In this document: piece after piece, positions 1-64,000 of the stretch
How the letters are laid out: each line of letters begins with the position of its first letter
How positions within the stretch are numbered: position 1 is the first letter of the stretch
From: an uncultured Alphaproteobacteria bacterium
GTDB taxonomy: Bacteria; Pseudomonadota; Alphaproteobacteria; RF32; CAG-239
NCBI GenBank assembly: GCA_944392205.1
Contig: CALXVV010000012.1
Span: forward strand, 403-64,402
Direction of reading: 5' to 3'
DNA length: 64,000 nucleotides
Translations under genes and position numbers: made by a program
The notes under the pieces: generated by a model
Told to the model about the DNA's origin: nothing
Seen by the model: only the letters and a program-made list of their open reading frames with translations
The model's database searches: none

Positions 1-206
1 CTGCCTTTAGACAAGTACATCTGCTGAACCACAAAATAAACACGGCGGCTCGGGGTGTTGGCATCTTTTTCTCTTAAAATAAATTTCTCACGCAAAATCG
101 GAACATTGCCCTCTATGTAAAAACGGGTCCGCTCCCCATCGTTGGTTATCAGGGCCTCCCCGATAATGATACTTTCGTGCGGTTTTAATTCAATCTTTAA
201 CGGCAT
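1..206 (-). CDS. flbT: Flagellar biosynthesis repressor FlbT, N-terminal part (runs off the window edge)
   Basis: Hand translation of the reverse strand from the ATG at 204-206 gives MPLKIELKPHESIIIGEALITNDGERTRFYIEGNVPILREKFILREKDANTPSRRVYFVVQQMYL. This matches my memory of the alphaproteobacterial FlbT N-terminus (MPLKLSLKPGEK...VLREKDI...TP.R.IYF..M.MYL). It is absent from the supplied ORF track because it is partial. Confidence 0.6.
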   Translation of the reverse strand, partial: MPLKIELKPHESIIIGEALITNDGERTRFYIEGNVPILREKFILREKDANTPSRRVYFVVQQMYLSKG

Positions 207-326
207 TTTGCGCTCCTTAGTAAAAATTTTCTGATTGCGCCTATCATATAGTGATTTTTTTATTTTGCAAATCTTTATTTTTTATGTATAACTAAAATCA
301 ACTTTGTTAAACTTAAGGACTTTGTT

Positions 327-755
327 ATGACTTCTACTTTCAAGCAAGACCTGAGCGCTGAAGAACAAGAAATCTTTCTTAGGGCTCTTTTGTATATCTT
401 GAATACCAATAAAAACTTTAAGCCCGCAAAAAATGAATATCTTGTCCACCAGGCAAAAGAAATCGGTTTCCCTATAAAAAAATTGTCTGCTCTTAAACCT
501 GCCTTGAAGCCTGAAACTATTTCTAACGAGCTCTTGAAAATTCATAATGTGCGTCTGCGCCGGTATTTTGTGCGCGAAATGATTATGCTTGCCATCTCTG
601 ATCATGAATTAACCGATGTCGAGATGTGCAATATCTACAAAATCGGCACGGCTATCGGTATTAAACAGGATAAAATCAACGACTTTTTCCTTTGGGCGGC
701 TCAGGGTATTGAATGGCAGGTGGAAGGAGTCCGCTTGGTGGAGGATGATTTATAA
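327..755 (+). CDS. Hypothetical protein, possibly TerB-like/co-chaperone-like helical domain
   Basis: 142-aa ORF with an AAGGA RBS about 8 nt upstream. The helical sequence contains ISDHELTDVEMCNIYKIGTAIGI, which is reminiscent of TerB-type domains. The functional call is weak. Confidence 0.55.
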   Translation: MTSTFKQDLSAEEQEIFLRALLYILNTNKNFKPAKNEYLVHQAKEIGFPIKKLSALKPALKPETISNELLKIHNVRLRRYFVREMIMLAISDHELTDVEMCNIYKIGTAIGIKQDKINDFFLWAAQGIEWQVEGVRLVEDDL

Positions 756-761
756 AGTATT

Positions 762-2564
762 ATGCAAGAACCCCCGATTTTTACCTTAAAAGGTGTCAGC
801 CTCTCGTTTGGCGACAACCAATTGTTTCAAAATGTTGAACTCTACATTAACCGCGGAGATAAAATCTCTTTGGTTGGCCGCAATGGTTCAGGCAAATCTA
901 CCTTGCTCAAAATTATTGCCGGTGTTCTTGAACCGGATAGCGGGGAAATCTTTGTCCAGCCCGGAATAAAAATTTCTTATATGCCCCAAGAGCCTGATTT
1001 TGGTAAGTGTAAAACACTGCGCGAGGTCGTACGATCCGGCTTGCCAAACTATACCCCCGAACAGGAATATAAGGTCAATATCCTTATTGAACAACTCTCC
1101 ATTGCTGCTGAGCAAGAGGTGGAAAGCGCCTCCGGCGGAGAAAGGCGCAAGGCCTCTCTGGCAAAAGCCCTTATCAATGAACCGGATATTTTGCTTTTGG
1201 ATGAGCCCACTAACCACCTGGATATTGCCACCATCGAAAAACTTGAAAACATCATCAAAGAATTTCAAGGCGCCGTCGTGCTCATCTCCCATGATAGAAT
1301 GTTTTTATCTAACACCTCGGGAGCCACTTTTTGGCTTGACCGCGGCAAAATGCATCGAAACAATAAGGGGTTCAAATTCTTTGAAGAATGGCAAGAGCAA
1401 ATCATTAACCAAGAGATTATTGAGCAAAATAACCTCAACCGCAAAATTGCCGAAGAAACCGAGTGGCTTCACAAAGGAGTCACGGCCAGAAGACGCCGCA
1501 ATATGGGGCGGTTGCGCAGGCTCCAACAGCTCCGGGCCGAAAGGCGTGAACAAATTAAACAAATCGGCAACATCAACCTCAATATCGATGAGGGAGATTT
1601 TCGCTCTAAATTGGTAATTGAGGCCAAGCATATCTCAAAAGCTTTTGGCGAGCGCCAGATTATCAAAGACTTTTCCACCCGCGTTATCAAGGGAAACAAA
1701 ATCGGTATTGTCGGGCCTAATGGTGCCGGAAAGACAACTCTTGTCAAGCTCTTGACCAAGCGTCTGGAACCAGACAGCGGTTCTGTGCGTATCGGTAAAA
1801 ACCTTGAAGAAGCTTATTTTGACCAAAACCGTATAACCCTGGACCCTAAGAAAACTTTGTGGCAGACTCTTTGTGATAAAGGCGACCACATCATGGTGCA
1901 GGGACATTTTCGCCATGTAGTGGCCTACTTAAAAGACTTTCTGTTTAAGCCAAGCCAGGCCCACTGCCCGGTTGCTGCTCTCTCCGGCGGAGAGAAAAAT
2001 CGTCTGATGCTGGCCAAGGCTCTTGCCCAACCCTCAAACTTCTTGGTTCTGGACGAGCCTACCAATGATTTGGATATGGATACTCTTGACCTTTTGCAGG
2101 AAGTGCTTGATGACTATGGCGGAACGATCCTTATTGTCAGCCACGACCGTGATTTTCTGGACAGAGTGGTTTCTTCCATCATCTATCTTAAAGGCGACGG
2201 CACTGTCTATGAGCATGCCGGCAGCTACTCAGAGCTTTTGGAAAAAATTTCTGCAACCTCAAACAAGCCTGCAAAAACTGAGCAGAAAAAATCCTCTGCC
2301 CCTCTTCTAGAGCCAAAACAAACTTCTAAGCCTAAAAAACTCAGCTACAATCAGCAACGATTGTTGCAGGTTTTGCCTACCGAAATAGAGCAAATCGAGG
2401 CTGAAATTGCAAAGACTGAAGAGGAACTTTCAGATGCTTCGCTTTACACCGAAAATCCGCAACGATTTGATATTTTGAGTAAAAAACTGCCGGAGCTTCA
2501 GGCTCAAAAGGAAGAAAAAGAAAATCAGTGGCTGGAAATTCAGCTTTTGGCTGAAGAACTCTAA
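762..2564 (+). CDS. ABC-F family ATPase (Uup/EttA-like, two ABC domains plus C-terminal coiled coil)
   Basis: Two Walker A motifs (GRNGSGKST, GPNGAGKTT), two signature motifs (SGGERRK, LSGGEKNR) and two Walker B motifs (LLLDEPTNHLD, LVLDEPTNDLD). No transmembrane domain. Lys/Glu-rich C-terminal tail. Confidence 0.9.
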   Translation: MQEPPIFTLKGVSLSFGDNQLFQNVELYINRGDKISLVGRNGSGKSTLLKIIAGVLEPDSGEIFVQPGIKISYMPQEPDFGKCKTLREVVRSGLPNYTPEQEYKVNILIEQLSIAAEQEVESASGGERRKASLAKALINEPDILLLDEPTNHLDIATIEKLENIIKEFQGAVVLISHDRMFLSNTSGATFWLDRGKMHRNNKGFKFFEEWQEQIINQEIIEQNNLNRKIAEETEWLHKGVTARRRRNMGRLRRLQQLRAERREQIKQIGNINLNIDEGDFRSKLVIEAKHISKAFGERQIIKDFSTRVIKGNKIGIVGPNGAGKTTLVKLLTKRLEPDSGSVRIGKNLEEAYFDQNRITLDPKKTLWQTLCDKGDHIMVQGHFRHVVAYLKDFLFKPSQAHCPVAALSGGEKNRLMLAKALAQPSNFLVLDEPTNDLDMDTLDLLQEVLDDYGGTILIVSHDRDFLDRVVSSIIYLKGDGTVYEHAGSYSELLEKISATSNKPAKTEQKKSSAPLLEPKQTSKPKKLSYNQQRLLQVLPTEIEQIEAEIAKTEEELSDASLYTENPQRFDILSKKLPELQAQKEEKENQWLEIQLLAEEL

Positions 2565-2567
2565 AGT

Positions 2568-3113
2568 TTATTCCAAAACTGCCTTGCCTGATAAGACTTG
2601 CTCTATTTGGTATAGATTAGCACGGACCAAGGCCAACTCTTCAGGATTGTAGCTCAGCGACTTAAACTGCTTTTCTTGTGAAGCGATTATGTTTTTGAGA
2701 TTGTCTGCTCCCGCTCCGGACATTGTCTTTAACAATCCGCGATTATCTTCCAGATTGTTTTGCAAAGTCGCTATTGTCGCCAGCTCTTTTAGGCGTTGCT
2801 CCATAGAGAAAAATCTTTCGGCGTTCCAGCCGTTGGCCTCCAGCCAGCGGCGAACTTGCGCAGGAATCTCGCTGTCTTGCCGCAGAGAAACTTGTGCCAT
2901 TGATTTACTCAAATCCTTTTGCATAAAATCTGACCACACGCTCAGAAAAGCATTTATTTCCTTAACACTTAAAACATCTTCCGGTGACGGCGGTGTATCA
3001 TAATTTGCACCAAAACGGGCAATATTGCTCAACGGCGTGGTCAATATAACGCCTAAAAAAACTAATGCAGCACATAAAATCAAAATCTTTTTACGCGTCA
3101 TCTGGCCTACCAT
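2568..3113 (-). CDS. Hypothetical membrane-anchored or secreted protein
   Basis: 181-aa ORF with an N-terminal hydrophobic segment (KKILILCAALVFLGVILTT). It overlaps the upstream HAD gene by 7 nt, suggesting operon coupling. Confidence 0.6.
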   Translation of the reverse strand: MVGQMTRKKILILCAALVFLGVILTTPLSNIARFGANYDTPPSPEDVLSVKEINAFLSVWSDFMQKDLSKSMAQVSLRQDSEIPAQVRRWLEANGWNAERFFSMEQRLKELATIATLQNNLEDNRGLLKTMSGAGADNLKNIIASQEKQFKSLSYNPEELALVRANLYQIEQVLSGKAVLE

Positions 3114-3967
3114 CTCAAGTTGGAAATAACATAATCCGGAGAAGCATCATAACTGTTGGACAGCTCTCTGGTTTTAGCAACATCGGGAATATAACCCTCA
3201 CCTAAGAAATTTACATGCACACCCTTAGAAATAAGAGCAGAATCCCATCCCAACATGACTGCGCCTTTGATGTCGGTGGCAATATTGTCGCCAATCACCA
3301 AGATGTTTCCGGGGTCGGCAATTCCATCCAGGCAATATTTGAAAATATTAATATCCGGCTTGCCTAGTGTGACAATTCTGCCGCCAATAACCGCATATTG
3401 CTCAGCTAAAGCTCCGGGGGCCAAACAAATTTTGCCATCCTTAAAACAAGAGGTGTCGTTGCCGGCACAGACAAACGGCAATCCCAATGCTGCGGCCTGT
3501 TCTAAAATGGGACGATAAGTATCTGTGGTATCATTTACATCTGCCACCGTATCCATATATAGGAAATGAGCGGTAGAGATATTGGCTACCGGCACAAAAT
3601 CAAGCCCGGCAAAAACGCCCTTGTCCGCCGAAGACCCCAAATGATAATAATTGGTCCCCAAGGCTCCGTAATTGCCGCTGCCGTGTTTTAGTTTATAGTG
3701 TAAAATTTCACCCGCACTCATGATGCAGCTGAAAATTTGCGGATTAATACCATTTTGCTGCAGCCACTCGGCTATGGTTGCCACGCGCCAGGCCATGTTG
3801 GTTAAGAGCACAATTTTTTTGCCTCTGGCCGCAAGGTTGCGCAGAGCATCTGCCGCAGCGGGCAAAATGCTGCCGCCTTCATATAAAACACCGTTAAAAC
3901 CTAGGACAAATGTGTCGTAGTTGTCTGCGGTTTTAGACAGATTAACTATGGGCTTTATCATCTTCAT
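3107..3967 (-). CDS. HAD-superfamily subfamily IIA hydrolase
   Basis: 286 aa. It shows HAD-IIA hallmarks: the first nucleophile motif appears degenerate (FVLGFNGVLY), plus LLTN and the C-terminal IGDNIATDIKGA. Confidence 0.75.
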   Translation of the reverse strand: MKMIKPIVNLSKTADNYDTFVLGFNGVLYEGGSILPAAADALRNLAARGKKIVLLTNMAWRVATIAEWLQQNGINPQIFSCIMSAGEILHYKLKHGSGNYGALGTNYYHLGSSADKGVFAGLDFVPVANISTAHFLYMDTVADVNDTTDTYRPILEQAAALGLPFVCAGNDTSCFKDGKICLAPGALAEQYAVIGGRIVTLGKPDINIFKYCLDGIADPGNILVIGDNIATDIKGAVMLGWDSALISKGVHVNFLGEGYIPDVAKTRELSNSYDASPDYVISNLRW

Positions 3968-4041
3968 TGCTTTTATTCCCGAACTAATTTGTTTATAAAC
4001 TAGCCGAAATTATCCATATTTACAAGAAAATAAACCGAGTT

Positions 4042-4779
4042 TTACGCCTTAAATTCTGCTTTTGATAATTTTAGGATTATCTCATTGGCTAAGGTCAGCC
4101 CAAAAATGGCCGTGATGGTCGGCAAAGAGCCCATGATATTGCGGGCACCATCTTCTTGCGGGGCCAAAATTGCGGTTTGCGGCAACTTTGGCTGTTCTTT
4201 GGAGTAGACGCAAGGTACTTCTGCAAGGTTTACCCCTTGACTTTTTAACTGGTGTCTTACTTTGCGAGCCAATGCGCAATTTTGGCTTTTATCAAGTGTG
4301 GAAACGGCAATATCTGCCGGATTGGTTTTAAGCGCCGCCCCCATTGATGATATAAACGCTATTTCCTCACGCCACAAAAATTCCAGCAAGGCACATTTGG
4401 CGCCAAGCGAATCGATGGCGTCCACCACAAAATCCGGCTTAACGGCAAAAATATCTGCTAAATTATCTTTATCTACAAAGACATTTTTAATCTCCACCAG
4501 GCAGGAAGGATTTATATCTTTTACTCTGGCGGCGGCGACCTCGGTTTTAAGTTTTCCCACCGTCGAATCCAATGCCAATATCTGGCGGTTGATGTTGGTT
4601 TCATCAAAACGGTCAAAATCCACCAAAATCAGATGCCCGATACCAGACCTGGCCAAAGCCTCTAAGGCATAGCCTCCAACTGCACCCAAACCTACAACCA
4701 TAACAGTTGCTTGTTTTAAGCACTCCATCCCCTCTTGGCCCAAAAGCATTTGCGTGCGCATAAATCTTTTATCTGACAT
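4042..4779 (-). CDS. tcdA: tRNA threonylcarbamoyladenosine dehydratase (ThiF/HesA family)
   Basis: Contains VMVVGLGAVGGYALEALARSGIGHLILVDFDRFDETNINRQ, then VVDAIDS and SSMGAA. This matches the E. coli TcdA/CsdL pattern as I remember it. Confidence 0.8.
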   Translation of the reverse strand: MSDKRFMRTQMLLGQEGMECLKQATVMVVGLGAVGGYALEALARSGIGHLILVDFDRFDETNINRQILALDSTVGKLKTEVAAARVKDINPSCLVEIKNVFVDKDNLADIFAVKPDFVVDAIDSLGAKCALLEFLWREEIAFISSMGAALKTNPADIAVSTLDKSQNCALARKVRHQLKSQGVNLAEVPCVYSKEQPKLPQTAILAPQEDGARNIMGSLPTITAIFGLTLANEIILKLSKAEFKA

Positions 4780-5497
4780 CTATGAACTCCCGTGAATTTT
4801 TATAAACTTCAGCCGCCAGCTCTTTTAACTCTATGTTTTTGCATTCGGCCACATCTTTTGCCAAGGCCGGAATATCCGTCGGATTTCCCTGATAGGGGCC
4901 ATCGCTTTCAAACAGCAACTTTTGCAACGGAACCTCTTGCGCCAGCTCTTTGAAATTTTTTCGTGTTCGTGTTTTGGGGCAAAAAGAAATATAAGCGCCA
5001 AAACTCAAAGCTCGCCTTAAAAGCTCTACACTTCCGCTAAAAGAGTGAAGAACGAACTTTACCTCTTTTAAAATTGGCCAAAACGCCTCCAACCAATCTT
5101 GCACTTTCACCGCATGTACCAGTAAAGGTCTGTTATATTCTTTTGCCAGGCGGATATGTTCGGCAAAAATTTCTTTTTGGAGCTCCGAAGGTACGTCTTT
5201 TAAGCTGTCAAGCCCACATTCTCCCACCAGCGCTTGTGGATTTTGCTCCAGAAGCTTTTGCAAATTTTTGTGCCAATCTTTTGAACAATCCTGCAAATAC
5301 CACGGATGCAAACCCAAAGCCGGCACAACTCTGCCTGGAAATTCTTCTGCCAATTTACACACTGCCTGCCAATTGCCCTCTTTGGTGGCGGCACAAACGA
5401 CCTCCTCAACCCCTTGCCTGTTTACCTCGACAAGAAATTGCGGTGCATTGTTTGACTTATAGTCTTGCAAGTGGATATGGGTATCAATAAACTGCAT
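4769..5497 (-). CDS. TatD-family metal-dependent hydrolase
   Basis: Starts MQFIDTHIHLQ (HxH metal motif) and has the later H and ESDGP motifs typical of TatD. Overlaps tcdA by 11 nt. Confidence 0.85.
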   Translation of the reverse strand: MQFIDTHIHLQDYKSNNAPQFLVEVNRQGVEEVVCAATKEGNWQAVCKLAEEFPGRVVPALGLHPWYLQDCSKDWHKNLQKLLEQNPQALVGECGLDSLKDVPSELQKEIFAEHIRLAKEYNRPLLVHAVKVQDWLEAFWPILKEVKFVLHSFSGSVELLRRALSFGAYISFCPKTRTRKNFKELAQEVPLQKLLFESDGPYQGNPTDIPALAKDVAECKNIELKELAAEVYKNSREFIDVR

Positions 5498-5542
5498 TTT
5501 AGATTTTTCATTAAAAAATTTTGATTCGGATTGTAGGTAATT

Positions 5543-6637
5543 ATGAGTATTTTGACAAGACCAATTTTGGAAATTGACTTAAACAACTTATTGGCAAACT
5601 ACCAATTGTTAGAAAAAATTGCTCCGCACGCCACTCCGGCAGCAGTCGTCAAAGATGATGCCTATGGCTTGGGAGCCGCTGTCGTTGCGCCTTTGCTCTA
5701 TGAAAAAGCACAATGCCGTAACTTTTTTGTGGCTCATGCCATTGAGGGGCAAAGAATCGCCGACAAACTGCCGCAGGCAAAAATTTATGTCTTGCAGGGA
5801 ATCGGCGAGGATTGTTTGGATATTTTTCAACAAGTGCCGCAGCTGATCCCTGTCATCAGCAGTCCCGAGATGTTTGAATTTTGGAAAAACAACCGCTTGC
5901 CAAACAGAAAACCGGTTATTCATATTGAGACCGGACTAAATCGCCTGGGCTTTAGGGAGCATGACCTCAAAGCCTTGAGCGATGCCGACCTGTCTGAGTT
6001 TTCAATGGTGATGTCTCACCTGGCTTGCGGTGATGAAAAGGACCATTTTATGAATGCTCATCAGTTGGAGACTTTTGAGCAGCTCAAAAACATCTATTTT
6101 CCTGACCTGCCGGCTTCTCTTTCGGCCTCTGACGGTGTCTTTTTGGGCGAGAAATTTCATTGGAACATGGTGCGTTTGGGCGCTGCCATGTATGGTATCA
6201 ACACCGCACCTTACCGCCTCAACCAGATGCAGAACGTGGTGCGCATCAAAGCGCCGGTCTTGCAAATCGAACCCTTACCCAAGGGCGAATTTGTCGGCTA
6301 TTCTGCTACTTATCGAGCCAGCTCGGACCGCAAAATTGCCATTGCCTCCATCGGGTATGGCGACGGATTACCCCGTTCTCTTTCCAATGTGGGCAAAGTT
6401 TATTTCAAAGTCCGTGGCAAGCTCCACGAATGCCGGGTTATCGGCCGGATGTCCATGGACAACCTTATTTGTGATGTAACCGAGGCAGAAGGCTTGGAAG
6501 TCGGCGATTTTGCTTATATTGCTGATGATTTCTACACGCTTGATGATATGGCAAGAGATGCCGGCACTATTTCTTATGAAATTATGTCACGCGTGGGCAA
6601 GAACACTCGTTATATTCGAAAATATATCGGACAATAA
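5543..6637 (+). CDS. alr: Alanine racemase
   Basis: The PLP-lysine region is AVVKDDAYGLG. Also present: HIETGLNRLG, RLGAAMYG, and the C-terminal IGYGDG...GRMSMD...ISYEIM. Confidence 0.9.
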   Translation: MSILTRPILEIDLNNLLANYQLLEKIAPHATPAAVVKDDAYGLGAAVVAPLLYEKAQCRNFFVAHAIEGQRIADKLPQAKIYVLQGIGEDCLDIFQQVPQLIPVISSPEMFEFWKNNRLPNRKPVIHIETGLNRLGFREHDLKALSDADLSEFSMVMSHLACGDEKDHFMNAHQLETFEQLKNIYFPDLPASLSASDGVFLGEKFHWNMVRLGAAMYGINTAPYRLNQMQNVVRIKAPVLQIEPLPKGEFVGYSATYRASSDRKIAIASIGYGDGLPRSLSNVGKVYFKVRGKLHECRVIGRMSMDNLICDVTEAEGLEVGDFAYIADDFYTLDDMARDAGTISYEIMSRVGKNTRYIRKYIGQ

Positions 6638-6668
6638 AAAAACCGGGGAATTTCCCCGGTTTTTTTAT
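6636..6668. terminator. Bidirectional intrinsic terminator between alr and the 1158-aa gene
   Basis: AAAAAAACCGGGGAATTTCCCCGGTTTTTTT: a perfect GC stem flanked by an A-run and a T-run. Confidence 0.85.
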
Positions 6669-6670
6669 TT

Positions 6671-9600
6671 CTATTTACTGAAGCCTCCTCTGCCCACTCT
6701 TGTTTGGAGAATTTTGGCTGCGACTTCATTTTTGGCCGGAATACTTGTGTATTCGTGATTTCTCAGCATAGCATCCGCCTCTTTAAACCTGCCCTCAACA
6801 ATCTTGGTCGGAACAGAGGTTGCCTCACTGCCATCCATATTGGTCATGGTGAAGTGCGGCACATTGTCTTTGCCAACCCGGATGTTAACCACTCCGTCTT
6901 CGGTAAACATCTTAAATTGAGATGTTCCGTTAAAAATAGAAGTTTTGGTCAGCTCTCCAGGCTTGCACCCGGCCAATGCCGCGGCCTCGTTGACAGTTTG
7001 GTCTGAAAGCGGCGTATAAGGAACAGAAACCATAACCGGCTCTTCATAGGTTTCGGTTACATTCTCGGTTATCTTGCGAAGAGCACTCTTATCATAAAAT
7101 TCGGGAGCTCTTCCATCCGAGTATTGGATCATCATCTCACCGGTTTCTTTATTAATCGTAACCGTTGCATCCTCAGGAATCTGATGTTGGCCGTGAGGAC
7201 CGGAAATCGCCCATTTAACTTCTCCCGGAACTGTCCGCTCAAAGGTGCCGACACCTTCCGTCATCTTTTGCTGATATTCTGGAATATCATATTGGCTCTC
7301 TCCATAGCTCATATCTATGTCAAGTCCCGGTCTAACCGGAGGCAAATCCGTCTTTTTGATATCATTATCAAAATCTACATCTCTGCCCACACTTCCAAAA
7401 TCTTTTCTTGCGACACTTGTCTCAGTCTTGGCCTGGTGCAAGTCGCCTTTACCAGAGCAATCATCGTCAATATGATAGTGAGCCTCATTGCCGGTCCAAC
7501 GGTTGTCTTCCGGTCTGACGTGGCCGGCACCGACATAATAACCACTCCTGCCATAGACCTCACCCGAGGTATCAATAGTTGCTAAGCCCCGATGAATAAT
7601 TTCTTGTTGGACCACATTGACCTCTCCACAATTGATGTCTCGATCAATTAATGTACGAGCCAAATGCGGGCCCAAGTGAGTTTGGAACAGTTTATCTGCT
7701 TCGGCTTTGCTGATGTTGCCTTCCAAGAAACGCTCCCAATCTCCTTCCTTAAAGCCAAGAGAAAGTAACTCTTTATTGAGCTGTATGCGTTGCTGTGCCA
7801 AATTTCCTGAAAAACCGACCTGTTCTCTCAACATATTATAACGATATACGTATTCTGATACGCTCATTCCTTCCGGCTTTCCTTCCAAGAGGCCTTGGCT
7901 GTCAACATCTTTAGCATAATCCAAAAACTCTTGAGCTGATAACTTCATGTTTCCACCATCTGCAGCATCTCGAATTATGATATTATCAAATTTGGCAAGA
8001 CTGCTTCTTGAATCAAACCATGAATCCGAGTGAGCTCCAAATTTCATTTCAATATTGACGGCTCTTTGGAATTTTCCGCCCAGCTCTATTGCGGCGTCTG
8101 CACCGGCTGTATGAGCTTCGGTTCCAGTAACGGTAGCTGCCGTACCACCACTAGTGCTTGTACCGTCGGTTATTGTATTTGTGTCAACCCCATCGGCAAC
8201 AGCATTATTGTCACCAGCACTCGGAACTTCCGGCATTTTGCCCCAGCCTTCGCGCAACGGTGTGGATGGTTGTGCTGAATCCTGCCAATTTTCAGCCCCT
8301 ACCCCGGCAACTCCGGTGTGTGAACGTCCTGCTCCGGTGATTGTGTCTATATGTTCAGCCACATTTGAGTTCAGACGTCTCAGACTCAACCATGATCCAA
8401 CTGCTGAGATTCCTAAGCCAATGTAAAACGAAGTTTTGGCTGCTTTCCATTTACTTCTGTTTTCTTCAGTCGGGCTCTTTTTATATTCCTTTCTGGCAAC
8501 AATCATGGCCGTGGTTTGGGCTGAAATAGAAGATGCCGTGCGTGCTAAACCGGACAATACTCGAGACGAAACCTTATCTAGTCCCATTGTTGTTCCGCCG
8601 GCTCCCAATAAACCTCCGGCAACAGCACCAACCATGCCAAACCAGCTTTGGCGCTTGTAGTCCTTGTCTGTTTTTTTGGTTTGCCATGCAGTCTTCATTG
8701 AATCCCAAAAGCCAATCTTCTCACCTTTTGCTTTGGCTGCCGCACGCTGTTTTTGTGCCTCGGCTACAACCGGCCAAAACCATGCTCCGGCTGCTGAATA
8801 TGCTGCATATGCACCAATGGCTATGGCCCCATATCCTGTTGCGGCAACAGCAAGAGTGGCACCACCGTTAACAATATGTTGCCACTTGTGCTCTTTGATG
8901 TTTTTTACAACTGCACGGCCGATTTCATAGCGTTTGCCCCACAGTGCAACAGCTTTGTCCCTGAAAGAATTTAATCTCTTGCCTAATGCCGACTTACCTT
9001 TACCAAGTTTTCCCTCCAAAACATCTTTGAACTTGGTGACCTCTACATCCGTATCGGCACAAGCGGTGATGATATCCTTAACTCTTATTTGAAGCTTTTT
9101 CCCGCCTTCAATCAGGCTCGCTATAAAATCATCTGCCGCCTTAGCCTTTCTTTCCAGGTAAGCTTTGAATTTGTTTTCATCTTTCTGCTCTTCTGCCGTG
9201 GGCAATTCAAAAGTGGAGGCAACACCTGCCATACCCAACTTGGCCACAAATAAATCTTTGACTTTTTCGGTCAACTGTTTGTGTTGCTCGCTCTTGGAAG
9301 CCATTAAATATTTCAGGTTGCCAACATTTTCCTGGTATGCCTCTAATTTGGCTGCCTCAAACATCTGAGAAAGGTTCTTGGCCTTGTTTTCCTCATCCAC
9401 AACGGAGCCGTCATCTTCAACTATATCGACATTGGCCAAAACCTGCTCTAGCTCTTTGAAATCTTCGGAAATCGTGCCGTCCTTGGCATAAAAATTTATA
9501 CGCTCAAGATTTTCATCTAAGCTCTTGTCATTCTTGCGCAAAACCTCTATTTCTTGGTCGAGACCATTCTCTTCCTCATAAGACTTCAATACCTCGTCTA

Positions 9601-10147
9601 ACTTCTTTTGAACCTCGGCTCTCTTTTTTTCATCTGTAATGTGACTTACAAAACTTTTGGCAGATTCAAGCTCATGAATATCTACGGATTCTTTACCTTC
9701 TATCAGTTTATCCATCTTTTCGGCAATGGTGTTATTTAATCTGCTTTGAGCATATTTTATCTCATCGCTTTGCGGAGCGATATTATACAGCGCCTGAAGT
9801 TCCTCAGCCTCCTTAAAGCTCATCTCCCCGAAGTCCAGTATTTTTGCTGTTTCCTCAGCTCTCCACTGAACATCTTTCTCCCATTTTTCTTCTTTGGGCG
9901 TTCCTTCAAAGATGCCTCTTATCTTGTCAAATTGGCGGTAGTCCGCACCCGTACTTTCCAAGCTCATGTCAAAACGCTCATAAAAGCCTTCTACCAAGTC
10001 TTTTTGGGTGGGGTCATTCCTTAAAAGCCGAACAGCTTCCAACAGTTCATCGTAACTGTAGTTTACAAAAGAACTTGCGCCCAAGATCTCTTGTGCTTCT
10101 TGAGTTGTCATCTTTTTAGTCTGTTGTATTTTTTCATTTTCTGCCAT
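6671..10147 (-). CDS. Large (1158 aa) protein of unknown function: coiled-coil N-terminal third, central hydrophobic/Gly-Ala-rich segments, Thr/Gly/Ala-rich linker, unknown C-terminal domains
   Basis: Uninterrupted 3.5-kb ORF bounded by terminators. No signal peptide. Hydrophobic stretches include GGATLAVAATGYGAIAIGAYAAYSAAGAWFWPVV, WFGMVGAVAGGLLGAGG and FYIGLGISAVGSWL. I recognise no family. Confidence 0.8.
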   Translation of the reverse strand: MAENEKIQQTKKMTTQEAQEILGASSFVNYSYDELLEAVRLLRNDPTQKDLVEGFYERFDMSLESTGADYRQFDKIRGIFEGTPKEEKWEKDVQWRAEETAKILDFGEMSFKEAEELQALYNIAPQSDEIKYAQSRLNNTIAEKMDKLIEGKESVDIHELESAKSFVSHITDEKKRAEVQKKLDEVLKSYEEENGLDQEIEVLRKNDKSLDENLERINFYAKDGTISEDFKELEQVLANVDIVEDDGSVVDEENKAKNLSQMFEAAKLEAYQENVGNLKYLMASKSEQHKQLTEKVKDLFVAKLGMAGVASTFELPTAEEQKDENKFKAYLERKAKAADDFIASLIEGGKKLQIRVKDIITACADTDVEVTKFKDVLEGKLGKGKSALGKRLNSFRDKAVALWGKRYEIGRAVVKNIKEHKWQHIVNGGATLAVAATGYGAIAIGAYAAYSAAGAWFWPVVAEAQKQRAAAKAKGEKIGFWDSMKTAWQTKKTDKDYKRQSWFGMVGAVAGGLLGAGGTTMGLDKVSSRVLSGLARTASSISAQTTAMIVARKEYKKSPTEENRSKWKAAKTSFYIGLGISAVGSWLSLRRLNSNVAEHIDTITGAGRSHTGVAGVGAENWQDSAQPSTPLREGWGKMPEVPSAGDNNAVADGVDTNTITDGTSTSGGTAATVTGTEAHTAGADAAIELGGKFQRAVNIEMKFGAHSDSWFDSRSSLAKFDNIIIRDAADGGNMKLSAQEFLDYAKDVDSQGLLEGKPEGMSVSEYVYRYNMLREQVGFSGNLAQQRIQLNKELLSLGFKEGDWERFLEGNISKAEADKLFQTHLGPHLARTLIDRDINCGEVNVVQQEIIHRGLATIDTSGEVYGRSGYYVGAGHVRPEDNRWTGNEAHYHIDDDCSGKGDLHQAKTETSVARKDFGSVGRDVDFDNDIKKTDLPPVRPGLDIDMSYGESQYDIPEYQQKMTEGVGTFERTVPGEVKWAISGPHGQHQIPEDATVTINKETGEMMIQYSDGRAPEFYDKSALRKITENVTETYEEPVMVSVPYTPLSDQTVNEAAALAGCKPGELTKTSIFNGTSQFKMFTEDGVVNIRVGKDNVPHFTMTNMDGSEATSVPTKIVEGRFKEADAMLRNHEYTSIPAKNEVAAKILQTRVGRGGFSK

Positions 10148-10321
10148 GGTTTTAGATCCTTCAATCTAAGAGGTAAGGTTTCATTTGCTTTGAAATATAT
10201 CACAAAAATTCAGTTGCTTCAAGTACTTTTTGTCAATTTTTTTAAATTTTGTAAAATAATCTTTAAAAAACGCCGATGATGGTGCTTATTTTATTCCTAA
10301 TTATTTAAAAAAACACTAAAA

Positions 10322-10353
10322 AACCGCTCTCCTTAAGAGGGCGGTTTTTTTTT
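10322..10353 (-). terminator. Intrinsic terminator downstream of the histidine phosphatase gene
   Basis: The stem is ACCGCTCTCC/GGAGAGCGGT-type (AACCGCTCTCCTTAAGAGGGCGGTTTTTTTTT on the plus strand), flanked by A/T runs. Confidence 0.7.
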
Positions 10354-10365
10354 AGATTCCGGCAT

Positions 10366-10953
10366 CTAGATAACCTGGCGGAAGTGCTTGCTCTCGTCGT
10401 CATAGCTCAGATGCAAAACGGCGCAGTTGTCGTAGCAGACATTCCAAAGCTCCATACCGCAGGCCAAGGCGCTGATTATCCCGGCATGAAGCGAGATTCC
10501 AATATTTTTGCCGGGGTTTTCTTCTGCTATCTTCTGCAAAACGGCAAACGCCCGGTCAAACATTTGGTGCTTGCTCTCGCCTTCAGCAAAACTCATATCC
10601 CAGCTATCTCTGGTCGGCTGGAGAAAGTTCTTCAGCAATTGAGGAAAAAGGCGTTCCAAATCTCCATGCAACATTCCCTCTGCCTTGCCGAAATTACCTT
10701 CTCGCAAATCTTGCATGACGATGACCGGTATCTTGCTGTTGTTCTGTGATACGATGTTGGCCGTTTGTACCGATCTCAACAAAGGAGAACTGTAGATGCA
10801 ATCTAACTTCCTCATTTTGAGAATATTTGCCAAATTCTTAGCTTGATCAACACCTTTATCTGTCAGAAGACGATCACTGCGACAACCCTGGCAACGTCCT
10901 TGCTGATTATAATCCGTCTCGCCGTGGCGAAACACATAAAAATTTGTTTCCAT
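10366..10953 (-). CDS. Histidine phosphatase family protein (phosphoglycerate mutase-like)
   Basis: N-terminal RHGETDYN catalytic motif (YVFRHGETDYNQQGRCQG) and a later SLHAG histidine motif. Confidence 0.85.
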   Translation of the reverse strand: METNFYVFRHGETDYNQQGRCQGCRSDRLLTDKGVDQAKNLANILKMRKLDCIYSSPLLRSVQTANIVSQNNSKIPVIVMQDLREGNFGKAEGMLHGDLERLFPQLLKNFLQPTRDSWDMSFAEGESKHQMFDRAFAVLQKIAEENPGKNIGISLHAGIISALACGMELWNVCYDNCAVLHLSYDDESKHFRQVI

Positions 10954-11015
10954 AATTTATCTTTTGTTTAATTTGCACTTCTGCCTATAAACCTTTTTTG
11001 TCTTTTTGGCAACAA

Positions 11016-11045
11016 AAAACCGCCTCTCTCAAGGCGGTTTTTATC
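11016..11045 (-). terminator. Intrinsic terminator downstream of ileS
   Basis: AAAAAACCGCCTCTCTCAAGGCGGTTTTT hairpin immediately 3' of the ileS stop codon. Confidence 0.8.
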
Positions 11046-11060
11046 TTAAGCCTTATAAAT

Positions 11061-14000
11061 TTAAGCCACTTTGGCATCAAAGCTGACTTTGGCGCCCTCA
11101 ATATCGGCCGTGGTACCGCCGGTGCAGCTATCTCCAAACTTAACGGCCAAAACCTGCTCGGCAATATAGGCTTTATTCTCATCCAAGGCTTTGGCAAGCT
11201 CCGGATTAGATGTCTGCCAGCAGAGCTCTATGCGGTCTGAGATGTTGAAGTCTTTATCTTTTCTTAAGGTTTGAACCAGGCGGACAAAGTCTCTGGCCAT
11301 GCCCTCGCGTTTTAACTCATCGGTTACATTGGTATCCAAGGTGACAACCGCTTTGTTATCTGCAAAAGACTTGCCGGCAACGCCCTCTTTCATCTCCAGG
11401 CGGACCTCAAACAAATCAGGTGTCAACTTCTGACCGCCGATTGACAAAGTTCCGTCAGCATTCAGCTCCCAGCGGCCTTGCTTGTAAGCGGCCATGACCG
11501 CGCCCATGTCTCTGCCCAAAGCCTTGCCCAAAAGCGGCGTATATAGATAGATCTTCTTTTCCGCATAGGCGCTCAAGTTATCGTCAAATTTAACCTCTTT
11601 GACATTTAACTCGTCTTTGACAATCTCTTGATATGCCGGGCTCAGTTTATGGCCAACCAAGGTCATTGAGGCCAACGGTAAGCGGTTGCGCAGATTCTTT
11701 TCCTCGCGGATGAACTTGCCGGCTGAGCATAGCTCTTGCAAGAAATCCATCTCTTCAACCAAGTCAGCATCAAACTTAATCTCTTGCAAGCTCGGATAAT
11801 CTGTCAGGTGAACGGATTCTTCACCGGTTAAGGTCTTGAAGACATACTCTGAAACAAACGGCATCAGCGGGGCAATAATCTTGCTCAAGTTTACCAAAAC
11901 CGTATACAAGACATCAAATGCCTGCGTATCTCCCTCCCAGAAGCGGTCGCGGCTGCGGCGAATATACCAGTTGTTTAATATCTCCATAAACGAGGCAACC
12001 TCGTTTGTGGCAACGGCAACATCATAACTGCTGATGCCTTTATTGACCACCTCTGCCAGTTTTTTCAACTTGGAGAGAATGTAATTGTCTATTGCCTCTG
12101 AAGAGCTATAAACCTCTTTGGCCTTGTAGCCCTCAGCATTGGCGTAAAGAGTGAAGAAGTAAAAGGCGTTCCAAAGCGGGATTTGGGCCACGCGGGCGGC
12201 TTTGGCTATTTCTTTTCCCTCCTTATCGACGGCCAAGTTGCCGCCTTTTAGGACCGGAGAAGATACCAAGAACCAGCGCAGAGTATCTGAACCGATGCTT
12301 TCCAAGACCTCGTTGGGGTCAGGATAGTTCTTGAGGCGTTTGGAAAGCTTCTGCCCGCCTTCGGCCATCAGCAAACCTGTGCAAATACAATTCTTGAAAG
12401 CAGGTTTATTGTGCAAAGCGGTTGAAAGCACCGTCAGAGTATAAAACCATCCACGGGTCTGGTCCATCGCTTCAACAATGAAATCTGCAGGGAAGTGGTT
12501 TTCAAACCATTCCTTGTTCTCAAACGGATAATGCACCTGAGCATAGGGCATTGAGCCGCTCTCAAACCAGCAGTCAAAGACATCGCCCACGCGGCGCATC
12601 ATGGTTTGGCCTGACGGGTCATCGGGGTTTTTGTAAACAACCTCATCAATGTAGGGCTTATGTAAATCTTTTACATCAAACCCGGTTTTTTCTTTAATCT
12701 CAGCCAGAGAACCAAAGACATCAACTCTCGGGAATTTCGGATTATCAGACTTCCACACCGGAATCGGGGTTCCCCAGAAACGATTGCGCGAGATTGACCA
12801 ATCTCTGGCCCCCTCAAGCCACTTACCGAAACGGCCGTCTTTAATATGGTCCGGCACCCAATTTATCTCTTGGTTGTTTTTGACCATCTCATCTCTGAAA
12901 TCCGTTACTTTTACAAACCAGCTGGACATCGCCTTATAAATAAGCGGGGTGTCTGTGCGCCAGCAGAAGGGATAAGAGTGCGTGTATTGTTCTTTTTTCA
13001 CCAAAAGGCCGTTTTCTTTCAGCCACTGCATAATCGGCTCATTGGTTTCAAAAACCTGTTTTCCCTCATAGTCCGGAACTTCTGAGGTAAACTTGCCGGC
13101 CTCATCTACCGGGCATACAACCGGGAAATGTTCATCATAGGCGCGGCAGGCATCAAAGTCATCTTGACCAAAACCCGGAGCAATGTGGACAACGCCGGTT
13201 CCGTCCTCGGTTGAAACAAACTCTCCTGCCAAAACTTTGAAGGCGCCCTTTTCTTTCAAATGTTTGAAATAAGGGAACATCGGCTCATAGCTCAAGCCGA
13301 CCAAATCCTTACCTTTGAGCGAGCCAACCTCGGTTGCATGCTCAAGCTGTTTTTTGTATCTGCCCACCAGAGCTCGAGCCAAAACATATTTTTGGCCATC
13401 TTCTTCCATCACAACATAATCAATATCATTGCCGACGGCCAACATCAGGTTTGAAGGCAAGGTCCATGGTGTGGTGGTCCAAACCAAAATCTTCATGCCG
13501 TTTTCAAGCTTGAACATTACCGTGATGGCATTATCGGTCTTGTCTTGGTAGCCCTGGTTGACCTCAAAGTTGGAAAGCGGAGTCTCTGCCGCCCAAGAAT
13601 ATGGCAGTACGCGGTAGTCCTCATATACCAAGCCTTTGTCATAGAGCTGTTTGAAGTTGGAAATAACACTTTCCATAAAAGGCAAATCCATGGTCTTGTA
13701 GTCATGGTTAAAGTCTACCCAGCGACCGATGCGTTTGAACATCTCAACCCAAATGCCAGAATACTTCAAAACATCAGAACGGCAAAAATTGTTAAACTTC
13801 TCAACACCATATTGCTCAATTTGCTTGCGGCCGGAAACGCCCAACTGTTTTTCTGCCGACATCTCGGCCGGAAGCCCGTGGCAGTCCCACCCCAAACGGC
13901 GCTCTACCTTTTTGCCGTTCATGGTCTGGAAACGCGCAACAACGTCTTTGACGTATGATACCATGATGTGTCCATAGTGCGGGGTGCCGTTGGCAAACGG

Positions 14001-14150
14001 AGGGCCGTCATAAAATACAAACTCGGCAGCACCGTCACGATTGTGAACGGATTTTTCAAAAGTTTTATCTTCATCCCAGAACTTGAGGACTTCTTTTTCG
14101 ACTTCTACAAAGTCAGGCTTGGCCTTAACATCGGCATAATGTTTTGTCAT
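11061..14150 (-). CDS. ileS: Isoleucine--tRNA ligase (type 2 / eukaryote-like architecture)
   Basis: Class I motifs: PPFANGTPHYGH (HIGH) and KLSKRL (KMSKS). The CP1 editing region contains TTTPWTLPSN. About 1030 aa, with no recognisable C-terminal zinc-finger region of the type-1 enzyme. I place the start at the ATG at 14150 (MTKHY), which has AAGGTG 9 nt upstream, rather than the TTG at 14156 used by the track. Confidence 0.93.
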   Translation of the reverse strand: MTKHYADVKAKPDFVEVEKEVLKFWDEDKTFEKSVHNRDGAAEFVFYDGPPFANGTPHYGHIMVSYVKDVVARFQTMNGKKVERRLGWDCHGLPAEMSAEKQLGVSGRKQIEQYGVEKFNNFCRSDVLKYSGIWVEMFKRIGRWVDFNHDYKTMDLPFMESVISNFKQLYDKGLVYEDYRVLPYSWAAETPLSNFEVNQGYQDKTDNAITVMFKLENGMKILVWTTTPWTLPSNLMLAVGNDIDYVVMEEDGQKYVLARALVGRYKKQLEHATEVGSLKGKDLVGLSYEPMFPYFKHLKEKGAFKVLAGEFVSTEDGTGVVHIAPGFGQDDFDACRAYDEHFPVVCPVDEAGKFTSEVPDYEGKQVFETNEPIMQWLKENGLLVKKEQYTHSYPFCWRTDTPLIYKAMSSWFVKVTDFRDEMVKNNQEINWVPDHIKDGRFGKWLEGARDWSISRNRFWGTPIPVWKSDNPKFPRVDVFGSLAEIKEKTGFDVKDLHKPYIDEVVYKNPDDPSGQTMMRRVGDVFDCWFESGSMPYAQVHYPFENKEWFENHFPADFIVEAMDQTRGWFYTLTVLSTALHNKPAFKNCICTGLLMAEGGQKLSKRLKNYPDPNEVLESIGSDTLRWFLVSSPVLKGGNLAVDKEGKEIAKAARVAQIPLWNAFYFFTLYANAEGYKAKEVYSSSEAIDNYILSKLKKLAEVVNKGISSYDVAVATNEVASFMEILNNWYIRRSRDRFWEGDTQAFDVLYTVLVNLSKIIAPLMPFVSEYVFKTLTGEESVHLTDYPSLQEIKFDADLVEEMDFLQELCSAGKFIREEKNLRNRLPLASMTLVGHKLSPAYQEIVKDELNVKEVKFDDNLSAYAEKKIYLYTPLLGKALGRDMGAVMAAYKQGRWELNADGTLSIGGQKLTPDLFEVRLEMKEGVAGKSFADNKAVVTLDTNVTDELKREGMARDFVRLVQTLRKDKDFNISDRIELCWQTSNPELAKALDENKAYIAEQVLAVKFGDSCTGGTTADIEGAKVSFDAKVA

Positions 14151-14496
14151 TATCAAACACCTTAAAATTTTTGATTATTTTGTTTTGAAAAAATTGGTTG
14201 AGTATGTGCAGCAAAAATATCATCCCCCTAGGGGATAATGCTAAAAATCGGTGATATGAAAAATTTGCACATATTTATTCTCTCTTAAAAAGACTTAACT
14301 CGCGTTTCAAAATAATACATTGATTCAGTTGAGTCAAACATAAATTTGCCCCTATTTCCTTTTTCTTCATAATGGAAACAAAAAAAATTTGCATTTTGTC
14401 TAAAGATATAGTATTCGGGAATTATCAACACAAATTACGCTTACTATAATTTTAAAGACAAAATAAGAAAATTATTGACTCTAAAACCCAAGCCTT

Positions 14497-14685
14497 ATGG
14501 AAGCCTTTCTAACATTTCTCACCATTTTAGGTGGTGTCGTCTTTGCGTTGTTTGTTCTTATGTTGCTGGTGATAATTTTTCTGTTCACCGTGTGCAAAAT
14601 ATCTTTGTGGCATGCAGACCAGCAAAGAAAAAAACGGTTGGAAACACTTTATAAACAAAAAAAGGATGATTCTCTTTTCCGTTAG
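14497..14685 (+). CDS. Small single-pass membrane protein (62 aa), hypothetical
   Basis: The ORF has one strongly hydrophobic helix (FLTILGGVVFALFVLMLLVIIFLFTV) and a basic tail, and is followed by a terminator. No homology recognised. Confidence 0.45.
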   Translation: MEAFLTFLTILGGVVFALFVLMLLVIIFLFTVCKISLWHADQQRKKRLETLYKQKKDDSLFR

Positions 14686-14691
14686 CGCTTT

Positions 14692-14727
14692 AGCCCCGCC
14701 TTTTTAAAATGGCCGGGCTTTTTTTTA
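14692..14727. terminator. Bidirectional intrinsic terminator between the small ORF and anmK
   Basis: AGCCCCGCC-TTTTTAAAAT-GGCCGGGCT followed by TTTTTTT. The stem has one mismatch. Confidence 0.65.
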
Positions 14728-14733
14728 TGGGCT

Positions 14734-15840
14734 TCATTTACCTGATTGCGGCTCAAAGACCTCGCCGCAGATGCAGGGCTCTCTCACGCCGGTCGTGAAG
14801 GGATAGGTTGCGGGCATAAAATTTTCTCTCCTTACCGCCAAATAGGCAAAAGCCTGCGCCTCTATGGCAGAGGCATCCCAGCCCATATCTGCTGCGGTTT
14901 TAACCTCAATATCCTCAAGTCTTTGGCGCAAAAAACGTACCAAGGTCGGGTTTTTGGCTCCGCCCCCGCAAACAACAACCATCTTTGGACGTTGCGGCAG
15001 ATAAAGCGCCATTGAATAAGCTATGGCCTCAGCCACAAAAGAGGTGGCTGCAGCAGCGCCGTCTTCCAAACTCAAGCCTTCCAAATGCTCCAACTTGTCA
15101 TTAAATGTATTTTTATTAGCCGCTTTAGGTGGAAATTTGGCCAAATACTTATGCCGCATGAGCTGGTTGACTATCGGCATATGGACAGTGCCGGTGGCTG
15201 CCAGCTTGCCGTTGTAATCCATGTGTTGGCCGCTGTGCTTGAAAACCCAATCATTTATTGCATTATTTCCGGGACCGACATCAAAAGCCAACATCTCGCC
15301 ATTTTCACCAATCCAAGTGAGGCTCGAGATACCGCCGATATCTACAACCGCCAAAGGCTTTGGCAGGTTGTGGCTTATTGCCTGATGGTATAGGGCCGAA
15401 AGCGGTGCACCTTGGCCGCCTGAGAGTATGTCTGCCTGGCGGAAGCGGCTGATGGTCTTAATCCCGCACAAATTGGCTAACAGCTGCCCATCTCCTAATT
15501 GCAAGATAAACTGCTCAGCCGGATTGTGGGCAATAATATGGCCGGCAAAACCAATAATATCTATTTTCTCATCGTAGTCATTGATGATGTCTTTGACAAT
15601 TGCGGCGTGAAACTCCGTAAACTCTTTTTCAAGTTGCTCTTTTTCTTCTGCCTCTGCATCCTTATAGTGGCGGTGAAACCAGCGCAGTTTTTCCCTTAAC
15701 TCATCTTCAAACGGAACATCTAAAATCGGGCCAAAATCAAAAACATCTACCCCATCGGTTGAAATCACCGCGGCATTGACCCCATCAAGCGATGATCCGC
15801 TCATTAATCCAAGCGCTCTCTTTGCACGCAACAAATCCAT
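14734..15840 (-). CDS. anmK: Anhydro-N-acetylmuramic acid kinase
   Basis: Contains GLMSGSSLDGVNAAV near the N-terminus, then DIGGISS, FDVGPGN and VCGGGAKN. This is the typical AnmK motif series. Confidence 0.9.
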   Translation of the reverse strand: MDLLRAKRALGLMSGSSLDGVNAAVISTDGVDVFDFGPILDVPFEDELREKLRWFHRHYKDAEAEEKEQLEKEFTEFHAAIVKDIINDYDEKIDIIGFAGHIIAHNPAEQFILQLGDGQLLANLCGIKTISRFRQADILSGGQGAPLSALYHQAISHNLPKPLAVVDIGGISSLTWIGENGEMLAFDVGPGNNAINDWVFKHSGQHMDYNGKLAATGTVHMPIVNQLMRHKYLAKFPPKAANKNTFNDKLEHLEGLSLEDGAAAATSFVAEAIAYSMALYLPQRPKMVVVCGGGAKNPTLVRFLRQRLEDIEVKTAADMGWDASAIEAQAFAYLAVRRENFMPATYPFTTGVREPCICGEVFEPQSGK

Positions 15841-15928
15841 GACTAAAAATCAAACTCCCTTCTTGCAATAGCCAAATATTATGCTAATATGCGTTAAAAT
15901 TTGGTTATAAAAAAGAAAAGGAAAAACA

Positions 15929-17179
15929 ATGTCACAATTTAAATCCCAATTCCTCAACATTATGCTTGAGCGCGGTTTTTACAATCAATGCACTAATGAG
16001 CAGGGCTTTGATGATTATTTGGCCGAGTGCGAAAAAAGCGGCAAACCGGCGGTTGGGTATTTGGGCTCCGACCCCACGGGGGATAGCTTGCATGTGGGGC
16101 ATATTGTGCCATTGATGATGATGCGCTGGTTCCAAAAATGCGGGCACAAGCCCCTCACCTTGGTTGGCGGTGCCACTGCCCGAATCGGCGACCCTTCCGG
16201 CAAAGACAAACTGCGTCCGTTCTTGTCTGAGGAGGTTTTGGCTCACAACATCATCGGGCTTAAAAAGTCTTTCTCAAAATTCCTAAAATTCGGTGACGGC
16301 GCTACTGATGCCAAAATGGTTGATAACTGGGATTGGTTCAAAGATGTTAATTATCTTGCCTTTTTGCGCGATATCGGAACCTTTTATTCGGTCAACAGGA
16401 TGCTCACCATGGACAGTGTCAAAACTCGTTTAGAGCGCGAGCAGCCTATGAGCTTCTTGGAATTTAACTATATGCTGTTGCAAGGATATGATTTTTGCGA
16501 GCTTTACCAGAAATATGATTGTCGGGCACAGATTGCCGGCTCCGACCAATGGGGCAACATCACCTCAGGTACCGAGCTCGGCCGCCGCAAATATGATGTG
16601 GAATTGTTTGGCTTTACAAGCCCGATTATCACTGATTCCAACGGCAAAAAAATGGGCAAATCCGAAGGCAATGCGGTTTGGATTAATGAGGATAAACTCT
16701 CTGCCTATGACTATTTCCAGTATTTCCGCAATATCGGAGATGCCGAGGTCGGCAAATGTTTGCGTATTTATACAGACCTGCCGATGGATGAAATCCGCCG
16801 CTTAGAGGCCTTGAAAGACCAAGAAATTAACGAGGCCAAGAAAATTTTGGCCTTTGAGGCTACAAAAATCTGCCGCGGCGAGGAAGAAGCCCGCAAAGCT
16901 CAAGAAACCGCGGTTAAGACCTTTGAGCAAGGCATGGCCGGCGGTGATTTGCCGCAAATCAACGGCAGCGAGGGGCTCGGAATTTTGGATGCCTTTTTGC
17001 AAATGGGCTTTGTTGAGAGCAAAGGCGAGGCCCGCCGCCTGATTAAGCAAAACGGCCTCAAACTCAACGATAAGCCAATCACGGATGAGAACTATCGTTT
17101 GAGTGCAGCTGATTTTGTGGATGGGCAAGCCAAAATCTCTCAGGGAAAGAAAAAACACGGCCTTATCAAACTGGCCTAG
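15929..17179 (+). CDS. tyrS: Tyrosine--tRNA ligase
   Basis: GSDPTGDSLHVGH (HIGH), KMGKS (KMSKS), and a C-terminal S4-like domain (ARRLIKQNGLKLN). Confidence 0.95.
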   Translation: MSQFKSQFLNIMLERGFYNQCTNEQGFDDYLAECEKSGKPAVGYLGSDPTGDSLHVGHIVPLMMMRWFQKCGHKPLTLVGGATARIGDPSGKDKLRPFLSEEVLAHNIIGLKKSFSKFLKFGDGATDAKMVDNWDWFKDVNYLAFLRDIGTFYSVNRMLTMDSVKTRLEREQPMSFLEFNYMLLQGYDFCELYQKYDCRAQIAGSDQWGNITSGTELGRRKYDVELFGFTSPIITDSNGKKMGKSEGNAVWINEDKLSAYDYFQYFRNIGDAEVGKCLRIYTDLPMDEIRRLEALKDQEINEAKKILAFEATKICRGEEEARKAQETAVKTFEQGMAGGDLPQINGSEGLGILDAFLQMGFVESKGEARRLIKQNGLKLNDKPITDENYRLSAADFVDGQAKISQGKKKHGLIKLA

Positions 17180-17322
17180 TCCTTTAGGAGCATAATAGAA
17201 AATGAGCTTGCCATCTTCGGCGGGCTTATTTTTTGAAAAAAATATTGATTTTTGTCTAAAATATGGTATGGTGTTTTTATCATAATATCTTATTTATAAA
17301 CAATTCTAAAAACCCAAACATT

Positions 17323-17715
17323 ATGAAAACTACCAGCCTAACAATCCGCCAAGCTATCTACAATGGTGATGTTTATACAATTTGTTTTGAGGAGGATGCG
17401 TATTTACCGTCTGACAGACAATCTTTGATGTGCATTTCCCGACCGCTCTTCCGGAATATCGGCAGGCCTAAGCCGGGAATGAAACTTAGAATTGAACAGT
17501 CGGACGACGGCATCTTCTTCTATCTTGATGGGCAGCTGCTTGGATCGCCGAAGACCTGGCTTTCTTGGCCGATTGAGAAGTGTAAAGAGGTGATTGCGCG
17601 ACAGTTAGAAGCTCGAAAGCGCGTTGAGGCTGCTAAGGCTCGTCTGAAACGTGCTGAAGAAGCTAAAAAGAGTGAGAAACGTATCGCTCGCAAAGCGCGC
17701 CTTGCCCTTGCTTAG
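17323..17715 (+). CDS. Hypothetical protein with a basic coiled-coil C-terminus
   Basis: I start at the ATG at 17323 (MKTTSLTIRQ) rather than the track's 17263. The tail is Lys/Arg/Ala-rich (RKRVEAAKARLKRAEEAKKSEKRIARKARLALA). A terminator follows. Confidence 0.5.
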   Translation: MKTTSLTIRQAIYNGDVYTICFEEDAYLPSDRQSLMCISRPLFRNIGRPKPGMKLRIEQSDDGIFFYLDGQLLGSPKTWLSWPIEKCKEVIARQLEARKRVEAAKARLKRAEEAKKSEKRIARKARLALA

Positions 17716-17728
17716 CGGTTCTCCTCTT

Positions 17729-17761
17729 GGTGTCTGAGTTTTTTCTCAGGCACCTTTTTTA
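17729..17761 (+). terminator. Intrinsic terminator
   Basis: GGTGTCTGAG-TTTTTT-CTCAGGCACC followed by a T-run. Confidence 0.8.
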
Positions 17762-17864
17762 TGCCTAAAATTTAAATATCAAAATATTCTGTGCTTGATA
17801 TTTGATAAAATAATCCTTACCTTATTTAGGTGCCGCTATTGTTTCTAGAAAGGGTCAAGATAAA

Positions 17865-18320
17865 ATGCCTGAAAATAATCTGCCGGAATTAAGAGATATT
17901 CATCTGCCTCAAGGGGTTGATTTTTTTCCCATAGCCTATGGCTGGTGGGTGATTTTGGCTGGTGTTTTAGGTCTTGTTGCCTTGTTTTTTCTTATCCGCT
18001 TTTTGCGCAAAAAATCCAAGAAACTTTACGCCCTTTATCTGTTAAAAAACATCACACCCATAAATCCTGTTATCGCCGCGGCCCAAATCTCGGTTATCTT
18101 ACGGAGAATCTGTGTGTTCAAATATAAAGAGGCCGCCACGCTTGCCGGCAATGATTGGCTCCAATTTCTCAATGCCAAAGCCAAAAAGCCCTTAGCCGGA
18201 AAAGCCGCAGAGCTCCTGCTTGAGGCGCCCTATATCCCCCAAAACAGCAAAGCTTTTGCCCGCATAGATGCCTTGAACTTACAGAACTTTTGCAAAAGTT
18301 GGATTGGAGAAAACCTATGA
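17865..18320 (+). CDS. DUF4381-like membrane protein (first gene of the Bat-type operon)
   Basis: 151 aa with the typical start LPELRDIHLP...WW, then a transmembrane helix and a basic stretch. Its stop overlaps the next start (ATGA). Position and architecture match the small protein that precedes batA in aerotolerance operons. Confidence 0.7.
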   Translation: MPENNLPELRDIHLPQGVDFFPIAYGWWVILAGVLGLVALFFLIRFLRKKSKKLYALYLLKNITPINPVIAAAQISVILRRICVFKYKEAATLAGNDWLQFLNAKAKKPLAGKAAELLLEAPYIPQNSKAFARIDALNLQNFCKSWIGENL

Positions 18321-19315
18321 ATCAGTTTGCCTTTCCATATGCTTTTTTGCTTATTTTACTGCCTTTTATCTGGCGTTTTTTGTGGCCTGCCGCCAAGGGC
18401 CTGCACGGTGATGCCTTAAAAATCCCTTTCATTAAAGATTTGGAGAAAATATCCATCAAATCTGGCGCATTGTGGCAAATGGGCGCCTCAACCGAGGGTT
18501 ACCGTTTAAGTAAGCTTTTCTGGTGGTTATTCGTAATTTGGGTCTTGCTGGTCATTGCCGTGGCCAGGCCTCAATGGGTGGGTGAGCCTATCAGGCTTAA
18601 AAACGAAAGCCGCGATATTATGCTGGTTTTGGATATCTCAACTTCTATGCTGGCGCAAGATTTTACTTATGGTTCCCGCCGAATCGACCGGCTCAGTGCG
18701 GTTAAAAAAACAGCCTCAGATTTTATCAGCAAACGCGCCAATGACAGAATCGGCCTTATCTTGTTTGGAACAAGGGCTTACCTGCAATCGCCGCTCACGT
18801 TTGACAAGAAGTCGGTGGAGGAAATTTTGTGGTCAATGGATGCCGGAATGGCCGGAGATTCCACCAGTATCGGTGATGCTTTGGGGCTTGCTCTCAAGAC
18901 GCTCAAAGATGCTCCCAAAGGCGATAACAAGGTTATCATCCTTTTAACCGATGGTGAGAACAACGATGGCTCTCTTTCCATGCCGCAGGCAGTCAAACTG
19001 GCCTCTGAAGAAGGGATTAAAACTTATACCATCGGTGTTGGCTCCAAAAACTCTTTTTTGGGTCTGTTTTTGGGCGCGACGCCCGGGGTAGATGAAAAAG
19101 GCCTCAAAGCCTTGGCGCAGGCCACTGCCGGACAATATTTCAGGGCCGAGGACACGTCAACTTTGCAACAAATTTATAACTACATCGACAAACTTGAGGC
19201 CGCTCCTCAGGAAAACCGCTTTATCAGAGAGACAACAGAGCTTTACTACATTCCGCTCTTGGCGGCGATTATCTTGAGTTTTATCTTGGCTTTAGTGGTT
19301 CGGAGGGCAAAGTAA
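18317..19315 (+). CDS. batA: VWA domain-containing protein BatA
   Basis: N-terminal transmembrane helix (FAFPYAFLLILLPFIW), VWA MIDAS motif (VLDISTSM), LLTDGENN, and a C-terminal transmembrane helix. I start at the ATG at 18317 (MNQFAF), which is translationally coupled to the upstream gene. Confidence 0.85.
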   Translation: MNQFAFPYAFLLILLPFIWRFLWPAAKGLHGDALKIPFIKDLEKISIKSGALWQMGASTEGYRLSKLFWWLFVIWVLLVIAVARPQWVGEPIRLKNESRDIMLVLDISTSMLAQDFTYGSRRIDRLSAVKKTASDFISKRANDRIGLILFGTRAYLQSPLTFDKKSVEEILWSMDAGMAGDSTSIGDALGLALKTLKDAPKGDNKVIILLTDGENNDGSLSMPQAVKLASEEGIKTYTIGVGSKNSFLGLFLGATPGVDEKGLKALAQATAGQYFRAEDTSTLQQIYNYIDKLEAAPQENRFIRETTELYYIPLLAAIILSFILALVVRRAK

Positions 19316-21093
19316 TGGAATCTTTTTTGATTAACTTTCATTTTTTGCGGCCGTGGTGGCTTTTGCTCCTCTTGATTCCGATTTTTTGGTTCGGCCGCTA
19401 TTGGCGCAGCAGTGCCAACAAATCTTCTTGGGAAAAAGTGGTTGATGAAAGGCTGCTCTCATACCTCTTGATCAAGGGCTCTTCAGGCCAAAGAAAAGTG
19501 ATGGCGTGGTTGGCGTTGCTTGGAATAATTATTGCCATTATCGCCGCGGCCGGCCCGAGCTGGGTTAAGATGGAAATTCCGGCCTTGGAAGCTGAAAATC
19601 CCTTGATGATTGCACTCAACCTCTCTACCGATATGCAAGAGAAAGACCTTACCCCCAGCCGCTTGGAGCGTGCAAAATACAAGATAAAAGATTTGCTTGA
19701 TGCCGCGCCTGAGGTGCAAAGCGGGCTGATGGTTTATTCCGCTGAGCCTTTTGTTATCTCCCCTTTCAGTGATGATACTAAATTGGCGAGCAATCTTCTC
19801 CCAGCCATTAGCTTTGATATTATGCCGGCCAATGGTGACAGGGCTGACAGAGCGATTGCCTTGGCGGTTAAGAAATTTCAGGATGCAGGCTTTCATAAAG
19901 GTGAAATTCTCTTGATTGCACCTGATGTCGGCCAAGGGTTTGATGCCGCCCTGCAAGAGGCTAAAAAAGCCAAAGAACTCGGTTTTAGGGTTAATATCCT
20001 CAATGCCTCTGCCCAAGATAACGAAAAACTGCAAATGCTCGCTGAGGCCGGTGGTGGAAAATATACCAGGCTTTTGAGTACAGATGCCGATATTCGCCAA
20101 TTTTTGCAAAGCCTGCAAAAGCCGTCTTCCGCTCTCAAAGAAAGCAAAAACGTGCAATCTGTTTGGCTTGATTATGGATACTATCTTTTGAGTATTCCGC
20201 TTTTGTGTTGTTTATACTTTTTCAGAAAAGGCATTTTTATCATTATTTTTAGCCTGATATTTGCCCATTCGGCGCAGGCAGGATTTTTCCTCAACAACAA
20301 TCAGGAAGGCTTGAGGGCTTTTAATGACTCAAATTTTGCCACCGCCAGCCAAAAGTTTGAGGACCCGGCATGGAAAGCCGCCAGCTATTATCGCATGGGC
20401 AACTATGATGAGGCCTATAAGCAATATGCCAAGGGAAATGACGCCACCTCTCTTTATAATCAGGGAAATGCTTTGGCCAAAGGAGGTAAAATCGAGGAGG
20501 CCATTGCCAAATATGAGGAAGTTTTGCAACTTGACCCTAACCATGAAGATGCCAAATTTAATCTTGAATATCTGAAACGCCAGCAAGAACAGCAACAACA
20601 AAATAATCAGCAACAAAGTCAGGATCAAGACCAAGAGCAAAACAAAGACGACCAATCTGCCGGCGGGAATGGCGACAATAACTCCCAAAATCAAGAGCAA
20701 AACCAGCCCCAAGGACAAAACAAAAGCCAAAATTCTGACCCAAACCAGGGGCAAAATGAGGGAAATGAAAACGAGCAATCCTCCGAATCTGGCGAGCAGA
20801 AGCCGCAAGGAGCAAATTCAACTCCCAACCAAGACAACGGCCAAAGCCCCCAAAATGACAAAGCCAACAATAGCTCTGCCAGTGGCGAGCCTTTGGGTGA
20901 GCAACCGCTTGAACAGCAAGAAGGAGAGCAAACACCTTCTGGGGCAGGCACTCAGATGGGCAAAGAAGATGAGGAATATGATGAGAAAGTTCAGGCCAGA
21001 GCTCAGCAATATCGTGAAATTCCCGAAGATCCGGGCGGGCTTTTGAAGGCTTTTATCTACAAAGAATATGCACGTAATCGGTATAATGATTAA
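19315..21093 (+). CDS. batB: VWA + TPR protein (BatB/BatC-like fusion) with a long Q/N/E-rich low-complexity region
   Basis: N-terminal FHFLRPWWLLLL motif, a VWA-like region, TPR segment (AASYYRMGNYDEAYKQY...GNALAKGGKIEEAIAKYEEVLQLDPNHEDAKFNLEY), about 150 aa of Q/N/E/S/G-rich sequence, and a conserved tail (IPEDPGGLLKAF). The start overlaps the batA stop (TAATG). Confidence 0.85.
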   Translation: MESFLINFHFLRPWWLLLLLIPIFWFGRYWRSSANKSSWEKVVDERLLSYLLIKGSSGQRKVMAWLALLGIIIAIIAAAGPSWVKMEIPALEAENPLMIALNLSTDMQEKDLTPSRLERAKYKIKDLLDAAPEVQSGLMVYSAEPFVISPFSDDTKLASNLLPAISFDIMPANGDRADRAIALAVKKFQDAGFHKGEILLIAPDVGQGFDAALQEAKKAKELGFRVNILNASAQDNEKLQMLAEAGGGKYTRLLSTDADIRQFLQSLQKPSSALKESKNVQSVWLDYGYYLLSIPLLCCLYFFRKGIFIIIFSLIFAHSAQAGFFLNNNQEGLRAFNDSNFATASQKFEDPAWKAASYYRMGNYDEAYKQYAKGNDATSLYNQGNALAKGGKIEEAIAKYEEVLQLDPNHEDAKFNLEYLKRQQEQQQQNNQQQSQDQDQEQNKDDQSAGGNGDNNSQNQEQNQPQGQNKSQNSDPNQGQNEGNENEQSSESGEQKPQGANSTPNQDNGQSPQNDKANNSSASGEPLGEQPLEQQEGEQTPSGAGTQMGKEDEEYDEKVQARAQQYREIPEDPGGLLKAFIYKEYARNRYND

Positions 21094-21105
21094 GAGGCTA
21101 AAAAA

Positions 21106-22839
21106 ATGAAAAAATTTGTTTTATCACTTATTATTTCTGTTATCTTGAGCGCAAACTCTTGGGCTCAGACTTTTGAGGCCAGGGTTAACCGCTCAAATGT
21201 GCCTGAGGGGGAGACCTTTTTACTCACGGTTGAGCTCCAAGACGCAAAGGCCAAAGGTACACCTGATTTTAGCGTCTTAAACCGAGATTTTACGACCTAT
21301 TCCGTTTCTAACGCCTACAGAACCAACATCATTAACGGAAAAGTCAGCCAGTCTCAGCAGTGGAACTTGGTGTTGATGCCGAACAAAGGCGGCAAGCTGA
21401 CTATTCCTTCCATCGTGCTTGACACATATAAAACAAACCCCATTACCATCAACGTGGGCGCAGTTCAACAGGTTGGCGGCGGCAATAACTCCTCTCAGCC
21501 TCAGGTTGCCAACGCCCCGCGGTTTAAAATCGAGGCTGAGGTTGATAATCGCACGCCTTATGTTCAACAACAAATCAACTACACCCTTACTTTGTATGAT
21601 ACCGGAGGTTTGCAAGGTGAGGCCCCCGTATTTTTGGCTGACAACGAAAACGATTGGATCATCAAAAGCTTGGGCGAGCCCCAAATTGACACCAAAACCG
21701 TTAATGGCAGGAGTTTCAGAGAAATCAAATTTCGCTACGCGATGTTTCCGCAAAAAAGCGGTGTGCAGGAAATTCCGGCCGTGCGCTTTAACGGATATTA
21801 TCTAACAAAAGAGCGCCGCAATGATCCCTTTGCCAAGTTTTTTGATGATGATTTGTTTATTGCCGGTTTTGGCATGAGCGATGTTTTTGCCACCAGAAAT
21901 CCGGTTGCTCTCACTGCCAAACCCATCAAAATCAATGTGCTGCCGGCTGCGCCTGAAAACGGCGGCAACTGGTGGCTGCCGGCAGAAGATGTCAAGCTCC
22001 ATGCCGAGTTCAATCCGCCCAAACCGCAATTTAAGCTCGGAGAAGCCGTTAACCGCACCATCTATCTGCAGGCCACCGGCGTGATTGACAGCCAACTGCC
22101 GGAACTTAAATTTAAATCCGTACCGGGACTTAAGCAATATCCGGAAAAACCGCTTTCTGAAATGCGGGTGGAAAACGGCAAAATTATTGCTTTGGAAAAA
22201 ATCACCAATGTCTATATTCCCTCTCAGGCCGGGGATATCACCCTGCCGGAGGTTAGCGTTAATTGGTTTAATGTTAAGACCAAGACAATGGAAAAGGCTA
22301 CGCTGCCGGCCATGAACATCAAGGTTATCGGCACTCCAGGCAGTGAGCCTCTGCCACAACCGACACACCAAGCCGCACCGCAAGCCCCTGCTCCACAGCC
22401 GCAACCATTGCCAAGCTCTGCACCCCAAACAGTGCCAAACATCTATGCTTTGTCGGCAACAGCTTTTGTTTTGGGAATCTTGCTTTGCCTCATATTTATT
22501 TGGCTTTGGAAAGCCCTTACCACCAAAGGAGAAAGCTCTTATAAAAAATTGGTCATCCGCGCGGCCAAAGAAAAAAATCTCAAACTCTTGCGCGATAGCT
22601 TGTTGGCCTGGGCGGCAAAGCACTATACGGATGAGCAAATCTTGTCTCTTGAGGATGTTGCCAAAATCTCTCAAAACAAGGACTTTGGCCTTGAGCTTGA
22701 TAAGCTTACAAGCGCGCTTTATGCCAAAGACACCTTGGGCTGGGATAGTGCATCATTTATCAAAATCTTCAACCAAGTCTGCAAACAAAAGCAAAAAAAT
22801 CCGAAAAAACAGGAAATTTTACCCAATCTTTATAAATAG
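21106..22839 (+). CDS. batD: BatD-like oxygen-tolerance protein
   Basis: Signal peptide, repeated beta-rich domains, a Pro/Gln-rich linker (PQPTHQAAPQAPAPQPQPLP), and a single transmembrane helix before the cytoplasmic tail. It sits immediately after batB. Confidence 0.8.
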   Translation: MKKFVLSLIISVILSANSWAQTFEARVNRSNVPEGETFLLTVELQDAKAKGTPDFSVLNRDFTTYSVSNAYRTNIINGKVSQSQQWNLVLMPNKGGKLTIPSIVLDTYKTNPITINVGAVQQVGGGNNSSQPQVANAPRFKIEAEVDNRTPYVQQQINYTLTLYDTGGLQGEAPVFLADNENDWIIKSLGEPQIDTKTVNGRSFREIKFRYAMFPQKSGVQEIPAVRFNGYYLTKERRNDPFAKFFDDDLFIAGFGMSDVFATRNPVALTAKPIKINVLPAAPENGGNWWLPAEDVKLHAEFNPPKPQFKLGEAVNRTIYLQATGVIDSQLPELKFKSVPGLKQYPEKPLSEMRVENGKIIALEKITNVYIPSQAGDITLPEVSVNWFNVKTKTMEKATLPAMNIKVIGTPGSEPLPQPTHQAAPQAPAPQPQPLPSSAPQTVPNIYALSATAFVLGILLCLIFIWLWKALTTKGESSYKKLVIRAAKEKNLKLLRDSLLAWAAKHYTDEQILSLEDVAKISQNKDFGLELDKLTSALYAKDTLGWDSASFIKIFNQVCKQKQKNPKKQEILPNLYK

Positions 22840-22881
22840 CGTTTATCATTATTCTTAAAGTAACAAAAGGATTTTTGGAAA

Positions 22882-24375
22882 ATGGAGATTTCAGAACTGC
22901 ATTTGCAAAAAATGCGTTATCCGAATAATGATTTTGACAGCTATTTTATCACGGCACAAGAAGTGGCTGAGGTTTTGGCTGTGGGGAAAATTCCGCATAT
23001 TACTTTGCCGCAAAGCTCAAACGGCCCAACCGTTGCGGTTTTGATGGCGGTTGAAAAACACCCGGACCGCGAAGAGCCTGACTACTATGTGCCTGAATTT
23101 TATGTAGAGGCTATCACGCAAAATGGCGGAAACCCCGTTTTTATCGGTTTTGATAAAACAGCAGAACAACTGCAACAAACCATGCCGCAGGCCATATTAT
23201 TGGTGGGTGGGGATTTTGCCTTTCCGCCCGCTTGGTTGGAAGAAGGCATCCAAGCCCATGGCGGAAATCTGCGCCGAGAAAAAGCCTATGAGACCATGAT
23301 AACTTATGCCAAAGAGCACAAACTGCCGCTTTTGGGTATTTGCGCCGGAGAGCAGGTTTTGGCCGGAACTTTGGGGGCAAAACTTTGCATGGTCAAAGGG
23401 CACCGTGCCTCCTTGGATGATGATGCCCACCTGATTAACATTGTTCCCCACACTCTGCTCGCCAAATTGTGCGGGCTAAAAATGGCTAAAGTCAACTCTA
23501 ACCACCACATGGCTGTATCTGCTAAAACAAGCGGAGATTTTGTTGTCTCGGCCACGGCAGAAGACGGCACCATTGAGGCTATTGAGCCTAAAGACCCGTG
23601 GCATTATTTTGTTTTGGGCGTGCAATGGCACCCCGAGCGCATGGTAAAAAAAGAAGATTTTCTCACGGATAGAATCTTCAATGGTTTCATGAAAGCGGCT
23701 CGCGGCGGCTTTGTGCATAATCATGAGGCCATCCCCTTTTCTCAGGCGCCGATGGTTGAGATTGACGACCCGCATTTTATTGTTGATATGATGTATGCCA
23801 AACCCCAAAACCTCTCCGGACAGCCGGTTTATGAGCTTTGCGGAATCGGCAACCATGCCTATGTGCGGATTGAATTGTGGGAGGCCCTAAAAAAGCTTAT
23901 TCCCTGGCTTGAGGAACATCAGCTCAAGCTCAAAATATGCGATGCCTTCCGCCCGATGAGTGCGCATATGGCGCTCAAAGAGGCAATCCACGAGAAAGGG
24001 CCCGGAATTTTTGCCAGCCTTGCGCAAACATCTAAACACTGCCACGGAACCGCAGTTGATGTCTTGCTCACCGATATGAACGGCAACGAGCTTGCCTACC
24101 CCACAAAAGTTGACTGCTACCGTCCTGATTTGGCAGCCAAAATCCAAAAAGGCGACACAAAAGATTTTTATGAATACACCAAATGCGGCCGGCATGACTA
24201 TTTTGCTCCCAACCTGGAAAAAGAAATTGCCAACCGCGAACAGCTTAAAAATCTTATGGAAAGTGTCGGCCTCATCTCTTGGGTGGGCGAATGGTGGCAC
24301 TATGAACTGCCCGACGAGTTTAACCTTGTTTACCCACCGGTCGAGCGCCGGCCAGGCAAGCGCCTGGAGGCATAA
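22882..24375 (+). CDS. Two-domain enzyme: N-terminal class-I glutamine amidotransferase-like peptidase C26 (gamma-glutamyl hydrolase type) fused to a C-terminal D-alanyl-D-alanine dipeptidase (VanX/DdpX, peptidase M15D)
   Basis: N-terminal domain: LPLLGICAGEQV (nucleophile Cys elbow) and VLGVQWHPE (His/Glu). C-terminal domain: ICDAFRP, SKHCHGTAVD (SxHxxGxAxD zinc motif) and EWWHYE. The last ~13 codons and the stop codon lie inside a repeat element. Confidence 0.85.
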   Translation: MEISELHLQKMRYPNNDFDSYFITAQEVAEVLAVGKIPHITLPQSSNGPTVAVLMAVEKHPDREEPDYYVPEFYVEAITQNGGNPVFIGFDKTAEQLQQTMPQAILLVGGDFAFPPAWLEEGIQAHGGNLRREKAYETMITYAKEHKLPLLGICAGEQVLAGTLGAKLCMVKGHRASLDDDAHLINIVPHTLLAKLCGLKMAKVNSNHHMAVSAKTSGDFVVSATAEDGTIEAIEPKDPWHYFVLGVQWHPERMVKKEDFLTDRIFNGFMKAARGGFVHNHEAIPFSQAPMVEIDDPHFIVDMMYAKPQNLSGQPVYELCGIGNHAYVRIELWEALKKLIPWLEEHQLKLKICDAFRPMSAHMALKEAIHEKGPGIFASLAQTSKHCHGTAVDVLLTDMNGNELAYPTKVDCYRPDLAAKIQKGDTKDFYEYTKCGRHDYFAPNLEKEIANREQLKNLMESVGLISWVGEWWHYELPDEFNLVYPPVERRPGKRLEA

Positions 24376-24500
24376 CTTAGCTGGTGCGAACGCGCACTTC
24401 GACCAGGCAAGCGCCTGGAGGCATAATCAAGCTGTAAACCGCAAGGCTAAAAAGCCTCTTCATCTGAAGAGGCTTTTTACGGCTTGCTGGCGCCAGTGCC
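24338..24500. repeat. Mosaic palindromic repeat cluster (REP/RPE-like), copy A
   Basis: Units present: CCGGTCGAGCGCCGG, CCAGGCAAGCGCCTGG (twice), GTGCGAACGCGCAC, ..TAA(C/T)..AGCTG(T/G).., then the hairpin AAAAAGCCTCTTCATCTGAAGAGGCTTTTT and CGGCTTGCTGGCGCCAGTGCC. Homologous clusters lie at 28686-28879, 39283-39412 and 41175-41422. Confidence 0.85.
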
Positions 24501-24517
24501 TTGACCAAATAAATTAA

Positions 24518-24545
24518 TTGCATTTTAATTTTTCTGCTCTAATAT
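24518..24545 (+). promoter_or_regulatory. Predicted sigma70-type promoter of leader RNA copy A
   Basis: TTGCAT, 16-nt spacer, TAATAT. It is part of a 42-nt block (24514-24555) that is identical at 28912-28953 and 41455-41496. Confidence 0.6.
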
Positions 24546-24551
24546 CATTTC

Positions 24552-24874
24552 CGCAAGGGCGAGTTGCCCCTGCGGAGTGTAGAAGCTCCTCTCAAGAAAA
24601 AGAACAACTCCTTTATGGGGAGCTGGGGATATAAGTATGCTTGCATGACGAATAAGGCAGACTGTCACGGTACAGTTTCGTCTTGCTGCGTAGGTTTCGC
24701 GCTTTGCGCTCAACAACTCCGCTTCGGTCACTTGTTTTCTAATTTCGTTTCGCTTGCTCACACTTCACTCACTCAATCAAGAAAACTTACGCCTCTTGTG
24801 GTAAAATCAACCGGAGCAGCGGTTGATTTTATCCTCGAGCTCCCCGCCTTGATTTTTCAAGGAGGTTTCTTTTT
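24552..24874 (+). ncRNA. Structured leader RNA, copy A (long variant with a ~150-nt insert), ending in an intrinsic terminator
   Basis: Shares the P1 hairpin (GCAAGGGC-GAGUU-GCCCCUGC), the GGAG..CUCC hairpin and the conserved blocks AACUCCU..UGGGGAGC, AUAUAAG, GACGAAUAA and AGACUGU with copies B and C. The terminator CCGCCUUGA-UUUU-UCAAGGAGG plus U-tract is at 24844-24874. The 5' end is only predicted from the promoter. Confidence 0.6.
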
Positions 24875-24899
24875 AATAAGAAATTTAGGAGTTGAAACG

Positions 24900-25139
24900 A
24901 TGAATAATAAAAAACAAGCTATCAGAGAACTTATTCAAAATCACGGCACTATTGCTCAGCAACTTCACCAACTGAGAGTGTCTAAACAATTATCTTTAGA
25001 GAAACTTTCTCATGACACCAGAATTCCTCTCTACATTTTGGACGATATGGAAATTGGCTCTCACCCCTTGCAGCTTTCCAATCTCTATATCTTAGCCAAA
25101 TACTACGGCAAAAAAATTCATATCCAACTGATAGATTAA
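24900..25139 (+). CDS. XRE-family helix-turn-helix protein (79 aa)
   Basis: AGGAG lies 8 nt upstream of the ATG at 24900. The sequence QLRVSKQLSLEKLSHDTRIPLYILDDMEIG fits the Cro/C1-type HTH pattern. The track's 191-aa version reads through the leader RNA, so I rejected it. Confidence 0.7.
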   Translation: MNNKKQAIRELIQNHGTIAQQLHQLRVSKQLSLEKLSHDTRIPLYILDDMEIGSHPLQLSNLYILAKYYGKKIHIQLID

Positions 25140-25143
25140 AAAA

Positions 25144-25171
25144 GTAGCCCACCGGTTAAACTGGTGGGCTA
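25144..25171. terminator. Bidirectional terminator between the HTH gene and secB
   Basis: TAGCCCACCGG-TTAAA-CTGGTGGGCTA hairpin. Confidence 0.75.
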
Positions 25172-25175
25172 TTCC

Positions 25176-25634
25176 TTATTGTTTTTCAGCTTTGGCAGCT
25201 TGATGCTTGGCGTTGTACATTGCCACAAAATCTATCGGGTTGAGCATCAAGGGCGGCAGGCCTCCGTTAAACAAGACATTGGTTATGGCCTGGCGAGCAT
25301 AGGGGAACAAAAGATGCGGAACCTCCACCATCAGCACCGGCTCTTTGTGCTCTTGCGGTACATTTAATGAAACCAAACCGCCATAGGTCATCTCCAGAAT
25401 AAAGAACTTTTCTTCCTTGACATCGCCATCTATGCGGAAAGTGAGCTCAACATTGTAAATATTGCCTTCAACCTCTTTGGCATTAATATTGACATCTATC
25501 TTGATTTTGGGCTCGCTGTCTATTTTCTTGAAAATCTCAGGCGCATGCGGAATCTCCAATGACAAGTCTTTGATGTATTGATTAATAATGCCAATGGCCG
25601 GGCCTTGGGGTTTGTTCTCATTTGCGTTTTCCAT
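25176..25634 (-). CDS. secB: Protein-export chaperone SecB
   Basis: 152 aa. Contains IINQYIKDLSLEIP, then FPYARQAITNVLFNGGLPPLMLNPIDF, which is characteristic of SecB. Confidence 0.9.
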   Translation of the reverse strand: MENANENKPQGPAIGIINQYIKDLSLEIPHAPEIFKKIDSEPKIKIDVNINAKEVEGNIYNVELTFRIDGDVKEEKFFILEMTYGGLVSLNVPQEHKEPVLMVEVPHLLFPYARQAITNVLFNGGLPPLMLNPIDFVAMYNAKHQAAKAEKQ

Positions 25635-25773
25635 AGAAACCTTCTCCTTATTTTTTGATATCTTTATTGCTTCTAGTTTTACACTCTAAAATTCCAGAGG
25701 TCAATAATAACAGTTGATAATAGTTACAAATACGTTATATTGAGAAAGATATGTAATGAGGACGTAAAAAAAG

Positions 25774-26451
25774 ATGATGACACATTTGGATATTTTGGTT
25801 TTGTTGGTTGTTGTGGTGTTGATTTTCCAACGCTTGCGCAGTGTGCTCGGAACTCGCCCCAATAATATAGAGGAAAAGAAAATCCGCCTCTCTAAGGAAA
25901 ATGCCGAGAAATTATACAATATCTTAAAAGACGAGGCCGACAAAATGCAAGCCGCCGAGGAAAAAAGTAAAGACTCCGCCGCCGAGCTGGTGCCTGAGGG
26001 TGAGCCTTTGAGCGAGCTTGACAAGACCTTGATGGAAATTCCAAACTTTAATAAAGCAAAATTCTTAAAAAGTGCCGAAAACGCCTTCCAAATCATTACC
26101 GAAGCCTTTAACAAAGGTGATGCGGAAACCTTGGAAATGCTCGTTAACAAAAAACTCTTTAAGAAATTTCAAGAAGTTATTGAAGATCGCAAGCAAAATA
26201 ATCTCTCTGCCGAAACTGATTTTATCGGCTTTGATAAGGTGGAAATCACCAAGGCCAAAATCTCTGCCGATAAGGTGGCCGAAATTACGGTCGAATTTGT
26301 CAGCGAGCAGGTTAACATTCTGCGTGATGCACAGGGCACCGTGATTGAGGGTGATGAAAACTATATCCAAAATATCACCGATGTCTGGACTTTTGAAAGA
26401 GCTATATCTTCAACCTCGCCTAACTGGCTTTTGATTTCTACTAAAAAATAA
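25774..26451 (+). CDS. Tim44-like domain protein
   Basis: N-terminal transmembrane helix and a C-terminal Tim44-like fold (FLKSAENAFQIITEAFNKGD...VWTFER...NWLL). The location next to secB is the conserved alphaproteobacterial arrangement. Confidence 0.8.
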   Translation: MMTHLDILVLLVVVVLIFQRLRSVLGTRPNNIEEKKIRLSKENAEKLYNILKDEADKMQAAEEKSKDSAAELVPEGEPLSELDKTLMEIPNFNKAKFLKSAENAFQIITEAFNKGDAETLEMLVNKKLFKKFQEVIEDRKQNNLSAETDFIGFDKVEITKAKISADKVAEITVEFVSEQVNILRDAQGTVIEGDENYIQNITDVWTFERAISSTSPNWLLISTKK

Positions 26452-27620
26452 TGAAGCAGCGCTATTTTAACATTTTTCTTGCCCTAATGCTCCTTGCCTC
26501 TTGCGGAAAGGAAGAAACGCCCCCCGCGCAAACGGAGCCTGAAGAAAAGCCCAAACTCCAACTGGTGGAAAAAACTTTTGACCAACTACCGGGATGGCAA
26601 GAAGATGATGTCTCTTTGGCCAGAGATGCCTTTTTGCAAAGCTGCCAGGCTCTTGCCAAGACAAAATCCCCCTTTATCGGCAAGGGTGAAATTAAAATTT
26701 CTGCCAACACCTACAAGCAGATTTGCAATGAGGCCAAACTCACCCCACAGCAACATTTTCGCCAATTTATCCTTGAGCATTTTACCCCATATCTGGTAAC
26801 TTATGAGGGCTCCGATGAGGGAAAATTCACCGCCTACTATGAGCCGCTTATTCATGTTTCGCACAATAAAGATGATAAATACAAATATCCTATCCACGCC
26901 AGGCCTCTTGACCTGATTGAATTTAACCCCCATGACTTTGACCCGCAAATGCCCTCAAAACGCCTGGTGGGCAGAGTAGACGGCCAAAAGCTGGTACCAT
27001 ATTATTCCAGAGAAGAAATTTTGCAAGGCAAAGGCAATGCGCCTGTTTTGCTCTGGTCTGACAGCTTTGTTGATGTCTTTATTATGCACATTCAGGGGCC
27101 AGCTGTGGCAGAACTCCCGGACAAAAGCAGAATCAGAATATCTTATGCCGACACAAACGGGCTGAAATTTCAGGGAATCGGTTCAATTTTGCTCAAGCAC
27201 GGAGAGCTCAAAAGCGGCGGCGCCTCTACGGACAAGGTCAAAAAATGGCTCATTGATAATCCCGACAAAGCCCGTGCTTATATGAATGAGAATCCGCGCT
27301 ATGTTTTCCACCGTTTGATTGGCGCCTCCGGTCCGGTCGGAGCGCTTGGCGTGCCGATTGCAGCCGGAAGATCTTTGGCGGTTGACCCGCAATTTATTCC
27401 GTTGGGGGCCTTGATGTGGCTTGATACTGTTGCCCCAAACGGAGAAAAAATCCAAAAGCTGGTTAATGCCCAAGATGTCGGCCGGGCTATCAAAGGAGCT
27501 ATTCGCGGAGATTATTATTGGGGCAGCGGCGGTGATGATATCTTGGCTCTGGCCGGCAAAATGAATGCCAAAGGGAGTTACTATATTTTGCTGCCTAAAG
27601 AAGAGAGGAATAATCCATGA
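26451..27620 (+). CDS. mltA: Murein transglycosylase A (lytic transglycosylase, lipoprotein)
   Basis: Lipobox LLASCG. Also present: TAYYEP, the RIS.AD.NG. region (RISYADTNGLKFQGIG), RSLAVDPQFIPLGA and AQDVGRAIKGAIRGDYYWG. Confidence 0.9.
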   Translation: MKQRYFNIFLALMLLASCGKEETPPAQTEPEEKPKLQLVEKTFDQLPGWQEDDVSLARDAFLQSCQALAKTKSPFIGKGEIKISANTYKQICNEAKLTPQQHFRQFILEHFTPYLVTYEGSDEGKFTAYYEPLIHVSHNKDDKYKYPIHARPLDLIEFNPHDFDPQMPSKRLVGRVDGQKLVPYYSREEILQGKGNAPVLLWSDSFVDVFIMHIQGPAVAELPDKSRIRISYADTNGLKFQGIGSILLKHGELKSGGASTDKVKKWLIDNPDKARAYMNENPRYVFHRLIGASGPVGALGVPIAAGRSLAVDPQFIPLGALMWLDTVAPNGEKIQKLVNAQDVGRAIKGAIRGDYYWGSGGDDILALAGKMNAKGSYYILLPKEERNNP

Positions 27621-28180
27621 CCAAAAAAATCTATAACCGGGCCGATGAGCTGGTTTTTCATGCCCTAAAAAAGGCTTTTGCCGAAAATAAAATTCATCTC
27701 TGCCTGGTGGAGAGCAAAATCAACCGTCCATCCTCTCCTGTTTATAACCCATGGGAGGTTTTGCTCCCAATTTTGGTGCCTGTTGTCTTGGGGCTTATTC
27801 TGATTTTGGCCGTTGGTCCGATATTTGGTCTCTTCTTTATGGTGGCCATGATTATGGTTTCTTCCAACTTGGTCAAGAAAAAGCTTGAGCAAAAACTTTT
27901 TGAGCGCACCAAGGAGCTCTTGCTCTCAGACTATGATAATTTTTGCAAGCTATGGGATTTTGGCGGCATTGTTCTGGTTAATGCCGAAAATAAAAAACTC
28001 GGGTGTATTGCCCCTGACGGCGATTGGAAGGAATTTGTCATCAAAAACTATGCTGATTTGATGATTGAGAAAAAAGAGGAAACTCCACCCCCTCCGCCGC
28101 AAGAGGAAAAACCGGTAGAACCCAAAACCAAAGAGGCCAAAAATGAAACGCCTGGATCAAGACGTCGCCCCCGTCGATGA
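27617..28180 (+). CDS. Hypothetical membrane protein with a Pro/Lys/Glu-rich tail
   Basis: 187 aa with two adjacent transmembrane helices and an ATGA overlap with mltA. Confidence 0.6.
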   Translation: MTKKIYNRADELVFHALKKAFAENKIHLCLVESKINRPSSPVYNPWEVLLPILVPVVLGLILILAVGPIFGLFFMVAMIMVSSNLVKKKLEQKLFERTKELLLSDYDNFCKLWDFGGIVLVNAENKKLGCIAPDGDWKEFVIKNYADLMIEKKEETPPPPPQEEKPVEPKTKEAKNETPGSRRRPRR

Positions 28181-28733
28181 AGACGGCGCTTGGCAGGAGG
28201 CAATTAAAGGCATTAAGAAAATTCCGCAAAAAGAGGAAAAGCCACAGCCTCCGCTGATTGTTGGCAAAATCTCGCCAAAGCTCAATTATGCAGAGGTTTA
28301 TTCCGGCGCGCCGTTGCAGCCGCTTGCGCTTGGCAACACTGATAATATCGACCGCCGCACGGCAGAAAAATTTAAGCGCGGCGAGTTTGCCATTGAGCGG
28401 CGTTTGGACTTGCACGGCATGACTGAAAAAGAGGCTTTTGCCGCAGTCGATGAGTTTGTCCGCAAGGCTTATATGCAAAAATGCCGCTGTTTGCTGATTG
28501 TCACCGGCAAAGGTCTCAACCGTGAGGATGATGCCTGGTATGAGAAAAAAGGCATCCTCAAAGATTGTGTGCCCAATTGGCTCAACGGCCCGGAGCTAAG
28601 GCCACTTATCTTGAGTATTTGCTATGCCCAACCCGAAGACGGCGGCACCGGCGCCATCTATGTTCTTCTCCGCTCTAGGCGGACGCCGGTCAAGCGACCG
28701 GAGGCAGTGCGAACGCGCACCTCGATAACTTAG
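28143..28733 (+). CDS. Smr domain protein
   Basis: Smr motif LDLHGMTEKEA...LLIVTGKG...L...V..WL. The final ~17 codons (RTPVKRPEAVRTRTSIT) and the stop codon are encoded by the repeat cluster. Confidence 0.8.
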   Translation: MKRLDQDVAPVDEDGAWQEAIKGIKKIPQKEEKPQPPLIVGKISPKLNYAEVYSGAPLQPLALGNTDNIDRRTAEKFKRGEFAIERRLDLHGMTEKEAFAAVDEFVRKAYMQKCRCLLIVTGKGLNREDDAWYEKKGILKDCVPNWLNGPELRPLILSICYAQPEDGGTGAIYVLLRSRRTPVKRPEAVRTRTSIT

Positions 28734-28879
28734 CTGTAACTCGCCCGGCTCCCTTTGGTCGGCGCGCTAATCGGCAGTGCCCAGGCAACGGCCTGGAGCG
28801 ATTACCAAGCTGTAACCCGCGAGACTAAAAAGCCGCTCCTCACAACGCGGCTTTTTACGCCTTGCTGATTTTGGGTGCC
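28686..28879. repeat. Mosaic palindromic repeat cluster, copy B
   Basis: CCGGTCAAGCGACCGG, GTGCGAACGCGCAC, ACTTAGCTGTAACTCGC, CCAGGCAACGGCCTGG, CAAGCTGTAACCCGC, then the hairpin AAAAAGCCGCTCCTCACAACGCGGCTTTTT. Confidence 0.85.
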
Positions 28880-28915
28880 ATAATCAAATAATCTTTGCCT
28901 TTCTAAACAATTTAA

Positions 28916-28943
28916 TTGCATTTTAATTTTTCTGCTCTAATAT
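28916..28943 (+). promoter_or_regulatory. Predicted sigma70-type promoter of leader RNA copy B
   Basis: TTGCAT, 16-nt spacer, TAATAT, within the identical 42-nt block. Confidence 0.6.
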
Positions 28944-28949
28944 CATTTC

Positions 28950-29122
28950 CGCAGACGCGAGTTGCGTCTGTGGAGTATCGAAACTCCTTTACAGCGAAAT
29001 AACTCCTCTTTTGGGGAGCCGGGGATATAAGCGTACTTGTATTGGTATGACGAATAACCCGGACTGTGCTGTAACAGTTTCGAACTCCCCACCTTGATTT
29101 TTAATCAAGGTGGTTTTGTTTT
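28950..29122 (+). ncRNA. Structured leader RNA, copy B (~173 nt), ending in an intrinsic terminator
   Basis: P1 is 28951-28958/28964-28971. The long-range helix is 28990-28995/29068-29073. CCGGG (29019-29023) pairs with CCCGG (29058-29062). The terminator CCACCUUGAU/AUCAAGGUGG plus UUUUGUUUU is at 29089-29122. Helices covary with copies A and C. Confidence 0.65.
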
Positions 29123-29143
29123 AACAAAACCGGAGTGAGAAAA

Positions 29144-29365
29144 ATGACTGAAACTCAAACTTTTTACAATGACATTCCCTCTAACACCGACCTCACTCAC
29201 AAAAGACTACGCTACCTGATTTGCCAACTTTATCACTTAGAAGGACAATGGGAAAATTTGCCCCTCAAAACCCAGCACAAACTCTGGCGCGCCCTACAAA
29301 CTAAAACTCTGCAAAACATCTTGAGTGATATGCCTGATTTTTCTCATCCCTTCATCTTGCCCTAA
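29144..29365 (+). CDS. Small conserved protein (73 aa), paralog of 41679..41897, unknown function
   Basis: GGAG RBS 9 nt upstream. Codon-by-codon comparison with the paralog shows 11 third-position synonymous differences and no amino-acid change over 71 codons. Confidence 0.85.
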   Translation: MTETQTFYNDIPSNTDLTHKRLRYLICQLYHLEGQWENLPLKTQHKLWRALQTKTLQNILSDMPDFSHPFILP

Positions 29366-29374
29366 CCACTAGGC

Positions 29375-29407
29375 AAAGCCCCGCTTGTTTTTTTCAAGCG
29401 GGGCTTT
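29375..29407. terminator. Bidirectional terminator between the small ORF and the ABC exporter gene
   Basis: AAAGCCCCGCTTG-TTTTTTT-CAAGCGGGGCTTT. Confidence 0.85.
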
Positions 29408-29420
29408 TGATTGCTGCCTA

Positions 29421-31202
29421 TTACTTATTGTTTTTGAACTGGGCGTTATAAAGAGAGCGGTAGGCGCCGTTTTCTTTTTGCAGTAGTTTTTCGTGGCTGC
29501 CTTGCTCGATAATCTCTCCGTCGTTAATCACCACTATCTCATCAGCATTCTGAATGGTTGATAAGCGGTGCGCTATCACAAATACTGTTCTGTCTTGCAT
29601 CAGGTTATCTATGGCTTTTTGCACCACGGCCTCTGATTTGTTATCCAAAGCCGAGGTGGCCTCGTCCAAAATAACTATCGGCGCATTCTTAACAAAAGCT
29701 CTGGCAATGGCCAACCTCTGCCGCTGGCCGCCGGAGAGCAAACTGCCGCGCTCGCCGATATCCGTATCTAAGCCGTTTTCCTGCTCGTTTACAAACTCTT
29801 TGAGATATGCCATCTCCAGGGCTTTGTTTATCTCCGCCTCGCTGGCATCGGGCTTGCCCATGAGAATATTATCGCGAATAGTGCCGGAGAACAAAAAGTT
29901 GTCTTGGAACACAACCGCTATATTATTTCGCAAGCTCTCCAAAGTGAAATCTCTGATATCTTTGCCGTCTATCTCTATTTTGCCGGAGCAAACATCGTAA
30001 AAACGCGGCAACAGACTCACAACCGTGGATTTTCCGCCGCCGGAGTTGCCGACTATTGCCGTGGTGGTGCCGGCCTTTACACGCAAGTTTATGTGCTTTA
30101 GCACCGGGGTCTCCGGATTATAGGCAAAGCAGACATCTTCAAATCTAATCTCTCGCCCTATCCTTTTGAGCTCCGTTGCTTGTGGCGCATTGGTTATCTT
30201 GGGCTTGATGTTTAAGATATCGGCTATTCTCTCTATGGCCAAAAATGAAACCTGAACCGCACTGAAGTTCTTGCCGATATTTTTTATCGGATTATACAGC
30301 ATAATCAATGCCGTGATGAATGATACAAAGTTACCCGAAGTTATTTCTCCGTTGACAATCAAATAACTACCATAGCCAATCACACCGCCGATACCTATTG
30401 AGGCAACAACGTGCAGCATTGGAGTCATCCAAGCCGTGCGCTGAACCATTTTGATTGAGAGCTTGAACAACTTGGTGATGACTGAATCATATTTCTCATA
30501 GGCTTGTTTTTGCAAATTATACGAGGCTATTGTCTTATTGCCGTGGTAGGTTTCGTTATAATTGGTTAAAATCGTGGAATTTTCCTGCACGGTTTTATAG
30601 ATAATCCCCTTAATCATTCGGCGCAGACGAGCCAAGGGCATCAAAGCGCAGACCAAAACCAAAATCGCAATAATGGATAACTGCCAAGAATTATATATCA
30701 AAACCCCTATCAATGACAGAGAAGAAAACACTCTTGAGACAAACAAGCGAATATTGTCTATCAGCCCCGTGCAGGCTGTGTCGACATCTGCCGAAAAACG
30801 CTGAATGATATGCCCGGAATCGTGCTTGTCATAAAAAGCCGGCTCCAAAAACAAAAGCTTCTTAAACAAGGCTCTTTTGACATCAGTGGTGATCTTGCCG
30901 CCCACCCACGCATTCAAGTATGTGGCGGCATAGTTAAAGCCTCCCTGCACCAGAGTAAATGCCACAATCAGCAACGGAATATAGGCCGGCGAATGCGCAC
31001 TCTTGTCGACCAAAACAACATCCATATAGGGTTTGAGTGCCAAAGCAACAACAGCGTCCAAAGCGCCAATCGGGATACACAACGCAATCGCCAAAAATGC
31101 CCTAAACATATAGGGTTTTACAAACGGCCACATAATCTTGTAGTGGTCCATAAACGGCAGTTTGGGAGATTCTTTTATCTTTTTCTCTTTTTGATTTGAC
31201 AT
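29421..31202 (-). CDS. ABC transporter permease/ATP-binding protein (MsbA/exporter type)
   Basis: Six-helix N-terminal transmembrane domain. Walker A GNSGGGKST, signature LSGGQRQR, Walker B ILDEATSALD. Confidence 0.9.
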   Translation of the reverse strand: MSNQKEKKIKESPKLPFMDHYKIMWPFVKPYMFRAFLAIALCIPIGALDAVVALALKPYMDVVLVDKSAHSPAYIPLLIVAFTLVQGGFNYAATYLNAWVGGKITTDVKRALFKKLLFLEPAFYDKHDSGHIIQRFSADVDTACTGLIDNIRLFVSRVFSSLSLIGVLIYNSWQLSIIAILVLVCALMPLARLRRMIKGIIYKTVQENSTILTNYNETYHGNKTIASYNLQKQAYEKYDSVITKLFKLSIKMVQRTAWMTPMLHVVASIGIGGVIGYGSYLIVNGEITSGNFVSFITALIMLYNPIKNIGKNFSAVQVSFLAIERIADILNIKPKITNAPQATELKRIGREIRFEDVCFAYNPETPVLKHINLRVKAGTTTAIVGNSGGGKSTVVSLLPRFYDVCSGKIEIDGKDIRDFTLESLRNNIAVVFQDNFLFSGTIRDNILMGKPDASEAEINKALEMAYLKEFVNEQENGLDTDIGERGSLLSGGQRQRLAIARAFVKNAPIVILDEATSALDNKSEAVVQKAIDNLMQDRTVFVIAHRLSTIQNADEIVVINDGEIIEQGSHEKLLQKENGAYRSLYNAQFKNNK

Positions 31203-31210
31203 CTAGCGTC

Positions 31211-31648
31211 CTACAATAAATTTAAAAATTTCAAAATTGCATATACAGCGGCAAATTCCATCACTATCATCAGCTTATACATGGCTTGAAAGCTCTTCTT
31301 AGAAGTTTTGTGATGAAAAACTTTTTGCCCCAGCCAGGCGCCAATCCAGCCGCCTAAGAACTCCATCAGGTGCAGGTCATTTTCCCGCACACGCCAAGCT
31401 CCCCTCACCGCGGCGCGCTTATCCACACCATAGGCAATGAAGGTGGTGATGTTGGCAAATATTACCTGAAAAACCACAAACAGCAAAAATGTTTTGGGGT
31501 TAAATGCCGGAGCCGTAAAACAATAGGTTTCCAAAAACCAGGCCGCACCGATTATCATGGCGCTGTTTAACAAAAAAAATCGATTGCGGCGCAGCGGATA
31601 AATAACGGCGGCAAGGCCGAAAAGTATGGCGGTAAAAGTGATAACCAT
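31211..31648 (-). CDS. DUF1294 family membrane protein
   Basis: YGVDKRAA..GAWRV.E..LH..E..GGW.GA...Q..F.HKT.K..F is the signature pattern of DUF1294. Confidence 0.75.
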   Translation of the reverse strand: MVITFTAILFGLAAVIYPLRRNRFFLLNSAMIIGAAWFLETYCFTAPAFNPKTFLLFVVFQVIFANITTFIAYGVDKRAAVRGAWRVRENDLHLMEFLGGWIGAWLGQKVFHHKTSKKSFQAMYKLMIVMEFAAVYAILKFLNLL

Positions 31649-31805
31649 AAAATCTTATTACTTTCATCTTTATCTCAACTTGTCGCAGTGTAGTATAATT
31701 TATTTTAAATTGCAAATAGTGAATAAGTAAAAAAATATTATGTGAATTTTAAAAATTACCTTTATAATCATTTTAAGCTTTGAATTTTTGAAGAGGGTGT
31801 TTTTG

Positions 31806-32432
31806 ATGAAAAAAACAATCAGTTTAGTTTCCGGATTGCTTCTTCTGTCCGCTTGTGCCTCCACTGAGGATACCACCTTGAATGAGATTATTTTTGATGA
31901 CGGAGAATTGGTGGAAGTCCGCGAAGCCGTTGTATCTAAAGAGGCTCCGGTTAAAGAAGTTTCCGTGCCGCAGTCTGATTTTATGATTGTCTCTGAAGAA
32001 CCAATGACCTTTCAGCTTCCGACCAGAGCCGAACGCTATGAGGCGAACGCCCCAACCGCCGAGGTTTATGCTATTCCGGCCGCCAGAGCTACTAACAAAA
32101 TGCTTGATGAAACCAGAGAATTTTATGAACACAACGGTGATACATTCCTCTTTATCACCGATATCAAAAAAGGTGACCGCAAGCTCCCGGACGGTGTCTA
32201 CAATGCCGAAATGACTACCCGCAAAATCATCGAGGGCTCTAAAACCTTTAAGGTTGTCAATGACAAGGCTGAGGCTGACTATATCTTGGAGACAATCATT
32301 GATAATGCCGGCACGCCCGAGGATCCGATTTTGGTTTATCGGATGATTTTGCTTGATACCGAAAACAATAAAATCAATGAATGGACGGAGACGCTCCGCC
32401 GTCTTCAGAACGATGACCGCAGCTGGTGGTAA
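31806..32432 (+). CDS. Lipoprotein, possibly LpoB-fold
   Basis: The ATG at 31806 gives MKKTISLVSGLLLLSACAS (lipobox LSAC). The C-terminal pattern (ADYILETIID...YRMILLD...NEW) is reminiscent of the LpoB/CsgG-like fold. This call is weak. Confidence 0.65.
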   Translation: MKKTISLVSGLLLLSACASTEDTTLNEIIFDDGELVEVREAVVSKEAPVKEVSVPQSDFMIVSEEPMTFQLPTRAERYEANAPTAEVYAIPAARATNKMLDETREFYEHNGDTFLFITDIKKGDRKLPDGVYNAEMTTRKIIEGSKTFKVVNDKAEADYILETIIDNAGTPEDPILVYRMILLDTENNKINEWTETLRRLQNDDRSWW

Positions 32433-33448
32433 TGCGCAAAATATTACTCACATATCTTTTGCTTTTTTATGCCGCTCCCCTCTTGGCCGCCGAGGTCAAT
32501 GATGAGGAGGAGGGTGTAAAGTCTGTTTATGCCACCGTATGTGAAAATCTGCGCAACGGCGAACCAAAGTCTTCTGCCAGAATGCGTGCAACAGATAAGG
32601 CCAGTTTCAAAGCCTTGGAGAACTTGAGCGACCTCAGCGACTACCGCGATAAATATGATGCCCATGATTATAATGTCTTGGTTTATAATCTGGTGGATAA
32701 TTATTTAGAAGACCTGGCGGTGCGCACGCTGGAGCAAGACAACGAAAAAATTTGTGTCGAGGTTACCGGATATTTGAGCACCCAAAATATTGCCAGAGCC
32801 GTTTCTGAGCTTTCGGCCAAGCAGGAAGCAAAGTACCCGGACCAACTGGTGGTGGAGCAAGCTGCTTTGACAGAGCCTTCGCCAACTGCATTACCTCCTA
32901 AGCCGGAGCTCAAAATCAGCGATGATATTGCGGTTGAAAAAATCTTGGAAGAAGAAAAAACTTTGCCGCAAAAACAAATCGCCTCAGATCCCATAAGCCA
33001 AGCCAGAGCCGCCGTGGATGACGGCAAAACCAAAGTCTTTATTGAGCAAACAAAATTCTATAATGATACGGCGACCAATGCTTTTCATTCCATCTTAGCG
33101 CAGGCCTTGCAAGAAAACCAGGTTCTTGCTATCACCAACAGCCTCAGTAATGCTGATTATGTTGTTAAAACAAAAGTTTTGAGGGCAAAAGTTGACCCGC
33201 TCAACTCTCAGACAAACCGCTTGCAGATGGTGGTTTCCATAGAACTCATCAATACGGCTGATTCATCTTCCATCACCGAGCATCAGAATCGGTTTATCCT
33301 TTTTGAAGCTTCTGAAAACGAGCAAACCGTGGCTGCATCTTTGCTTAAAAAACTTTTGCGCAAGGCCGGACAGCAAATTGCGCCAAAAGTCAAGCCTAAA
33401 GCCAATGTTCAGGCAACAAACTCTATCATTACGCCGCCTAAAAATTAG
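32432..33448 (+). CDS. Secreted protein, unknown function (C-terminal region with the same ADY..K...L...LIN pattern as the upstream lipoprotein)
   Basis: The ATG at 32432 overlaps the upstream TAA by 1 nt. Signal peptide MRKILLTYLLLFYAAPLLAAEV. Confidence 0.65.
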   Translation: MRKILLTYLLLFYAAPLLAAEVNDEEEGVKSVYATVCENLRNGEPKSSARMRATDKASFKALENLSDLSDYRDKYDAHDYNVLVYNLVDNYLEDLAVRTLEQDNEKICVEVTGYLSTQNIARAVSELSAKQEAKYPDQLVVEQAALTEPSPTALPPKPELKISDDIAVEKILEEEKTLPQKQIASDPISQARAAVDDGKTKVFIEQTKFYNDTATNAFHSILAQALQENQVLAITNSLSNADYVVKTKVLRAKVDPLNSQTNRLQMVVSIELINTADSSSITEHQNRFILFEASENEQTVAASLLKKLLRKAGQQIAPKVKPKANVQATNSIITPPKN

Positions 33449-34224
33449 GCTTCTTCTTCATCTGCAATCCAGCTCTCGTGTTGCTTGATGTTGCGGACAA
33501 TCACGCTTAAATTATAAAGCCTGTCTTTGCCGGTGGAGCGCCAATAAGCCTCTATCTTGTTTTCTATGTTGGACTGCATCTTGAGGCAGGAAATATCATC
33601 AAAATTTACATAAAGTACGATTTCCAACTCAGCGAAATCTCTGTCGTCATATAAATTATATTCGTAAGCGCAAAGGTAATCTGCCGAATGCTCAAGCACC
33701 AGTTTTTGGATATCTTTGAACTGGGCTTGACAATTGGCTTCCTCATAAAGGGCGGCAAACTCAAATAAAAGCTCATCTCCTTCTGAGGCTTCCGGGAAAG
33801 CCTCAAGCCTTTTCAGCAAGCCGATGTTGCCGGTCATAACCGCGAATTTTGCTAGAACAGAGTAAAAATCATCGATATTTTCTCTTAAATGCTCAAATCT
33901 GGGCTTGAGCAAAATGGTGGCCATATCTATTAACCCAAGGCTCAGGAGGTTTTCGGTATAAACAAGCTCAAAAAACGGTGGCAAAGCCCCGCCAATCTCC
34001 CAAATCTTATAGGCCAGCTCTTTGGCCTTGCTCCGATTTCCCTGCATAATGCATGCAAACATCAGGCTTATCAGCCCGCAGATATCTGCAGGGTGTTTTT
34101 GCAACTCTGCCATAATTTTTTGTTCAACAGTCTTAATTTCTGCCGTGCGGCTAAATGGCAACGCAAATAATTCATAAAGCAAATCTTCAAAAACTTGAGG
34201 CTCTGGTGCCATAGTGTTTTCCAT
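33445..34224 (-). CDS. Hypothetical cytoplasmic helical protein
   Basis: 259-aa ORF packed tightly between dtd and the convergent secreted-protein gene. No family recognised. Confidence 0.6.
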   Translation of the reverse strand: MENTMAPEPQVFEDLLYELFALPFSRTAEIKTVEQKIMAELQKHPADICGLISLMFACIMQGNRSKAKELAYKIWEIGGALPPFFELVYTENLLSLGLIDMATILLKPRFEHLRENIDDFYSVLAKFAVMTGNIGLLKRLEAFPEASEGDELLFEFAALYEEANCQAQFKDIQKLVLEHSADYLCAYEYNLYDDRDFAELEIVLYVNFDDISCLKMQSNIENKIEAYWRSTGKDRLYNLSVIVRNIKQHESWIADEEEA

Positions 34225-34226
34225 TT

Positions 34227-34679
34227 TTACCTCCCTTGATTTTTTCTTTCCAACATAAATGTTACAGGGCCGTCGTTTATGAGGGATACCTGCATATCGG
34301 CCTGGAATATGCCTCTTTTAACTTTCAATCCTTGTTTTTCCACATTCTCACAAAACAACTCGTATAGCTTATTGGCTTCTTCCGGTTTGGCGGCGGTTTC
34401 AAATCCGGGGCGGTTGCCGCGGCTGGTGTCGCCGGCCAAGGTAAACTGAGAGACTATCAAGGCCTCGCCTTTTATATCTTTGACCGACAAATTCATTTTG
34501 CCGGCGGAATCTTCAAAAATCCTTAAATCTGCCGCTTTGCGCGCCAAATATTCTCCCTCACTTGAGGTATCTCCTTTCTCCACGCCCAGCAATATCAGCA
34601 AACCTTGGCCGATAGATGAGACTTCTTTTCCCTCAACCGTGACAGATGCATTTTTTACTCTTTGCAATAATGCTTTCAT
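34227..34679 (-). CDS. dtd: D-aminoacyl-tRNA deacylase
   Basis: MKALLQRV..A.V.V......IG.GLL.LLGV ... SQFTL ... G.RP.F is classic Dtd. I place the start at MKALLQRV (34679), not the track's 34706. Confidence 0.9.
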   Translation of the reverse strand: MKALLQRVKNASVTVEGKEVSSIGQGLLILLGVEKGDTSSEGEYLARKAADLRIFEDSAGKMNLSVKDIKGEALIVSQFTLAGDTSRGNRPGFETAAKPEEANKLYELFCENVEKQGLKVKRGIFQADMQVSLINDGPVTFMLERKNQGR

Positions 34680-34692
34680 CTCTTTTCCCATC

Positions 34693-35919
34693 TTAATAAA
34701 AAACATATGATAAGGCTATGGCCGCTACAATCCCCGCCAAATCCGACAACAGCGCGCAAGGAAGCGCCGCTCCGACTTTGGAGATGTTGACTGCACCGAA
34801 ATACACCGCCAAAACATAGAATGTTGTCTCGGTTGAGCCCTGAACAACCGAAGCCACAAAACCTTGAAAGCTATCAGCTCCATAAGTTTGAAGTGTTTCT
34901 ATCATCATGGCACGGGCGCCACTGCCGGAAAGAGGCTTCATAATTGCCGTGGGCAGAGCGGCAACAAAATCGGTATCAAAACCAAGCACCCTAAAAACAT
35001 ATTCAAACCCTGCGACAATCCAATCCAGTCCGCCGGAAGCCCTGAAAACCGCAATACCGACCAGCATGGCCACCAAATAAGGAATAATTGTCACCGCAAT
35101 TGAAAATCCCTCTTTGGCACCTTCTATGAATGTATCATAAACATTAACCTTACGGATTAACCCACTTAAGATAAAGCCAGTTACCACCGCAAACAATATA
35201 AAATTGCCCATGGCAGCCGTGGCCGTTAGCCTGCTTTCTGCCGGAAGAGAGGCAAAATACCATCCGAGCCCGCCGATTAAGAGCGCAAAACCCAGTATAT
35301 AGCCCAAAACAACTTTGTTGAAGATATTTAGCTTTTGCACCCAAGCCACACTCAAAAAACCCGTCAATGTCGAAACTGAAGTGGCCAACAAAATCGGGAT
35401 AAACACCGCTGCCGGATTGATTGAGCCCAACTCTGCCCGATACATCAGGATTGTGATGGGAATGATTGTTACTGCCGAGGCATTAATAACCATAAACAAA
35501 ATTTGCGCATTAGAGGCTCTGTCTTTGTGTGGGTTTAGCTCCTGGAGCTGCTCCATGGCTTTTAATCCCATAGGGGTGGCGGCATTATCCAGCCCCAGCA
35601 TATTGGCGGCAATATTCATCACCATTGACCCAAGTGCCGGGCTCTCAGCCGGGACTTCGGGCATAATCTTTCTAAATAACGGGCGCAGCAGACGAGCCAA
35701 AAATTCCGTAATCCCCGCGGCCTGAGCTATTTTTAACAGTCCCAGCCACAGGCACAAAATGCCGGTCAAGTTCAAGCTGATGGAAAACGCTGTTTTGGCA
35801 GAGGCAAAAGTGGCTCCCACCAGCCTATTCCATACATCCAAATCTCCGCCCAAAAGGCTTTGGCTTGCCGCAAAAACAAACGCCAAGATAAAAAATCCGG
35901 CCCAGATAAGGTTTAGCAT
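34693..35919 (-). CDS. Nucleoside-recognition domain membrane protein (fused SpmA/SpmB-like)
   Basis: 408 aa and polytopic, with two Gate/nucleoside-recognition-like halves (LLRPLFRKIMPEVP...; GFSIAVTIIPYLVAML...). Confidence 0.75.
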   Translation of the reverse strand: MLNLIWAGFFILAFVFAASQSLLGGDLDVWNRLVGATFASAKTAFSISLNLTGILCLWLGLLKIAQAAGITEFLARLLRPLFRKIMPEVPAESPALGSMVMNIAANMLGLDNAATPMGLKAMEQLQELNPHKDRASNAQILFMVINASAVTIIPITILMYRAELGSINPAAVFIPILLATSVSTLTGFLSVAWVQKLNIFNKVVLGYILGFALLIGGLGWYFASLPAESRLTATAAMGNFILFAVVTGFILSGLIRKVNVYDTFIEGAKEGFSIAVTIIPYLVAMLVGIAVFRASGGLDWIVAGFEYVFRVLGFDTDFVAALPTAIMKPLSGSGARAMMIETLQTYGADSFQGFVASVVQGSTETTFYVLAVYFGAVNISKVGAALPCALLSDLAGIVAAIALSYVFY

Positions 35920-35965
35920 ATTTCTTCTCCTTTTCTCACTCTAGGCCAAAAAGATAAAAATATAA

Positions 35966-37114
35966 TTAAGCCTTTTTTATTCGGTGGCGCAAATAAAATG
36001 TATACACCAGCAAAGCGGCCAGAATTATCAGCGAGGAACAAAGGAACATCTTTGAGTAGCCAACCAGTTCCGCCAAAGCGCCCAAAGTCAAGGCGCCCAA
36101 GCCGTTGCCCAAGTCTATGCCGCTGTAGAAAGTTGCATTGGCGGCGCCTAAGCGGGTTGGCCTGACACCTTTGACAACCATGGTCTGCAATGTCATCTGC
36201 GCGGCACCAAAACCAAGACCAAAAACAGCGGCTGCCACCAAAAGTATTTCTAAACTCCGGGCCTGCGATATCAGCAATAAAGATATCATCAGTGCAAAAA
36301 AGCCTGGTATCAGAACAACACTATAACCGCGACGATCAACCACTTTGCCGATGATAAGACGGCTGAAAAAGATGGCAGCGGCATAGCATGTGAAAAACCA
36401 ACCGATATCTTCTATTTGCTCAGAGGCGGCGTATAGTGGCAAAAAGCTTGCTATGCCGCTGAATGTGACAGAAATGCAAAAAACTAAAAATGTCGGCCCA
36501 AATGCCGAATGCTCATAGAGCCCTTCTTGAATGGAAACTGCTTTGGGCTTGTATGCCTTGTATTTGATGACCAGCGCCAGCAAAATACTTGCAATCACCA
36601 AAACTCCGGCAAACTTGAAAGTATCTGAAAAACCGTATAAATGCGCAATATACAACCCTGCCGCCGGAGCTATCGCCATTGATAAGCTGTTGGAGAGGGC
36701 AAAGTACCCTATCCCCTCGCCCAGGCGTTCTTTGGGCAGCAAATCTGCCGCAATGGTGGCGTTTGAGGTGCCGGCAATGCCCCAGCCAATACCGTGGACA
36801 AGCCTAATTGCCGCAATCAGCGCCAAAACTCGCACCAAAGAATAGGAGAAAGCGCCAAGGCACAAAACCACCAGTCCCAGCAGGAATACTTTGCGGCGGC
36901 CAAACTTGTCCAGTGCAAAACCGGCAAACGGCCGGCTTATCAGCGAGGTGACCGTAAACACGCCCATAATCAGCCCCACAACCGAGTCACTACCGCCAAG
37001 CTCATGAATATAAAGCGGCAGAGTGGGAAATATCATCTGAAAGCTGAAAAATATAAAAAAATTTATCAGCATAACCGAGATAAAACTATGGGTAAAAATC
37101 GGCCGCTCTCTCAT
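35966..37114 (-). CDS. MFS transporter
   Basis: 12 predicted helices and the MFS loop motif (GFALDKFGRRKV). Confidence 0.85.
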   Translation of the reverse strand: MRERPIFTHSFISVMLINFFIFFSFQMIFPTLPLYIHELGGSDSVVGLIMGVFTVTSLISRPFAGFALDKFGRRKVFLLGLVVLCLGAFSYSLVRVLALIAAIRLVHGIGWGIAGTSNATIAADLLPKERLGEGIGYFALSNSLSMAIAPAAGLYIAHLYGFSDTFKFAGVLVIASILLALVIKYKAYKPKAVSIQEGLYEHSAFGPTFLVFCISVTFSGIASFLPLYAASEQIEDIGWFFTCYAAAIFFSRLIIGKVVDRRGYSVVLIPGFFALMISLLLISQARSLEILLVAAAVFGLGFGAAQMTLQTMVVKGVRPTRLGAANATFYSGIDLGNGLGALTLGALAELVGYSKMFLCSSLIILAALLVYTFYLRHRIKKA

Positions 37115-37147
37115 CTTTCCTCCTATATAAATTGGCTTTTGTCCTAT

Positions 37148-45231: not shown

Positions 45232-46827
45232 TTATTTTAGAGAATCTATGATTTTTATGGCGGTTTTTAGCCCATCTGCCGCGGCTGAGACTATTCCGCC
45301 GGCGTAGCCAGCTCCCTCCCCGCAGGGGTAGAGCCCCAGAATCGGACTTTGGTGATTGTCATCTCGCATAAACCTAACGGGAGATGAGCTCCTGGTCTCA
45401 ACTCCGGTCATGACTGCACCTTTGTGAGCAAAGCCTTTGAGTTTTTTATCCATCTCGGGAATTGCCAGTTTGAGAGTATCTATCACAAAATCAGGCAAAA
45501 TACCGCTGATGCTCCGCAGCACAACCCCGCAGGAATAGCTCGGCTCCACATCTTGCAGAGCCTTGGACGGGCGGTGTGCCAAAAAGTCTCCCACCAATTG
45601 CGCCGGGGCCGCATAGGTGCCGCCGCCCTCAATAAAAGCCCGCCGCTCTATTGTGCGTTGCCAATACATGCCCCGAAGCGGGTGTTTGCCCTCAAAATCA
45701 TCAGGCGTGACGCCTACCAGCAAAGCTGAATTGGCGTTTTTCTTATCTCTGGCATAGTAGCTCATGCCATTGGTGACCAAATGCCCTGCCTCTGAGGCGG
45801 CCGCCACCACCTCGCCGCCCGGACACATGCAAAAACTATAAGCCGAACGCCCATTTGGCAAATGAACCGCCAATTTATAGTCTGCGGCGCCTAACCTATC
45901 ATCTCCGGCATGAGAATGATATATCGCCTTGTCTATCAAACTTTGCGGATGCTCTATCCTCACCCCGACCGAAAAGGCTTTGGCCTCCAACGGAATCTTG
46001 TGCAAATACAACATCTCAAACGTATCTCTGGCACTGTGGCCTATTGCCAAAACCAATATCTTGACCGGCTCCTCATAGGTATCACCGTTTTCATCCCTAA
46101 TCCTTACTGCCGTCACCTTCCCGTCTTTGCTGATGATGACATCTTCCAGCCTATTGTTAAATCTATATTCTCCGCCCAAAGCCTCTATCTTTTCTCTCAT
46201 GTTGCGGACAATATGCGCCAGCTTATCCGTGCCTAAATGCGGTTTGGCCAAATACAAAATATCTTCCGGCGCTCCGGCAGAAACAAATTCTTTGAAAACC
46301 TCTGCGGTGTAGATATCTTTCTTGATCCCGGTCATTAACTTGCCGTCTGAAAAAGTGCCGGCTCCGCCCTCGCCAAACTGGACATTGCTCTCGGGGTTTA
46401 ATTTTCTGTTCTCCCAAAATATGTTAACATCTTTTTGGCGTTTGGAAATTTCTGAGCCACGCTCAAGAACTATCGGCTTTAGCCCCGCTTTGGCCAAGGC
46501 AAGCGCCGCAAACATTCCGGCCGGACCACTGCCGACAACTATCGGCGGTAAATCTTGCGCACGTTTTTTCTTTATCTTTAACGGTTCTTCGGGAATAATT
46601 TTTTCCGCGCACAGCCTTTTCTCGCTCAAAAATCTTTCTTCCTCAGCCGATTCAATATCTACCGTATATACAAAATAAACCTTATCTCGGCTGCGGGCAT
46701 CTGTTGCGCGTTTGACAATCTTGAAACTTTTGAAAGGCTTGTGCGCCTGCAGCTCTTGAGCCACAAGCTCCGGCAAGGTATCTACCTCCACTTCTATATC
46801 AAACTTTAGATTGCTTATGCGCAACAT
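45232..46827 (-). CDS. FAD-dependent oxidoreductase (COG2509-type uncharacterised dehydrogenase)
   Basis: Dinucleotide-binding motif VVGSGPAGMFAALALAKAG at about residue 100, after an N-terminal small domain. The C-terminal region has GLYPCGEGAGYAGGI. Confidence 0.8.
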   Translation of the reverse strand: MLRISNLKFDIEVEVDTLPELVAQELQAHKPFKSFKIVKRATDARSRDKVYFVYTVDIESAEEERFLSEKRLCAEKIIPEEPLKIKKKRAQDLPPIVVGSGPAGMFAALALAKAGLKPIVLERGSEISKRQKDVNIFWENRKLNPESNVQFGEGGAGTFSDGKLMTGIKKDIYTAEVFKEFVSAGAPEDILYLAKPHLGTDKLAHIVRNMREKIEALGGEYRFNNRLEDVIISKDGKVTAVRIRDENGDTYEEPVKILVLAIGHSARDTFEMLYLHKIPLEAKAFSVGVRIEHPQSLIDKAIYHSHAGDDRLGAADYKLAVHLPNGRSAYSFCMCPGGEVVAAASEAGHLVTNGMSYYARDKKNANSALLVGVTPDDFEGKHPLRGMYWQRTIERRAFIEGGGTYAAPAQLVGDFLAHRPSKALQDVEPSYSCGVVLRSISGILPDFVIDTLKLAIPEMDKKLKGFAHKGAVMTGVETRSSSPVRFMRDDNHQSPILGLYPCGEGAGYAGGIVSAAADGLKTAIKIIDSLK

Positions 46828-46910
46828 CCTCTTTTCTCCTTATTTTTCCTTCTTATAACAAAAAAGGCGATGATTGTCATCGCCTTTTTCAACTCTTTTA
46901 GGAAAAATTC

Positions 46911-47960
46911 CTAGATTTCTCCCGCTGCATAGCGTTTTGCCATATCCGACATCAACATCGGCTTAATTTTATCGGCGTGGCCGGCTGCACCAAATGCAAT
47001 GTAGCGAGCTTCGCAAACTTTTTGCATTTCCTCAATGGCCGGTTTTAAGTATTTGCGGGGATCAAACTCTTTCGGATTCTCGGCAAAGAGTCTGCGAATC
47101 GCACCGGTAATGGCCATGCGGCAGTCGGTATCAACGTTTACTTTGCGAACACCGGATTTGATACCGCGAACAATTTCTTCTACCGGAACACCATAGGTTT
47201 GCGGAATGGCTCCGCCATAAGCGTTAATCAGATCTTGCAGCTCTTGCGGAACAGAAGATGAACCATGCATAACCATGTGAGTGTTGGGAAGTTTTTTGTG
47301 AATCTTCTCAATAACATCAATGGCCAAAATCTCACCATCGGGCTTGCGGGTGAATTTGTATGCACCGTGAGAGGTTCCAACCGCAACAGCCAAAGCATCC
47401 AAATGAGTCTCGGCTACAAAACGGGCGGCCTCATCAGGGTCGGTGACCAGGCGTTTCTTATCAATAACACCTTCAGCGCCGTGGCCGTCTTCTTTATCGC
47501 CTTTGCCGGTTTCAAGAGAACCAATAACGCCAAGCTCGCCTTCTACAGAGGCTCCAACGGCATGCGCACGGGCAACAACCTCTTTGGTGACGCGAACATT
47601 GTATTCAAAAGAAGACGGGGTTTTGCCGTCTGCTTCCAGAGAGCCATCCATCATTACGGAAGAATAGCCGTTTACAATGGCAGATTGACAAATGTCTACT
47701 GAAGAACCATGGTCTTGATGCAAGCAAATCGGCAGCTCGGGGAACATCTCTATTCCGGCGGCAACCATGTGACGAATCATCGGGTCGCCGGCAAATTTGC
47801 GGGCGCCGGTTGAGGTTTGCAAAATAACCGGGGCATTAACCTTTCTTGCAGCTTGCAAAACAGCAATAATCTGCTCCATATCATTAACATTAAAAGCCGG
47901 AACGCCGTAGTTGTTCTCAGCTGCATGGTCAAGAATCTGACGCATTGTGACTAAAGGCAT
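46911..47960 (-). CDS. fba: Fructose-bisphosphate aldolase, class II
   Basis: GVPAFNVN, LHQDHG, EGELG and MHGSS motifs. I place the start at the ATG at 47960 (MPLVTM), which has GAAGGAG 7 nt upstream, rather than the GTG at 47993. Confidence 0.92.
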   Translation of the reverse strand: MPLVTMRQILDHAAENNYGVPAFNVNDMEQIIAVLQAARKVNAPVILQTSTGARKFAGDPMIRHMVAAGIEMFPELPICLHQDHGSSVDICQSAIVNGYSSVMMDGSLEADGKTPSSFEYNVRVTKEVVARAHAVGASVEGELGVIGSLETGKGDKEDGHGAEGVIDKKRLVTDPDEAARFVAETHLDALAVAVGTSHGAYKFTRKPDGEILAIDVIEKIHKKLPNTHMVMHGSSSVPQELQDLINAYGGAIPQTYGVPVEEIVRGIKSGVRKVNVDTDCRMAITGAIRRLFAENPKEFDPRKYLKPAIEEMQKVCEARYIAFGAAGHADKIKPMLMSDMAKRYAAGEI

Positions 47961-48026
47961 TATTTTCTCCTTCAAATATTTTAACTTACTCACCGCAAAT
48001 ATATTACGGTGAGCTTTTTTTGCAAG

Positions 48027-48296
48027 CTATTTTTGATGATTGTGATACTTTATGACCATCAACAATATCGGAAAGGAAAAACACAAACACAGACTGTTGA
48101 ACACCACCATCTGCACAGAACCCAGATATCCGCCGTATATCACCCAGCAAAGAACACCCAAGTTATAAATAATGTAGGTGCCTAAAGAAAAACCTCTGAC
48201 ATCTTTGGTGCGAAAAGTCTTGATTGCCTGCGGCATAAAAGAAATTGCCATGCAGACACCGGCAAAATAGCCGATAAATTCAAATAGGTAATTCAT
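48027..48296 (-). CDS. SemiSWEET/PQ-loop small sugar transporter-like protein
   Basis: 89 aa with three helices and the PQ motif (SFMPQAIKTFRTKD). Confidence 0.7.
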   Translation of the reverse strand: MNYLFEFIGYFAGVCMAISFMPQAIKTFRTKDVRGFSLGTYIIYNLGVLCWVIYGGYLGSVQMVVFNSLCLCFSFPILLMVIKYHNHQK

Positions 48297-48449
48297 AATT
48301 TTTTCCTTTCTTGTTTGCCAAACGTCTCAATGTAGCAAAAAAACTCTAAAATTTGGTAAAAACGTAAATTTAGCTTCAAAAGAGGTCTTGACTTTAAATA
48401 CAATATTCGTATATATTTGGATATGTTTAACGTACATTTGGAGGAATTT

Positions 48450-49448
48450 ATGGATAAAGATTTGAGCTTTGCAGAAGATTTGGAACTGAAATTAGACGGC
48501 AAACGCCCGATTAGGCGTGAAAACCCTAAAAAAGGACAAAGTCGGTGGTATTATGTTGACCCTCGTGAAAGAGATGAGGATTTTACACTCTTATCGCAGA
48601 TGAAAACCATAGATGTACCAAGCCCCAACACGCCTAATCCGGCTCTGCAACAGGTGATGTTTGAAGATGCTGAAAACAATCCTGATAAATATTATATTTG
48701 GCGCACCGTTGGCGATGACAAAGTCAGAGATTCTCATGCCGAGCGTGAAGGCTGTATTTTTAGTTGGGATGATGCTCCGGAAGGCGGGCATCCGGGAGAA
48801 GACTACAACTGCCGCTGTATTGCCGAACCCTACGTTCCCAGAAAAGACTCTTCTGAATCCGATGAACAATGGCGGCAACGCTTGCTTACAACGATGAAAG
48901 AATACTTACTTGAAGAAGAAGACTTGAAAAATCATATTTATTTAGACACCAAGGGATTTAAGACTGTTGGAGCCGGAAAAAATATTGATAAATGGGGAGA
49001 TTTTAAGAAAATTAATTGGGAGGTTGACGGCAGACCGGCAACAGAAGAAGAAAAATTGGCAGGATTTGAGCGTTATGAGGAATTAAAACAACAAAAATTC
49101 TTCGGACCAAATGTTACCTCTGATTTTTTTGAAGACAAAAGCAATCTCCGTATCAGCGAAAAAGAGGCAGAGCACCTTTTGGAGCAACATATTAAAAATG
49201 ATTTGAATAAATTGGAAACATATGTTTCCGGATTTAGAGACTTTCCGTTTGGGCTACAACAAGTTTTGCTTGATATTCGCTACAATACAGGGAATGCCGA
49301 CAGAAGAAATTGGCCAAATTTATATGAGGCTATTGATAAACGAGATATCCGCGGTATGGCCAACAATGTTAATCGAAAAGATGTTGGAGAGAGCAGAAAT
49401 CAATGGGCAAAAGAGACTATTCTTTCAATTAGAAATTGGGGATATTAA
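48450..49448 (+). CDS. Fusion protein: phage Mu-F/SPP1-gp7-like core motif plus a T4-type (GH24-like) lysozyme domain
   Basis: A strong GGAGG RBS lies before the ATG at 48450. The MuF core is WRTVGDDKVRDSHAEREGCIF...DYNCRCI. The lysozyme N-lobe EEEDLKNHIYLDTKGFKTVGAG has Glu, Asp and Thr spaced exactly as E11/D20/T26 of T4 lysozyme ([20 protein letters not shown]). The later LLDIRYNTG and NQWAKE resemble the T4L C-lobe. Confidence 0.8.
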   Translation: MDKDLSFAEDLELKLDGKRPIRRENPKKGQSRWYYVDPRERDEDFTLLSQMKTIDVPSPNTPNPALQQVMFEDAENNPDKYYIWRTVGDDKVRDSHAEREGCIFSWDDAPEGGHPGEDYNCRCIAEPYVPRKDSSESDEQWRQRLLTTMKEYLLEEEDLKNHIYLDTKGFKTVGAGKNIDKWGDFKKINWEVDGRPATEEEKLAGFERYEELKQQKFFGPNVTSDFFEDKSNLRISEKEAEHLLEQHIKNDLNKLETYVSGFRDFPFGLQQVLLDIRYNTGNADRRNWPNLYEAIDKRDIRGMANNVNRKDVGESRNQWAKETILSIRNWGY

Positions 49449-49840
49449 TCCTTTGGGATGAAAAACCAGGAAATTCCGTTAATTTGCCCGTTGGTGTTGG
49501 CAGTATATTCTTTAACCCTCCATTTTGCATAGCTGCAGCGGTCTTTGCAGGGAAATATTTGATAGGTATAAATATACGTTACGTCTCTGTTGCTCAGTGG
49601 ATTGAAAAACGTGCACTTGAGCGAGACTTTTTCCAAGGCGTTTTCTAACAGCTCACATTCCTCTATTTGCTCATATCCATCATTGGAAATACGGACCCGG
49701 GTCGGAGAAAGTTGAGTTGTCCATGCCATTCGTGAAATTGGTTTCAACGTCTCGTTAAATAACGGATTTACAAATTCTTCCGATGAAAATATCCGGCAAG
49801 ATGATACAAACACTACTAAAAACAACAATAACTTTCTCAT
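49445..49840 (-). CDS. Small exported (lipobox-like) protein, paralog 1 of 3
   Basis: MRKLLLFLVVFVSSC signal/lipobox, AAGGAGG RBS, 131 aa. Near-identical to 49909..50304. Confidence 0.75.
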   Translation of the reverse strand: MRKLLLFLVVFVSSCRIFSSEEFVNPLFNETLKPISRMAWTTQLSPTRVRISNDGYEQIEECELLENALEKVSLKCTFFNPLSNRDVTYIYTYQIFPCKDRCSYAKWRVKEYTANTNGQINGISWFFIPKD

Positions 49841-49861
49841 GTGAAACAGACCTCCTTATTA

Positions 49862-49884
49862 GATAGACATCAGGATTTTTTCAT
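49862..49884 (-). pseudogene. 23-nt remnant of the 5' end of a second copy of the 157-aa gene (duplication/deletion scar)
   Basis: 49862-49908 (GATAGACATCAGGATTTTTTCATTATGACATTATCCTTTCTGACAAACTAATC) matches 50816-50863. The latter is the start of gene 50366..50839 plus the spacer to paralog 3. Confidence 0.7.
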
Positions 49885-49908
49885 TATGACATTATCCTTT
49901 CTGACAAA

Positions 49909-50304
49909 CTAATCCTTTGGGATGAAGAACCATGCAATTCCGTTAATTTGCCCGTTGGTGTTGGCAGTATATTCTTTAACTGTCCATTTTGCATAGCTGC
50001 AGCGGTCTTTGCAAGGGAATATTTGATAGGTATAAATATACGTTACGTCTCTGTTACTCAGCGGATTGAAAAATGTGCACTTGAGGGAGACTTTTTCCCA
50101 GGCGTTTTCTAACAGCTCACACTTTTTTATTACCTCATATCCGGCGTTGGAAATACGAACCCGGGTCGGAGAAAGTTGGGTTGTCCATGCCATTCGTGAA
50201 ATTGGTTTCAACGTCTCGTTAAATAACGGATTTACAAATTCTTCCGATGAAAATATCCGGCAAGATGATACAAACACTACTAAAAACAACAATAACCTTC
50301 TCAT
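49909..50304 (-). CDS. Small exported (lipobox-like) protein, paralog 2 of 3
   Basis: 131 aa, with 8 amino-acid differences from paralog 1 and the same RBS and leader. Confidence 0.75.
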   Translation of the reverse strand: MRRLLLFLVVFVSSCRIFSSEEFVNPLFNETLKPISRMAWTTQLSPTRVRISNAGYEVIKKCELLENAWEKVSLKCTFFNPLSNRDVTYIYTYQIFPCKDRCSYAKWTVKEYTANTNGQINGIAWFFIPKD

Positions 50305-50365
50305 GTGAAACAGACCTCCTTATTAGATAGTTTGATTTTAATAATAGGCTTTAAAATTTGGCCGT

Positions 50366-50839
50366 TTAATTTGCAGTTAGTATCTTTTTCGTATAAATTA
50401 ACATTCTCAAAACAGCGTCTCGTACAAGGTTTTCGACTTCTGTCGAACTCAGTCTATCCGCAACTGAACCACAGAATAAATGCTCATTCTCACTATAACA
50501 AGCATTGCTATAATTGTACATTGAGGCATTCCATTCATAAGCCGCAGAAATAAACTTCGAAAAAGCTTTTTTCATTTCTGTTTCTTTTTCCGCATAAAAT
50601 AACTCAAATGTTTCGTTGGCAACTTTTTGATAGCATTTGACTAATTCATTATTAAGCTTTTGTATTTTTCTGTTGTCTTCTTTTTGCTCTGCCACAGCCA
50701 AATTCTGCTTTTGTGCCAGCAAACAGTTATCAACCGCCTTGCCCAACCTCTCAATATCTGAAAGTGATTTATTGGTATCAGCAAGAGAGGCTGACGTTGC
50801 AAAAAGTAAAAATAAGATAGACATCAGGATTTTTTTCAT
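50366..50839 (-). CDS. Secreted helical four-Cys protein (157 aa), unknown function
   Basis: Signal peptide MKKILMSILFLLFATSASLA. It is embedded in the paralog array. There is only a very weak pattern resemblance to DUF1311/LprI-type proteins. Confidence 0.7.
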   Translation of the reverse strand: MKKILMSILFLLFATSASLADTNKSLSDIERLGKAVDNCLLAQKQNLAVAEQKEDNRKIQKLNNELVKCYQKVANETFELFYAEKETEMKKAFSKFISAAYEWNASMYNYSNACYSENEHLFCGSVADRLSSTEVENLVRDAVLRMLIYTKKILTAN

Positions 50840-50863
50840 TATGACATTATCCTTTCTGACAAA

Positions 50864-51265
50864 CTAATCTTCTGAAATAGAGAACCAAGTAATTCCGTTA
50901 ACTTGCCCATCGGTGTTTGCCATATATTCTTTGACTTTCCATTGCGCATAGTTGCAGAAATAACCTTTGCAAGGGAATATTTGATAGGTATAAATATACG
51001 TTACGTCTCTGTTGCTCAGCGGATTGAAAAATGTGCACTTTAGAGAGACTTTTTCCCAGGCGTTTTCTAACAGCTCACACTTTTTTATTACCTCATATCC
51101 GGCGTTGGAAATACGAACCCGGGTCGGAGAAAGTTGGGTCGTCCAGCCAGTTCGTGAAGTTGGTTTCAACGTCTCGTTAAATAACGGATTTACAAATTCT
51201 TCCGATGAAAATATCCGGCAAGATGATACAAACACTACTACTAAAAACATCAATAACCTTCTCAT
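50864..51265 (-). CDS. Small exported (lipobox-like) protein, paralog 3 of 3 (more divergent C-terminus)
   Basis: 133 aa. The N-terminal two thirds are almost identical to paralog 2, and the C-terminal third diverges (CKGYFCNYAQWKVKEYMANTDGQVNGITWFSISED). Confidence 0.75.
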   Translation of the reverse strand: MRRLLMFLVVVFVSSCRIFSSEEFVNPLFNETLKPTSRTGWTTQLSPTRVRISNAGYEVIKKCELLENAWEKVSLKCTFFNPLSNRDVTYIYTYQIFPCKGYFCNYAQWKVKEYMANTDGQVNGITWFSISED

Positions 51266-51325
51266 GCGAAACAGACCTTTTCTGCTATTATGTATTTAAT
51301 GTTTGCTCATCTTGCACTTTTGAGC

Positions 51326-53302
51326 TTACTTAAGGCTGTTTTTGACGGCGTCTACAACCTCTTCTACCGTGATGCCAAAGTACTTGTAGAGCTCCCCGGC
51401 CGGACCCGAGGCGCCAAAACCGTCCATGCCGATGATATCACCTTTCTCCCCGACATACCTTTCCCAGCCAAATTTGGAGGCTGCCTCAACCGCCACACGC
51501 GGCGCATGCCCCAAAACCTCTTCTCGATAAGGCTCCGGCTGAGCATCAAACAACTCACAACACGGCATTGAAACCACCGTAACCTCAAGCCCTTCTTCTG
51601 CCAATTTGGCTCTGGCCTCCATAGCCAGAGAAACTTCTGAGCCGGTGGCAATAATGGTAGCTTGCCGTTTTTTGGCATCACCGGCCAAAATATAGCCGCC
51701 CTTGGCCGTGAGGTTTTCTTGTGCGGATTTTCTCAGCAAGGGTAGATTTTGCCTTGTCAGCGCCAAAATGCTCGGCTTGTTCTCAGTGCTGATGGCCAGC
51801 TGCCATGCCTCCGCCGTTTCCACAACATCGCACGGACGAAATGTCAGAATCCCGGGCATACAACGATACGAGGCCAAATGCTCTATCGGTTGATGAGTGG
51901 GGCCATCCTCCCCAACGCCTATCGAATCGTGGGTTAATACATATATAACCCGAACCCCCATCAGTGCCGCCAAGCGCATGGACGGGCGCATATAATCCGA
52001 AAATACAAAAAACGTACCGCCAAACGGAATTAATCCGCCATGCAAGGCCAAGCCGTTCATAATCGCTGCCATGGCATGCTCTCGGATGCCATACATGATG
52101 TTGTTGCCGTTATAGTCCGCCGCAGTTACGGTTTTTGAAACCTTGGTCAGGGTCAAATTTGAGGCAGCCAAGTCTGCCGACCCGCCAACTAACTCCGGCA
52201 GGTTTGGCATAATTGCCTCCAAACACATTTGCGATGCCTTACGCGTGGCCACTTTGGTCTGCTCGGCGATGGCTTGTTCTTTTAACTTATTCAACTCCTT
52301 ATCCCAGCCTTTGGGCAATTTGCCGGCTATGGCATCTAAAAAGTCTTTGCCTTTTATTTTGGCTCTTTTCTCCCAATCTTGATATGCCGCCAAAGAGCGT
52401 TTGCCTGCCTCTCTCCAATTTTTTAGTGTTTCAGAAGGAACCTCAAACGGTGCCGCTGTCCAGCCCAAAGCCTTGCGCATGGCGGCAAGCTCTTCTGCCC
52501 CCAAAGGTGAACCGTGGCATTTGGAGGTGCCGCATTTGCTAGGTGCGCCAAAGCCTATTTTGGTCTTGCAGGCAATCAGTGTCGGTTTTTTGGATTTTTG
52601 CGCCTTCTTTATGGCTTTTTCTATCTCTTTATAGTCGTGTCCATCAATGCTTATGGTGTTCCAGCCAACTGCCTCAAAACGTTTTATCTGATCTGTTGAA
52701 TTGGCGGCGCTTACATGGCCGTCAATGGTAATATCATTATTATCCCAAAAGACTATAAGCTTGTTCAGCCTCAAATGTCCGGCCAAAGAAATGGCCTCTT
52801 CCGAAATACCTTCCATCAAACAGCCATCACCCGCTATCACATACGTATAGTGATTGCAAACATCTTCCCCGTATTTGGCGGCCAACATGCGTTCTGCCAA
52901 GGCCATGCCAACAGATGAGGTTATGCCTTGCCCCAAGGGGCCGGTGGTCATGTCTATTCCGGCCAAGTGCCCATATTCGGGGTGGCCAGCCGTTTTGGCT
53001 CCCAATTGGCGGAAGTTCTTGATATCTTCTATGTCTATATCCTTATACCCAAGCAAATATAAAACAGAATAAAGCAGCATGGAGCCATGCCCGGCCGAAA
53101 GGACAAAGCGGTCTCTGTCAAACCAGCGCGGAGCCTCCGGATTTAGTTTTATGAACTTGGTGAACAAAACCGTGGCGACATCAGCCATGCCAAGCGGCAT
53201 TCCCGGATGCCCGGAGTTGGCTTTTTCTATTGCGTCTGCCGACAAAAAACGAATCGCATTTGCCATCAGACGTTCTTTTGCATGACCAAGTCTCAAACTC
53301 AT
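51326..53302 (-). CDS. tkt: Transketolase
   Basis: ANSGHPG, GHGSMLLY, the GDGCLMEGIS (TPP) motif and THDSIGVGEDGPTHQP. I place the start at the ATG at 53302 (MSLRLG), which has AAGGAG 7 nt upstream. The track's extension to 53428 overlaps the upstream gene. Confidence 0.95.
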   Translation of the reverse strand: MSLRLGHAKERLMANAIRFLSADAIEKANSGHPGMPLGMADVATVLFTKFIKLNPEAPRWFDRDRFVLSAGHGSMLLYSVLYLLGYKDIDIEDIKNFRQLGAKTAGHPEYGHLAGIDMTTGPLGQGITSSVGMALAERMLAAKYGEDVCNHYTYVIAGDGCLMEGISEEAISLAGHLRLNKLIVFWDNNDITIDGHVSAANSTDQIKRFEAVGWNTISIDGHDYKEIEKAIKKAQKSKKPTLIACKTKIGFGAPSKCGTSKCHGSPLGAEELAAMRKALGWTAAPFEVPSETLKNWREAGKRSLAAYQDWEKRAKIKGKDFLDAIAGKLPKGWDKELNKLKEQAIAEQTKVATRKASQMCLEAIMPNLPELVGGSADLAASNLTLTKVSKTVTAADYNGNNIMYGIREHAMAAIMNGLALHGGLIPFGGTFFVFSDYMRPSMRLAALMGVRVIYVLTHDSIGVGEDGPTHQPIEHLASYRCMPGILTFRPCDVVETAEAWQLAISTENKPSILALTRQNLPLLRKSAQENLTAKGGYILAGDAKKRQATIIATGSEVSLAMEARAKLAEEGLEVTVVSMPCCELFDAQPEPYREEVLGHAPRVAVEAASKFGWERYVGEKGDIIGMDGFGASGPAGELYKYFGITVEEVVDAVKNSLK

Positions 53303-53327
53303 ATTCTTTCTCCTTAAACTAAAACTT

Positions 53328-53984
53328 TTAACGGCGAACCGAGCAACTTCCGCACCCGGATGTCTTGGGTGCCAAGGTTGGCGCCTGAACTTGCGTTGTC
53401 GGGCCTTCTGAAAAATCGGCTTCTTCAACTTCTACGAAACCGCAAGGTGTTTCAACCATTCCGTCTTTTCTACGGCCTCTTTCTCGAGAGCGGGTGTCAA
53501 ATGTGCGCTGGTTATAATTTGCCTCTTCTGCTGAGACATTTAGCCCCAGCAAAATCTCTATATCATCCTGATCTACCGGAATCTTTACCTTTACCGGGCG
53601 ACCACTAAACGTTGTTTCCCTATCATCAACATCTATTTTGCCGCTGGCAAAATAGCTCCTCTTGCCAACAAACTCCGGCGGTCCTTGCTCAATATTGGTA
53701 TAAAAACTGAAATCCACCGCAGTATCTGCACTATCCTGCAATCTGGTCAGCCTAAACTGCGGAGTGATAACCGCATAGCGGCGAGAAGTACCATCTACCA
53801 CATAGCAATAGCCCTCGTAGCCTGTCAGCTCCACCCGGAAATTATCTCTGTAATTGACTATTTGCGTGAGGTAGGCCTCGCCCCCCGGAATTTTAACATT
53901 GGGGCAACGAAAATCTTCTGCTTGGTAACTTGCCGTGCAGGAAGCAATCATCAATAATGCTGTCAGCCATACGTATCTTTTCAT
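53328..53984 (-). CDS. Lipoprotein, unknown function
   Basis: MKRYVWLTALLMIASCTAS (lipobox ASC). 218 aa. Confidence 0.65.
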   Translation of the reverse strand: MKRYVWLTALLMIASCTASYQAEDFRCPNVKIPGGEAYLTQIVNYRDNFRVELTGYEGYCYVVDGTSRRYAVITPQFRLTRLQDSADTAVDFSFYTNIEQGPPEFVGKRSYFASGKIDVDDRETTFSGRPVKVKIPVDQDDIEILLGLNVSAEEANYNQRTFDTRSRERGRRKDGMVETPCGFVEVEEADFSEGPTTQVQAPTLAPKTSGCGSCSVRR

Positions 53985-54005
53985 CTTGTCCTCAATCTTA
54001 AAACA

Positions 54006-55130
54006 TCATTCCTTAATTGTAAACAACGCAACCAACTCGCTGTGGTCAGAATACACAAATTGGTCCACCATGGTAATGGAATCAAGCCCATAGCCCGCCT
54101 CTAACAACTTTTTTGCATCGTTTGCAAAAGTCGCCGGATTGCAGGAGATGGCTATAATCTTCTTTGGTCTTGCCTTGCACAACATCGCCACCTGAGCTGC
54201 GGCTCCTGCCCTTGGCGGATCAAAGACAACCACGTCGGCCCCGTTCAACTCTTTTTCATCTAATGGATATTTGAACAAGTTGCGTGCCAAAACCTCAACA
54301 TTGCTGATTTGGTTGCGATTGAGCGAATCCTTGAAACCTTTTAACAGCTCCTCAGACGAATCCACTGCCGTAATTTTATTTTCTTTATTTTCCGCCAAGA
54401 TATAGGAAAATGTTCCAACCCCGCAGAAAAGGTCAAAAATTTTACCACGGCTATCACCTAAATATTTCTTCACTATTGATGTGAGAGCCTCTTCTCCTTC
54501 TTTGGATGGCTGCAAAAAGGTGCCGGCCGGAATAAAGACACCAAACTTGCCGATTTTTATATAAGGTTTGGCTTTTTCAATTATCGGCTCGGCCGAATCT
54601 GATGTTCTGCGACGGTGGGATACTCTGATGATTTCATCTGCTTGGGAAATTTTTTCAAAAATTATCATCCGATGATTTAATTCCAACGGCGCATCGTACT
54701 CTAAAACCACGTCAACACCGTTTGCCGCCTCGCAGAGCCAGACATCACCGCCGACAATATATTGATTGATGATTTTTTTGCCTTTTTTCATCTGATAGGG
54801 TTCAGCACAAACCTCTTGTAAAAGCCCTCTTAAAATCGGTAATACTTTATTGAGTTTTGGCGTGAGTAACGGGCAATATTTGACATCGGCTATTTCTGTA
54901 CTCGCCTTGGCATTAAAACCGAATACCAGTTTGCCTTTGTGGTGCTTAAAAGTCATTGCCGCCCGTCTTCTGGTATTATCAGGAATAAAAATCGGGGACT
55001 CCCAAGGCAATTCTGCCGGTAGAGATGAAAGTATCTTTTTTACCTTGCCGAACTTTTCTTCCCTGTATTCTTCTTGCTCCTGCCCGCGCTTGGGACAGCC
55101 GCCGCAAATTGCCTCTAAAGCACAATCCAT
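54006..55130 (-). CDS. Class I SAM-dependent RNA (uracil-5-)methyltransferase, TrmA/RlmD family
   Basis: DLFCGVGTFS (SAM motif I), VVFDPPRAG and ISCNPATF (catalytic Cys). The N-terminal region has an incomplete Cys cluster (C...CGGC). Confidence 0.8.
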   Translation of the reverse strand: MDCALEAICGGCPKRGQEQEEYREEKFGKVKKILSSLPAELPWESPIFIPDNTRRRAAMTFKHHKGKLVFGFNAKASTEIADVKYCPLLTPKLNKVLPILRGLLQEVCAEPYQMKKGKKIINQYIVGGDVWLCEAANGVDVVLEYDAPLELNHRMIIFEKISQADEIIRVSHRRRTSDSAEPIIEKAKPYIKIGKFGVFIPAGTFLQPSKEGEEALTSIVKKYLGDSRGKIFDLFCGVGTFSYILAENKENKITAVDSSEELLKGFKDSLNRNQISNVEVLARNLFKYPLDEKELNGADVVVFDPPRAGAAAQVAMLCKARPKKIIAISCNPATFANDAKKLLEAGYGLDSITMVDQFVYSDHSELVALFTIKE

Positions 55131-56863
55131 TATTTGCTTTCTTTCTTGTTTGATGGTTCTTCTATTTGGGTATCTTCATTTGAGATTTGGCCTGCCTCAA
55201 CCCCGTCCAACAGCGATATTTCCTCGCTATTTTCCTTGTCAAACACAGGATGATGATTCTGGCTCTCATCTTTGTGTTCCGCTTGGCCGGAAGCCATGAA
55301 GTCTTCCATATCTTCTTTCTTGAAAACTTCTACCCGATTACGGCCATTTTGTTTGGCTTTATAAAGGGCCTCATCTGCCGTTTTTATCAGAGTATCAACA
55401 TTATCCGAAATATCTGAAGATGAAACACCGATTGAAACGCTGAAGGTAACCGGTAACTTGTTGTCCGAATATACAACCTGTTTGGAGATGCTTTCACGCA
55501 GCCTGTCAGCAACAACCTTGCCCTGCTCGGCATGAATGCCGGGCAAAAAGACCACAAACTCCTCTCCGCCATAGCGGGCAACAATATCGTTGTCACGCAG
55601 AGCTCTTTCTGCCGTTGAGGCAAGCTCGATTAAGACCTTATCACCGACTTTATGACCGTAGGTATCATTGACTTTCTTAAAATGGTCAGCATCAAGCATT
55701 AACACCGTGTAAGGCTGGCCTTGTGCCTTTGCCTCTAAAATTCTCTTATTTACCTCGTCTTCAAAATAGCGGCGGTTGTAAAGTGCTGTCAGAGGATCTC
55801 GAATCGCCTGATTTTTTAGCAAAGCCTCTCTGTTTTTACGAGAGGTGATGTCTTGGAATGCTGCGTACAAGGCAACATCATAATTATAATCTATGATGTT
55901 TACCGAGGCCAACAGCCAGAAAGGGGTATCTGACAATGGTGTTTTTACCAAAACCTCAAAATCTTGTACTTCTCTTTCGTTCTCTAACCGCTCGGTTAGT
56001 AACTGACGATTATCCGAATCGGCAAAAAAGTCTTTGAGGCGATACCTTTCAATCTCTCTTGGGTTAATTCCAAAAAGCTTAACGGCATTATTGTTGGCTA
56101 AAATAATTCTGTCATCACCTACTCTGGAAATGATAATCGGAAAAGGAGACAGCCTTATTATTTCTTCAATCTTTTGATTGTATTTGTCTATTTCTTTGGC
56201 CGATTTTCCCAAGCGTTGGTTGAGTGCATCCACTTTCATCATCACTGCAGACAAAGACAATAAGATGTAAAACAGTGCTGAACCGTACCAAAGATTAGCA
56301 ATGCCTTCCGTGAAGAAGCCACAATATTTACAAACAAGCATAATAACTACTGCAGAGGAAAGCATTGCAGATAACATTGAACCACTCTTAAATTCTCTAT
56401 TGCTTTGGGACCAAAAACCCGCTGCCAAACAAGCAAAGCCCGCTAAGGGGAATATTTGCCGCATCTGATTTACCACATTGCCGTCAGGGATGATGTACAC
56501 AAATAATGAAACTGCTAAAATACCTAATACGCCCAGCCCTACAACAATCCAATTTAGTAAAATGCCGTTAACCATCAGGCGGATGGCTGCCAACGCCAAG
56601 AATATCATTGCCGACAACGATAGCAAAAGCTCTAAAAATACGTAGCCATCGATGTCTTTGCCGCCAGCATATGCAGTGGCTCCGCTATAGGCGGCTCCAT
56701 TGGCACCAAAATCCAGCACTAAGCCGATAAATAAAAACCACAACGGCGTAAAAAGTTTATCTTGACCGGCTGTGGCATACATACTGGCAAAAAACAAAAT
56801 ACCTAAAGCCAGTAAAGTAATAAGAAAATATTGTGATTGTGCAAAAACTTCAATACTGCCCAT
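55130..56863 (-). CDS. Membrane-anchored PAS-GGDEF diguanylate cyclase
   Basis: About 7 N-terminal helices and a PAS-like region. The GGDEF domain has RYGGEEF and upstream DADHFKKVND. The tail is acidic. Confidence 0.88.
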   Translation of the reverse strand: MGSIEVFAQSQYFLITLLALGILFFASMYATAGQDKLFTPLWFLFIGLVLDFGANGAAYSGATAYAGGKDIDGYVFLELLLSLSAMIFLALAAIRLMVNGILLNWIVVGLGVLGILAVSLFVYIIPDGNVVNQMRQIFPLAGFACLAAGFWSQSNREFKSGSMLSAMLSSAVVIMLVCKYCGFFTEGIANLWYGSALFYILLSLSAVMMKVDALNQRLGKSAKEIDKYNQKIEEIIRLSPFPIIISRVGDDRIILANNNAVKLFGINPREIERYRLKDFFADSDNRQLLTERLENEREVQDFEVLVKTPLSDTPFWLLASVNIIDYNYDVALYAAFQDITSRKNREALLKNQAIRDPLTALYNRRYFEDEVNKRILEAKAQGQPYTVLMLDADHFKKVNDTYGHKVGDKVLIELASTAERALRDNDIVARYGGEEFVVFLPGIHAEQGKVVADRLRESISKQVVYSDNKLPVTFSVSIGVSSSDISDNVDTLIKTADEALYKAKQNGRNRVEVFKKEDMEDFMASGQAEHKDESQNHHPVFDKENSEEISLLDGVEAGQISNEDTQIEEPSNKKESK

Positions 56864-57007
56864 CTTGCGGCTCTCCTTAACTTTCTAATTTGTTGCCAGT
56901 TTAGATAAAGTTTATTAAAATAAATTAAAAAATTGATGATTATTTAATCCTTTTGGGATACCATGAGCGTATTAAAGCGCTTGTAACAAGTATGTGAGGA
57001 ATGTTTA

Positions 57008-58189
57008 ATGAATAATCCTGCTGCAAATCACTATAGTCACAAACTGGAATTTAATTTGAGCAAATTGCCTGCCAAGATATCTGATCGGACCAGCTGGCGT
57101 TTCTTGCTGCCCGGAATTGTTTTCGGGGCCTTGCTCTTTTTGTTGGGACTTTATGAATTGCTTAACGGCTTTGGCTACACAAACCCTAATGTGGCAGAAA
57201 TTATTCCTCTGGAGGCTATGCCAACCTACAAGCCAATATTTAGCCCCGTTTTCTTTGATGTTATTTTTATTGTTTTGGGCTTTGGTATTATTGCCGCCAG
57301 CATATGCTCTTATATCCGTTATCGGAAATTTATTTTTGACGGCAAAACCATGATGATTGGCAATAGGCCCGTGTTCGGCAAAAAACGAATCGTCAAGGAA
57401 AATATCAAAAACTACCTCGGTGTGCGGTTTAGAGTTGCTTTTTACCAATCGGGGCTTATTAATTCCAATAAATATATCATCGAGCTTTATCATAAGGATC
57501 CTAAAAAAATCGTGCCGTTGTACATCTCTACCTCACCCGAAAATGTGCGGAAAAAATGGAAAGAATATGCCAGATTTTTTAAATTGCCGGCTATGATTAA
57601 TACTGATGAAGGCCTCCAGTCCAGAGACCTCAAAAATTTGGACAAATCCATCAAAGAAATGGCCAAGCTTGGGTTTGTGGTCGATGATTATGATGCTTAT
57701 GAGCCCTTGCCCAGCGGAATTTGTTTTGCCAGACGCAAGGATAAAATTGTTTTGAAAGCTCGCAAAATCGTGTGGGATGCTTATAATTTCATTGCCTGGT
57801 TTATCATCATTGTTGTCGGCCTCGGACTTGTCGGCATGTCTCTTAATCCCAATGCTTATCATTCTGAGTTGGCCATTCCTTTTTATGCTTTGGTCGGATT
57901 GATGGCGCTTATTCTTGTAGCTGCTGTTTTTGTGCTTTTCCGCAAGGAAAAACTCGTCTTGAAAAAACATAAAATCGTTCATACCCACAAGTATATGATG
58001 TTTTCAACCAAGCACAACGAAATTAACAAGGATGAAATTGAGGCTATAGAAGTTACCCAAAACCCTGCCAGCGGACGCTTCTTTGTTTCTATCATCTCGG
58101 ATAACAAAACCGTTGCTTTTGGTGCTAAGCTGCCAATAAAAACCCTACAGTGGATTAAACGGTTTCTTATCCATGATGTTATCAGATAA
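57008..58189 (+). CDS. Membrane protein with an internally duplicated architecture, unknown function
   Basis: 393 aa. It is built from two units, each a pair of transmembrane helices followed by a soluble beta-rich segment. Confidence 0.6.
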   Translation: MNNPAANHYSHKLEFNLSKLPAKISDRTSWRFLLPGIVFGALLFLLGLYELLNGFGYTNPNVAEIIPLEAMPTYKPIFSPVFFDVIFIVLGFGIIAASICSYIRYRKFIFDGKTMMIGNRPVFGKKRIVKENIKNYLGVRFRVAFYQSGLINSNKYIIELYHKDPKKIVPLYISTSPENVRKKWKEYARFFKLPAMINTDEGLQSRDLKNLDKSIKEMAKLGFVVDDYDAYEPLPSGICFARRKDKIVLKARKIVWDAYNFIAWFIIIVVGLGLVGMSLNPNAYHSELAIPFYALVGLMALILVAAVFVLFRKEKLVLKKHKIVHTHKYMMFSTKHNEINKDEIEAIEVTQNPASGRFFVSIISDNKTVAFGAKLPIKTLQWIKRFLIHDVIR

Positions 58190-58260
58190 ATTTCGTTTGC
58201 TATTTTTTCATTAGCTTATATATTAACTAGAAAGATTGTGCTGTTTTTAGGAGATACCAG

Positions 58261-58950
58261 ATGATTAAAAAAGCCAAAAAAGAAAAAGATATTCTTGAGC
58301 ATGACCCTTTGTTAAAGGAAATTTCTGATGATGTCAAAAATGATCAGATGAAAATTCTGTGGGATAAATACGGATTATATGTCATCATCTTTGTTGCTTT
58401 GGCTTTAACTCTTGCCGTAAGCTTTGAGACTTTTAAGAATTGGGCAGATAAGCGCAACCAAGAAATCTCCAATGCATACGCCGTGGCAATTTCTCTCCAA
58501 AGCCAGGGGAAACTTGATGAAAGCCTAGATCTTTTTCAAGTGATTGCCAAACGCTCCGGCTTGTATGCCGATATTGCCAAATTGCAAATTGCAAACATCT
58601 ACTTTGAACAAAATAAGCCTGAAGAGGCCGTTAAAATGTTGGAGCTGCTGGTTGACGAGGCTGAAAGCATCCAAATGCAGGAAATTGCCTCACTCAAACT
58701 GGCCGCTTATAAAATTGACGCCAATGCTCCGGCTGAAGAGGTCCAGGAGATTTTGCTGCCGTTGACCCAGCAAGAAAACGGAAGCTATAACGTGGCCAGA
58801 GAACTCTTGGCCATGCTTGCCATTCGCGACGGCAAGTTGGATGAGGCAAAAAAAGAATATGAGCAAATCATTGCCTCGGCTTCAAGCTCCGATGAGCTGA
58901 AATCTCGCGCTCAGGATATGATTACAATTATCGATGACCAAAATAAATAA
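58261..58950 (+). CDS. YfgM-like TPR-type membrane-anchored protein
   Basis: Single N-terminal transmembrane helix and a helical-repeat periplasmic part. It occupies the conserved position upstream of bamB and der. Confidence 0.7.
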   Translation: MIKKAKKEKDILEHDPLLKEISDDVKNDQMKILWDKYGLYVIIFVALALTLAVSFETFKNWADKRNQEISNAYAVAISLQSQGKLDESLDLFQVIAKRSGLYADIAKLQIANIYFEQNKPEEAVKMLELLVDEAESIQMQEIASLKLAAYKIDANAPAEEVQEILLPLTQQENGSYNVARELLAMLAIRDGKLDEAKKEYEQIIASASSSDELKSRAQDMITIIDDQNK

Positions 58951-58965
58951 CGGAGTTTTGTATCC

Positions 58966-60300
58966 ATGAAGGTTTGCCAGTGTTCCAAATTTGCTCTCTT
59001 TGCAACGTCTTTTTTGATGCTTTCCGGTTGCGGATTGTTTGGTAAAGAGCCTCTCAATATTGAGGGGACGAGAATCGACGTCATCAGAGAAGATGCATCT
59101 TTGGCCCCTGACTATGCTCCGGGAGAAGTGAAAATCAAATTGCCCGCACCCTACGTTAATCCAAAGTGGACGCAAAACGGCGGAAACTCCATGCACCTGA
59201 TGGGGCATTTGCAGGCAGATGCAAAACTCAAAGAGGTTTGGAGCGAGGGGTTTGGCGAGGGAAGCTCCAAACGCGACTATCTGATTGCCTCACCGATTAT
59301 TGCCTATAATGTGGTTTTTGCTATTGATGCCGATGGCGTGGTTTCCGCCAGGCGCTTGGATGACGGCAACCAAATTTGGGAAAAGCGTCTAAAGTCAAAA
59401 AACAAGGCTGACCGAGGATCCTCTCTCAAGGGCGCCGGAATTGCCGAGTTTAATAAAAAAATTTATGCCACCACCGGCTTTGGCAGTGTTTTTTGCTTGG
59501 ATATGCTAACCGGCAAACAAATTTGGCGCCAGGATATGGATATGCCTTTGCGCATTGCTCCAACCGTTAATGCCGGTAGAGTTTTGGTACAAAGTTTTGA
59601 CAATACCCTAACTGCTCTTGATGCCGAAAGCGGCGAGATTTTGTGGAAAAATCAAACAGACTATGAGGCTACGACCTTGGTCGGCGGAGCTTCGCCCGCT
59701 TATAGTCCGGAGATGGATGTGGTGATTGCGGCTTTTTCAAACGGCGAGCTCAGAGCCTTTAAGGCCAGTACCGGCACGCCTTTGTGGGTTGATATGCTTG
59801 TCTCTCACAAACGCACAAACTCCCTTGCCGCCATATCCGCCATCAAGGCAAATCCTGTGATTGACGGAGACAAGGTTTTTGCCATTGGCTACAACAGTGT
59901 ATTGACAGCTATTGATTTGAGAACAGGTGCCAGAATCTGGGAAAGAGAAATGGGCGGCACCAACCAGCCTTGGGTGGCCGGAGACTATCTCTATGTTTTG
60001 ACCAATGATTTTGACTTGATTGCTCTTAATAAACAAAATGGCAAAATTGTTTGGAACACTGCCATCCCCAAGGGCGATGATTATGATGAGAAAAACGGCG
60101 TTTTTGCCAGTGGCCCGATTTTGGCTGACAACCGCTTGATTGTCACTTCCTCAAACGGATATATCTTTGCCGTTTCTCCTTATACGGGAGAGATTTTGAG
60201 CTATGTCTCTGCTGATGAGGGCATTGAGCTTCCTCCGGTTATGGCTGCAGGAACAACCTTGTTTACCACCAATGACGCCGAAATGCTTGCTTATAAGTAG
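58966..60300 (+). CDS. bamB: Outer membrane protein assembly factor BamB-like (PQQ-like beta-propeller lipoprotein)
   Basis: Lipobox (LMLSGC) and repeated ...G..W...... beta-propeller blades. It shows synteny with der. Confidence 0.8.
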   Translation: MKVCQCSKFALFATSFLMLSGCGLFGKEPLNIEGTRIDVIREDASLAPDYAPGEVKIKLPAPYVNPKWTQNGGNSMHLMGHLQADAKLKEVWSEGFGEGSSKRDYLIASPIIAYNVVFAIDADGVVSARRLDDGNQIWEKRLKSKNKADRGSSLKGAGIAEFNKKIYATTGFGSVFCLDMLTGKQIWRQDMDMPLRIAPTVNAGRVLVQSFDNTLTALDAESGEILWKNQTDYEATTLVGGASPAYSPEMDVVIAAFSNGELRAFKASTGTPLWVDMLVSHKRTNSLAAISAIKANPVIDGDKVFAIGYNSVLTAIDLRTGARIWEREMGGTNQPWVAGDYLYVLTNDFDLIALNKQNGKIVWNTAIPKGDDYDEKNGVFASGPILADNRLIVTSSNGYIFAVSPYTGEILSYVSADEGIELPPVMAAGTTLFTTNDAEMLAYK

Positions 60301-60311
60301 GATTAGAGATT

Positions 60312-61670
60312 ATGGTTTTGAAAGTTGCAATTATCGGACGTCCGAATGTTGGAAAATCTACCTTATTTAACCGCCTTGTGGGGCGCAAAGTTGCAATTGT
60401 GCATGACAAACCCGGTGTTACTCGTGACCGCAGAGAGGCTGAAGCCAAGCTAAACGACCTCAGGTTTTTGGTGGTTGACACGGCCGGTTATGAGTACTCC
60501 AAACAAGATTCTTTGGAAAAGCGGATGTGGGAGCAAACACACCGCGCTATTGAAGAGGCCGATGTCACCTTGTTTTTGTTTGATGCCAGAGACGGCCTGC
60601 AGCCTTATGATGAACATTTGGCGCAACTTGTGAGAGTGAGCGGTAAACCTGTGATTTTGCTAGCCAATAAGTGTGAAGGTAAGCTCCAAGAAGACAGTAT
60701 TCATGAGGCTTATAAACTAGGTCTTGGGGAACCAATCCCCTTTTCTGCCGAGCACGGGCTTGGGCTTTTGGATTTGTATGACGCCCTCAAAGAGGAGGCT
60801 GAAAAGCTCCCCGAAGATGAGCCTGATGAAGAATTTGATGAAGAAACAAAAAATGAAAGACCTATTCAACTGGCTATTGTCGGGCGGCCGAATGTCGGAA
60901 AATCTACTTTGGTTAATGCTTTGCTCAATGATGAGCGGATGTTGACCGGGCCGGAAGCGGGCGTAACCAGAGATGCTATCACCACAGCCTGGACCTATAT
61001 GGGGCGCAAGATTAATTTGGTGGACACTGCCGGATTGCGCCGCCAATCACGTGTTTCTGATTCTTTGGAAAAAATGTCTGCCGCCAGCACCAAGCATGCA
61101 GCCTTTATGGCACAAGTGGTAATCTTGGTCTTGGATGCCGATGCGGTTCTAGACAAACAAGATTTGACTATTGCTCGCCAGGTTTTGGAAGAAGGGCGCG
61201 CTTTGGTAATTGCCGTCAACAAATGGGATATTGCCAACCGCAAAGAGGCTTTGCAGCGCTTAAACGACAAACTGCAAACCTCTTTGGCGCAAGCAGAAGG
61301 TGTGCCCACCGTTACCATATCGGCTCTAAAAAAGGAAAATTTAGATAAGCTTATGCGGGCGGTTTTCAAGGTTTATGACCGTTGGAATATCCGTATTCCC
61401 ACTGCGCCGTTGAACCAGTGGTTTGCGGATATGATTGATAAATATCCGCCTCCGCTTGGTAAAAACAAACGCAGAATCAAGCTTCGCTATATCACTCAGG
61501 CCAAGACTAGGCCTCCGTCATTTTATATTTTCTCCAGCAATCCGGAGGGACTGCCTGATGCCTACCTTGCGTATTTGACCAACCAATTGCGGGAGGCTTT
61601 TGATATGCGTGGAATTCCCATCAGAATCACAGTGCGTAAGACCAAAAACCCCTATGCGGATAAGAAATAA
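60312..61670 (+). CDS. der: Ribosome biogenesis GTPase Der (EngA)
   Basis: Two G domains (GRPNVGKSTLFNRL, DTAG, NKCE; GRPNVGKSTLVNAL, DTAG, NKWD) and a KH-like C-terminus. Confidence 0.95.
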   Translation: MVLKVAIIGRPNVGKSTLFNRLVGRKVAIVHDKPGVTRDRREAEAKLNDLRFLVVDTAGYEYSKQDSLEKRMWEQTHRAIEEADVTLFLFDARDGLQPYDEHLAQLVRVSGKPVILLANKCEGKLQEDSIHEAYKLGLGEPIPFSAEHGLGLLDLYDALKEEAEKLPEDEPDEEFDEETKNERPIQLAIVGRPNVGKSTLVNALLNDERMLTGPEAGVTRDAITTAWTYMGRKINLVDTAGLRRQSRVSDSLEKMSAASTKHAAFMAQVVILVLDADAVLDKQDLTIARQVLEEGRALVIAVNKWDIANRKEALQRLNDKLQTSLAQAEGVPTVTISALKKENLDKLMRAVFKVYDRWNIRIPTAPLNQWFADMIDKYPPPLGKNKRRIKLRYITQAKTRPPSFYIFSSNPEGLPDAYLAYLTNQLREAFDMRGIPIRITVRKTKNPYADKK

Positions 61671-61696
61671 GATTTGGCTTTTTCACTTTAGAAATG

Positions 61697-63259
61697 TTAA
61701 TATAGGTTTAAGTATTCGACATCAAACCCAAGTTCTTCAAAGGTTGAACGAATTTGAGACATGACGCTTTCTCTTTTTGCCTCATATTCTGTTGGAGTAA
61801 TTGCTGTATATGGTGGAATCATATCTTTGAAAGTTGAATCATCTTTTGTACTTATATAGAATGTTCCTTTTGTTATGGGGCTTGAACCATATACTCTTAA
61901 TGATGGTATGTTTCCTTCGTCTCGACTGAAGAAGAAGCCTCCATTTACAACTTCTCCAGAATCAAAAACTAAGAGTCGCCCAATAAACGTTCCGCCATTT
62001 ATTGTCCCAAAAAGTTTATTCTGAAATCCTTCAAAAATAAAGTTTCCACCATTAATTGTCCCATTAAGTGAATGATCTATTAGAAAATTACCGTCATTAA
62101 TTACCGTTTTGTAAAATCTTATCTGTCCATTCCTTATGACAACATTGGTAGCATTTAAGATTTTCTCTCCACTTCCATCAAACTCTATTGCGTATCCTAA
62201 CCCTCCCTCTCCCTCTATAATGACATTATCTAATGTTACATTTATGTTTGATGATGTATTAACAGACAATAATACTGTATCTTTCTTTGAACAGTAGTTT
62301 CTTTTATGAATTCTTATATCTTTTAGCATGGCCCCCGAATTTAATCCTATTAGGCTGTTTTGTGTTGAAAAACAATCAGAATCTATTATTCCGTCAATCT
62401 CACTGCCATTTTTGCCTTGTAACACCTTGTTGCGAGCGACAGAAATAGTGGTTCCGTACCCTAAATATAAACTTTTGCTAATCGTGATATTATCCGCGAT
62501 ATAAATTTTTTGACATTTTTTAGAGCCTACATTTATTAACTCTTCTTCGGTAAACACATCAATAGTCGTATTGTCGCATCCTGTTTTTTTATATTTTGTC
62601 GCTGTTTCTCCGCAGCCCGGTGTGCAGCTCTCACAAGTATAGCCTGATGGGCAAGAGCTTAATGCATAATCCGAGCAATCATTAGGTACGCAGGTTTTGC
62701 CGACTTCGCACTTGCTCGGACATTCACTATAGTACTTTTCACAACCCAAGTCGGTTTCGTTATCTGTTAACCCTTCGCAGGGGTTTACACATTCAGCATA
62801 ATGTTTGCCGTTCTCATCAGAACAGGAGGCGCCACTTAGAGTGTAGGCACAAGAGGATGAGGTATGAGGATATAAACTTGTGTCACAGATGCATGTGGTG
62901 TAGTATTCTCCTGCACAAGAAGAACCACCAGGTATCTTTCCCTCTAAGCGGCATGAAGCTTCGGTTTCATCATAAGAGGATGGGCAGTGACAATTTCCAT
63001 AACAGGTCAGATGCATGATTTGTCTTTTGGTATCACACGTCATACCGGCCTCAATTTCTGAGGCTGGAATCAAACCATAGTTTTGGCATTTAACTACTTG
63101 AGGTTTGTTGGTTGAACCTTGCTCATTATTGTTTACTCGATGAGAGTAAAGTTGTCTTTGCTGATAATCCGGCAGTAGCCAAACCTTAGCTGAGGCGACT
63201 GATGCAATACCACACAGCATAATAACTCCAGCAAGGCAAACACAAACAGACCTAATCAT
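61697..63259 (-). CDS. Secreted cysteine-rich protein with a C-terminal NGG.F-repeat (beta-helix-like) region
   Basis: I start at the ATG at 63259 (MIRSVCVCLAGVIMLCGIASVASA signal peptide), with GGGAG upstream. There are 23 Cys within ~175 residues. The later repeats are INGGNFIFEGF, INGGTFIGRL and VNGGFFFSRD. Confidence 0.7.
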   Translation of the reverse strand: MIRSVCVCLAGVIMLCGIASVASAKVWLLPDYQQRQLYSHRVNNNEQGSTNKPQVVKCQNYGLIPASEIEAGMTCDTKRQIMHLTCYGNCHCPSSYDETEASCRLEGKIPGGSSCAGEYYTTCICDTSLYPHTSSSCAYTLSGASCSDENGKHYAECVNPCEGLTDNETDLGCEKYYSECPSKCEVGKTCVPNDCSDYALSSCPSGYTCESCTPGCGETATKYKKTGCDNTTIDVFTEEELINVGSKKCQKIYIADNITISKSLYLGYGTTISVARNKVLQGKNGSEIDGIIDSDCFSTQNSLIGLNSGAMLKDIRIHKRNYCSKKDTVLLSVNTSSNINVTLDNVIIEGEGGLGYAIEFDGSGEKILNATNVVIRNGQIRFYKTVINDGNFLIDHSLNGTINGGNFIFEGFQNKLFGTINGGTFIGRLLVFDSGEVVNGGFFFSRDEGNIPSLRVYGSSPITKGTFYISTKDDSTFKDMIPPYTAITPTEYEAKRESVMSQIRSTFEELGFDVEYLNLY

Positions 63260-63351
63260 CTGTACCACTCCCTGAGATAAAACCTTACCTTTTAGAGTAA
63301 TACTTATTTCATTACTTGTCAATGTGCAATAAATTACTCTAGACAAATTTA

Positions 63352-63380
63352 ACCCCCGCTTCTGTAAAAAAGCGGGGGTA
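63352..63380 (-). terminator. Probable intrinsic terminator downstream of the 199-aa gene
   Basis: ACCCCCGCT-TCTGTAAAAA-AGCGGGGGT hairpin. Confidence 0.6.
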
Positions 63381-63394
63381 TCGTTTTGAACTTG

Positions 63395-63994
63395 TTATTT
63401 TTGAATTATTTCCATATCTCGGATTTCTACTGCGGCCGGGTTATCAGGATATCCCATCAGCTCCACTGAGAAATTTAATGGGCTATCGCTTATTTGCATA
63501 TTGATGGCTTCTTCCTCGTTCACCTTTAGGCTCAACTCTGAGCCTTTTTTAGACAGCTCAAAGCTATAATAAACATCCGGCTTAATCAGGGGTCCGTCTT
63601 TTTCCAATACTGCGACCTTGTTTTTTAGCAATCTCAGTTTGTTCTTTTGAGCCAAAATTTTCATCTCGACATCATAAACATTTCGGCCTTTACCAAAAGC
63701 AAAACGGATATCTGCCCGCTTGGTGAGGCTCAACATTTGAAAACGTAAAGTGAAGTTACCTTTTAACTCCTCGGGACAATTCAAAACCAGGCCGGTGGAG
63801 CCTATGGCTTCTTGGACATAGAACTCATCTTCTCTTATCTCGAATATCGTGTTTTCCTGATTTTCAATCCATGAAGATAAGCTTTGCGGCGTGATAGCCT
63901 CATCTCTCTCTTTTGTGGAAGTTGTGTACCATATACCGGTACCTAACGCCCCTAGGACCACAAGCGCAACCAGCAAAAACACGTATTTCTTCAT
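63395..63994 (-). CDS. Hypothetical membrane-anchored beta-rich protein
   Basis: 199 aa with an N-terminal helix (MKKYVFLLVALVVLGALGTGIWY). No family recognised. Confidence 0.65.
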   Translation of the reverse strand: MKKYVFLLVALVVLGALGTGIWYTTSTKERDEAITPQSLSSWIENQENTIFEIREDEFYVQEAIGSTGLVLNCPEELKGNFTLRFQMLSLTKRADIRFAFGKGRNVYDVEMKILAQKNKLRLLKNKVAVLEKDGPLIKPDVYYSFELSKKGSELSLKVNEEEAINMQISDSPLNFSVELMGYPDNPAAVEIRDMEIIQK

Positions 63995-64000
63995 TTTTTC

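Follow-up and report, generated by a model that had tools for sequence, protein, structure and literature searches.

Short hairpin-forming repeats and site-specific integrative elements offer the closest described parallels to the locus analysed here. The Rickettsia palindromic elements (RPEs) and similar alphaproteobacterial repeats are hairpin-forming sequences of ~100–150 nt that have spread in small genomes, where functional genes, RNA genes among them, tolerate their presence; within protein genes RPEs are inserted in frame, and to our knowledge no T-loop specificity has been reported for them. The insert described below resembles RPEs, in a comparison by description only, as a short non-coding hairpin repeat in small alphaproteobacterial genomes. 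For tRNA-gene-targeting integrative elements, Williams reportedly recognised in 2002 that some integrases use the T-loop sublocation. The insert shares with these elements the T-ψ-C loop target and the insertion at tRNA sites, where its copies are framed by a duplicated tRNA 3' end and terminator, like attL/attR. However, it is 160 nt long, encodes nothing and thus carries no integrase of its own; its copies are spread over many different tRNAs, in either orientation, and in the leader 3 nt are replaced without any duplication. Like IS200/IS605-derived PATEs and REP/RAYT, it combines subterminal hairpins near both ends and a short specific adjoining sequence with the absence of terminal inverted repeats and of duplication, but target bases are lost, the source genome (93% complete) contains no Y1 (HUH) transposase, and the ends do not resemble those of the two IS200-like families known from the genus genomes. 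It is small, non-coding and multi-copy as a MITE is, while terminal inverted repeats and a target-site duplication are absent, and no autonomous relative sharing its ends was found in the source genome or among the genus's IS200-like elements. Additionally, in pneumococcus, a BOX repeat within the T-box leader region of the trp operon is co-transcribed, and regulation is retained as seen by RNA-seq (Croucher et al. 2011, PMC3049150). That composite 5' UTR is alike in that a cis-regulatory 5' leader with structure of its own has received a small repeat, non-autonomous and highly structured, whereas BOX lies between two T-box units and our insert inside a helix, and BOX is a modular A-B-C repeat thought to be IS-mobilised, without a tRNA T-loop target.

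We analysed one leader module, copy A, in a window of 64,000 nt, this being the whole stretch of DNA under study. With a probability of roughly 80%, copy A is an ordinary copy of the leader module that was recently interrupted by a 160-nt non-autonomous, T-loop-associated mobile repeat. The insert belongs to a repeat family, is associated with tRNA genes through T-loop junctions, has identical junctions in diverged modules and lacks a counterpart at an empty orthologous site, all of which were observed directly. The link between a structured XRE-leader RNA family and a tRNA-linked mobile repeat is new.

Leader module and payload genes

The module comprises the following features, in window coordinates.

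24349–24434: REP-like units, which with the next terminator form the 5' limit of the module
24449–24478, + strand: intrinsic terminator, hairpin AAAAAGCCTCTTC-ATCT-GAAGAGGCTTTTT, closing the peptidase C26/M15 gene 5' of the module
24518–24545, + strand: putative promoter block, -35 TTGCAT, 16-nt spacer, -10 TAATAT, conserved across copies
24553–24573, + strand: P1 hairpin of the leader RNA (helix 1), with compensatory changes at 4/8 pairs across copies
24574–24589, + strand: GGAG-N8-CUCC block, 5' strand of the long-range outer helix A, with a local hairpin as alternative
24591–24672, + strand: leader core with the family structure, including the parts listed next
24591–24598, + strand: helix B, 5' strand
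24608–24622, + strand: P3, with GGGGAGC at 24616–24622
24623–24627 with 24656–24660, + strand: P4
24636–24648, + strand: P5 hairpin, flanked by conserved GAUAUAAG / CGAAUAA loops
24647–24655, + strand: GACGAATAA, seen in the sequence
24659–24665, + strand: AGACTGT (contains GACUGU), seen in the sequence
24665–24672, + strand: helix B, 3' strand
24673–24679, + strand: CAGTTTC, remnant of A' (helix A, 3' strand) preceding the insertion point
24680–24839, + strand: insert, non-coding repeat of 160 nt, GTCTTGCTGCGTAGG ... TTTTATCCTCGAG
24699–24709, + strand: insert hairpin H1
24734–24740 with 24780–24786, + strand: insert hairpin H2
24803–24830, + strand: insert hairpin H3, terminator-like, AAAATCAACCG-GAGCA-GCGGTTGATTTT
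24840–24865, + strand: CUCCCC (3' end of helix A, GGGGAG partner) and native intrinsic terminator
24866–24891, + strand: second hairpin TTTCTTTTTAATAAGAAA, which uses the terminator U-tract, with the Shine-Dalgarno sequence (SD) AGGAG at 24887–24891
24900–25139, + strand: payload gene for a 79-aa stand-alone XRE-family HTH protein
25143–25173, + strand: terminator of the HTH gene, common to the convergent secB and the 3' limit of the module

The leader is a genuine structured RNA. When 12 short copies are aligned by hand on their structure, 97.2% of the cells are paired and compensatory changes are found in 25/50 pairs, against at most 46% pairing in all slid controls. Cognate A and A' strands pair at -14.0 kcal/mol and non-cognate ones at -8.6 kcal/mol (permutation p = 0.0002), and the long-range helices A (12 bp) and B (8 bp) are both kept in 11 of the 12 copies. 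Helix 7, the CUCCCC/terminator part, has compensatory changes at 3/9 pairs in the alignment of leader copies, and the second hairpin TTTCTTTTTAATAAGAAA covaries with GTTTTGTTTTAACAAAAC of the copies that front a 72-aa protein. The standard module consists of a conserved promoter, a structured leader of ~170 nt with intrinsic terminator, an SD and a small XRE HTH gene, in this order, and the upstream terminator segment at 24449–24478 is found again 5' of other copies. About 17 leader copies are present in the source genome (1.38 Mb), and the model built here for the family, R1, finds matches in 28 of the 36 same-genus genomes searched. A DNA pattern scan of 80 public loci recovered 57 short and 2 long forms. 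Neither leader nor insert reached the gathering threshold of any Rfam 15 family, with 0 matches in the window; a search with an E-value threshold returned only sub-threshold chance matches to terminator hairpins.

Minimum-free-energy folding of the long leaders did not recover the native fold, and GGGGAG paired with CUCCCC instead. The SD could pair with A' on energetic grounds (about -9.5 kcal/mol), but the covariation between them is not significant (p = 0.064), and we do not claim SD sequestration by A'. No segment covarying with the variable position of the terminator stem, as expected of an antiterminator, was seen in the copies inspected by eye.

Copy A belongs to this family far beyond chance, since R1 scores its 5' part at 66.7 bits (E = 2.7e-17). 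Its promoter is identical to those of copies B and C, P1 pairs at 7/8 positions, and P3 (CUCCUU/GGGGAG), P4-P5 with the AUAAG and CGAAKAA loops, and GACUGU are kept, so the shared promoter, P1 and RNA core reported by the first-pass annotation were found intact in the sequence. Downstream, CUCCCC with the intrinsic terminator, the second hairpin, the SD and the small XRE HTH gene are likewise present. Helix B pairs at 2/8 positions and P4 at 3/5, and the covarying A/B helices that characterise the family are missing; the insert splits A' and leaves only GUUUC and CUCC. The mismatched helices B and P4 in the long copies of the source genome would fit relaxed constraint, or could reflect mosaic recombination or MAG assembly. 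Mosaic copies, together with repeat-induced contig breaks in MAGs, are a warning for any covariation analysis of this family.

The predicted 79-aa XRE-type HTH ORF lies at 24900–25139, and its family profile matches XRE-type HTH proteins. The same leader does also front a non-HTH 72-aa protein, as had been noticed. The view of the HTH gene as the unusual payload had to be turned around: small HTH proteins make up 14/17 recovered payload ORFs in the source genome and 33/35 distinct payloads across the genus. The HTH protein is the normal payload of the leader, and the 72-aa protein is the exception. The payload subfamilies share 24–59% identity; 15 aligned members match HTH_31 (13), HTH_25 (9) and HTH_3 (7) in Pfam, and the window protein alone falls just below the cut-off (HTH_25, 22.6 bits versus 24.6). 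The family profile matches the DdrO N-domains 6rnz/6jq1 (E about 1e-8), C.BclI (2b5a), C.AhdI (1y7y) and 434 Cro, with the DdrO N-domains and the C.BclI / C.AhdI controller proteins as the best solved relatives. As an XRE HTH protein of 72–80 aa, the payload is like the small stand-alone regulators, namely R-M C proteins, Cro and the DdrO N-domain. Unlike them, it has no partner gene (R-M system, toxin or protease), it occurs as 15–30 paralogs per 1.4-Mb genome, and each paralog stands behind a structured leader RNA with a terminator.

A dispersed repeat linked to tRNA genes

The first-pass annotation had noticed an insert of ~150 nt with hairpins at about 24690–24840. The insert exists, but it measures 160 nt and spans 24680–24839; likewise, the hairpin AAAATCAACCG-GAGCA-GCGGTTGATTTT is present, at 24803–24830 instead of 24810–24838. 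No ORF of at least 40 aa starts or ends within it. Neither of its ends, GTCTTGCT... and ...ATCCTCGAG, is an inverted copy of the other, and terminal inverted repeats are absent. H1 and H3 lie near the ends and show compensatory variation, and the hairpins of the element are conserved and covary. Of the element's hairpins, RNAalifold resolved only the 3' one from a MAFFT alignment, and in the folds G:T outnumber A:C mismatches by 30 to 17, mostly in H3. A closing helix between the 5' end of the element and the region before CCTCTTG was dropped from the model, since cognate pairing (-3.70 kcal/mol) had no advantage over non-cognate pairing (-3.54 kcal/mol).

The repeat has BLAST matches in 46/56 genus genomes, with up to 16 per genome. 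It is present in genomes without any R1 match (G011 with 7 matches, G017 with 4 and G034 with 2), while the leader-bearing genomes G019, G007 and G023 gave no BLAST match for it. In the source genome, all six copies outside leaders lie directly downstream of tRNA genes (Ala, Val, Lys, Glu, Pro and Met), and both orientations occur at tRNA loci. Its usual home is a partial tRNA copy just 3' of a tRNA gene, in which the T-loop (TTCGAAC) is interrupted and 2–4 loop nucleotides are replaced. Specifically, with el for the element, the junctions read ACGAGGCTC-el-CTCGCGAC in Asp (reverse complement), CGGGAGTTCG-el-CTCTCAGC in Val, CGGGATCG-el-CGCCGAC in Phe (reverse complement) and GGAGGGATTTG-el-CCCCC in Ser (reverse complement), and the Glu junction (reverse complement) is in the T-loop as well; the D-loop or anticodon arm is the site of some other tRNA-linked junctions. 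The tRNA-linked copies are framed by a duplicated 3' part of the tRNA, and the leader copy has no such duplication. At the junctions themselves no target duplication was found, 2–4 nt being replaced instead.

Judged from its sequence relatives, the insert is an independent, dispersed mobile repeat and not an RNA domain of the leader. It had been taken for a variant RNA domain tied to the HTH gene, a view that does not survive its copies at tRNA genes, in leaderless genomes and in leaders of the 72-aa protein. "Variant A" is thus no evidence for a modular extra leader domain or for an insert-HTH pairing, and a false lead is removed.

Filled and empty leader sites and the competing explanations

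In leaders the element occupies one fixed position, CAGTTTC-element-CTCCCC, with GAA or TAC lost. Thirteen distinct left junctions read CAGTTTC(G/T) followed by TCTTGC, and all right junctions read ATCCTCGAG followed by CTCCCC and then by differing native terminators and payloads (four HTH subfamilies and the 72-aa protein). The leader inserts are at least 97% identical, against only 24–59% identity among the payload subfamilies. They share one position in five diverged modules of the source genome and in further modules of three sister genomes, where leaders fronting the 72-aa protein also carry the element (L104, L114). Behind the inserts of the source genome, the HTH ORF is intact in 5/5 modules. 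An orthologous module at the same locus in the sister genome G073 has no insert and reads CAGTTTCTACCTCCCC; similarly, copy C35 of G000 is empty and G031:C15 is filled, with 330 nt of identical upstream sequence.

The leader site, CAGTTTC-GAA-CTCC, resembles a T-loop. Since the 3' strand of the outer helix (A') often reads GUUUCGAACUCC, the leader offers the element a T-loop look-alike, which it has entered at one fixed position. The leader insertions would then be repeated site-specific events, with the enzyme presumably supplied in trans. Insertion parts the halves of A' by 160 nt and sets the terminator-like H3 before the native terminator, which may uncouple or silence the control of the HTH gene by the leader. 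What emerges is a recent invasion of a leader family by a tRNA-linked repeat at a T-loop-like site. Its natural empty and filled alleles can be used to ask what the leader does, and the junctions give a testable target definition for an enigmatic mobile repeat.

Repeated entry has to be weighed against one ancestral leader insertion that paralogous modules then passed on to one another by ectopic homologous recombination or gene conversion, a scenario we consider rather unlikely. Modules do recombine: orthologous loci share identical 5' parts and differ in payloads and terminators (G000 C40 versus G073:C85; G000 C35 versus G031:C15), and several long copies, like copy C29, have mismatched A/A' and B/B'. 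Even where the A strand predicts another A', the left flank stays CAGTTTC(G). Specifically, in 9/13 long copies, copy A included, the A strand and the residual GTTTC(G) flank are not exact partners, and in 5 of these 9 (A = (G/A)TCAGAG or ATAACGG) the native A' would not start with GTTTC. Such mismatches reflect either recombinational exchange of 5' parts, flank bases travelling with the element, or contigs chimeric across the conserved core. However, only 7 nt separate the insert from eight different B' strands on its left, and 6–7 nt from differing terminators on its right; each conversion tract would need both its ends within about 8 nt of the insert, far below the usual need for homology. 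The same family also has precise T-loop junctions at unrelated tRNA loci. Another source, misassembly of a repeat-rich metagenome bin, deserves mention as these genomes are metagenome-assembled, 7/8 long-variant half-copies outside the window in the source genome end at contig ends, and so do 3/4 of its long 5' halves. It is nonetheless extremely improbable, because the full insert with both junctions lies inside contigs of four independent assemblies (G000:C12, 66 kb; G031:C15; G073:C8; G024:C40 and C78), and the insert form recurs in two public MAG records.

The insert could also be a selected accessory part of a composite riboregulator, acting as a terminator or sRNA domain or as an internal promoter. 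The conserved and covarying hairpins, the likeness of H3 to a bidirectional terminator and the intact HTH ORFs behind all five inserts speak for such a role, as does the TGn-TAAAAT motif in copy A; the candidate internal promoter of extended -10 type, TGTGGTAAAAT at 24797–24807, might allow leader-independent HTH expression, and the BOX repeat, co-transcribed with T-box leaders in pneumococcus while regulation is kept, is a precedent (PMC3049150). Yet tRNA loci carry the same element in both orientations, leaderless genomes carry it too, its copies are at least 97% identical and hence recent, the long form is rare (2/59 public loci), and leader helices are degraded in the long copies of the source genome. 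The TGn motif is not conserved either, several leader-borne copies reading TTGCGGTAAAAT, and the promoter scan does not call the candidate, so we regard an accessory role as very unlikely. Regulation may instead have been sought in the payload, as the first-pass annotation did when it suggested that the HTH protein could act on the promoter block common to the copies. Autoregulation is typical of small stand-alone XRE regulators, among them R-M controller proteins and Cro, and the payload profile matches C.BclI, C.AhdI and 434 Cro. AT-rich inverted repeats moreover overlap the -35 region (AATTAA-N7-TTAATT, or TTAATT-GCA-AATTAA in variant promoters), although AT-rich palindromes are expected by chance in such sequence. 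The block at 24518–24545 may indeed be a promoter, given its conservation and position, although it scores below the threshold of a consensus promoter scan. Our hand-compiled table of promoters and payloads, however, shows the identical block before four payload classes, namely K-, F- and Y-type HTH proteins and the non-HTH 72-aa protein, and the three HTH subfamilies are diverged, with strongly differing predicted recognition helices (helix-3 regions). The block is therefore not specific to a payload, which argues against a payload-specific operator and autoregulation there. Binding of the HTH protein to the shared 42-nt block, with auto- or cross-regulation of the modules, appears unlikely on these sequence patterns, and the claim finds no support.

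Candidate mobilising enzymes and a shared 11-mer

Y1 transposases are present in 11/56 genus genomes, including 2/3 sister genomes (G024 and G031 carry them); the ends of both IS200-like families in the genus give no match to the element profile. Recombinases found in the source genome are limited to two Xer-like tyrosine recombinases and one small serine recombinase on contig C3. Simple core-crossover models for tyrosine or serine recombinases were rejected by reasoning, as they do not reproduce the observed junctions, and none of the transposition or integration chemistries tested fits an element with no terminal inverted repeat, no duplication and 2–4 bases replaced. A longer element with the same ends was searched for as distant end-motif pairs in the source genome, and none was found.

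As a tentative proposal, which we hold to be less than even odds, the insert may represent an undescribed class of non-autonomous site-specific mobile DNA. It would recognise the T-ψ-C-loop motif TTCG-AA(C)-C as DNA, replace 2–4 loop bases without inverted repeats or target duplication, and be moved in trans; in one clade it would have switched from tRNA fragments to the T-loop look-alike in the leader RNA. If so, the filled modules would be a naturally occurring allelic series of insertions in an orphan riboregulator.

The resemblance of part of the insert to repeat cluster C, also pointed out earlier, holds at the level of letters, and the local alignment of the two is only ~2.8 sd above shuffles. 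The 11-mer TTCGTTTCGCT occurs 17 times in the genome versus ~0.7 expected by chance; seven of these lie in insert copies and the other ten in REP-like units with the pattern CGCTCAACTCACAAAGTTCGTTTCGCTGGC. Common descent of this insert segment and repeat cluster C is plausible.

The interrupted module and its leader RNA family

Copy A, the leader and HTH module at 24514-25139, belongs to a novel leader RNA family and has been interrupted by a mobile repeat. The layout proposed by the first-pass annotation (promoter, 5' core, an insert of about 150 nt and an HTH ORF) is present, with coordinates off by about 7-10 nt. Its interpretation is partly supported: leader, insert and HTH gene are retained, and the reading of the insert as a variant domain and of the HTH gene as an odd payload is given up. 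The module comprises the following parts.

Parts of the module
24518-24545: conserved promoter block, TTGCAT-16-TAATAT
24553-24573: hairpin P1
24574-24589: GGAG-N8-CUCC block
Between this block and the insert: conserved core, in the order GGGGAGC, GAUAUAAG, small hairpin, CGAAUAA, GACUGU
24680-24839: insert, 160 extra bases
24840-24865: CUCCCC and intrinsic terminator
24866-24883: second hairpin, using the U-tract of the terminator
24900-25139: 79-aa ORF, preceded by an SD
3' of the 79-aa ORF: terminator common to the HTH gene and the convergent secB

By BLAST and a covariance model (R1), the 1.38-Mb, 45-contig genome holds 12 uninterrupted and 5 interrupted leader copies. The halves of the interrupted copies lie mostly at contig ends, the 5' halves on C12, C16, C39 and C19, and the 3' halves on C12, C30, C18, C17 and C36. 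Because MAFFT puts one helix out of register, the 12 short (uninterrupted) copies were aligned manually by structure with N-padding, and base pairs were counted on the named structure. This consists of P1, an outer long-range helix A (GGAGU-A-strand with A'-ACUCC), an inner 8-bp helix B (strands B and B'), a three-way junction with P3 (CUCCUU/GGGGAG) and P4-P5, and the terminator. Pairing was found in 97.2% of 600 cells, with both-sided changes at 25 of 50 pairs and covariation at all 8 pairs of helix B; when partners were slid by 1-3 columns as a control, pairing fell to 40-46%. Additionally, A/A' duplexes averaged -14.0 kcal/mol for cognate versus -8.6 kcal/mol for non-cognate strands (39 distinct modules, p = 0.0002). 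The leader is a genuine structured RNA present in multiple copies.

An Rfam search returned no matching family. R1 matches occur in 28 of 36 same-genus genomes (0-32 copies each) and in a few more distant ones. Public records with the core pattern belong to uncultured Alphaproteobacteria of the gut (human, mouse, chicken and ruminant); they are MAGs filed under "Azospirillum sp." or Candidatus Scatocola. No antiterminator covarying with the leader terminator was found. The SD region GGAGUUUGAAAC (24886-24899, and the same region in other HTH copies) is near-identical to the helix-A 5' strand (GGAGU-A-UCGAAAC) and complementary to the commonest A' (GUUUCGAACUCC) at 12 of 12 positions; covariation between SD and A' is not significant (p = 0.064), and the pairing potential is generic.

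Two uninterrupted copies of this genome stand apart. The one at C29:2813-2981 (L007/L039) has mismatched A/A' and B/B' strands (5/8 pairs in B) and appears to be chimeric between two paralogs, that is, a case of recombination or assembly mosaicism even without the insert. The other, at C41:30569-30736 (L016/L040), is a divergent leader with a different promoter, and the ORF behind it begins about 90 nt past the terminator and does not obviously encode an HTH protein (MAVKNNQRLQELIKTLEEDEISINPDF...).

The insert as a dispersed repeat and its target

The 175 bases around the insert match 46 of 56 genus genomes at 70-99% identity, with up to 16 matches per genome. The repeat is present where R1 matches are absent (G011, G017, G034), and leaders are present where the repeat gave no match (G019, G007, G023); repeat and leader are distributed independently. 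Only the window's genome and its close relatives G024, G031 and G073 have copies that match the window's insert at 97% identity or more. In the window's genome, a profile of 15 diverse copies recovered the leader-borne copies and five others, and BLAST added a sixth non-leader copy at C10:14223-14276, beside tRNA-Met. All six directly follow a tRNA gene (Ala(cgc), Val(tac), Lys, Glu, Pro and Met), and beyond the repeat the tRNA 3' end usually recurs together with the tRNA's terminator.

The repeat consensus begins with (G/T)TCT(T/A)GCT.CGTAAG and a small hairpin H1, continues with a long central hairpin H2 that has a covarying outer stem (GUUUUCU/AGAAAAC, GUUUACU/AGUAAAC, GUUUUGU/ACAAAAC; cognate -2.7 versus non-cognate -1.1 kcal/mol), and closes with a covarying, terminator-like A-run/stem/U-run hairpin H3 and ATCCTCGAG. 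The element shows no ORF, terminal inverted repeats or target duplication. Tandem arrays of it occur in L105 (G073:C74), L109 (G031:C3) and L117 (G024:C32), with a repeated spacer of about 95 nt holding a terminator (...caaaaaaaaccaccctcaaaagggtggtttcttttt...). The arrayed elements are 86-92% identical to the leader-borne subfamily, have its 3' two-thirds in common with it, and may represent the lineage from which it came.

Flanks of 20 non-leader copies were placed on the tRNAs of the window's genome. The tRNA-derived junctions fall mostly in the T-loop, in either orientation, with 2-4 loop bases lost; two copies lie in a D-loop and one in an anticodon arm.

Junctions of the element (el) in tRNA-derived sequence (rc, reverse complement)
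Asp (rc): ACGAGGCTC, el, CTCGCGAC; native ...GCTCGAACTCGC...
Val: CGGGAGTTCG, el, CTCTCAGC; native ...GTTCGAACCTCTC...
Phe (rc): CGGGATCG, el, CGCCGAC
Ser (rc): GGAGGGATTTG, el, CCCCC
Glu (rc): GGGATTC, el

Leader-borne copies all have one junction: CAGTTTC, then the element from (G/T)TCTTGC to ATCCTCGAG, then CTCCCC (13 distinct left junctions and all right junctions). The native sequence at this site is most often CAGTTTCGAACTCCCC, and the commonest A' type is GTTTCGAACTCC (10 of 39). This native site, on the 3' strand of helix A, is a T-loop look-alike. Since A' varies freely among copies, this resemblance is not a conserved leader property, and we read it as fortuitous.

The closest published parallel that we found for a small repeat within a structured leader is a BOX repeat in the pneumococcal trp leader, where it separates two T-box units and is co-transcribed with regulation kept (PMC3049150). 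A T-loop-targeted repeat without terminal inverted repeats and target duplication is absent from general reviews of small bacterial repeats (PMC3184786), and a non-exhaustive literature search found none. The target behaviour of the element and its link to the leader family are new here.

Spread of the insert and its expected effect on the module

The five insert-bearing modules of the window's genome have different native terminators and four HTH subfamilies, yet their inserts are at least 97% identical. Eight different B' sequences are found 7 nt from the left end of the insert, and 6-7 nt to the right different terminators begin. Such diversity next to the insert favours repeated site-specific insertion over gene conversion or recombination between paralogous modules, which would have to spread the insert while leaving unlike sequences this close on either side. 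Other features blur this picture: in 9 of 13 long (insert-bearing) copies the A strand and the GTTTC(G) left at the flank are not exact partners, the native A' would not begin with GTTTC in 5 of 13, and otherwise orthologous modules carry unlike payloads. Helix B is broken in all four long 5' parts of the window's genome (2-5 of 8 pairs), and in copy A P4 is broken as well (3/5 pairs); in sister genomes 7 of 9 long copies retain 7-8 of 8 helix B pairs. These mosaic long copies could reflect relaxed constraint after insertion, paralog recombination, or chimeric assembly across the conserved core of about 65 nt. At L108 (G031:C1:145886-146016), the leader P5 region is fused to the element interior (...GCTATGCTCGA / AGCGCTTCGGTCAC...), a deletion derivative that lost P4', B' and A' together with about 36 nt from the start of the insert.

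The window's locus has the order peptidase C26/M15 gene, module, secB. At the same locus, G073 carries the same module without the insert (A strand GUAGAAGC, A' CAGTTTCTACCTCCCC), with 6 of 79 residues of the HTH protein changed relative to the window's, and G031 has no module between the peptidase gene and secB. The uninterrupted C35 copy of the window's genome and the interrupted G031:C15 copy are preceded by 330 nt of identical sequence. Of 80 public loci that contain the core pattern, the short form accounts for 57 and the long form for 2. The module as a unit, about 0.8 kb from the REP units through promoter, leader and HTH gene to the terminator (window 24376-25175), is itself a presence/absence polymorphism: in L125 (G031:C7) the terminator of the peptidase gene runs directly into secB, and in L127 (G073:C33) the module is present and the downstream DNA differs from the window's.

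Insertion would split A', placing GUUUC and CUCC 160 nt apart, delete three paired bases, and set the terminator-like H3 (24803-24830) upstream of the native terminator. Covariation of helix A suggests that it matters for the leader's switch; if so, the HTH gene would be expected to escape the leader's control or to be controlled differently. The HTH ORFs behind inserts are still intact, which fits recent insertion. Leader-borne copies do not conserve a possible extended -10 motif in the insert (TGTGGTAAAAT, 24797-24807), nor did a consensus promoter scan call it.

As for a mobilising enzyme, the window's genome (93% complete) encodes two Xer-like tyrosine recombinases and one small serine recombinase, with no Y1 transposase found. 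Simple core-crossover models did not reproduce the observed junctions and were rejected. Of the 56 genus genomes, 11 have Y1 transposases (G024 and G031 among them), and the element has no similarity to the ends of the two IS200-like families that carry these enzymes. One IS200-like element, in L240 (G024:C107; locus coordinates 1300-2176, minus strand), encodes a 149-aa Y1 transposase, has end hairpins ACTACCGGCTAGGCCGGTAGT and CCACCGGCTAAGCCGGTGG, and lies in the U-tract/hairpin 2 between a short-form leader terminator and the SD of an HTH gene. It is a second kind of mobile DNA striking these modules.

Payload proteins and upstream repeats

HTH payloads of the window's genome fall into at least four subfamilies, MNNKKQAI... 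(K type), MNNFSSIL... (F type), MKYKTIQE... (Y type) and MRNKEIKE...; the non-HTH payloads are the 72-aa protein (twice) and one unrelated ORF. Across the fetched loci of the genus, HTH proteins of 72-96 aa make up 33 of 35 distinct payloads and share the motif ...LRQLR...LS...IE.G...YYGKKI.I.L.D. From the subfamily survey and this count, the HTH protein is the rule among payloads, the reverse of the unusual payload first supposed. Nor is the insert tied to it: sister genomes carry the same insert in leaders before the 72-aa protein (L104, L114), and it also occurs at tRNA genes. Of 15 aligned HTH members, 13 match HTH_31 and 7 match HTH_3, and the profile resembles the DdrO N-domain and the controller proteins C.BclI and C.AhdI. 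The earlier suggestion that the HTH protein acts on the shared promoter block is not supported. The block is identical before K-, F- and Y-type HTH genes, whose predicted recognition helices diverge strongly between subfamilies, and before the 72-aa protein gene, and therefore is not a payload-specific operator; one common regulator acting on it is possible.

The likeness of the insert to repeat cluster C, pointed out in the first-pass annotation, is seen at the letter level, with CGCTCAAC and TTCGTTTCGCT in common and in the same order; the shared 11-mer occurs 17 times in the genome, and the alignment scores only about 2.8 sd above shuffles. Arrays of ~50-nt REP-like units (GC hairpin and AGGCATAACTTAGCTGTAA.CCGC) precede modules; units of repeat families D5/D6 lie at window 24349-24434, 28778-28812, 39279-39313 and 41322-41356. 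The mobile element has a 5' end (TCTAGCTTGGTAA / TCTTGCTCGTAA) similar to their CTTAGCTGTAA motif, and some units contain CGCTCAACTCACAAAGTTCGTTTCGCTGGC, with an 8-mer and an 11-mer in common with the element. On these shared motifs, the REP-like units upstream of modules may be related to the element.

Follow-up and report, generated by a model that had tools for sequence, protein, structure and literature searches.

A multi-copy structured RNA in front of small XRE regulator genes of gut and rumen Alphaproteobacteria

Three units in one window

What is the RNA that recurs, behind one and the same promoter, directly in front of small genes, and does it govern their expression? The question arises from a 64-kb stretch of DNA (the window) in which an original prediction had marked an identical 42-nt promoter-like block in three places. 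This proved exact. The 42-mer occurs three times and no more, starting at 24514 (copy A), 28912 (copy B) and 41455 (copy C), always on the + strand and with 0 mismatches, and it gave 0 matches in 100 shuffles. The predicted order of parts is also correct: an RNA of ~160 nt that ends in a hairpin and U-tract, then GGAG, then an open reading frame (ORF). The folded RNA length is ~170 nt and, relative to shuffles, the RNA 3' of the promoter folds with z = -9.3 in copy B, -5.3 in copy C and -4.0 in copy A. A full-sensitivity scan with a covariance model (see below) found no copies in the window beyond these three, which score 169.5 bits (B), 143.9 bits (C) and 69.5 + 31.4 bits (A). The units, and the parts that flank the RNA of copy B, are as follows.

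24514..25139, + strand: copy A (promoter 24514-24555, RNA 24551-24875, insert 24682-24842, SD 24888-24891, gene 24900-25139)
28788..28906, + strand: REP-like hairpin repeat with bidirectional terminator (direct-repeat families D2, D5 and D6), upstream of copy B
28912..28953, + strand: promoter block of copy B (-35 TTGCAT 28916-28921, 16-nt spacer, -10 TAATAT 28938-28943)
29132..29365, + strand: SD and 73-aa orphan ORF of copy B (GGAG 29132-29135, ATG 29144, stop 29363-29365)
41455..41897, + strand: copy C (promoter 41455-41496, RNA 41492-41656, SD 41666-41669, 72-aa ORF 41679-41897)

The REP-like repeat recurs at 24410-24528, 41332-41450 and 39289-39407, the last of these without an RNA module. 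Because the 39289 copy runs into unrelated sequence, the repeat is separate from the RNA unit.

The promoter is best judged from the family to which the three copies belong. In copy B the first base of the first helix, P1, is 28951. Among 116 distinct family members, TTGCAA-like and TAATAT-like boxes lie at fixed positions, -35 and -13 relative to that base, and the modal distance from the end of the -10 box to P1 is 7 nt. The predicted boxes thus hold their place family-wide, but a simple consensus scan does not flag them, because TTGCAT agrees with TTGACA at only three of six positions. The conserved position shows a sigma-70-type promoter, from which transcription would start at P1 or within 1-2 nt of it. 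There is indeed no space for a second promoter between RNA and ORF, as had been claimed. The -35 box sits inside a palindrome, TTAATT-GCA-AATTAA.

A covarying RNA family and its fold

The original prediction could match the RNA to no known family, and neither can Rfam. At gathering thresholds Rfam 15 gives 0 hits in the whole window. Relaxing the limit to E<=10 on 24300-29500 and 41440-41700 yields chance-level hits, mostly on terminators, such as sRNA-Xcc1 (19.4 bits, gathering 53) and L10_leader (15 bits, gathering 44); an RsaE match of 25.4 bits (gathering 79) covers the 3' end of the ORF and a terminator at 29301-29408, outside the RNA. Full-text searching of the literature turned up no account of this RNA; a survey of human-microbiome RNAs (PMC8040213) notes only that HTH-XRE genes often lie near novel candidates. 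The leader RNA preceding XRE genes is a previously undescribed structured RNA.

It is also a widespread one. A single sequence pattern finds more than 113 loci in ~38 metagenome-assembled genomes (MAGs) of gut and rumen Alphaproteobacteria, with at least 5-9 copies per genome, the MAGs being incomplete. The covariance model gives 119 hits in 100 loci and 24 further hits in 20 loci. When the 119 copies are aligned to the model, 93.7% of the pairs are standard, against 69.1% when shuffled, and double changes occur at 46 of the 52 pairs. The covariation score is 0.576, compared with 0.18 for shuffled alignments and at most 0.084 when the partners are slid, and none of 500 shuffles reaches the observed values. 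The proposal of a real structured RNA with covarying helices is supported in this larger set of homologues.

Could the units instead be remnants of a repeat or mobile element, with a structure that serves DNA-level functions and has no role as RNA? They are multi-copy, units at one site differ between strains, they adjoin a REP-like repeat and most lie between convergent genes, all of which would suit such an origin. However, the helices contain many G-U pairs, the model hits are confined to one strand, and a conserved promoter precedes the RNA while a terminator closes it. Terminal repeats and a transposase are lacking, and 0 matches were found in 2.9 million viral contigs (IMG/VR) and 0 in plasmids. 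This explanation is scarcely credible. On the same zero counts, together with the lack of a PHROG match for the module proteins, an origin from a phage or plasmid was rejected. The lone GenBank 'phage' record, MT835910.1, is an unverified scaffold with chromosomal-type genes. No sign of a phage or defence island was seen either; PADLOC gave only one sub-threshold generic HTH_VI match (E=0.0013), to the XRE protein.

The aligned copies show that the first ~135 nt make up a conserved core, modelled as a 5' hairpin, a hairpin-loop pseudoknot, the helix P3, and a three-way junction with GGGGAG and an 8x8 internal loop. Its elements in copy B are listed here.

28951..28971, + strand: P1, an 8-bp 5'-terminal hairpin with loop GAGUU
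28972..28987, + strand: P2, hairpin GGAGU/ACUCC
28990..28995, + strand: P3 5' strand UACAGC (partner GCUGUA at 29068-29073)
29003..29018, + strand: P4, CUCCUC, loop UUUU, then GGGGAG 29013-29018
29019..29062, + strand: P5 (CCGGG/CCCGG), internal loop and P6 (29032-29049, variable)
29064..29077, + strand: invariant CUGU and ACAG, which flank the P3 3' strand and could form a second loop-presenting hairpin

P1 has double changes at 8 of 8 pairs and 95.9% of its alignment cells are paired. Two double substitutions had been proposed to preserve its pairing between copies B and A; both are present, but A also has one A.C mismatch. The P2 loop UCGAAAC (28978-28984) pairs with GUUUCGA (29077-29083), and this pseudoknot helix is 98.8% paired across the family, with double changes at 6 of 6 pairs and a duplex energy of -5.1 kcal/mol for cognate strands versus -2.8 for non-cognate ones. 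Earlier, a nested outer helix had been drawn here (GGAGU with a distal ACUCC), and the minimum-energy fold of a single sequence shows it too. That helix is perfect in just 50 of 116 copies, its middle pair being A-U in 56 and unpaired in 56; being uncompensated, it is rejected as a feature of the family. In contrast, the local P2 stem pairs perfectly in 98 of the 116 and is compensated (GGAGU:RCUCC becomes GGUGU:ACAUC), which is why the fold is taken to be a pseudoknot.

P3 is hypervariable yet complementary throughout the family. The predicted long-range helix, UACAGC/GCUGUA in copy B and CAUAGAUG/CAUCUAUG in copy C, is this helix, and it is real. The energy is -7.3 kcal/mol for cognate strands versus -3.4 for non-cognate ones, and 57 of 73 copies lie beyond the 5th percentile of non-cognate pairs. 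In P4, GGGGAG is invariant in 62 and in 66 diverse copies, and the 5' strand shows one-sided C/U changes only. Most of the block AUAACUCCUCUUUUGGGGAGC, which had been called unpaired, belongs to this hairpin (CUCC/GGAG). P5 and P6 are 98.6% and 97.1% paired, with double changes at every pair of both. The strands of the 8x8 internal loop, GAUAUAAG (29024-29031) and ACGAAUAA (29050-29057), are conserved, and AUAAG and CGAA.AA are invariant across diverse copies. RNAalifold pairs CUGU with ACAG; variation is confined to one side, with U-A (42 copies) or U-G (24), which makes covariation uninformative on this candidate stem. Leader-peptide attenuation was considered and rejected: a frame of 16 codons starts at the AUG within P6 of copy B, but it is not conserved, being shifted or missing in copy C and others.

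In copy A, a decayed or chimeric unit, P3 is broken (5' UCUCAAGA versus 3' CACGGUA), P5 is half broken, and many pairs in the model alignment are non-standard. An insert of ~160 nt, which recurs elsewhere only inside RNA units of other genomes, splits the pseudoknot strand. These defects and the low model score make copy A a poor witness for the helices. In particular, the change from CCGGG/CCCGG to CUG/CAG, once read as compensation, is the remnant of the half-broken P5.

A terminator-like hairpin and a ribosome-binding site predicted to be masked

Three elements follow the core in copy B, and they overlap.

29083..29090, + strand: anti-Shine-Dalgarno element AACUCCCC, with predicted partner GGAGU 29132-29136
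29089..29122, + strand: intrinsic-terminator-like hairpin, 11 bp at 29089-29113, then U-tract UUUUGUUUU at 29114-29122
29113..29130, + strand: hairpin of U-tract and A-tract, GUUUUG/CAAAAC, in predicted folds

The hairpin and U-tract have the makeup of an intrinsic (Rho-independent) terminator. A consensus scan picks it up in copy B as a hairpin followed by TTTTGTTTT. Family-wide, 94% of the cells of the terminator helix are paired, 10 of 10 modelled pairs show double changes, and a T-run is present in 118 of 119 copies. The U-tract also seems to pair with the downstream A-tract. Where it is interrupted, the interruption covaries with the A-tract: G goes with C in 39 copies and C with G in 14, with 2 discordant. 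Several units carry an insertion inside the loop of this U/A hairpin and still keep AAAACAAAA-GGAGUU.

What happens in RNA that reads through? In minimum-energy folds of the read-through RNA, the anti-SD of each of the three copies is paired with its SD, and the predicted ARCUCC:GGAG stem closes a junction that holds the terminator hairpin and the U/A hairpin. The base 5' of CUCC and the base 3' of GGAG form A-U in 44 copies, G-U in 20 and G-C in 10, with a mismatch in 10 (n=84), a signal that is confounded by phylogeny. Masking of GGAG by ARCUCC in read-through RNA, as modelled, is the better-supported regulatory feature. Of the CUCC tracts earlier said to face the GGAG, the one in ARCUCC is predicted to pair with the SD; the CUCC tracts are otherwise mostly paired inside the RNA.

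An antiterminator competing with the terminator hairpin was sought and none was found. One had been proposed in which GGGGAG pairs with CUCCCC, and AACUCCCC is indeed complementary to GGGGAG as well. However, this alternative pairing would cost the terminator just 2 of ~11 pairs. GGGGAG, CUCCCC and GGAG are all invariant, so covariation is uninformative on the exchange. A leader or attenuator-like layout is still a reasonable description, given the conserved promoter position and the closeness of the ORF to the U-tract in most units (see below).

Perhaps the masking needs no specific ligand. The RNA would then be a constitutive or physically triggered 5' UTR, stabilising and masking the ribosome-binding site (RBS), and opened, much as an RNA thermometer is, by temperature or by the kinetics of transcription or translation. 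The predicted SD:anti-SD stem is short (5-6 bp), P1 is a 5'-terminal hairpin, and the gene context gives no clue to a ligand. The ROSE-type thermometers of Alphaproteobacteria are comparable in being multi-hairpin 5' UTRs, in several copies per genome, whose last element masks the SD. In contrast to the new RNA, they precede small heat-shock genes and have no terminator, pseudoknot or large invariant junctions. Some 35 invariant nt (in the junctions and the 8x8 loop), a pseudoknot and six covarying helices go far beyond what such a device needs, and this reading is improbable.

Downstream genes and possible modes of action

About 80% of copies lie upstream of a small XRE helix-turn-helix gene, so that most downstream products are XRE regulators of 72-95 aa. 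Of 110 units that could be evaluated, 86 have an ORF that begins no more than 60 nt after the U-tract, and ORF and RNA always share the strand. The gene of copy A is of this usual kind (79 aa, 24900-25139, HTH_25 match). Other units stand before an orphan ORF or before genes for pilin-like and LRR/YD secreted proteins. The orphan ORF is that of the atypical copies B (73 aa) and C (72 aa), and it is 95% identical in DNA between the two (direct repeat D3). The 73-aa product has no Pfam, PHROG or PADLOC match and just 3 close clusters among 5.8 billion clusters. That it is a diverged XRE protein was discarded, with an hhalign probability of 0.2% against the XRE family profile. Operons extending beyond the small gene were also discarded, because most modules have a terminator of their own at the end, with a convergent gene beyond it.

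How would such a unit work? Our preferred reading, in which we have about as much belief as doubt, is that each copy is one transcription unit whose product is a new cis-acting, riboswitch-like leader RNA with a masked RBS, operated by a trigger. The expression platform would follow the core, and most transcripts would end at the hairpin and U-tract. In those that read through, ARCUCC, which abuts the pseudoknot strand, would pair with GGAG; since this closes the junction, the downstream gene would be translationally off by default. A trigger acting on the conserved core, either a small ligand or a common RNA-binding protein, would free the RBS and may also raise read-through. One conceivable route is a shift of GGGGAG from the local CUCC to the 3' CUCCCC. 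Like a riboswitch, the RNA has a covariation-supported domain and, as placed by sequence, lies in a 5' untranslated region; the downstream genes indicate no shared pathway or ligand.

One possibility is that the trigger is the gene product itself, with the XRE protein binding its own leader RNA or the -35 palindrome. Nearly all XRE family members in the fetched loci have the RNA upstream, though these loci were chosen for containing it, and the position of the -35 box inside TTAATT-GCA-AATTAA would fit. However, XRE domains are DNA binders, and the same RNA with an identical promoter also stands before proteins without a helix-turn-helix (B, C, pilin-like, secreted) or before no ORF at all. 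Such autoregulation is most improbable. Because the RNA precedes unrelated products (XRE, the orphan 72-aa, pilin-like and LRR/YD secreted proteins), one common trigger is favoured over it.

Six units count against a cis-acting leader in that they run into another promoter and RNA, without an ORF; arrays of two or three occur. Such tandem ORF-less units each have their own promoter, terminator and GGAGUU (L038, L103, L037, L046 and L125), which shows that the RNA can stand by itself. These units fit a free-standing non-coding RNA gene, whose core would bind a protein or work in trans (e.g., with CUCC tracts on RBSs) and whose small gene is merely co-located or expressed by incidental read-through. 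The strong terminator in nearly all copies (the T-run in 118 of 119) and a fold as elaborate as those of protein-binding or orphan structured RNAs point the same way. Conversely, the ORF is tightly coupled, on the same strand and without an intervening promoter, the SD is part of the covarying junction, and the CUCC tracts are for the most part engaged in helices of the RNA itself. Some upstream tandem units are also degenerate (e.g., L018 and L068, ~60 bits). On balance a free-standing gene is rather unlikely, and the ORF-less units amount to a natural test of whether leaders of this kind work as free RNAs too.

The preferred reading, a triggered cis-acting leader, can be taken further. The tiny transcription factors that follow the RNA form a large family that is diversifying fast, and if the reading is right, a single input at the RNA level could reach many regulators at once. 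A bolder and doubtful form is that a new riboswitch, or an RNA sensor of a protein signal, reads one global cue (e.g., a second messenger) and gates a bank of paralogous XRE regulators plus some pilin-like and surface genes in an uncultured clade of gut Alphaproteobacteria. The bank would number at least the 5-9 copies seen in each incomplete MAG, a whole genome probably having tens, and the fold would be a pseudo-symmetric double loop-strand pseudoknot without a known relative. If the preferred reading is right, this is a new, abundant and very well supported RNA class in poorly known gut and rumen bacteria. For structural studies the family supplies more than 130 natural variants, and it lends itself well to testing how pseudoknotted three-way junctions fold; searches for a ligand or protein partner also have a definite target in it.

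Several known systems share parts of this picture. The c-di-GMP-I (GEMM) riboswitches and others like them are structured 5' leaders, in many copies per genome, before genes of many kinds, among them those for regulators and for pilin-like and surface proteins, and they too have a terminator hairpin after the folded core. The P1 loops of the new RNA are often GNRA-like (GAGA, GUGA), for which the internal loop could be a receptor. However, the new RNA matches no Rfam riboswitch in sequence or structure, has no competing antiterminator and precedes mostly a single family of tiny XRE proteins. The raiA motif RNA and similar orphans likewise combine a complex conserved fold with their own promoter and terminator, lie upstream of a particular gene class and could act in cis or in trans; raiA is unrelated in sequence and fold, whereas the new RNA has an RBS built into its 3' junction and a high copy number. 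The immunity RNAs of phages (P1 c4, P4 CI) are embedded in leaders and have tracts complementary to a downstream ribosome-binding region, but they are processed antisense phage RNAs, whereas the new family is chromosomal and the Rfam c4 model gives no hit. Finally, the C-rich sRNAs (alphaproteobacterial 'cuckoo'/CcsR, Listeria LhrC and RoxS/RsaE) are multi-copy, sometimes tandem, and have their own promoter and terminator and CUCC-type anti-SD tracts. Their tracts lie in the hairpin loops of simple folds. In contrast, those of the new RNA are strands of stems (P2, P4 and the SD-closing stem) in a pseudoknotted, junction-rich fold.

A three-copy RNA and its relatives

The 42-nt promoter block TTAATTGCATTTTAATTTTTCTGCTCTAATATCATTTCCGCA is present in exactly three places in the window, 24514, 28912 and 41455 (copies A, B and C, respectively), always on the + strand, and is absent from shuffled sequences. 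The original prediction described a structured stretch behind each block, a GC hairpin with a U-tract at its end, and then GGAG and ATG. All of this has been corroborated. The folding energy of 28947-29122 in copy B is -78.9 kcal/mol (z = -9.3), with z = -5.3 and z = -4.0 for copies C and A. The copy B hairpin lies at 29089-29113 and is followed by TTTTGTTTT, GGAG (29132-29135) and ATG (29144). The window itself is chromosomal, with housekeeping genes for SecB, a Tim44-like protein, MltA, Smr, TGT, an ABC exporter and a response regulator.

The RNA class was not recognised initially, and database searches bear this out. Rfam 15 at gathering thresholds gives 0 matches in the whole window, and at E<=10 copies A, B and C draw chance-level matches only. 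Full-text literature searches found no description of the family. A human-microbiome survey reports that unnamed candidate RNAs often neighbour HTH-XRE genes, but nothing more specific (PMC8040213). The RNA is outside every described family.

Strain-level contigs sharing the window's housekeeping genes carry different RNA variants at the same genomic sites. A pattern derived from eight variants (GGGGAG-N8-ATAAG-N5-35-CGAANAA-N6-CTGT-N6-10-CAGT) matches only copies A, B and C in the window and more than 113 loci in one-genome-per-species contigs. The matches listed (about 38 assemblies, several with at least 5-9 copies) come from gut, rumen or caecum MAGs labelled Alphaproteobacteria, Proteobacteria, 'Azospirillum sp.' or Candidatus Scatocola. 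The sole exception by label, and the only listed match not labelled Proteobacteria, is CAYVUJ010000222.1 (L022), a contig of 3.3 kb assigned to a Lachnospiraceae bin, with a typical RNA-plus-XRE unit (XRE, a small helix-turn-helix regulator family). Its label is probably a binning error. The pattern has no match in 2.9 million viral contigs, and BLAST against plasmids found none for the RNA. GenBank phage records yield one match only, a faecal scaffold entered as 'UNVERIFIED: Bacteriophage sp.' (MT835910.1, L125). It carries a DNA polymerase clamp-loader-like gene among other non-structural genes of chromosomal appearance, has a triple RNA array at its end, and looks like a bacterial chromosome fragment.

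A covariance model built from 62 diverse copies has 119 matches in 100 fetched loci, and another 20 loci add 24. Run with filters off, it detects no copies in the window besides A (69.5 (+31.4) bits), B (169.5 bits) and C (143.9 bits).

Covariation and the pseudoknotted fold

Elements of the fold in copy B (+ strand)
28951-28971: P1
28972-28987: P2, GGAGU/ACUCC
P2 loop with 29077-29083: pseudoknot
28990-28995 with 29068-29073: P3
29003-29018: P4, CUCC with GGGGAG
29019-29023 with 29058-29062: P5
Enclosed by P5: 8x8 internal loop GAUAUAAG / ACGAAUAA and variable hairpin P6
Flanking the P3 3' strand: invariant CUGU and ACAG

Covariation of the helices had been proposed from the three copies, and it extends to the family. 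In the 119-sequence alignment, which was fitted to the model and is thus biased towards the modelled structure, two-sided changes affect 46 of 52 pairs, standard pairs fill 93.7% of cells (69.1% when shuffled), and the covariation score is 0.576 against 0.18 for shuffles, none of 500 of which reach it. When partners are slid by 1-3 columns the score is at most 0.084. An alignment-free test of strand pairs agrees: cognate P3 strands pair at -7.3 kcal/mol and non-cognate ones at -3.4, and for the helix between the P2 loop and its 3' strand the values are -5.1 and -2.8 kcal/mol.

The minimum-energy fold of a single sequence pairs GGAGU with a distal ACUCC. That helix was rejected, being uncompensated in the family: 56 copies have A-U as its middle pair, and another 56 leave this position unpaired. 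Of 116 copies, 98 have a perfect local P2 stem and just 50 a perfect distal alternative, and P2 also shows a compensatory change (GGAGU:RCUCC to GGUGU:ACAUC). P2 is therefore a real hairpin, and because its loop pairs with a downstream strand the RNA is pseudoknotted. Perhaps the P3 3' strand could be presented likewise by a CUGU/ACAG pair, which is invariant except for one-sided U-A/U-G changes.

Promoter, expression platform and downstream genes

Across 116 distinct copies, a TTGCAA-like box lies at -35 to -30 from the first P1 base and a TAATAT-like box at -13 to -8, with a modal gap of 7 nt between the -10 box and P1. Given these fixed positions, the RNA most likely starts at P1. A simple sigma-70 consensus scan does not flag the site, because TTGCAT agrees with only 3/6 positions of TTGACA. 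The -35 box lies within a palindrome, TTAATT-GCA-AATTAA (28912-28930 in the window), also found in the family promoters. Two 42-nt promoter alleles are each found in three or more species-level MAGs at 0-3 mismatches, and the RNAs behind them differ. Such conservation hints at a shared DNA-binding regulator, for which the palindrome may be a candidate operator.

Beyond the core, the order family-wide is ARCUCC(CC) (an anti-SD element), a 9-11 bp terminator-like hairpin whose pairs covary, a U-tract, an A-tract, the ribosome-binding site (SD) GGAG(U/C)U and a start codon. The U-tract is interrupted by one G or C, matched by C or G in the A-tract (G with C in 39 copies, C with G in 14, discordant in 2), and AAAACAAAA-GGAGUU is retained in units with an insertion in the U/A hairpin loop. 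In predicted folds of read-through RNA, ARCUCC pairs with GGAGU in all three window copies, closing a three-way junction with the terminator and U/A hairpins. The base 5' of CUCC is compatible with that 3' of GGAG in 74/84 distinct copies, with A never opposite C though C follows GGAG in 10, a suggestive pairing signal that is confounded by phylogeny. The original prediction noted that GGGGAG can alternatively pair with CUCCCC, a pairing that shares only two pairs with the terminator stem; a search for a competitor of that stem found none.

What lies downstream? An ORF of at least 45 aa starts within 60 nt of the U-tract in 86 of 110 evaluable distinct units; another promoter-plus-RNA unit follows in 6, and the remaining 18, many of which have insertions, belong to neither group. 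Usually the ORF encodes a helix-turn-helix protein of the XRE/Cro-CI type, 72-95 aa long, whose C-terminal tail is conserved (Y-x-K-K-I-x-I-x-L-x-D). This protein family has Pfam matches to HTH_31, HTH_25 and HTH_3, and DdrOC, HipB, HigA and C-proteins are its best solved relatives. Nearly all members in the fetched loci have the RNA upstream, a figure biased by the choice of loci for RNA presence. Copies B and C encode an orphan protein of 72-73 aa, one of the minority products, which also include pilin-like, LRR/YD secreted and larger XRE proteins. The orphan matches no family, and its close clusters number only three; kinship with XRE was considered, and comparison with the XRE profile shows no relationship. 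In most modules a single gene is followed by the module's own terminator, opposite a convergent gene.

Sequence comparison establishes a conserved, strand-specific, pseudoknotted RNA with a position-conserved promoter, a terminator-like hairpin and tight coupling to an ORF. Transcripts would mostly end at the terminator, ARCUCC would mask the SD of read-through mRNA, and a trigger acting on the invariant core would lift the masking. The family would then work like a riboswitch/attenuator-type leader that combines a transcriptional with a translational element. Since unrelated proteins lie behind the same RNA, one trigger shared by all is likelier than separate feedback from every product.

What if the RNA is a free-standing gene? 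This main rival draws on ORF-less tandem arrays of two or three units, each with its own promoter, terminator and GGAGUU element.

ORF-less tandem arrays in the fetched contigs
L038, 3160-3537 (- strand)
L103, 4533-4914
L037, 1932-2295
L046, 541-968
L125, 1-751

Both readings could be true at once, since a terminated leader can serve as a small RNA too. Besides these arrays, the family is unusual in its high copy number, its near-exclusive pairing with diversifying tiny XRE regulators, its loop-strand pseudoknot architecture, and a U-tract/A-tract hairpin that builds the SD into the junction.

Copy A, repeats and neighbouring genes

Copy A retains the promoter, P1, P2, P4, the invariant loops, the terminator and the SD platform. 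Its P3 strands are mismatched, its P5 is half broken (5' CUGGG opposite 3' GGCAG), and an insert of ~160 nt (24682-24842) takes the place of part of the pseudoknot strand. The 5' half resembles CUGGG/CCCAG variants and the 3' half CUGCC/GGCAG variants, so copy A looks like a recombinant. Relatives of the insert (78-99% identity) turn up in other genomes, where they are confined to RNA units and in every case lie between the pseudoknot strand and the anti-SD.

Relatives of the copy A insert
L077, 5090-5250
L029, 1-122
L049, 3573-3838

In another contig (L006) the insert sits beside intact P3 and P5, so the insert itself seems tolerated. The insert may represent an additional, optional domain, or else a small element targeting this site.

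Repeats of ~120 nt, with REP-like hairpins and a bidirectional terminator
24410-24528, upstream of copy A
28788-28906, upstream of copy B
39289-39407, alone
41332-41450, upstream of copy C

The solitary copy indicates that this repeat is not part of the RNA unit. The repeats border gene blocks that differ from strain to strain. In contig L002, 39284-41417 is missing, a segment with two genes between two repeat copies; in contig L007, Smr is followed by two additional genes, which a ~90-nt duplication flanks. This suggests cassette gain and loss mediated by repeats. The strain-variable block between two repeat copies holds a gene (39609-40379) for a 256-aa bacterial protein that matches the Pfam serum amyloid A domain (E = 5.6e-14). 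Elsewhere, 49446-51278 contains three direct repeats of ~300 nt; relative to the reference copy, identity is 92% and 67%, and behind each repeat lies a conserved block of 42 nt.

Follow-up and report, generated by a model that had tools for sequence, protein, structure and literature searches.

Organization of the small-ORF units

The window, which is the whole 64,000-nt stretch of DNA from an uncultured alphaproteobacterium that was analysed here, contains two copies (A and B) of a small open reading frame (ORF), each preceded by a promoter-like element, a structured leader RNA and an intrinsic terminator, while a third promoter and leader precede a gene encoding a helix-turn-helix (HTH) protein. 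The features of the three units are as follows.

28916..28943 (+), promoter-like element of unit A, TTGCAT-16 nt-TAATAT, identical in the window's three units
28947..29090 (+), leader RNA core of unit A (covariance model match of 120 bits, fold z-score -8.7, covariation)
29089..29122 (+), intrinsic terminator of leader A, an 11-bp stem (29089-29113) and UUUUGUUUU, 21 nt before the start codon
29132..29135 (+), Shine-Dalgarno sequence GGAG of ORF A, paired with the conserved pre-terminator ACUCC in the minimum-free-energy fold
29144..29365 (+), small ORF copy A, 73 aa and stop, translation MTETQTFYNDIPSNTDLTHKRLRYLICQLYHLEGQWENLPLKTQHKLWRALQTKTLQNILSDMPDFSHPFILP
29375..29409 (+), terminator-like hairpin 3' of ORF A, AAAGCCCCGCUUG...CAAGCGGGGCUUUU, read in the sequence
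41459..41486 (+), promoter-like element of unit B, with the same sequence as that of unit A
41490..41624 (+), leader RNA core of unit B (76% identity with leader A)
41623..41655 (+), intrinsic terminator of leader B, stem 41623-41646 and UUUUGUUUU (terminator scan)
41679..41897 (+), small ORF copy B, 72 aa and stop, with the sequence of A except for the end, ...HPFII
24518..24899 (+), third promoter and leader copy, core 24549-24689, with a ~170-nt insertion before the terminator
24900..25139 (+), XRE/Cro-type HTH protein of 79 aa behind the third leader, the usual cargo class

In each unit a sigma-70-like promoter is followed by a pseudoknotted leader RNA of ~140 nt, which an intrinsic terminator closes, and then by a Shine-Dalgarno sequence and a single ORF. 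The TTGCAT-16 nt-TAATAT element lies in a 60-nt stretch that is identical upstream of A and B, and related leaders carry TTGACA or TTGCAA and TAnnAT at the matching position. A generic promoter scan made no call for the unit A element because its -35 matches at only three of six positions; the element is a putative promoter, assigned by its position. GGAG and ATG come 21-23 nt after the terminators of A and B, leaving no room for a further promoter between terminator and start codon, and the terminator stem covaries among the copies (CACCUUGA / CUCCUUAA / CGCCUUAA). The hairpin at 29375..29409 was not listed by a generic terminator scan of 28700-29450, and the Rfam partial matches there are terminator-like only; since a terminator-like hairpin follows ORF A, unit A looks monocistronic. 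A leader peptide was considered and rejected, as the short ATG-initiated frames of leader A share neither frame nor sequence with those of leader B, and all lack a Shine-Dalgarno sequence.

Several other features of the window were recorded. REP-like arrays with units of ~37-39 nt lie upstream of each unit (~24330-24445, 28650-28825, 39285-39320 and 41185-41370), with ..ATAACTTAGCTGTAACYCGC after a GC-rich hairpin (CCGGTCAAGCGACCGG, CCAGGCAACGGCCTGG or GTGCGAACGCGCAC) in each repeat unit. A shared terminator, AAAAAGCCGCTCCTCACAAAGCGGCTTTTT, follows the arrays and is present in four copies (repeat family D2). The region 39440-39600, after the fourth REP/terminator module, contains a near-consensus promoter (TTGACA-17 nt-TATAAA) and then two hairpins with U-runs, and could represent an unrelated small RNA that precedes the gene starting at 39609. 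On the reverse strand, three tandem paralogous ORFs at 49445-51265 (131-133 aa), which share 92% and 67% nucleotide identity and whose N-termini resemble signal peptides or those of lipoproteins, follow a 343-aa protein (48417-49448), which we take, from reading the sequence by eye, to carry a putative Mu-F-like or polymorphic-toxin-like motif; the tandem array appears to resemble immunity genes.

Coding status and family of the small protein

A codon-by-codon recount of copies A and B found 11 nucleotide differences over 71 codons, in codons 8, 19, 22, 44, 47, 58, 61, 64, 65, 67 and 71. All 11 are third-position and synonymous, with no amino-acid replacement in codons 1-71; codon 72 is L in A and I in B, and codon 73 is P in A and stop in B. 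These are exactly the 11 silent differences listed in the original prediction, whose statement that no residue changes over 71 codons and that only the last one or two codons differ agrees with the recount. That prediction had named nonsynonymous differences comparable in number to synonymous ones as the finding that would speak against it, and the counts for codons 1-71 are 0 and 11, respectively. With S = 43.7 synonymous sites, pS is 0.25 and pN is 0 (Nei-Gojobori), and 11 random substitutions on the ORF would all be silent with p ~3e-8 (any substitution) or 9e-6 (transitions only). The synonymous pattern between A and B is far beyond chance. Downstream, the homology of the two copies stops at codon 71/72, and upstream it extends across the leader and promoter.

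The comparison was extended to 11 loci (3-4 per MAG) from three MAGs that carry the label uncultured Alphaproteobacteria or proteobacterium, and to public assemblies holding the exact proteins, with 14 DNA copies compared in all. The exact protein of ORF A is present on at least 20 public contigs, each time unnamed. Over codons 1-63, pN/pS is 0-0.16 between close copies and reaches 0.24-0.27 in the comparison with a 62%-identical homolog. Homologs at 55-67% identity (the sister clade) keep the start, the frame and the N-terminus, and 31 residues are invariant in all homologs, including T2, E3, Q5, T6, Y8, N9, D10, C27, Y30, E33, G34, W36, E37, P40 and W48. The family-wide pN/pS of ~0-0.24 (14 DNA copies and the sister-clade homologs) indicates a translated gene under purifying selection. 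It is scarcely credible that the identity of A and B reflects recent duplication or gene conversion combined with constraint at the RNA or DNA level instead of selection on the protein, for although gene conversion among the copies is real and the promoter is likewise identical among them, conversion cannot sort differences into synonymous sites (11/11), the variable columns of the DNA copies fall 14/7/29 by codon position, no conserved ORF was found in the other frames or on the opposite strand, and codons 2, 4 and 6 of the 62%-identical homolog carry silent differences with the peptide TETQT unchanged, so that the N-terminal constraint is on the protein and not on the RNA. To judge from these substitution patterns, the small ORF is a genuine protein-coding gene under strong purifying selection, and the earlier claim that it encodes a real protein and is no artefact is upheld by the pN/pS values, the codon-position bias and the homologs that share its frame.

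The proteins of the family are 65-73 residues long, with a conserved core formed by residues 1-63 (sequence stretch MTETQTFYNDIPSNTDLTHK...) and a C-terminal tail that is variable (FSHPFILP or DDTPLSTLLNPAGA) or missing. The small protein has a mass of 8.8 kDa, a pI of 6.9 (5.5 in the sister clade) and a GRAVY of -0.59; the near-neutral pI means that nucleic-acid binding is not suggested. The hydropathy maximum is 0.19 (Kyte-Doolittle, 19-residue window), and a hydrophobic transmembrane segment, the mark of type I toxins and small membrane peptides, was not found by this measure. AlphaFold places helices at residues ~3-9, 16/19-33, 41-51 and 54-62, with low confidence (pLDDT 61 and 62 from 6- and 11-sequence alignments). 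The best reading of these predictions is a probably soluble, cytoplasmic and mostly helical protein, in keeping with the original description of a helical protein without a signal peptide or transmembrane segment, for which a structure prediction had been called for.

Relatives are few. The protein is represented by three clusters among 5.8 billion proteins, and an exhaustive HMMER/phmmer search of 1.84 billion representatives returned two true relatives (P0003 and P0004); the phmmer matches P0005 and P0006 (425 and 460 aa, with 5-6 matched stretches) were rejected as translated repetitive DNA and not homologs. A profile search gave nine clusters and five more homologs of 65 aa (one of 91 aa) at 56-67% identity. 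Pfam (E <= 10) gave two sub-threshold noise matches only (PRANC and MgtE_N), NCBIfam, PHROG and PADLOC gave noise only and no relative, and a sequence profile search of the PDB gave no match. In Foldseek comparisons of the pLDDT 61-62 model with PDB and BFVD nothing reached E <= 0.001, the best values being 3.7-9.9 for BFVD and 6.7 for PDB, and tblastn of 50,697 phage and 72,556 plasmid records did not find the small protein. The statement that no family is recognisable thus holds against Pfam, NCBIfam, PHROG, PADLOC, PDB sequences and Foldseek. As far as these searches reach, the protein appears to be an orphan family restricted to one narrow lineage of uncultured gut Alphaproteobacteria.

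The leader RNA, its cargo and the history of the units

A covariance model built from 37 diverse representatives identified three leader copies in a scan of the window. Leader A is composed of hairpins P1 and P2, helix P3, hairpin P4 and P5; the P2 loop forms a pseudoknot with a 3' segment, and P5 carries a conserved GAUAUAAG / CGAAUAA internal loop. The differences between leaders A and B are concentrated in helices, as compensatory changes. Among 74 distinct sequences, standard pairs occupy 94.8% of cells, compared with 73% in shuffles and 34-57% in slid-partner controls, and double-sided changes number 411, compared with 136 in shuffles. The hairpin of CUG and CAG proposed by RNAalifold was rejected; it appeared, and P3 was missed, because the MAFFT alignment was out of register at P3. 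The P3 helix and the pseudoknot were tested by self versus non-self duplex energy in place of column alignment, which gave -7.0 versus -2.0 kcal/mol for P3 and -3.5 versus -0.7 kcal/mol for the pseudoknot (P2 loop and 3' segment), with p < 1e-13 in both cases and likewise for P5. Between the variable, compensating helices lie invariant single-stranded or internal-loop words (GGGGAG, GAUAUAAG, CGAAUAA, CUG, CAGU and ACUCCCC). The leader is a genuine structured RNA with strong covariation. Against the 4227 families of Rfam 15, the window gave no gathering-score match, and at E <= 10 only chance-level, terminator-type partial matches, while Tandem Repeats Finder detected no repeat array in any leader. 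The ~170-nt insertion variant (24690-24860 of the window, and also L003, L006 and L138) precedes either an HTH gene or the small ORF, depending on the genome.

The leader core is present upstream of the small ORF in every one of the 27 copies whose upstream DNA extends for at least 230 nt, including those of the distant 65-aa homologs, and in these 27 the start codon lies ~20-25 nt past the intrinsic terminator. The survey of homologs proposed with the original prediction thus gives an obligate association (27/27); the link between ORF and leader is obligate and runs through the terminator.

The leader itself is far more widespread, being present on at least 120 gut and rumen metagenome contigs by an exact-pattern scan (largely human-gut assemblies, the others JGI/ENA records), and the pattern was not found on viral contigs. 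The matches listed, together with targeted retrieval, comprise 135 leaders, 104 of which have a readable downstream gene. The cargo of these 104 leaders, among the matches listed, is as follows.

small XRE/Cro-type HTH proteins (HTH_31, HTH_25, HTH_3), 80/104
MTETQT small protein, 14/104, mostly from targeted retrieval
BspA-type LRR secreted proteins, 5/104
pilin-like proteins, 2/104
outer-membrane beta-barrel proteins, 2/104
larger HTH_3 protein, 1/104

A gene with its own Shine-Dalgarno sequence follows the leader within ~20-130 nt. Among the matches listed, 31 leaders have no readable gene behind them, and for 30 of these the contig end is 55-190 nt away, as expected of a multi-copy repeat at which assemblies break. 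At some loci, two tandem leaders were observed ~260 nt apart, in each case before one HTH gene (2195-2334 and 2453-2591 in L039, 156-302 and 418-559 in L035, and 2205-2331 and 2449-2592 in L112); some riboswitches and attenuators likewise occur in tandem. Literature searches found no description of the leader RNA or the small protein. A catalogue of human-microbiome RNAs notes that HTH-XRE genes often lie next to its candidates (PMC8040213) and may contain the leader; a search for the conserved words of the leader, covering 200 of the catalogue's 408 supplementary files, gave no match.

Copy A, at a secondary paralog site, has an Smr-domain gene on one side and a convergent ABC-transporter gene on the other, while copy B is flanked by tgt (38098-39303, -), phoB (42472-43194, -) and rpe (43205-43846, -). 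The phoB gene was identified by TIGR02154 (310 bits, above cutoff), and the idea of a CtrA/SciP-like partner was dropped, the neighbouring response regulator being PhoB and not CtrA. The phoB gene appears to be co-transcribed with rpe, and a histidine-kinase gene is not adjacent. In the sister clade, the 65-aa homologs are single copy and always lie between tgt and convergent phoB-rpe; since these distant homologs share the order tgt, ORF, phoB, rpe with copy B, the site of B is regarded as ancestral. Other secondary sites include one after ftsI and one carrying a long-tail variant. The synteny indicates that the leader-plus-ORF unit began between tgt and phoB and spread to ~4 loci in the window's clade. 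Between the clades, Tgt and PhoB are 89-91% identical and the small protein ~62% identical, and the small protein appears to evolve fast yet under constraint. A rumen contig (L027) with a tgt-adjacent leader and HTH gene was considered as a cargo swap at the same locus and set aside, as its orientation differs.

The original prediction had also held that the 11 silent differences argue against very recent gene conversion, and this part needs correction. Variable sites of the ORF are mosaic among copies, all four gametes occur in 157 of 325 informative site pairs, and leader alleles do not track loci. The Smr/ABC site carries an A-type leader in the window and in L005, a B-type leader (96-99% identity with leader B) in L002, L140 and L141, and in L006 an insertion-type leader that is otherwise found before the HTH gene. 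The paralogous copies exchange segments by gene conversion, for which the identical promoter and the near-identical ORF may serve as homology arms, allowing leader alleles to be exchanged. The argument from selection is not weakened, because conversion cannot make differences synonymous; only the explanation of how the copies stay alike changes.

Proposed regulation of the units and relation to known systems

The architecture of the unit appears to be that of an attenuator- or riboswitch-controlled gene. As in a generic cis-regulatory attenuator, a covarying RNA lies directly upstream of the gene (in 27 of 27 ORF copies), and an intrinsic terminator separates the core of this RNA from the start codon; any mRNA that covers the ORF must read through this terminator, since it ends 21 nt before the start codon. 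When the promoter fires, the leader RNA would fold and the terminator would stop transcription unless read-through is allowed; the leader would be an attenuator, riboswitch-like or factor-binding, that decides on read-through, so that the protein would be made only then. The invariant core, identical in every unit, suggests a ligand or factor that would be common to all copies. The ACUCC segment may in addition mask the Shine-Dalgarno sequence, in which case release of the ribosome-binding site may also be needed. The leader shares with riboswitch and attenuator genes a covarying, pseudoknotted, aptamer-like core followed by a terminator and possible Shine-Dalgarno masking, as well as tandem copies at some loci and coherent cargo. 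Unlike known riboswitches, it has no match among the 4227 Rfam families, its cargo consists of small regulators and surface proteins and not of metabolic genes, and its alleles are shuffled between paralogous units.

Elsewhere the leader family would control mainly small XRE regulators and some cell-surface proteins, which may hint at a regulatory or adaptor role for the small protein. The XRE/Cro-C1 HTH regulators (HTH_3, HTH_31 and HTH_25) occupy the same slot behind the same leader, as at 24900-25139, and the leader-borne ones are of similar size (75-116 aa), mostly monocistronic and multi-copy. In contrast to them, the small protein has no Pfam similarity to the HTH family and lacks its conserved C-terminal '...Y.K.I.IELVD' strand, and descent from the HTH cargo was rejected after hhalign against the leader-associated HTH alignment gave a probability of 0.1%. 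For the five-helix, lambda-repressor-like fold of these regulators, the observations on the small protein are the AlphaFold helices given above (pLDDT 61-62) and the Foldseek comparisons. A tentative suggestion is that the small protein belongs to the regulon of the XRE proteins as a regulator or adaptor; it would act by protein-protein contact and not as an enzyme, toxin or membrane peptide. Hha and YmoA are small helical modulators, and the likeness to them in size, predicted all-helical fold, near-neutral charge and several paralogs per genome provides a lead only; the Pfam-A scan at E <= 10 returned nothing beyond PRANC and MgtE_N, and the low-confidence model is too weak for structural comparison.

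An unlikely explanation, though the best placed of the alternatives, is that the leader is an independent, terminated, trans-acting sRNA and the ORF is expressed by constitutive leaky read-through, the RNA not being a sensor. The strong consensus-like promoter and the efficient-looking terminator would yield an abundant ~170-nt RNA, and the element is multi-copy, with leaders at contig ends that have no readable gene (30/31 among the matches listed). Set against this, a gene with its own Shine-Dalgarno sequence always lies within ~20-130 nt with no room for a promoter, tandem leaders stand before single genes, the Shine-Dalgarno sequence pairs with a conserved leader segment, and the cargo classes are coherent, all of which are features of cis-regulators.

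The small protein might instead be a feedback component that binds its own leader, or the leader's factor, and tunes read-through in an antiterminator- or anti-antiterminator-like autoregulation, which is regarded as rather improbable. Such a role would fit the obligate association with the leader and the several paralogs per genome, each with its own leader allele; however, the protein is not basic (pI 6.9 and 5.5), it matches no RNA-binding family, and most leaders in other taxa work without it.

Type III toxin-antitoxin loci (ToxIN, CptIN and TenpIN) consist of a promoter, a non-coding RNA, a terminator and a protein gene, an order that the unit matches, and the unit has spread to several loci and its copies recombine, which could be seen as the addictive or mobile behaviour of a toxin-antitoxin-like or selfish module. 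This explanation is nevertheless very improbable. The leader has a single complex fold and no tandem direct repeats, the protein has ~70 aa compared with ~170 aa for a type III toxin and is neutral and not hydrophobic, and PADLOC and Pfam gave no ToxN/AbiQ-like, toxin or defence match. Moreover, phage and plasmid records and viral contigs gave no matches, most leaders stand before genes for ordinary HTH regulators and surface proteins, and in the sister clade the unit is single copy at a stable syntenic site.

The joint reading of an orphan small protein encoded by a leader-gated unit, with a regulatory or adaptor output and spread of the unit from the tgt-phoB site, is considered reasonably probable. 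By the searches made here, the RNA appears to fall outside every Rfam family and the protein outside every protein family searched. A bolder version, which should be viewed as speculative, is that a new class of riboswitch-like or factor-binding RNA, widespread in gut and rumen Alphaproteobacteria, gates a regulon of small regulators and adhesion or surface proteins, that the 72-aa protein is a novel small regulatory output of this class, and that the homology arms formed by promoter and ORF exchange leader alleles.

The analysis provides a verified small-protein family that is beyond naming by standard annotation tools and is tied to an unclassified structured RNA present on at least 120 contigs from human-gut and rumen metagenomes. 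Should this RNA be a sensor, the cargo behind it, comprising small XRE regulators, the orphan protein and BspA-type LRR, pilin-like and outer-membrane proteins, would point to an unstudied signalling circuit in poorly known, uncultured gut Alphaproteobacteria. The units also offer a clean natural example in which purifying selection keeps a small gene while gene conversion shuffles its leader among paralogs.

Follow-up and report, generated by a model that had tools for sequence, protein, structure and literature searches.

Why does an alphaproteobacterial chromosome carry, between core metabolic genes, a fusion of part of a phage head protein to a lysozyme-like domain? The question arises in a 64,000-nt stretch of DNA from an uncultured Alphaproteobacteria bacterium (contig CALXVV010000012.1; hereafter the window), where a sequence-only reading had noted an orphan MuF-lysozyme fusion outside any prophage and had likened it to the polymorphic toxins. 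Known MuF toxins are regarded as belonging strictly to prophages and as acting in the cytoplasm: 96% lie in prophages or their remnants (Jamet et al. 2017, PMC5576092), studies are confined to Apk2 and Bxa, and the biological role of these toxins has been called unknown (PMC11699363). Judged by its genes and those of its relatives, the locus is a predicted polymorphic toxin/immunity island, a variant of the MuF toxins. Its toxin gene belongs to a large, undescribed alphaproteobacterial toxin family whose members lie mostly outside any phage.

The island between SemiSWEET and tkt

The features of the locus are collected in Table 1. The toxin open reading frame was read directly from its ATG at 48450 to its stop codon at 49446-49448, and both protein motifs that the sequence-only reading had quoted from it are present. 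The ribosome-binding site described upstream was likewise seen, and the gene context is as had been described: the gene has fba, SemiSWEET and tkt on its flanks, with four exported-protein genes, all convergent, after it. The promoter that had been thought plausible (TTGACT-16-TATATA, 48387-48414) did not hold up. The site present there has a spacer of 18 nt, and promoter-like sites around the gene are not enriched, with 6 found against 8.1 +/- 2.4 expected in shuffled sequence. Having no statistical weight against shuffled sequence, the promoter was dropped as evidence.

Table 1. Features of the island and of the predicted toxin protein (positions in the window)
Feature	Position	Strand	Details and basis
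Low-GC island between SemiSWEET and tkt	48200..51300	.	GC 33-44% vs 47-54% in flanks
Promoter-like TTGACT-18-TATATT, 5' of toxin gene	48388..48417	+	Weak evidence, 10/12 consensus positions
Shine-Dalgarno GGAGG	48440..48444	+	5 nt 5' of ATG; direct sequence read
Putative toxin gene	48450..49448	+	332 aa; mini-MuF N-module and T4-lysozyme-like C-domain; no signal peptide
Putative N-terminal trafficking module	48450..48851	+	aa 1-134; common to strains with different toxin domains
MuF/SPP1-gp7 core	48654..48830	+	aa 69-127; Pfam, TIGRFAM, PHROG, conservation, Foldseek BFVD
Swapped cassette	48852..50364	.	T4L-like toxin domain and two c1 immunity genes (candidate)
T4-lysozyme/pesticin-like muramidase domain (predicted)	48861..49445	+	aa ~138-332; Pfam, HMMER, conservation, AF2 fold
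Catalytic motif	48918..48965	+	E157 (48918-20), D166 (48945-47), T172 (48963-65), corresponding to T4L E11/D20/T26
c1-family lipoprotein, copy 1	49445..49840	-	131 aa; lipobox VSSC; candidate cognate immunity protein
c1-family lipoprotein, copy 2	49909..50304	-	131 aa
157-aa exported protein	50366..50839	-	Candidate orphan immunity gene for GH108-type toxin
c1-family lipoprotein, copy 3	50864..51265	-	133 aa

A reduced MuF carrier joined to a predicted muramidase

The toxin protein consists of two modules that meet at residue ~134. Support for MuF in the N-terminal one (the N-module) comes from HMM matches above curated thresholds, namely Pfam Phage_Mu_F (PF04233; 53.1 bits against a GA of 29.6, E=6.6e-14) and TIGR01641 SPP1_gp7 (48.7 bits, cut-off 39.65). 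PHROG 324 (head morphogenesis) also matches the protein (E=7e-25), and in a Foldseek search against BFVD the N-module matched minor capsid/MuF proteins over about 64-85 columns. The invariant or near-invariant residues of the core are Y82, W84, D89, R93, H96, G101, P110, G113, P115, G116, N120, C121, R122 and C123. The PF04233 match is limited to aa 69-124 (56 aa; profile positions 55-110 of 112), and canonical MuF proteins have an N-terminal part of ~200 aa that is absent here. The earlier placing of a MuF core in the N-terminal half is thus right as to the core and too generous as to its extent: what is present is the ~55-aa C-terminal core of the MuF/SPP1-gp7 minor capsid proteins, preceded by a family-specific extension of 75 aa (GQSxWYYxDPR...IDV...PNPxL). 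We call this combination mini-MuF. A fold search of the PDB with the N-module alone returned nothing (best E=2.2), so that its mechanism cannot be read from any solved structure. Pfam profile searches found no homology to colicin T or R domains in the N-module, and no PAAR, VgrG, MIX, Rhs, LXG or other trafficking domain in the toxin protein.

The C-terminal module is, as modelled, a domain of T4-lysozyme/pesticin fold in which the catalytic Glu-Asp-Thr is retained. The matches to the sequence profiles lie below threshold, just so for Phage_lysozyme (PF00959; 19.8 bits, GA 22.3, E=1e-3) and more clearly for Pesticin (PF16754; 15.7 bits, cut-off 25.8, E=0.015); six relatives match each of the two families, with E-values down to 5.5e-7. 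The AF2 model has a pLDDT of 87, and the 50 top PDB matches listed all contain a T4-lysozyme-fold or pesticin domain. They comprise T4 lysozyme, engineered T4L fusions, pesticin (4exm, 4arq, 4epf) and the lysozyme domain of T4 gp5 (7cn7, 2z6b), with a probability of 1.0 and TM-scores of 0.58-0.67 normalised to T4L. The sequence-only reading had pointed to a spacing of Glu, Asp and Thr like that of E11/D20/T26 in T4 lysozyme; the HMMER alignment puts E157, D166 and T172 in register with these residues, and among 49 homologues the Glu and Asp are invariant and the Thr is at least 90% conserved. The assignment of the C-terminal half therefore stands by predicted fold and catalytic residues, and falls short by profile score.

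The predicted toxin domain and its partner genes are exchanged together

When the fba-tkt interval was compared in related genomes, the same N-module was found with its C-terminus swapped for GH108. The conspecific P0007 has the same fba-SemiSWEET-tkt synteny and encodes 134 identical N-terminal residues followed by GH108. Homology to this haplotype stops at 48851, exactly at the domain boundary, and restarts at 50365; in the conspecific L001-L004 and L014, a 528-bp GH108/PG_binding_3 toxin domain takes the place of the whole cassette. MAGs of the window's species include CALXVW01, CALXVX01 and CASERH01. The codon changes indicate that the N-module is under purifying selection, with 0-1 non-synonymous and 0-4 synonymous changes relative to four conspecific loci. 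The toxin domain had 11 non-synonymous and 6 synonymous changes; E155K and D158N are among them and lie close to the catalytic E157.

The same arrangement extends across the family, where >130 relatives carry the one N-module on exchanged C-termini. Their repertoire includes Pesticin/T4L, GH108, VgrG3-like_C, SLT, YkuD (L,D-transpeptidase-like), Tlde1, GH46 and the nuclease domains of colicins E3, D and E5. The family numbers at least 131 genomic loci among the species representatives and, besides these, 140 protein clusters; its members come from MAGs of gut and rumen, from Rickettsiales and Micavibrio, and from cultured Rhodobacterales. The same two-gene module occurs in at least 10 unrelated chromosomal contexts, and at several loci toxin and immunity genes stand in tandem arrays along with orphan toxin modules truncated at the N-terminus. 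As these comparisons show, the predicted toxin module and the adjacent small genes are exchanged as a cassette, both within one species and family-wide.

The array of small exported proteins noted earlier is present, and we now read it as a set of likely immunity genes, one of them an orphan for a different toxin. T4L toxins of the window type are followed by c1 genes (8/8), as are those of a second T4L subtype (4/4); a third subtype is followed by c2 (8/8) and another by c6 (4/4). A 66%-identical orthologue in an unrelated hslVU context (P0002) again has a convergent pair of c1 genes after it (55% identity, E=1e-47). Signal peptides or lipoboxes are found in c1, c2, c6 and the 157-aa protein, and c3 members start with hydrophobic segments that, read by eye, look like membrane helices. 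Each toxin subtype therefore co-occurs with one family of predicted exported or membrane proteins, usually tail-to-tail.

Within the window, the 3' end of c1 copy 1 overlaps that of the toxin gene by 4 nt (TTAA). Copies 1 and 2 differ at 8 residues, clustered at positions 54-69, copy 3, which both haplotypes have, is the next gene downstream of tkt and shares its strand, and the c1 paralogues are mosaics. The gene for the 157-aa protein directly adjoins the GH108-type toxin in L001/L014, and its product is therefore probably an orphan immunity protein against toxins of that type; it also has weak homology to proteins 3' of other GH108-type toxins (E=1e-3 to 2e-5). Of the small genes in the island, three thus probably encode lipoprotein paralogues that match its own toxin, and one is probably an orphan whose match is the GH108 variant. 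The c1 family has no Pfam match and no PDB sequence relative. An identity of the 157-aa protein as a lysozyme inhibitor of LprI/DUF1311 type was rejected, Pfam giving no support.

Phage-borne relatives are a minority

The Pfam scan of 40 window ORFs gave no match to structural families of phages or GTAs, be it portal, terminase or capsid, and tblastn found no homologues in the window of the genes of a related phage (L010). The earlier statement that there are no other phage genes here was upheld, and neither search uncovered a larger prophage or GTA cluster. Phage contexts across the family were counted from the precomputed Pfam annotation of 11 contexts and by tblastn with the L010 phage proteins; 10 of the 11 contexts are chromosomal without the related phage module, and of 80 genome loci 76 likewise lack it. 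A bulk PHROG scan, run on 94 large ORFs of the neighbourhoods, matched 117 families and was uninformative for this count.

Placement in a prophage head module is confined to a minority of relatives (L010-12, L034, L037, L044, L045). In P0108, L034, L037, L044 and L045 the whole N-module is encoded within a head module that also has portal, TerL and major head protein genes; a convergent small gene is present at these loci too. Secretion-system genes were not recurrent within +/-10 kb of 80 loci, and no T6SS genes were linked; the phage head module is the sole recurrent machinery context of the family. A scan of IMG/VR gave 13 matches, 12 of them MuF-like proteins of canonical type, whose core lies towards the C-terminus, and one with the core at the N-terminus. 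Judged by these matches, the chromosomal family is not explained by viral databases.

The swap at the domain boundary, the exchanged repertoire, the subtype-specific exported partners and the phage-borne relatives in head-morphogenesis modules together support the initial likening of the gene to the polymorphic toxins.

Comparison with the known MuF toxins

Like the MuF toxins surveyed by Jamet et al. (2017), the family joins variable toxin domains at the C-terminus to a MuF-homologous module at the N-terminus and has one or more small adjacent genes, likely for immunity; some of its members are found close to the portal gene, within the head-morphogenesis module of a prophage. The differences are several. 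In place of a MuF domain of 250-320 aa, there is the ~55-aa C-terminal core with a new 75-aa extension, 134 aa in total. Most members are chromosomal with no phage genes nearby, rather than beside portal or terminase in a prophage head module. The payloads are mostly cell-wall enzymes predicted to act in the periplasm, with exported immunity proteins, whereas in the available parts of the text and supplements of the 2017 survey (PMC5576092) neither lysozyme nor peptidoglycan is mentioned. The putative immunity genes are usually convergent, overlapping the toxin gene tail-to-tail, and the host range is Alphaproteobacteria.

Predicted function and routes of delivery

We consider it probable that the gene encodes an interbacterial polymorphic toxin and that the four convergent neighbours are its immunity repertoire. 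Since it has no signal peptide, the toxin would be harmless in the cytoplasm of its producer. It may be delivered to the periplasm of neighbouring cells, where it would cut the glycan strands of peptidoglycan. In kin cells, the periplasmic c1 lipoproteins would bind and block it, whilst the 157-aa protein may protect against the GH108 variant made by sister strains. Because the c1 genes are co-directional with tkt and downstream of it, read-through could make c1 expression constitutive.

Our leading guess on delivery, though we would put it at somewhat under an even chance, is a capsid supplied in trans: mini-MuF would dock the toxin at the portal inside a temperate phage or GTA-like capsid encoded elsewhere, and the toxin would be ejected with the DNA into the target envelope. 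In its favour, the phage-borne relatives have this module in the head-morphogenesis cluster, close to the portal gene. A GTA link of mini-MuF toxins is speculation; literature searches that combined MuF with gene transfer agents yielded nothing of relevance, and the RcGTA multilocus paper has no MuF-like component.

Some features count against a capsid route. It demands that an internal capsid protein be released in the periplasm and not in the cytoplasm. At this locus, head genes were not found among the 40 window ORFs scanned, and the N-terminal ~200 aa of MuF are missing.

The main rival is a soluble bacteriocin like pesticin or colicin M, freed by lysis or in vesicles, in which mini-MuF would be a receptor-binding/translocation domain for crossing the outer membrane and the convergent proteins would provide immunity of the Pim/Cmi type. 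We think this unlikely, despite real similarities. Pesticin itself is among the top fold matches and its Pfam family is matched; as in pesticin/Pim of Yersinia pestis, a C-terminal killing domain of T4-lysozyme fold sits on a separate N-terminal module (4epf, 4arq), and a periplasmic immunity protein and action in the periplasm (both presumed here) are shared with both pesticin/Pim and colicin M/Cmi. Most loci are without linked delivery machinery, and the putative immunity genes sit on the opposite strand, as they do in colicin M and the pore-forming colicins. The family also bears colicin E3, D and E5 nuclease domains, but such domains occur in every polymorphic toxin class and so are not specific to a bacteriocin. 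The N-module, moreover, is homologous to a capsid protein and not to a colicin T or R domain, and relatives with the entire N-module lie near portal genes in phage head modules. Pesticin has a TonB-box/FyuA-binding domain where this protein has a MuF core, and no TonB box is established here: the conserved segment K-[TE]-I-D-V (here K-T-I-D-V) loosely resembles one, but is predicted as a strand within a folded domain (pLDDT ~85 in the AF2 model), not as a disordered N-terminus, and is for this reason kept only as a weak point in the bacteriocin's favour. Unlike the genes for pesticin and colicin M, this one is chromosomal rather than plasmid-borne, and its C-terminal domains are polymorphic. 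There is no lysis or release gene at the island, and no LexA-type box (GAAC/GTTC) was seen by eye upstream of the toxin gene.

It is less probable still that the toxin is the substrate of a secretion system encoded elsewhere (T6SS, T1SS, T4SS, or another contact-dependent or unknown one), for which mini-MuF would be a recognition or adaptor domain. The pairing of a signal-peptide-less toxin with a periplasmic lipoprotein for immunity is typical of T6SS effector/immunity pairs; Tse3-Tsi3, VgrG3-TsiV3 and Tlde1-Tldi1 are cell-wall enzymes of this kind with periplasmic or lipoprotein immunity, and orphan immunity genes are a further likeness. The C-terminal repertoire also has much in common with the periplasmic effectors of T6SS (VgrG3-like_C, Tlde1, muramidases). 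Yet none of the trafficking domains sought was detected in the protein, and around the 80 loci it is the phage head module that recurs rather than secretion-system genes. The least likely reading, to which we attach very little weight, is that of a domesticated or decaying virion-associated lysin: an ancestral phage MuF-lysozyme fusion would have eased the passage of DNA through the cell wall, leaving on the chromosome either a relic that takes no part in antagonism or an accessory autolysin. Virion peptidoglycan hydrolases that aid DNA entry are well known (Iyer et al. 2017) and count for this reading, as do the phage-borne relatives near a portal gene. The likeness to T7 gp16 and the lysozyme domain of T4 gp5 lies in the lysozyme-type enzyme, particle-borne entry being a feature of the known enzymes; these, however, are phage-encoded, essential to the entry of one phage, non-polymorphic and without immunity genes. 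The gene here is intact, with conserved catalytic residues and an N-module that appears to be under purifying selection, and its two-gene module recurs in unrelated contexts. Cassette swaps with matched exported partners and orphan immunity genes would be unexpected of a remnant, nuclease domains on the same module would be useless for penetrating the cell wall, and a cytoplasmic protein with no signal peptide could not act as an autolysin.

Implications for MuF toxins in Alphaproteobacteria

MuF toxins are the least understood class of polymorphic toxin, and the locus exposes a large alphaproteobacterial branch of them, distinct by its membership, a carrier reduced to 134 aa, mostly chromosomal genes, and mainly cell-wall payloads with exported immunity. 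It narrows down what any delivery mechanism has to recognise to a minimal conserved MuF element, and offers several new candidate families of lysozyme inhibitors (c1, c2, c6 and the 157-aa family), which have neither Pfam nor PDB relatives. In the cultured members one can ask directly if protein toxins are delivered by phage or GTA particles; these carriers include Aliiroseovarius zhejiangensis KCTC 42443, Cognatishimia sp. SS12, Lutimaribacter pacificus DSM 29620 and Roseinatronobacter thiooxidans ALG1. Should capsids play no part in delivery, the MuF core would have a second function. A bolder proposal, which we hold to be doubtful, is that the 134-aa mini-MuF is a portable capsid-loading tag, by which chromosomal genes load toxins into phage or GTA particles encoded elsewhere. 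If this were true, Alphaproteobacteria, where GTAs are common, would use phage-like particles for toxin delivery uncoupled from the phage genome, and would inject cell-wall hydrolases and nucleases into neighbours that have no matching periplasmic immunity protein.

A MuF core fused to a T4 lysozyme-like domain

The ORF under study is real, with a GGAGG 5 nt upstream of its ATG, and the protein that it encodes has no hydrophobic N-terminus. A MuF core had been read from the sequence alone, and this is borne out: Pfam Phage_Mu_F scores 53.1 bits (GA 29.6) and the SPP1 gp7 family TIGR01641 and PHROG head-morphogenesis families concur. The match is confined to residues 69–124, equivalent to the profile's C-terminal half (positions 55–110 of 112). 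The N-module (residues 1–134, comprising a 75-residue family-specific extension and the core) gave a model with a pLDDT of 80.6 when modelled by itself. A fold search of the PDB with this model returned no match, and it resembles predicted phage minor capsid/MuF proteins across ~64–85 columns.

For the C-terminal half, phmmer against the PDB aligned residues 151–195 with residues 5–49 of T4 lysozyme (T4L), placing E157, D166 and T172 in register with E11, D20 and T26. E157 and D166 never vary across 49 aligned homologues, and conservation of T172 is 90% or higher. The best PDB matches of an AF2 model built from this alignment (pLDDT 87.2) were all T4L or pesticin (prob 1.0; TM 0.58–0.67 normalised to T4L). 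The proposed T4L-like fold and catalytic register therefore stand, although Pfam Phage_lysozyme falls slightly under its threshold (19.8 versus 22.3 bits); Pesticin is a weak match. The promoter proposed upstream is a consensus match without statistical weight.

Coordinates of the features discussed
Feature	Locus	Position	Strand	Size
Toxin ORF	window	48450-49448	+	332 aa
Overlap of toxin and first c1 gene (TTAA)	window	49445-49448		4 nt
Gap in homology to L001	window	48851-50365		
c1 copies compared for sequence patches	window	49445-51265		
157-aa gene	window	50366-50839	-	157 aa
Lipoprotein-like ORF	window	53328-53984	-	218 aa
SAA-domain ORF	window	39609-40379	+	256 aa
ORF without Pfam match	window	6671-10147	-	1158 aa
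Peptidase_C26/GATase-Peptidase_M15 ORF	window	22882-24375	+	497 aa
Overlap of toxin and c1 gene	L005	8184-8187		4 nt
'Amidase' and GroES homologue	L010	4180-5998		
Large protein and ShlB/POTRA transporter	L107	1-5319		

One N-module, many C-terminal domains

A protein search returned 140 clusters, nearly all from Alphaproteobacteria MAGs; many match the N-module alone (50–100% identity over the first ~40%) and have different C-termini. A scan of species-representative genomes turned up at least 131 relatives, and 80 loci were retrieved. Gut and rumen Alphaproteobacteria carry the full 134-residue module; proteins of Rickettsiales, Micavibrio and Rhodobacterales have the core without the full module, still N-terminal and followed by a 150–300-residue extension. 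Pfam annotation of 64 complete members assigned cell wall-related C-termini (Pesticin, Phage_lysozyme, GH108, VgrG3-like_C, SLT, YkuD, Tlde1, GH46 and the peptidoglycan-binding PG_binding_1) and nuclease C-termini (colicin E3 ('Cytotoxic'), colicin D and colicin E5). Judged from these assignments, such variety on a common N-module is the signature of a putative polymorphic toxin family. The T4L-like domain is also found behind a non-MuF N-terminus (P0081, 17 contigs), behind a divergent MuF-like core (P0031) and standing alone (P0022), and has therefore been shuffled among carrier modules.

A putative toxin island among housekeeping genes

The location described earlier, without phage genes nearby, was confirmed. 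Housekeeping genes lie upstream (rpe, a response regulator, ferritin, an FAD protein, fba and SemiSWEET) and downstream (tkt, a tRNA methyltransferase and a GGDEF protein), twenty more genes examined across the window are cellular too, and tblastn with related-phage proteins found no match in the 64 kb. The toxin gene and four convergent genes for small exported proteins form a ~3-kb island of 33–44% GC against a background of 47–54%. The four genes, downstream of tkt and in its direction, encode three paralogous c1 lipoproteins (131–133 aa) and the 157-aa protein, which has a signal peptide; Pfam matched none of the four. No terminator separates the toxin gene from the c1 gene that overlaps it tail-to-tail.

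Several other ORFs in the window were recorded. The 218-aa ORF, directly downstream of tkt's neighbour, is kept in conspecific strains and has no Pfam match. In the 256-aa ORF, Pfam SAA (serum amyloid A) scores above its gathering threshold (E=5.6e-14, 52.8 bits), and this domain is unusual in a bacterium. The 1158-aa ORF, between alanine racemase and histidine phosphatase genes, gave no Pfam hit at E<=1e-5. The 497-aa ORF joins Peptidase_C26/GATase to a C-terminal Peptidase_M15 (D-Ala-D-Ala dipeptidase) segment, an uncommon fusion of cell wall-related peptidase domains.

Candidate immunity genes follow toxin subtype

Clustering of neighbours within 10 kb of toxin loci showed small genes directly downstream of the toxin as the recurrent neighbours: c1 (32 genes at 25 loci, 30 convergent), c2 (~271 aa, nine loci, all convergent), c3 (nine loci; N-terminal hydrophobic, membrane-helix-like segments, judged by eye rather than by prediction) and c6 (~200 aa, co-directional with the toxin). 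The partner is predictable from toxin subtype: the window-type T4L domain has c1 in 8/8 cases and a second T4L subtype in 4/4, a third toxin subtype has c2 in 8/8, and another has c6 in 4/4. A 66%-identical orthologue beside hslVU (P0002, at L005) again has two c1 genes downstream in convergent orientation (55% identity, E=1e-47) and keeps the toxin/c1 overlap. In five other contexts, the protein encoded downstream of a GH108-type toxin shows weak homology to the window's 157-aa protein.

A signal peptide or lipobox starts c1, c2, c6 and the 157-aa protein. As the toxin has no signal peptide and its candidate partner is periplasmic, the enzyme would therefore enter the periplasm from outside the cell. 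The 3' ends overlap in 23 of 45 convergent pairs, an arrangement that may allow expression of the immunity gene and of the toxin gene to interfere at the level of transcription. Several loci carry toxin/immunity pairs in tandem, as well as toxin modules truncated at the N-terminus.

Exchange of the toxin domain within one species

The polymorphic-toxin-like interpretation gains from a conspecific strain (L001; 94–96% nucleotide identity, identical synteny): C-domains are swapped on one N-module within the species as well as across the family. At the toxin position, P0007 has the window protein's first 134 residues and then a GH108/PG_binding_3 lysozyme domain. Homology ends at the domain boundary and restarts at the 3' end of the 157-aa gene; the swapped unit is therefore the toxin domain plus two c1 genes versus the GH108 domain. 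The strain with the GH108 domain has the 157-aa gene directly beside its toxin gene, in convergent orientation, and one further c1 copy beside tkt is common to both haplotypes. Each strain therefore has the other's candidate antidote.

The c1 copies at five loci (the window, L001 and the conspecific L003, L014 and L015) are mosaics of two alternative sequence patches; one pair is NDGYEQIEEC..NALEK against NAGYEVIKKC..NAWEK, and the C-terminal segment of the paralogues also has two alternative forms. Such mosaics point to gene conversion between members of the array and to putative allelic diversification of specificity. Relative to L015, the window's N-module has one non-synonymous and four synonymous codon changes and its toxin domain 11 and six, with E155K and D158N adjoining the catalytic Glu.

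Phage link and delivery

P0108, a mini-MuF protein with a GH108 domain, is encoded in a temperate phage in the order S24 repressor, tail protein, portal, 518-aa 'amidase', GroES, mini-MuF toxin, convergent 160-aa gene, TerL and major head protein; the 'amidase' label of the 518-aa protein comes from PHROG. Such phage loci make up 4 of the 80 genome loci. Precomputed Pfam annotation covered ten further contexts, all of them chromosomal only, e.g. Aliiroseovarius zhejiangensis, with the toxin gene between lysC and ptsP. In IMG/VR, 12 of 13 hits are canonical MuF-like, with the core near the C-terminus. At L107, a 4205-aa protein and a ShlB/POTRA two-partner secretion transporter, ~5 kb from the mini-MuF toxin, are a second, unrelated toxin-type system.

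Phage-type and chromosomal toxins have the whole 134-residue module in common, and our leading reading, held tentatively, is that this module would load the toxin into capsids encoded elsewhere. A literature search did not find MuF proteins linked to gene transfer agents. The main rival is a pesticin-like bacteriocin that is released; the pesticin-like fold speaks for it and the capsid-protein homology of the MuF module against it. A hidden secretion system is less likely; no recurrent machinery was seen among the clustered neighbours within 10 kb. Also less likely is a mere phage remnant, a reading that has the phage-borne relatives near the portal gene on its side and the subtype-matched partners against it.

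Relation to described MuF toxins

According to PMC5576092, 96% of MuF toxins in a 2017 survey were prophage-encoded; published work gives their MuF domains as ~300 aa and their action as cytoplasmic, and PMC11699363 terms their biological role unknown. In contrast, the N-module of the window family is minimal, the window gene is chromosomal and phage-free, the predicted payloads are cell wall-directed, and the candidate immunity genes are exported and mostly convergent. The window feature is a putative island of polymorphic toxin and immunity genes and represents a new variant among MuF toxins.
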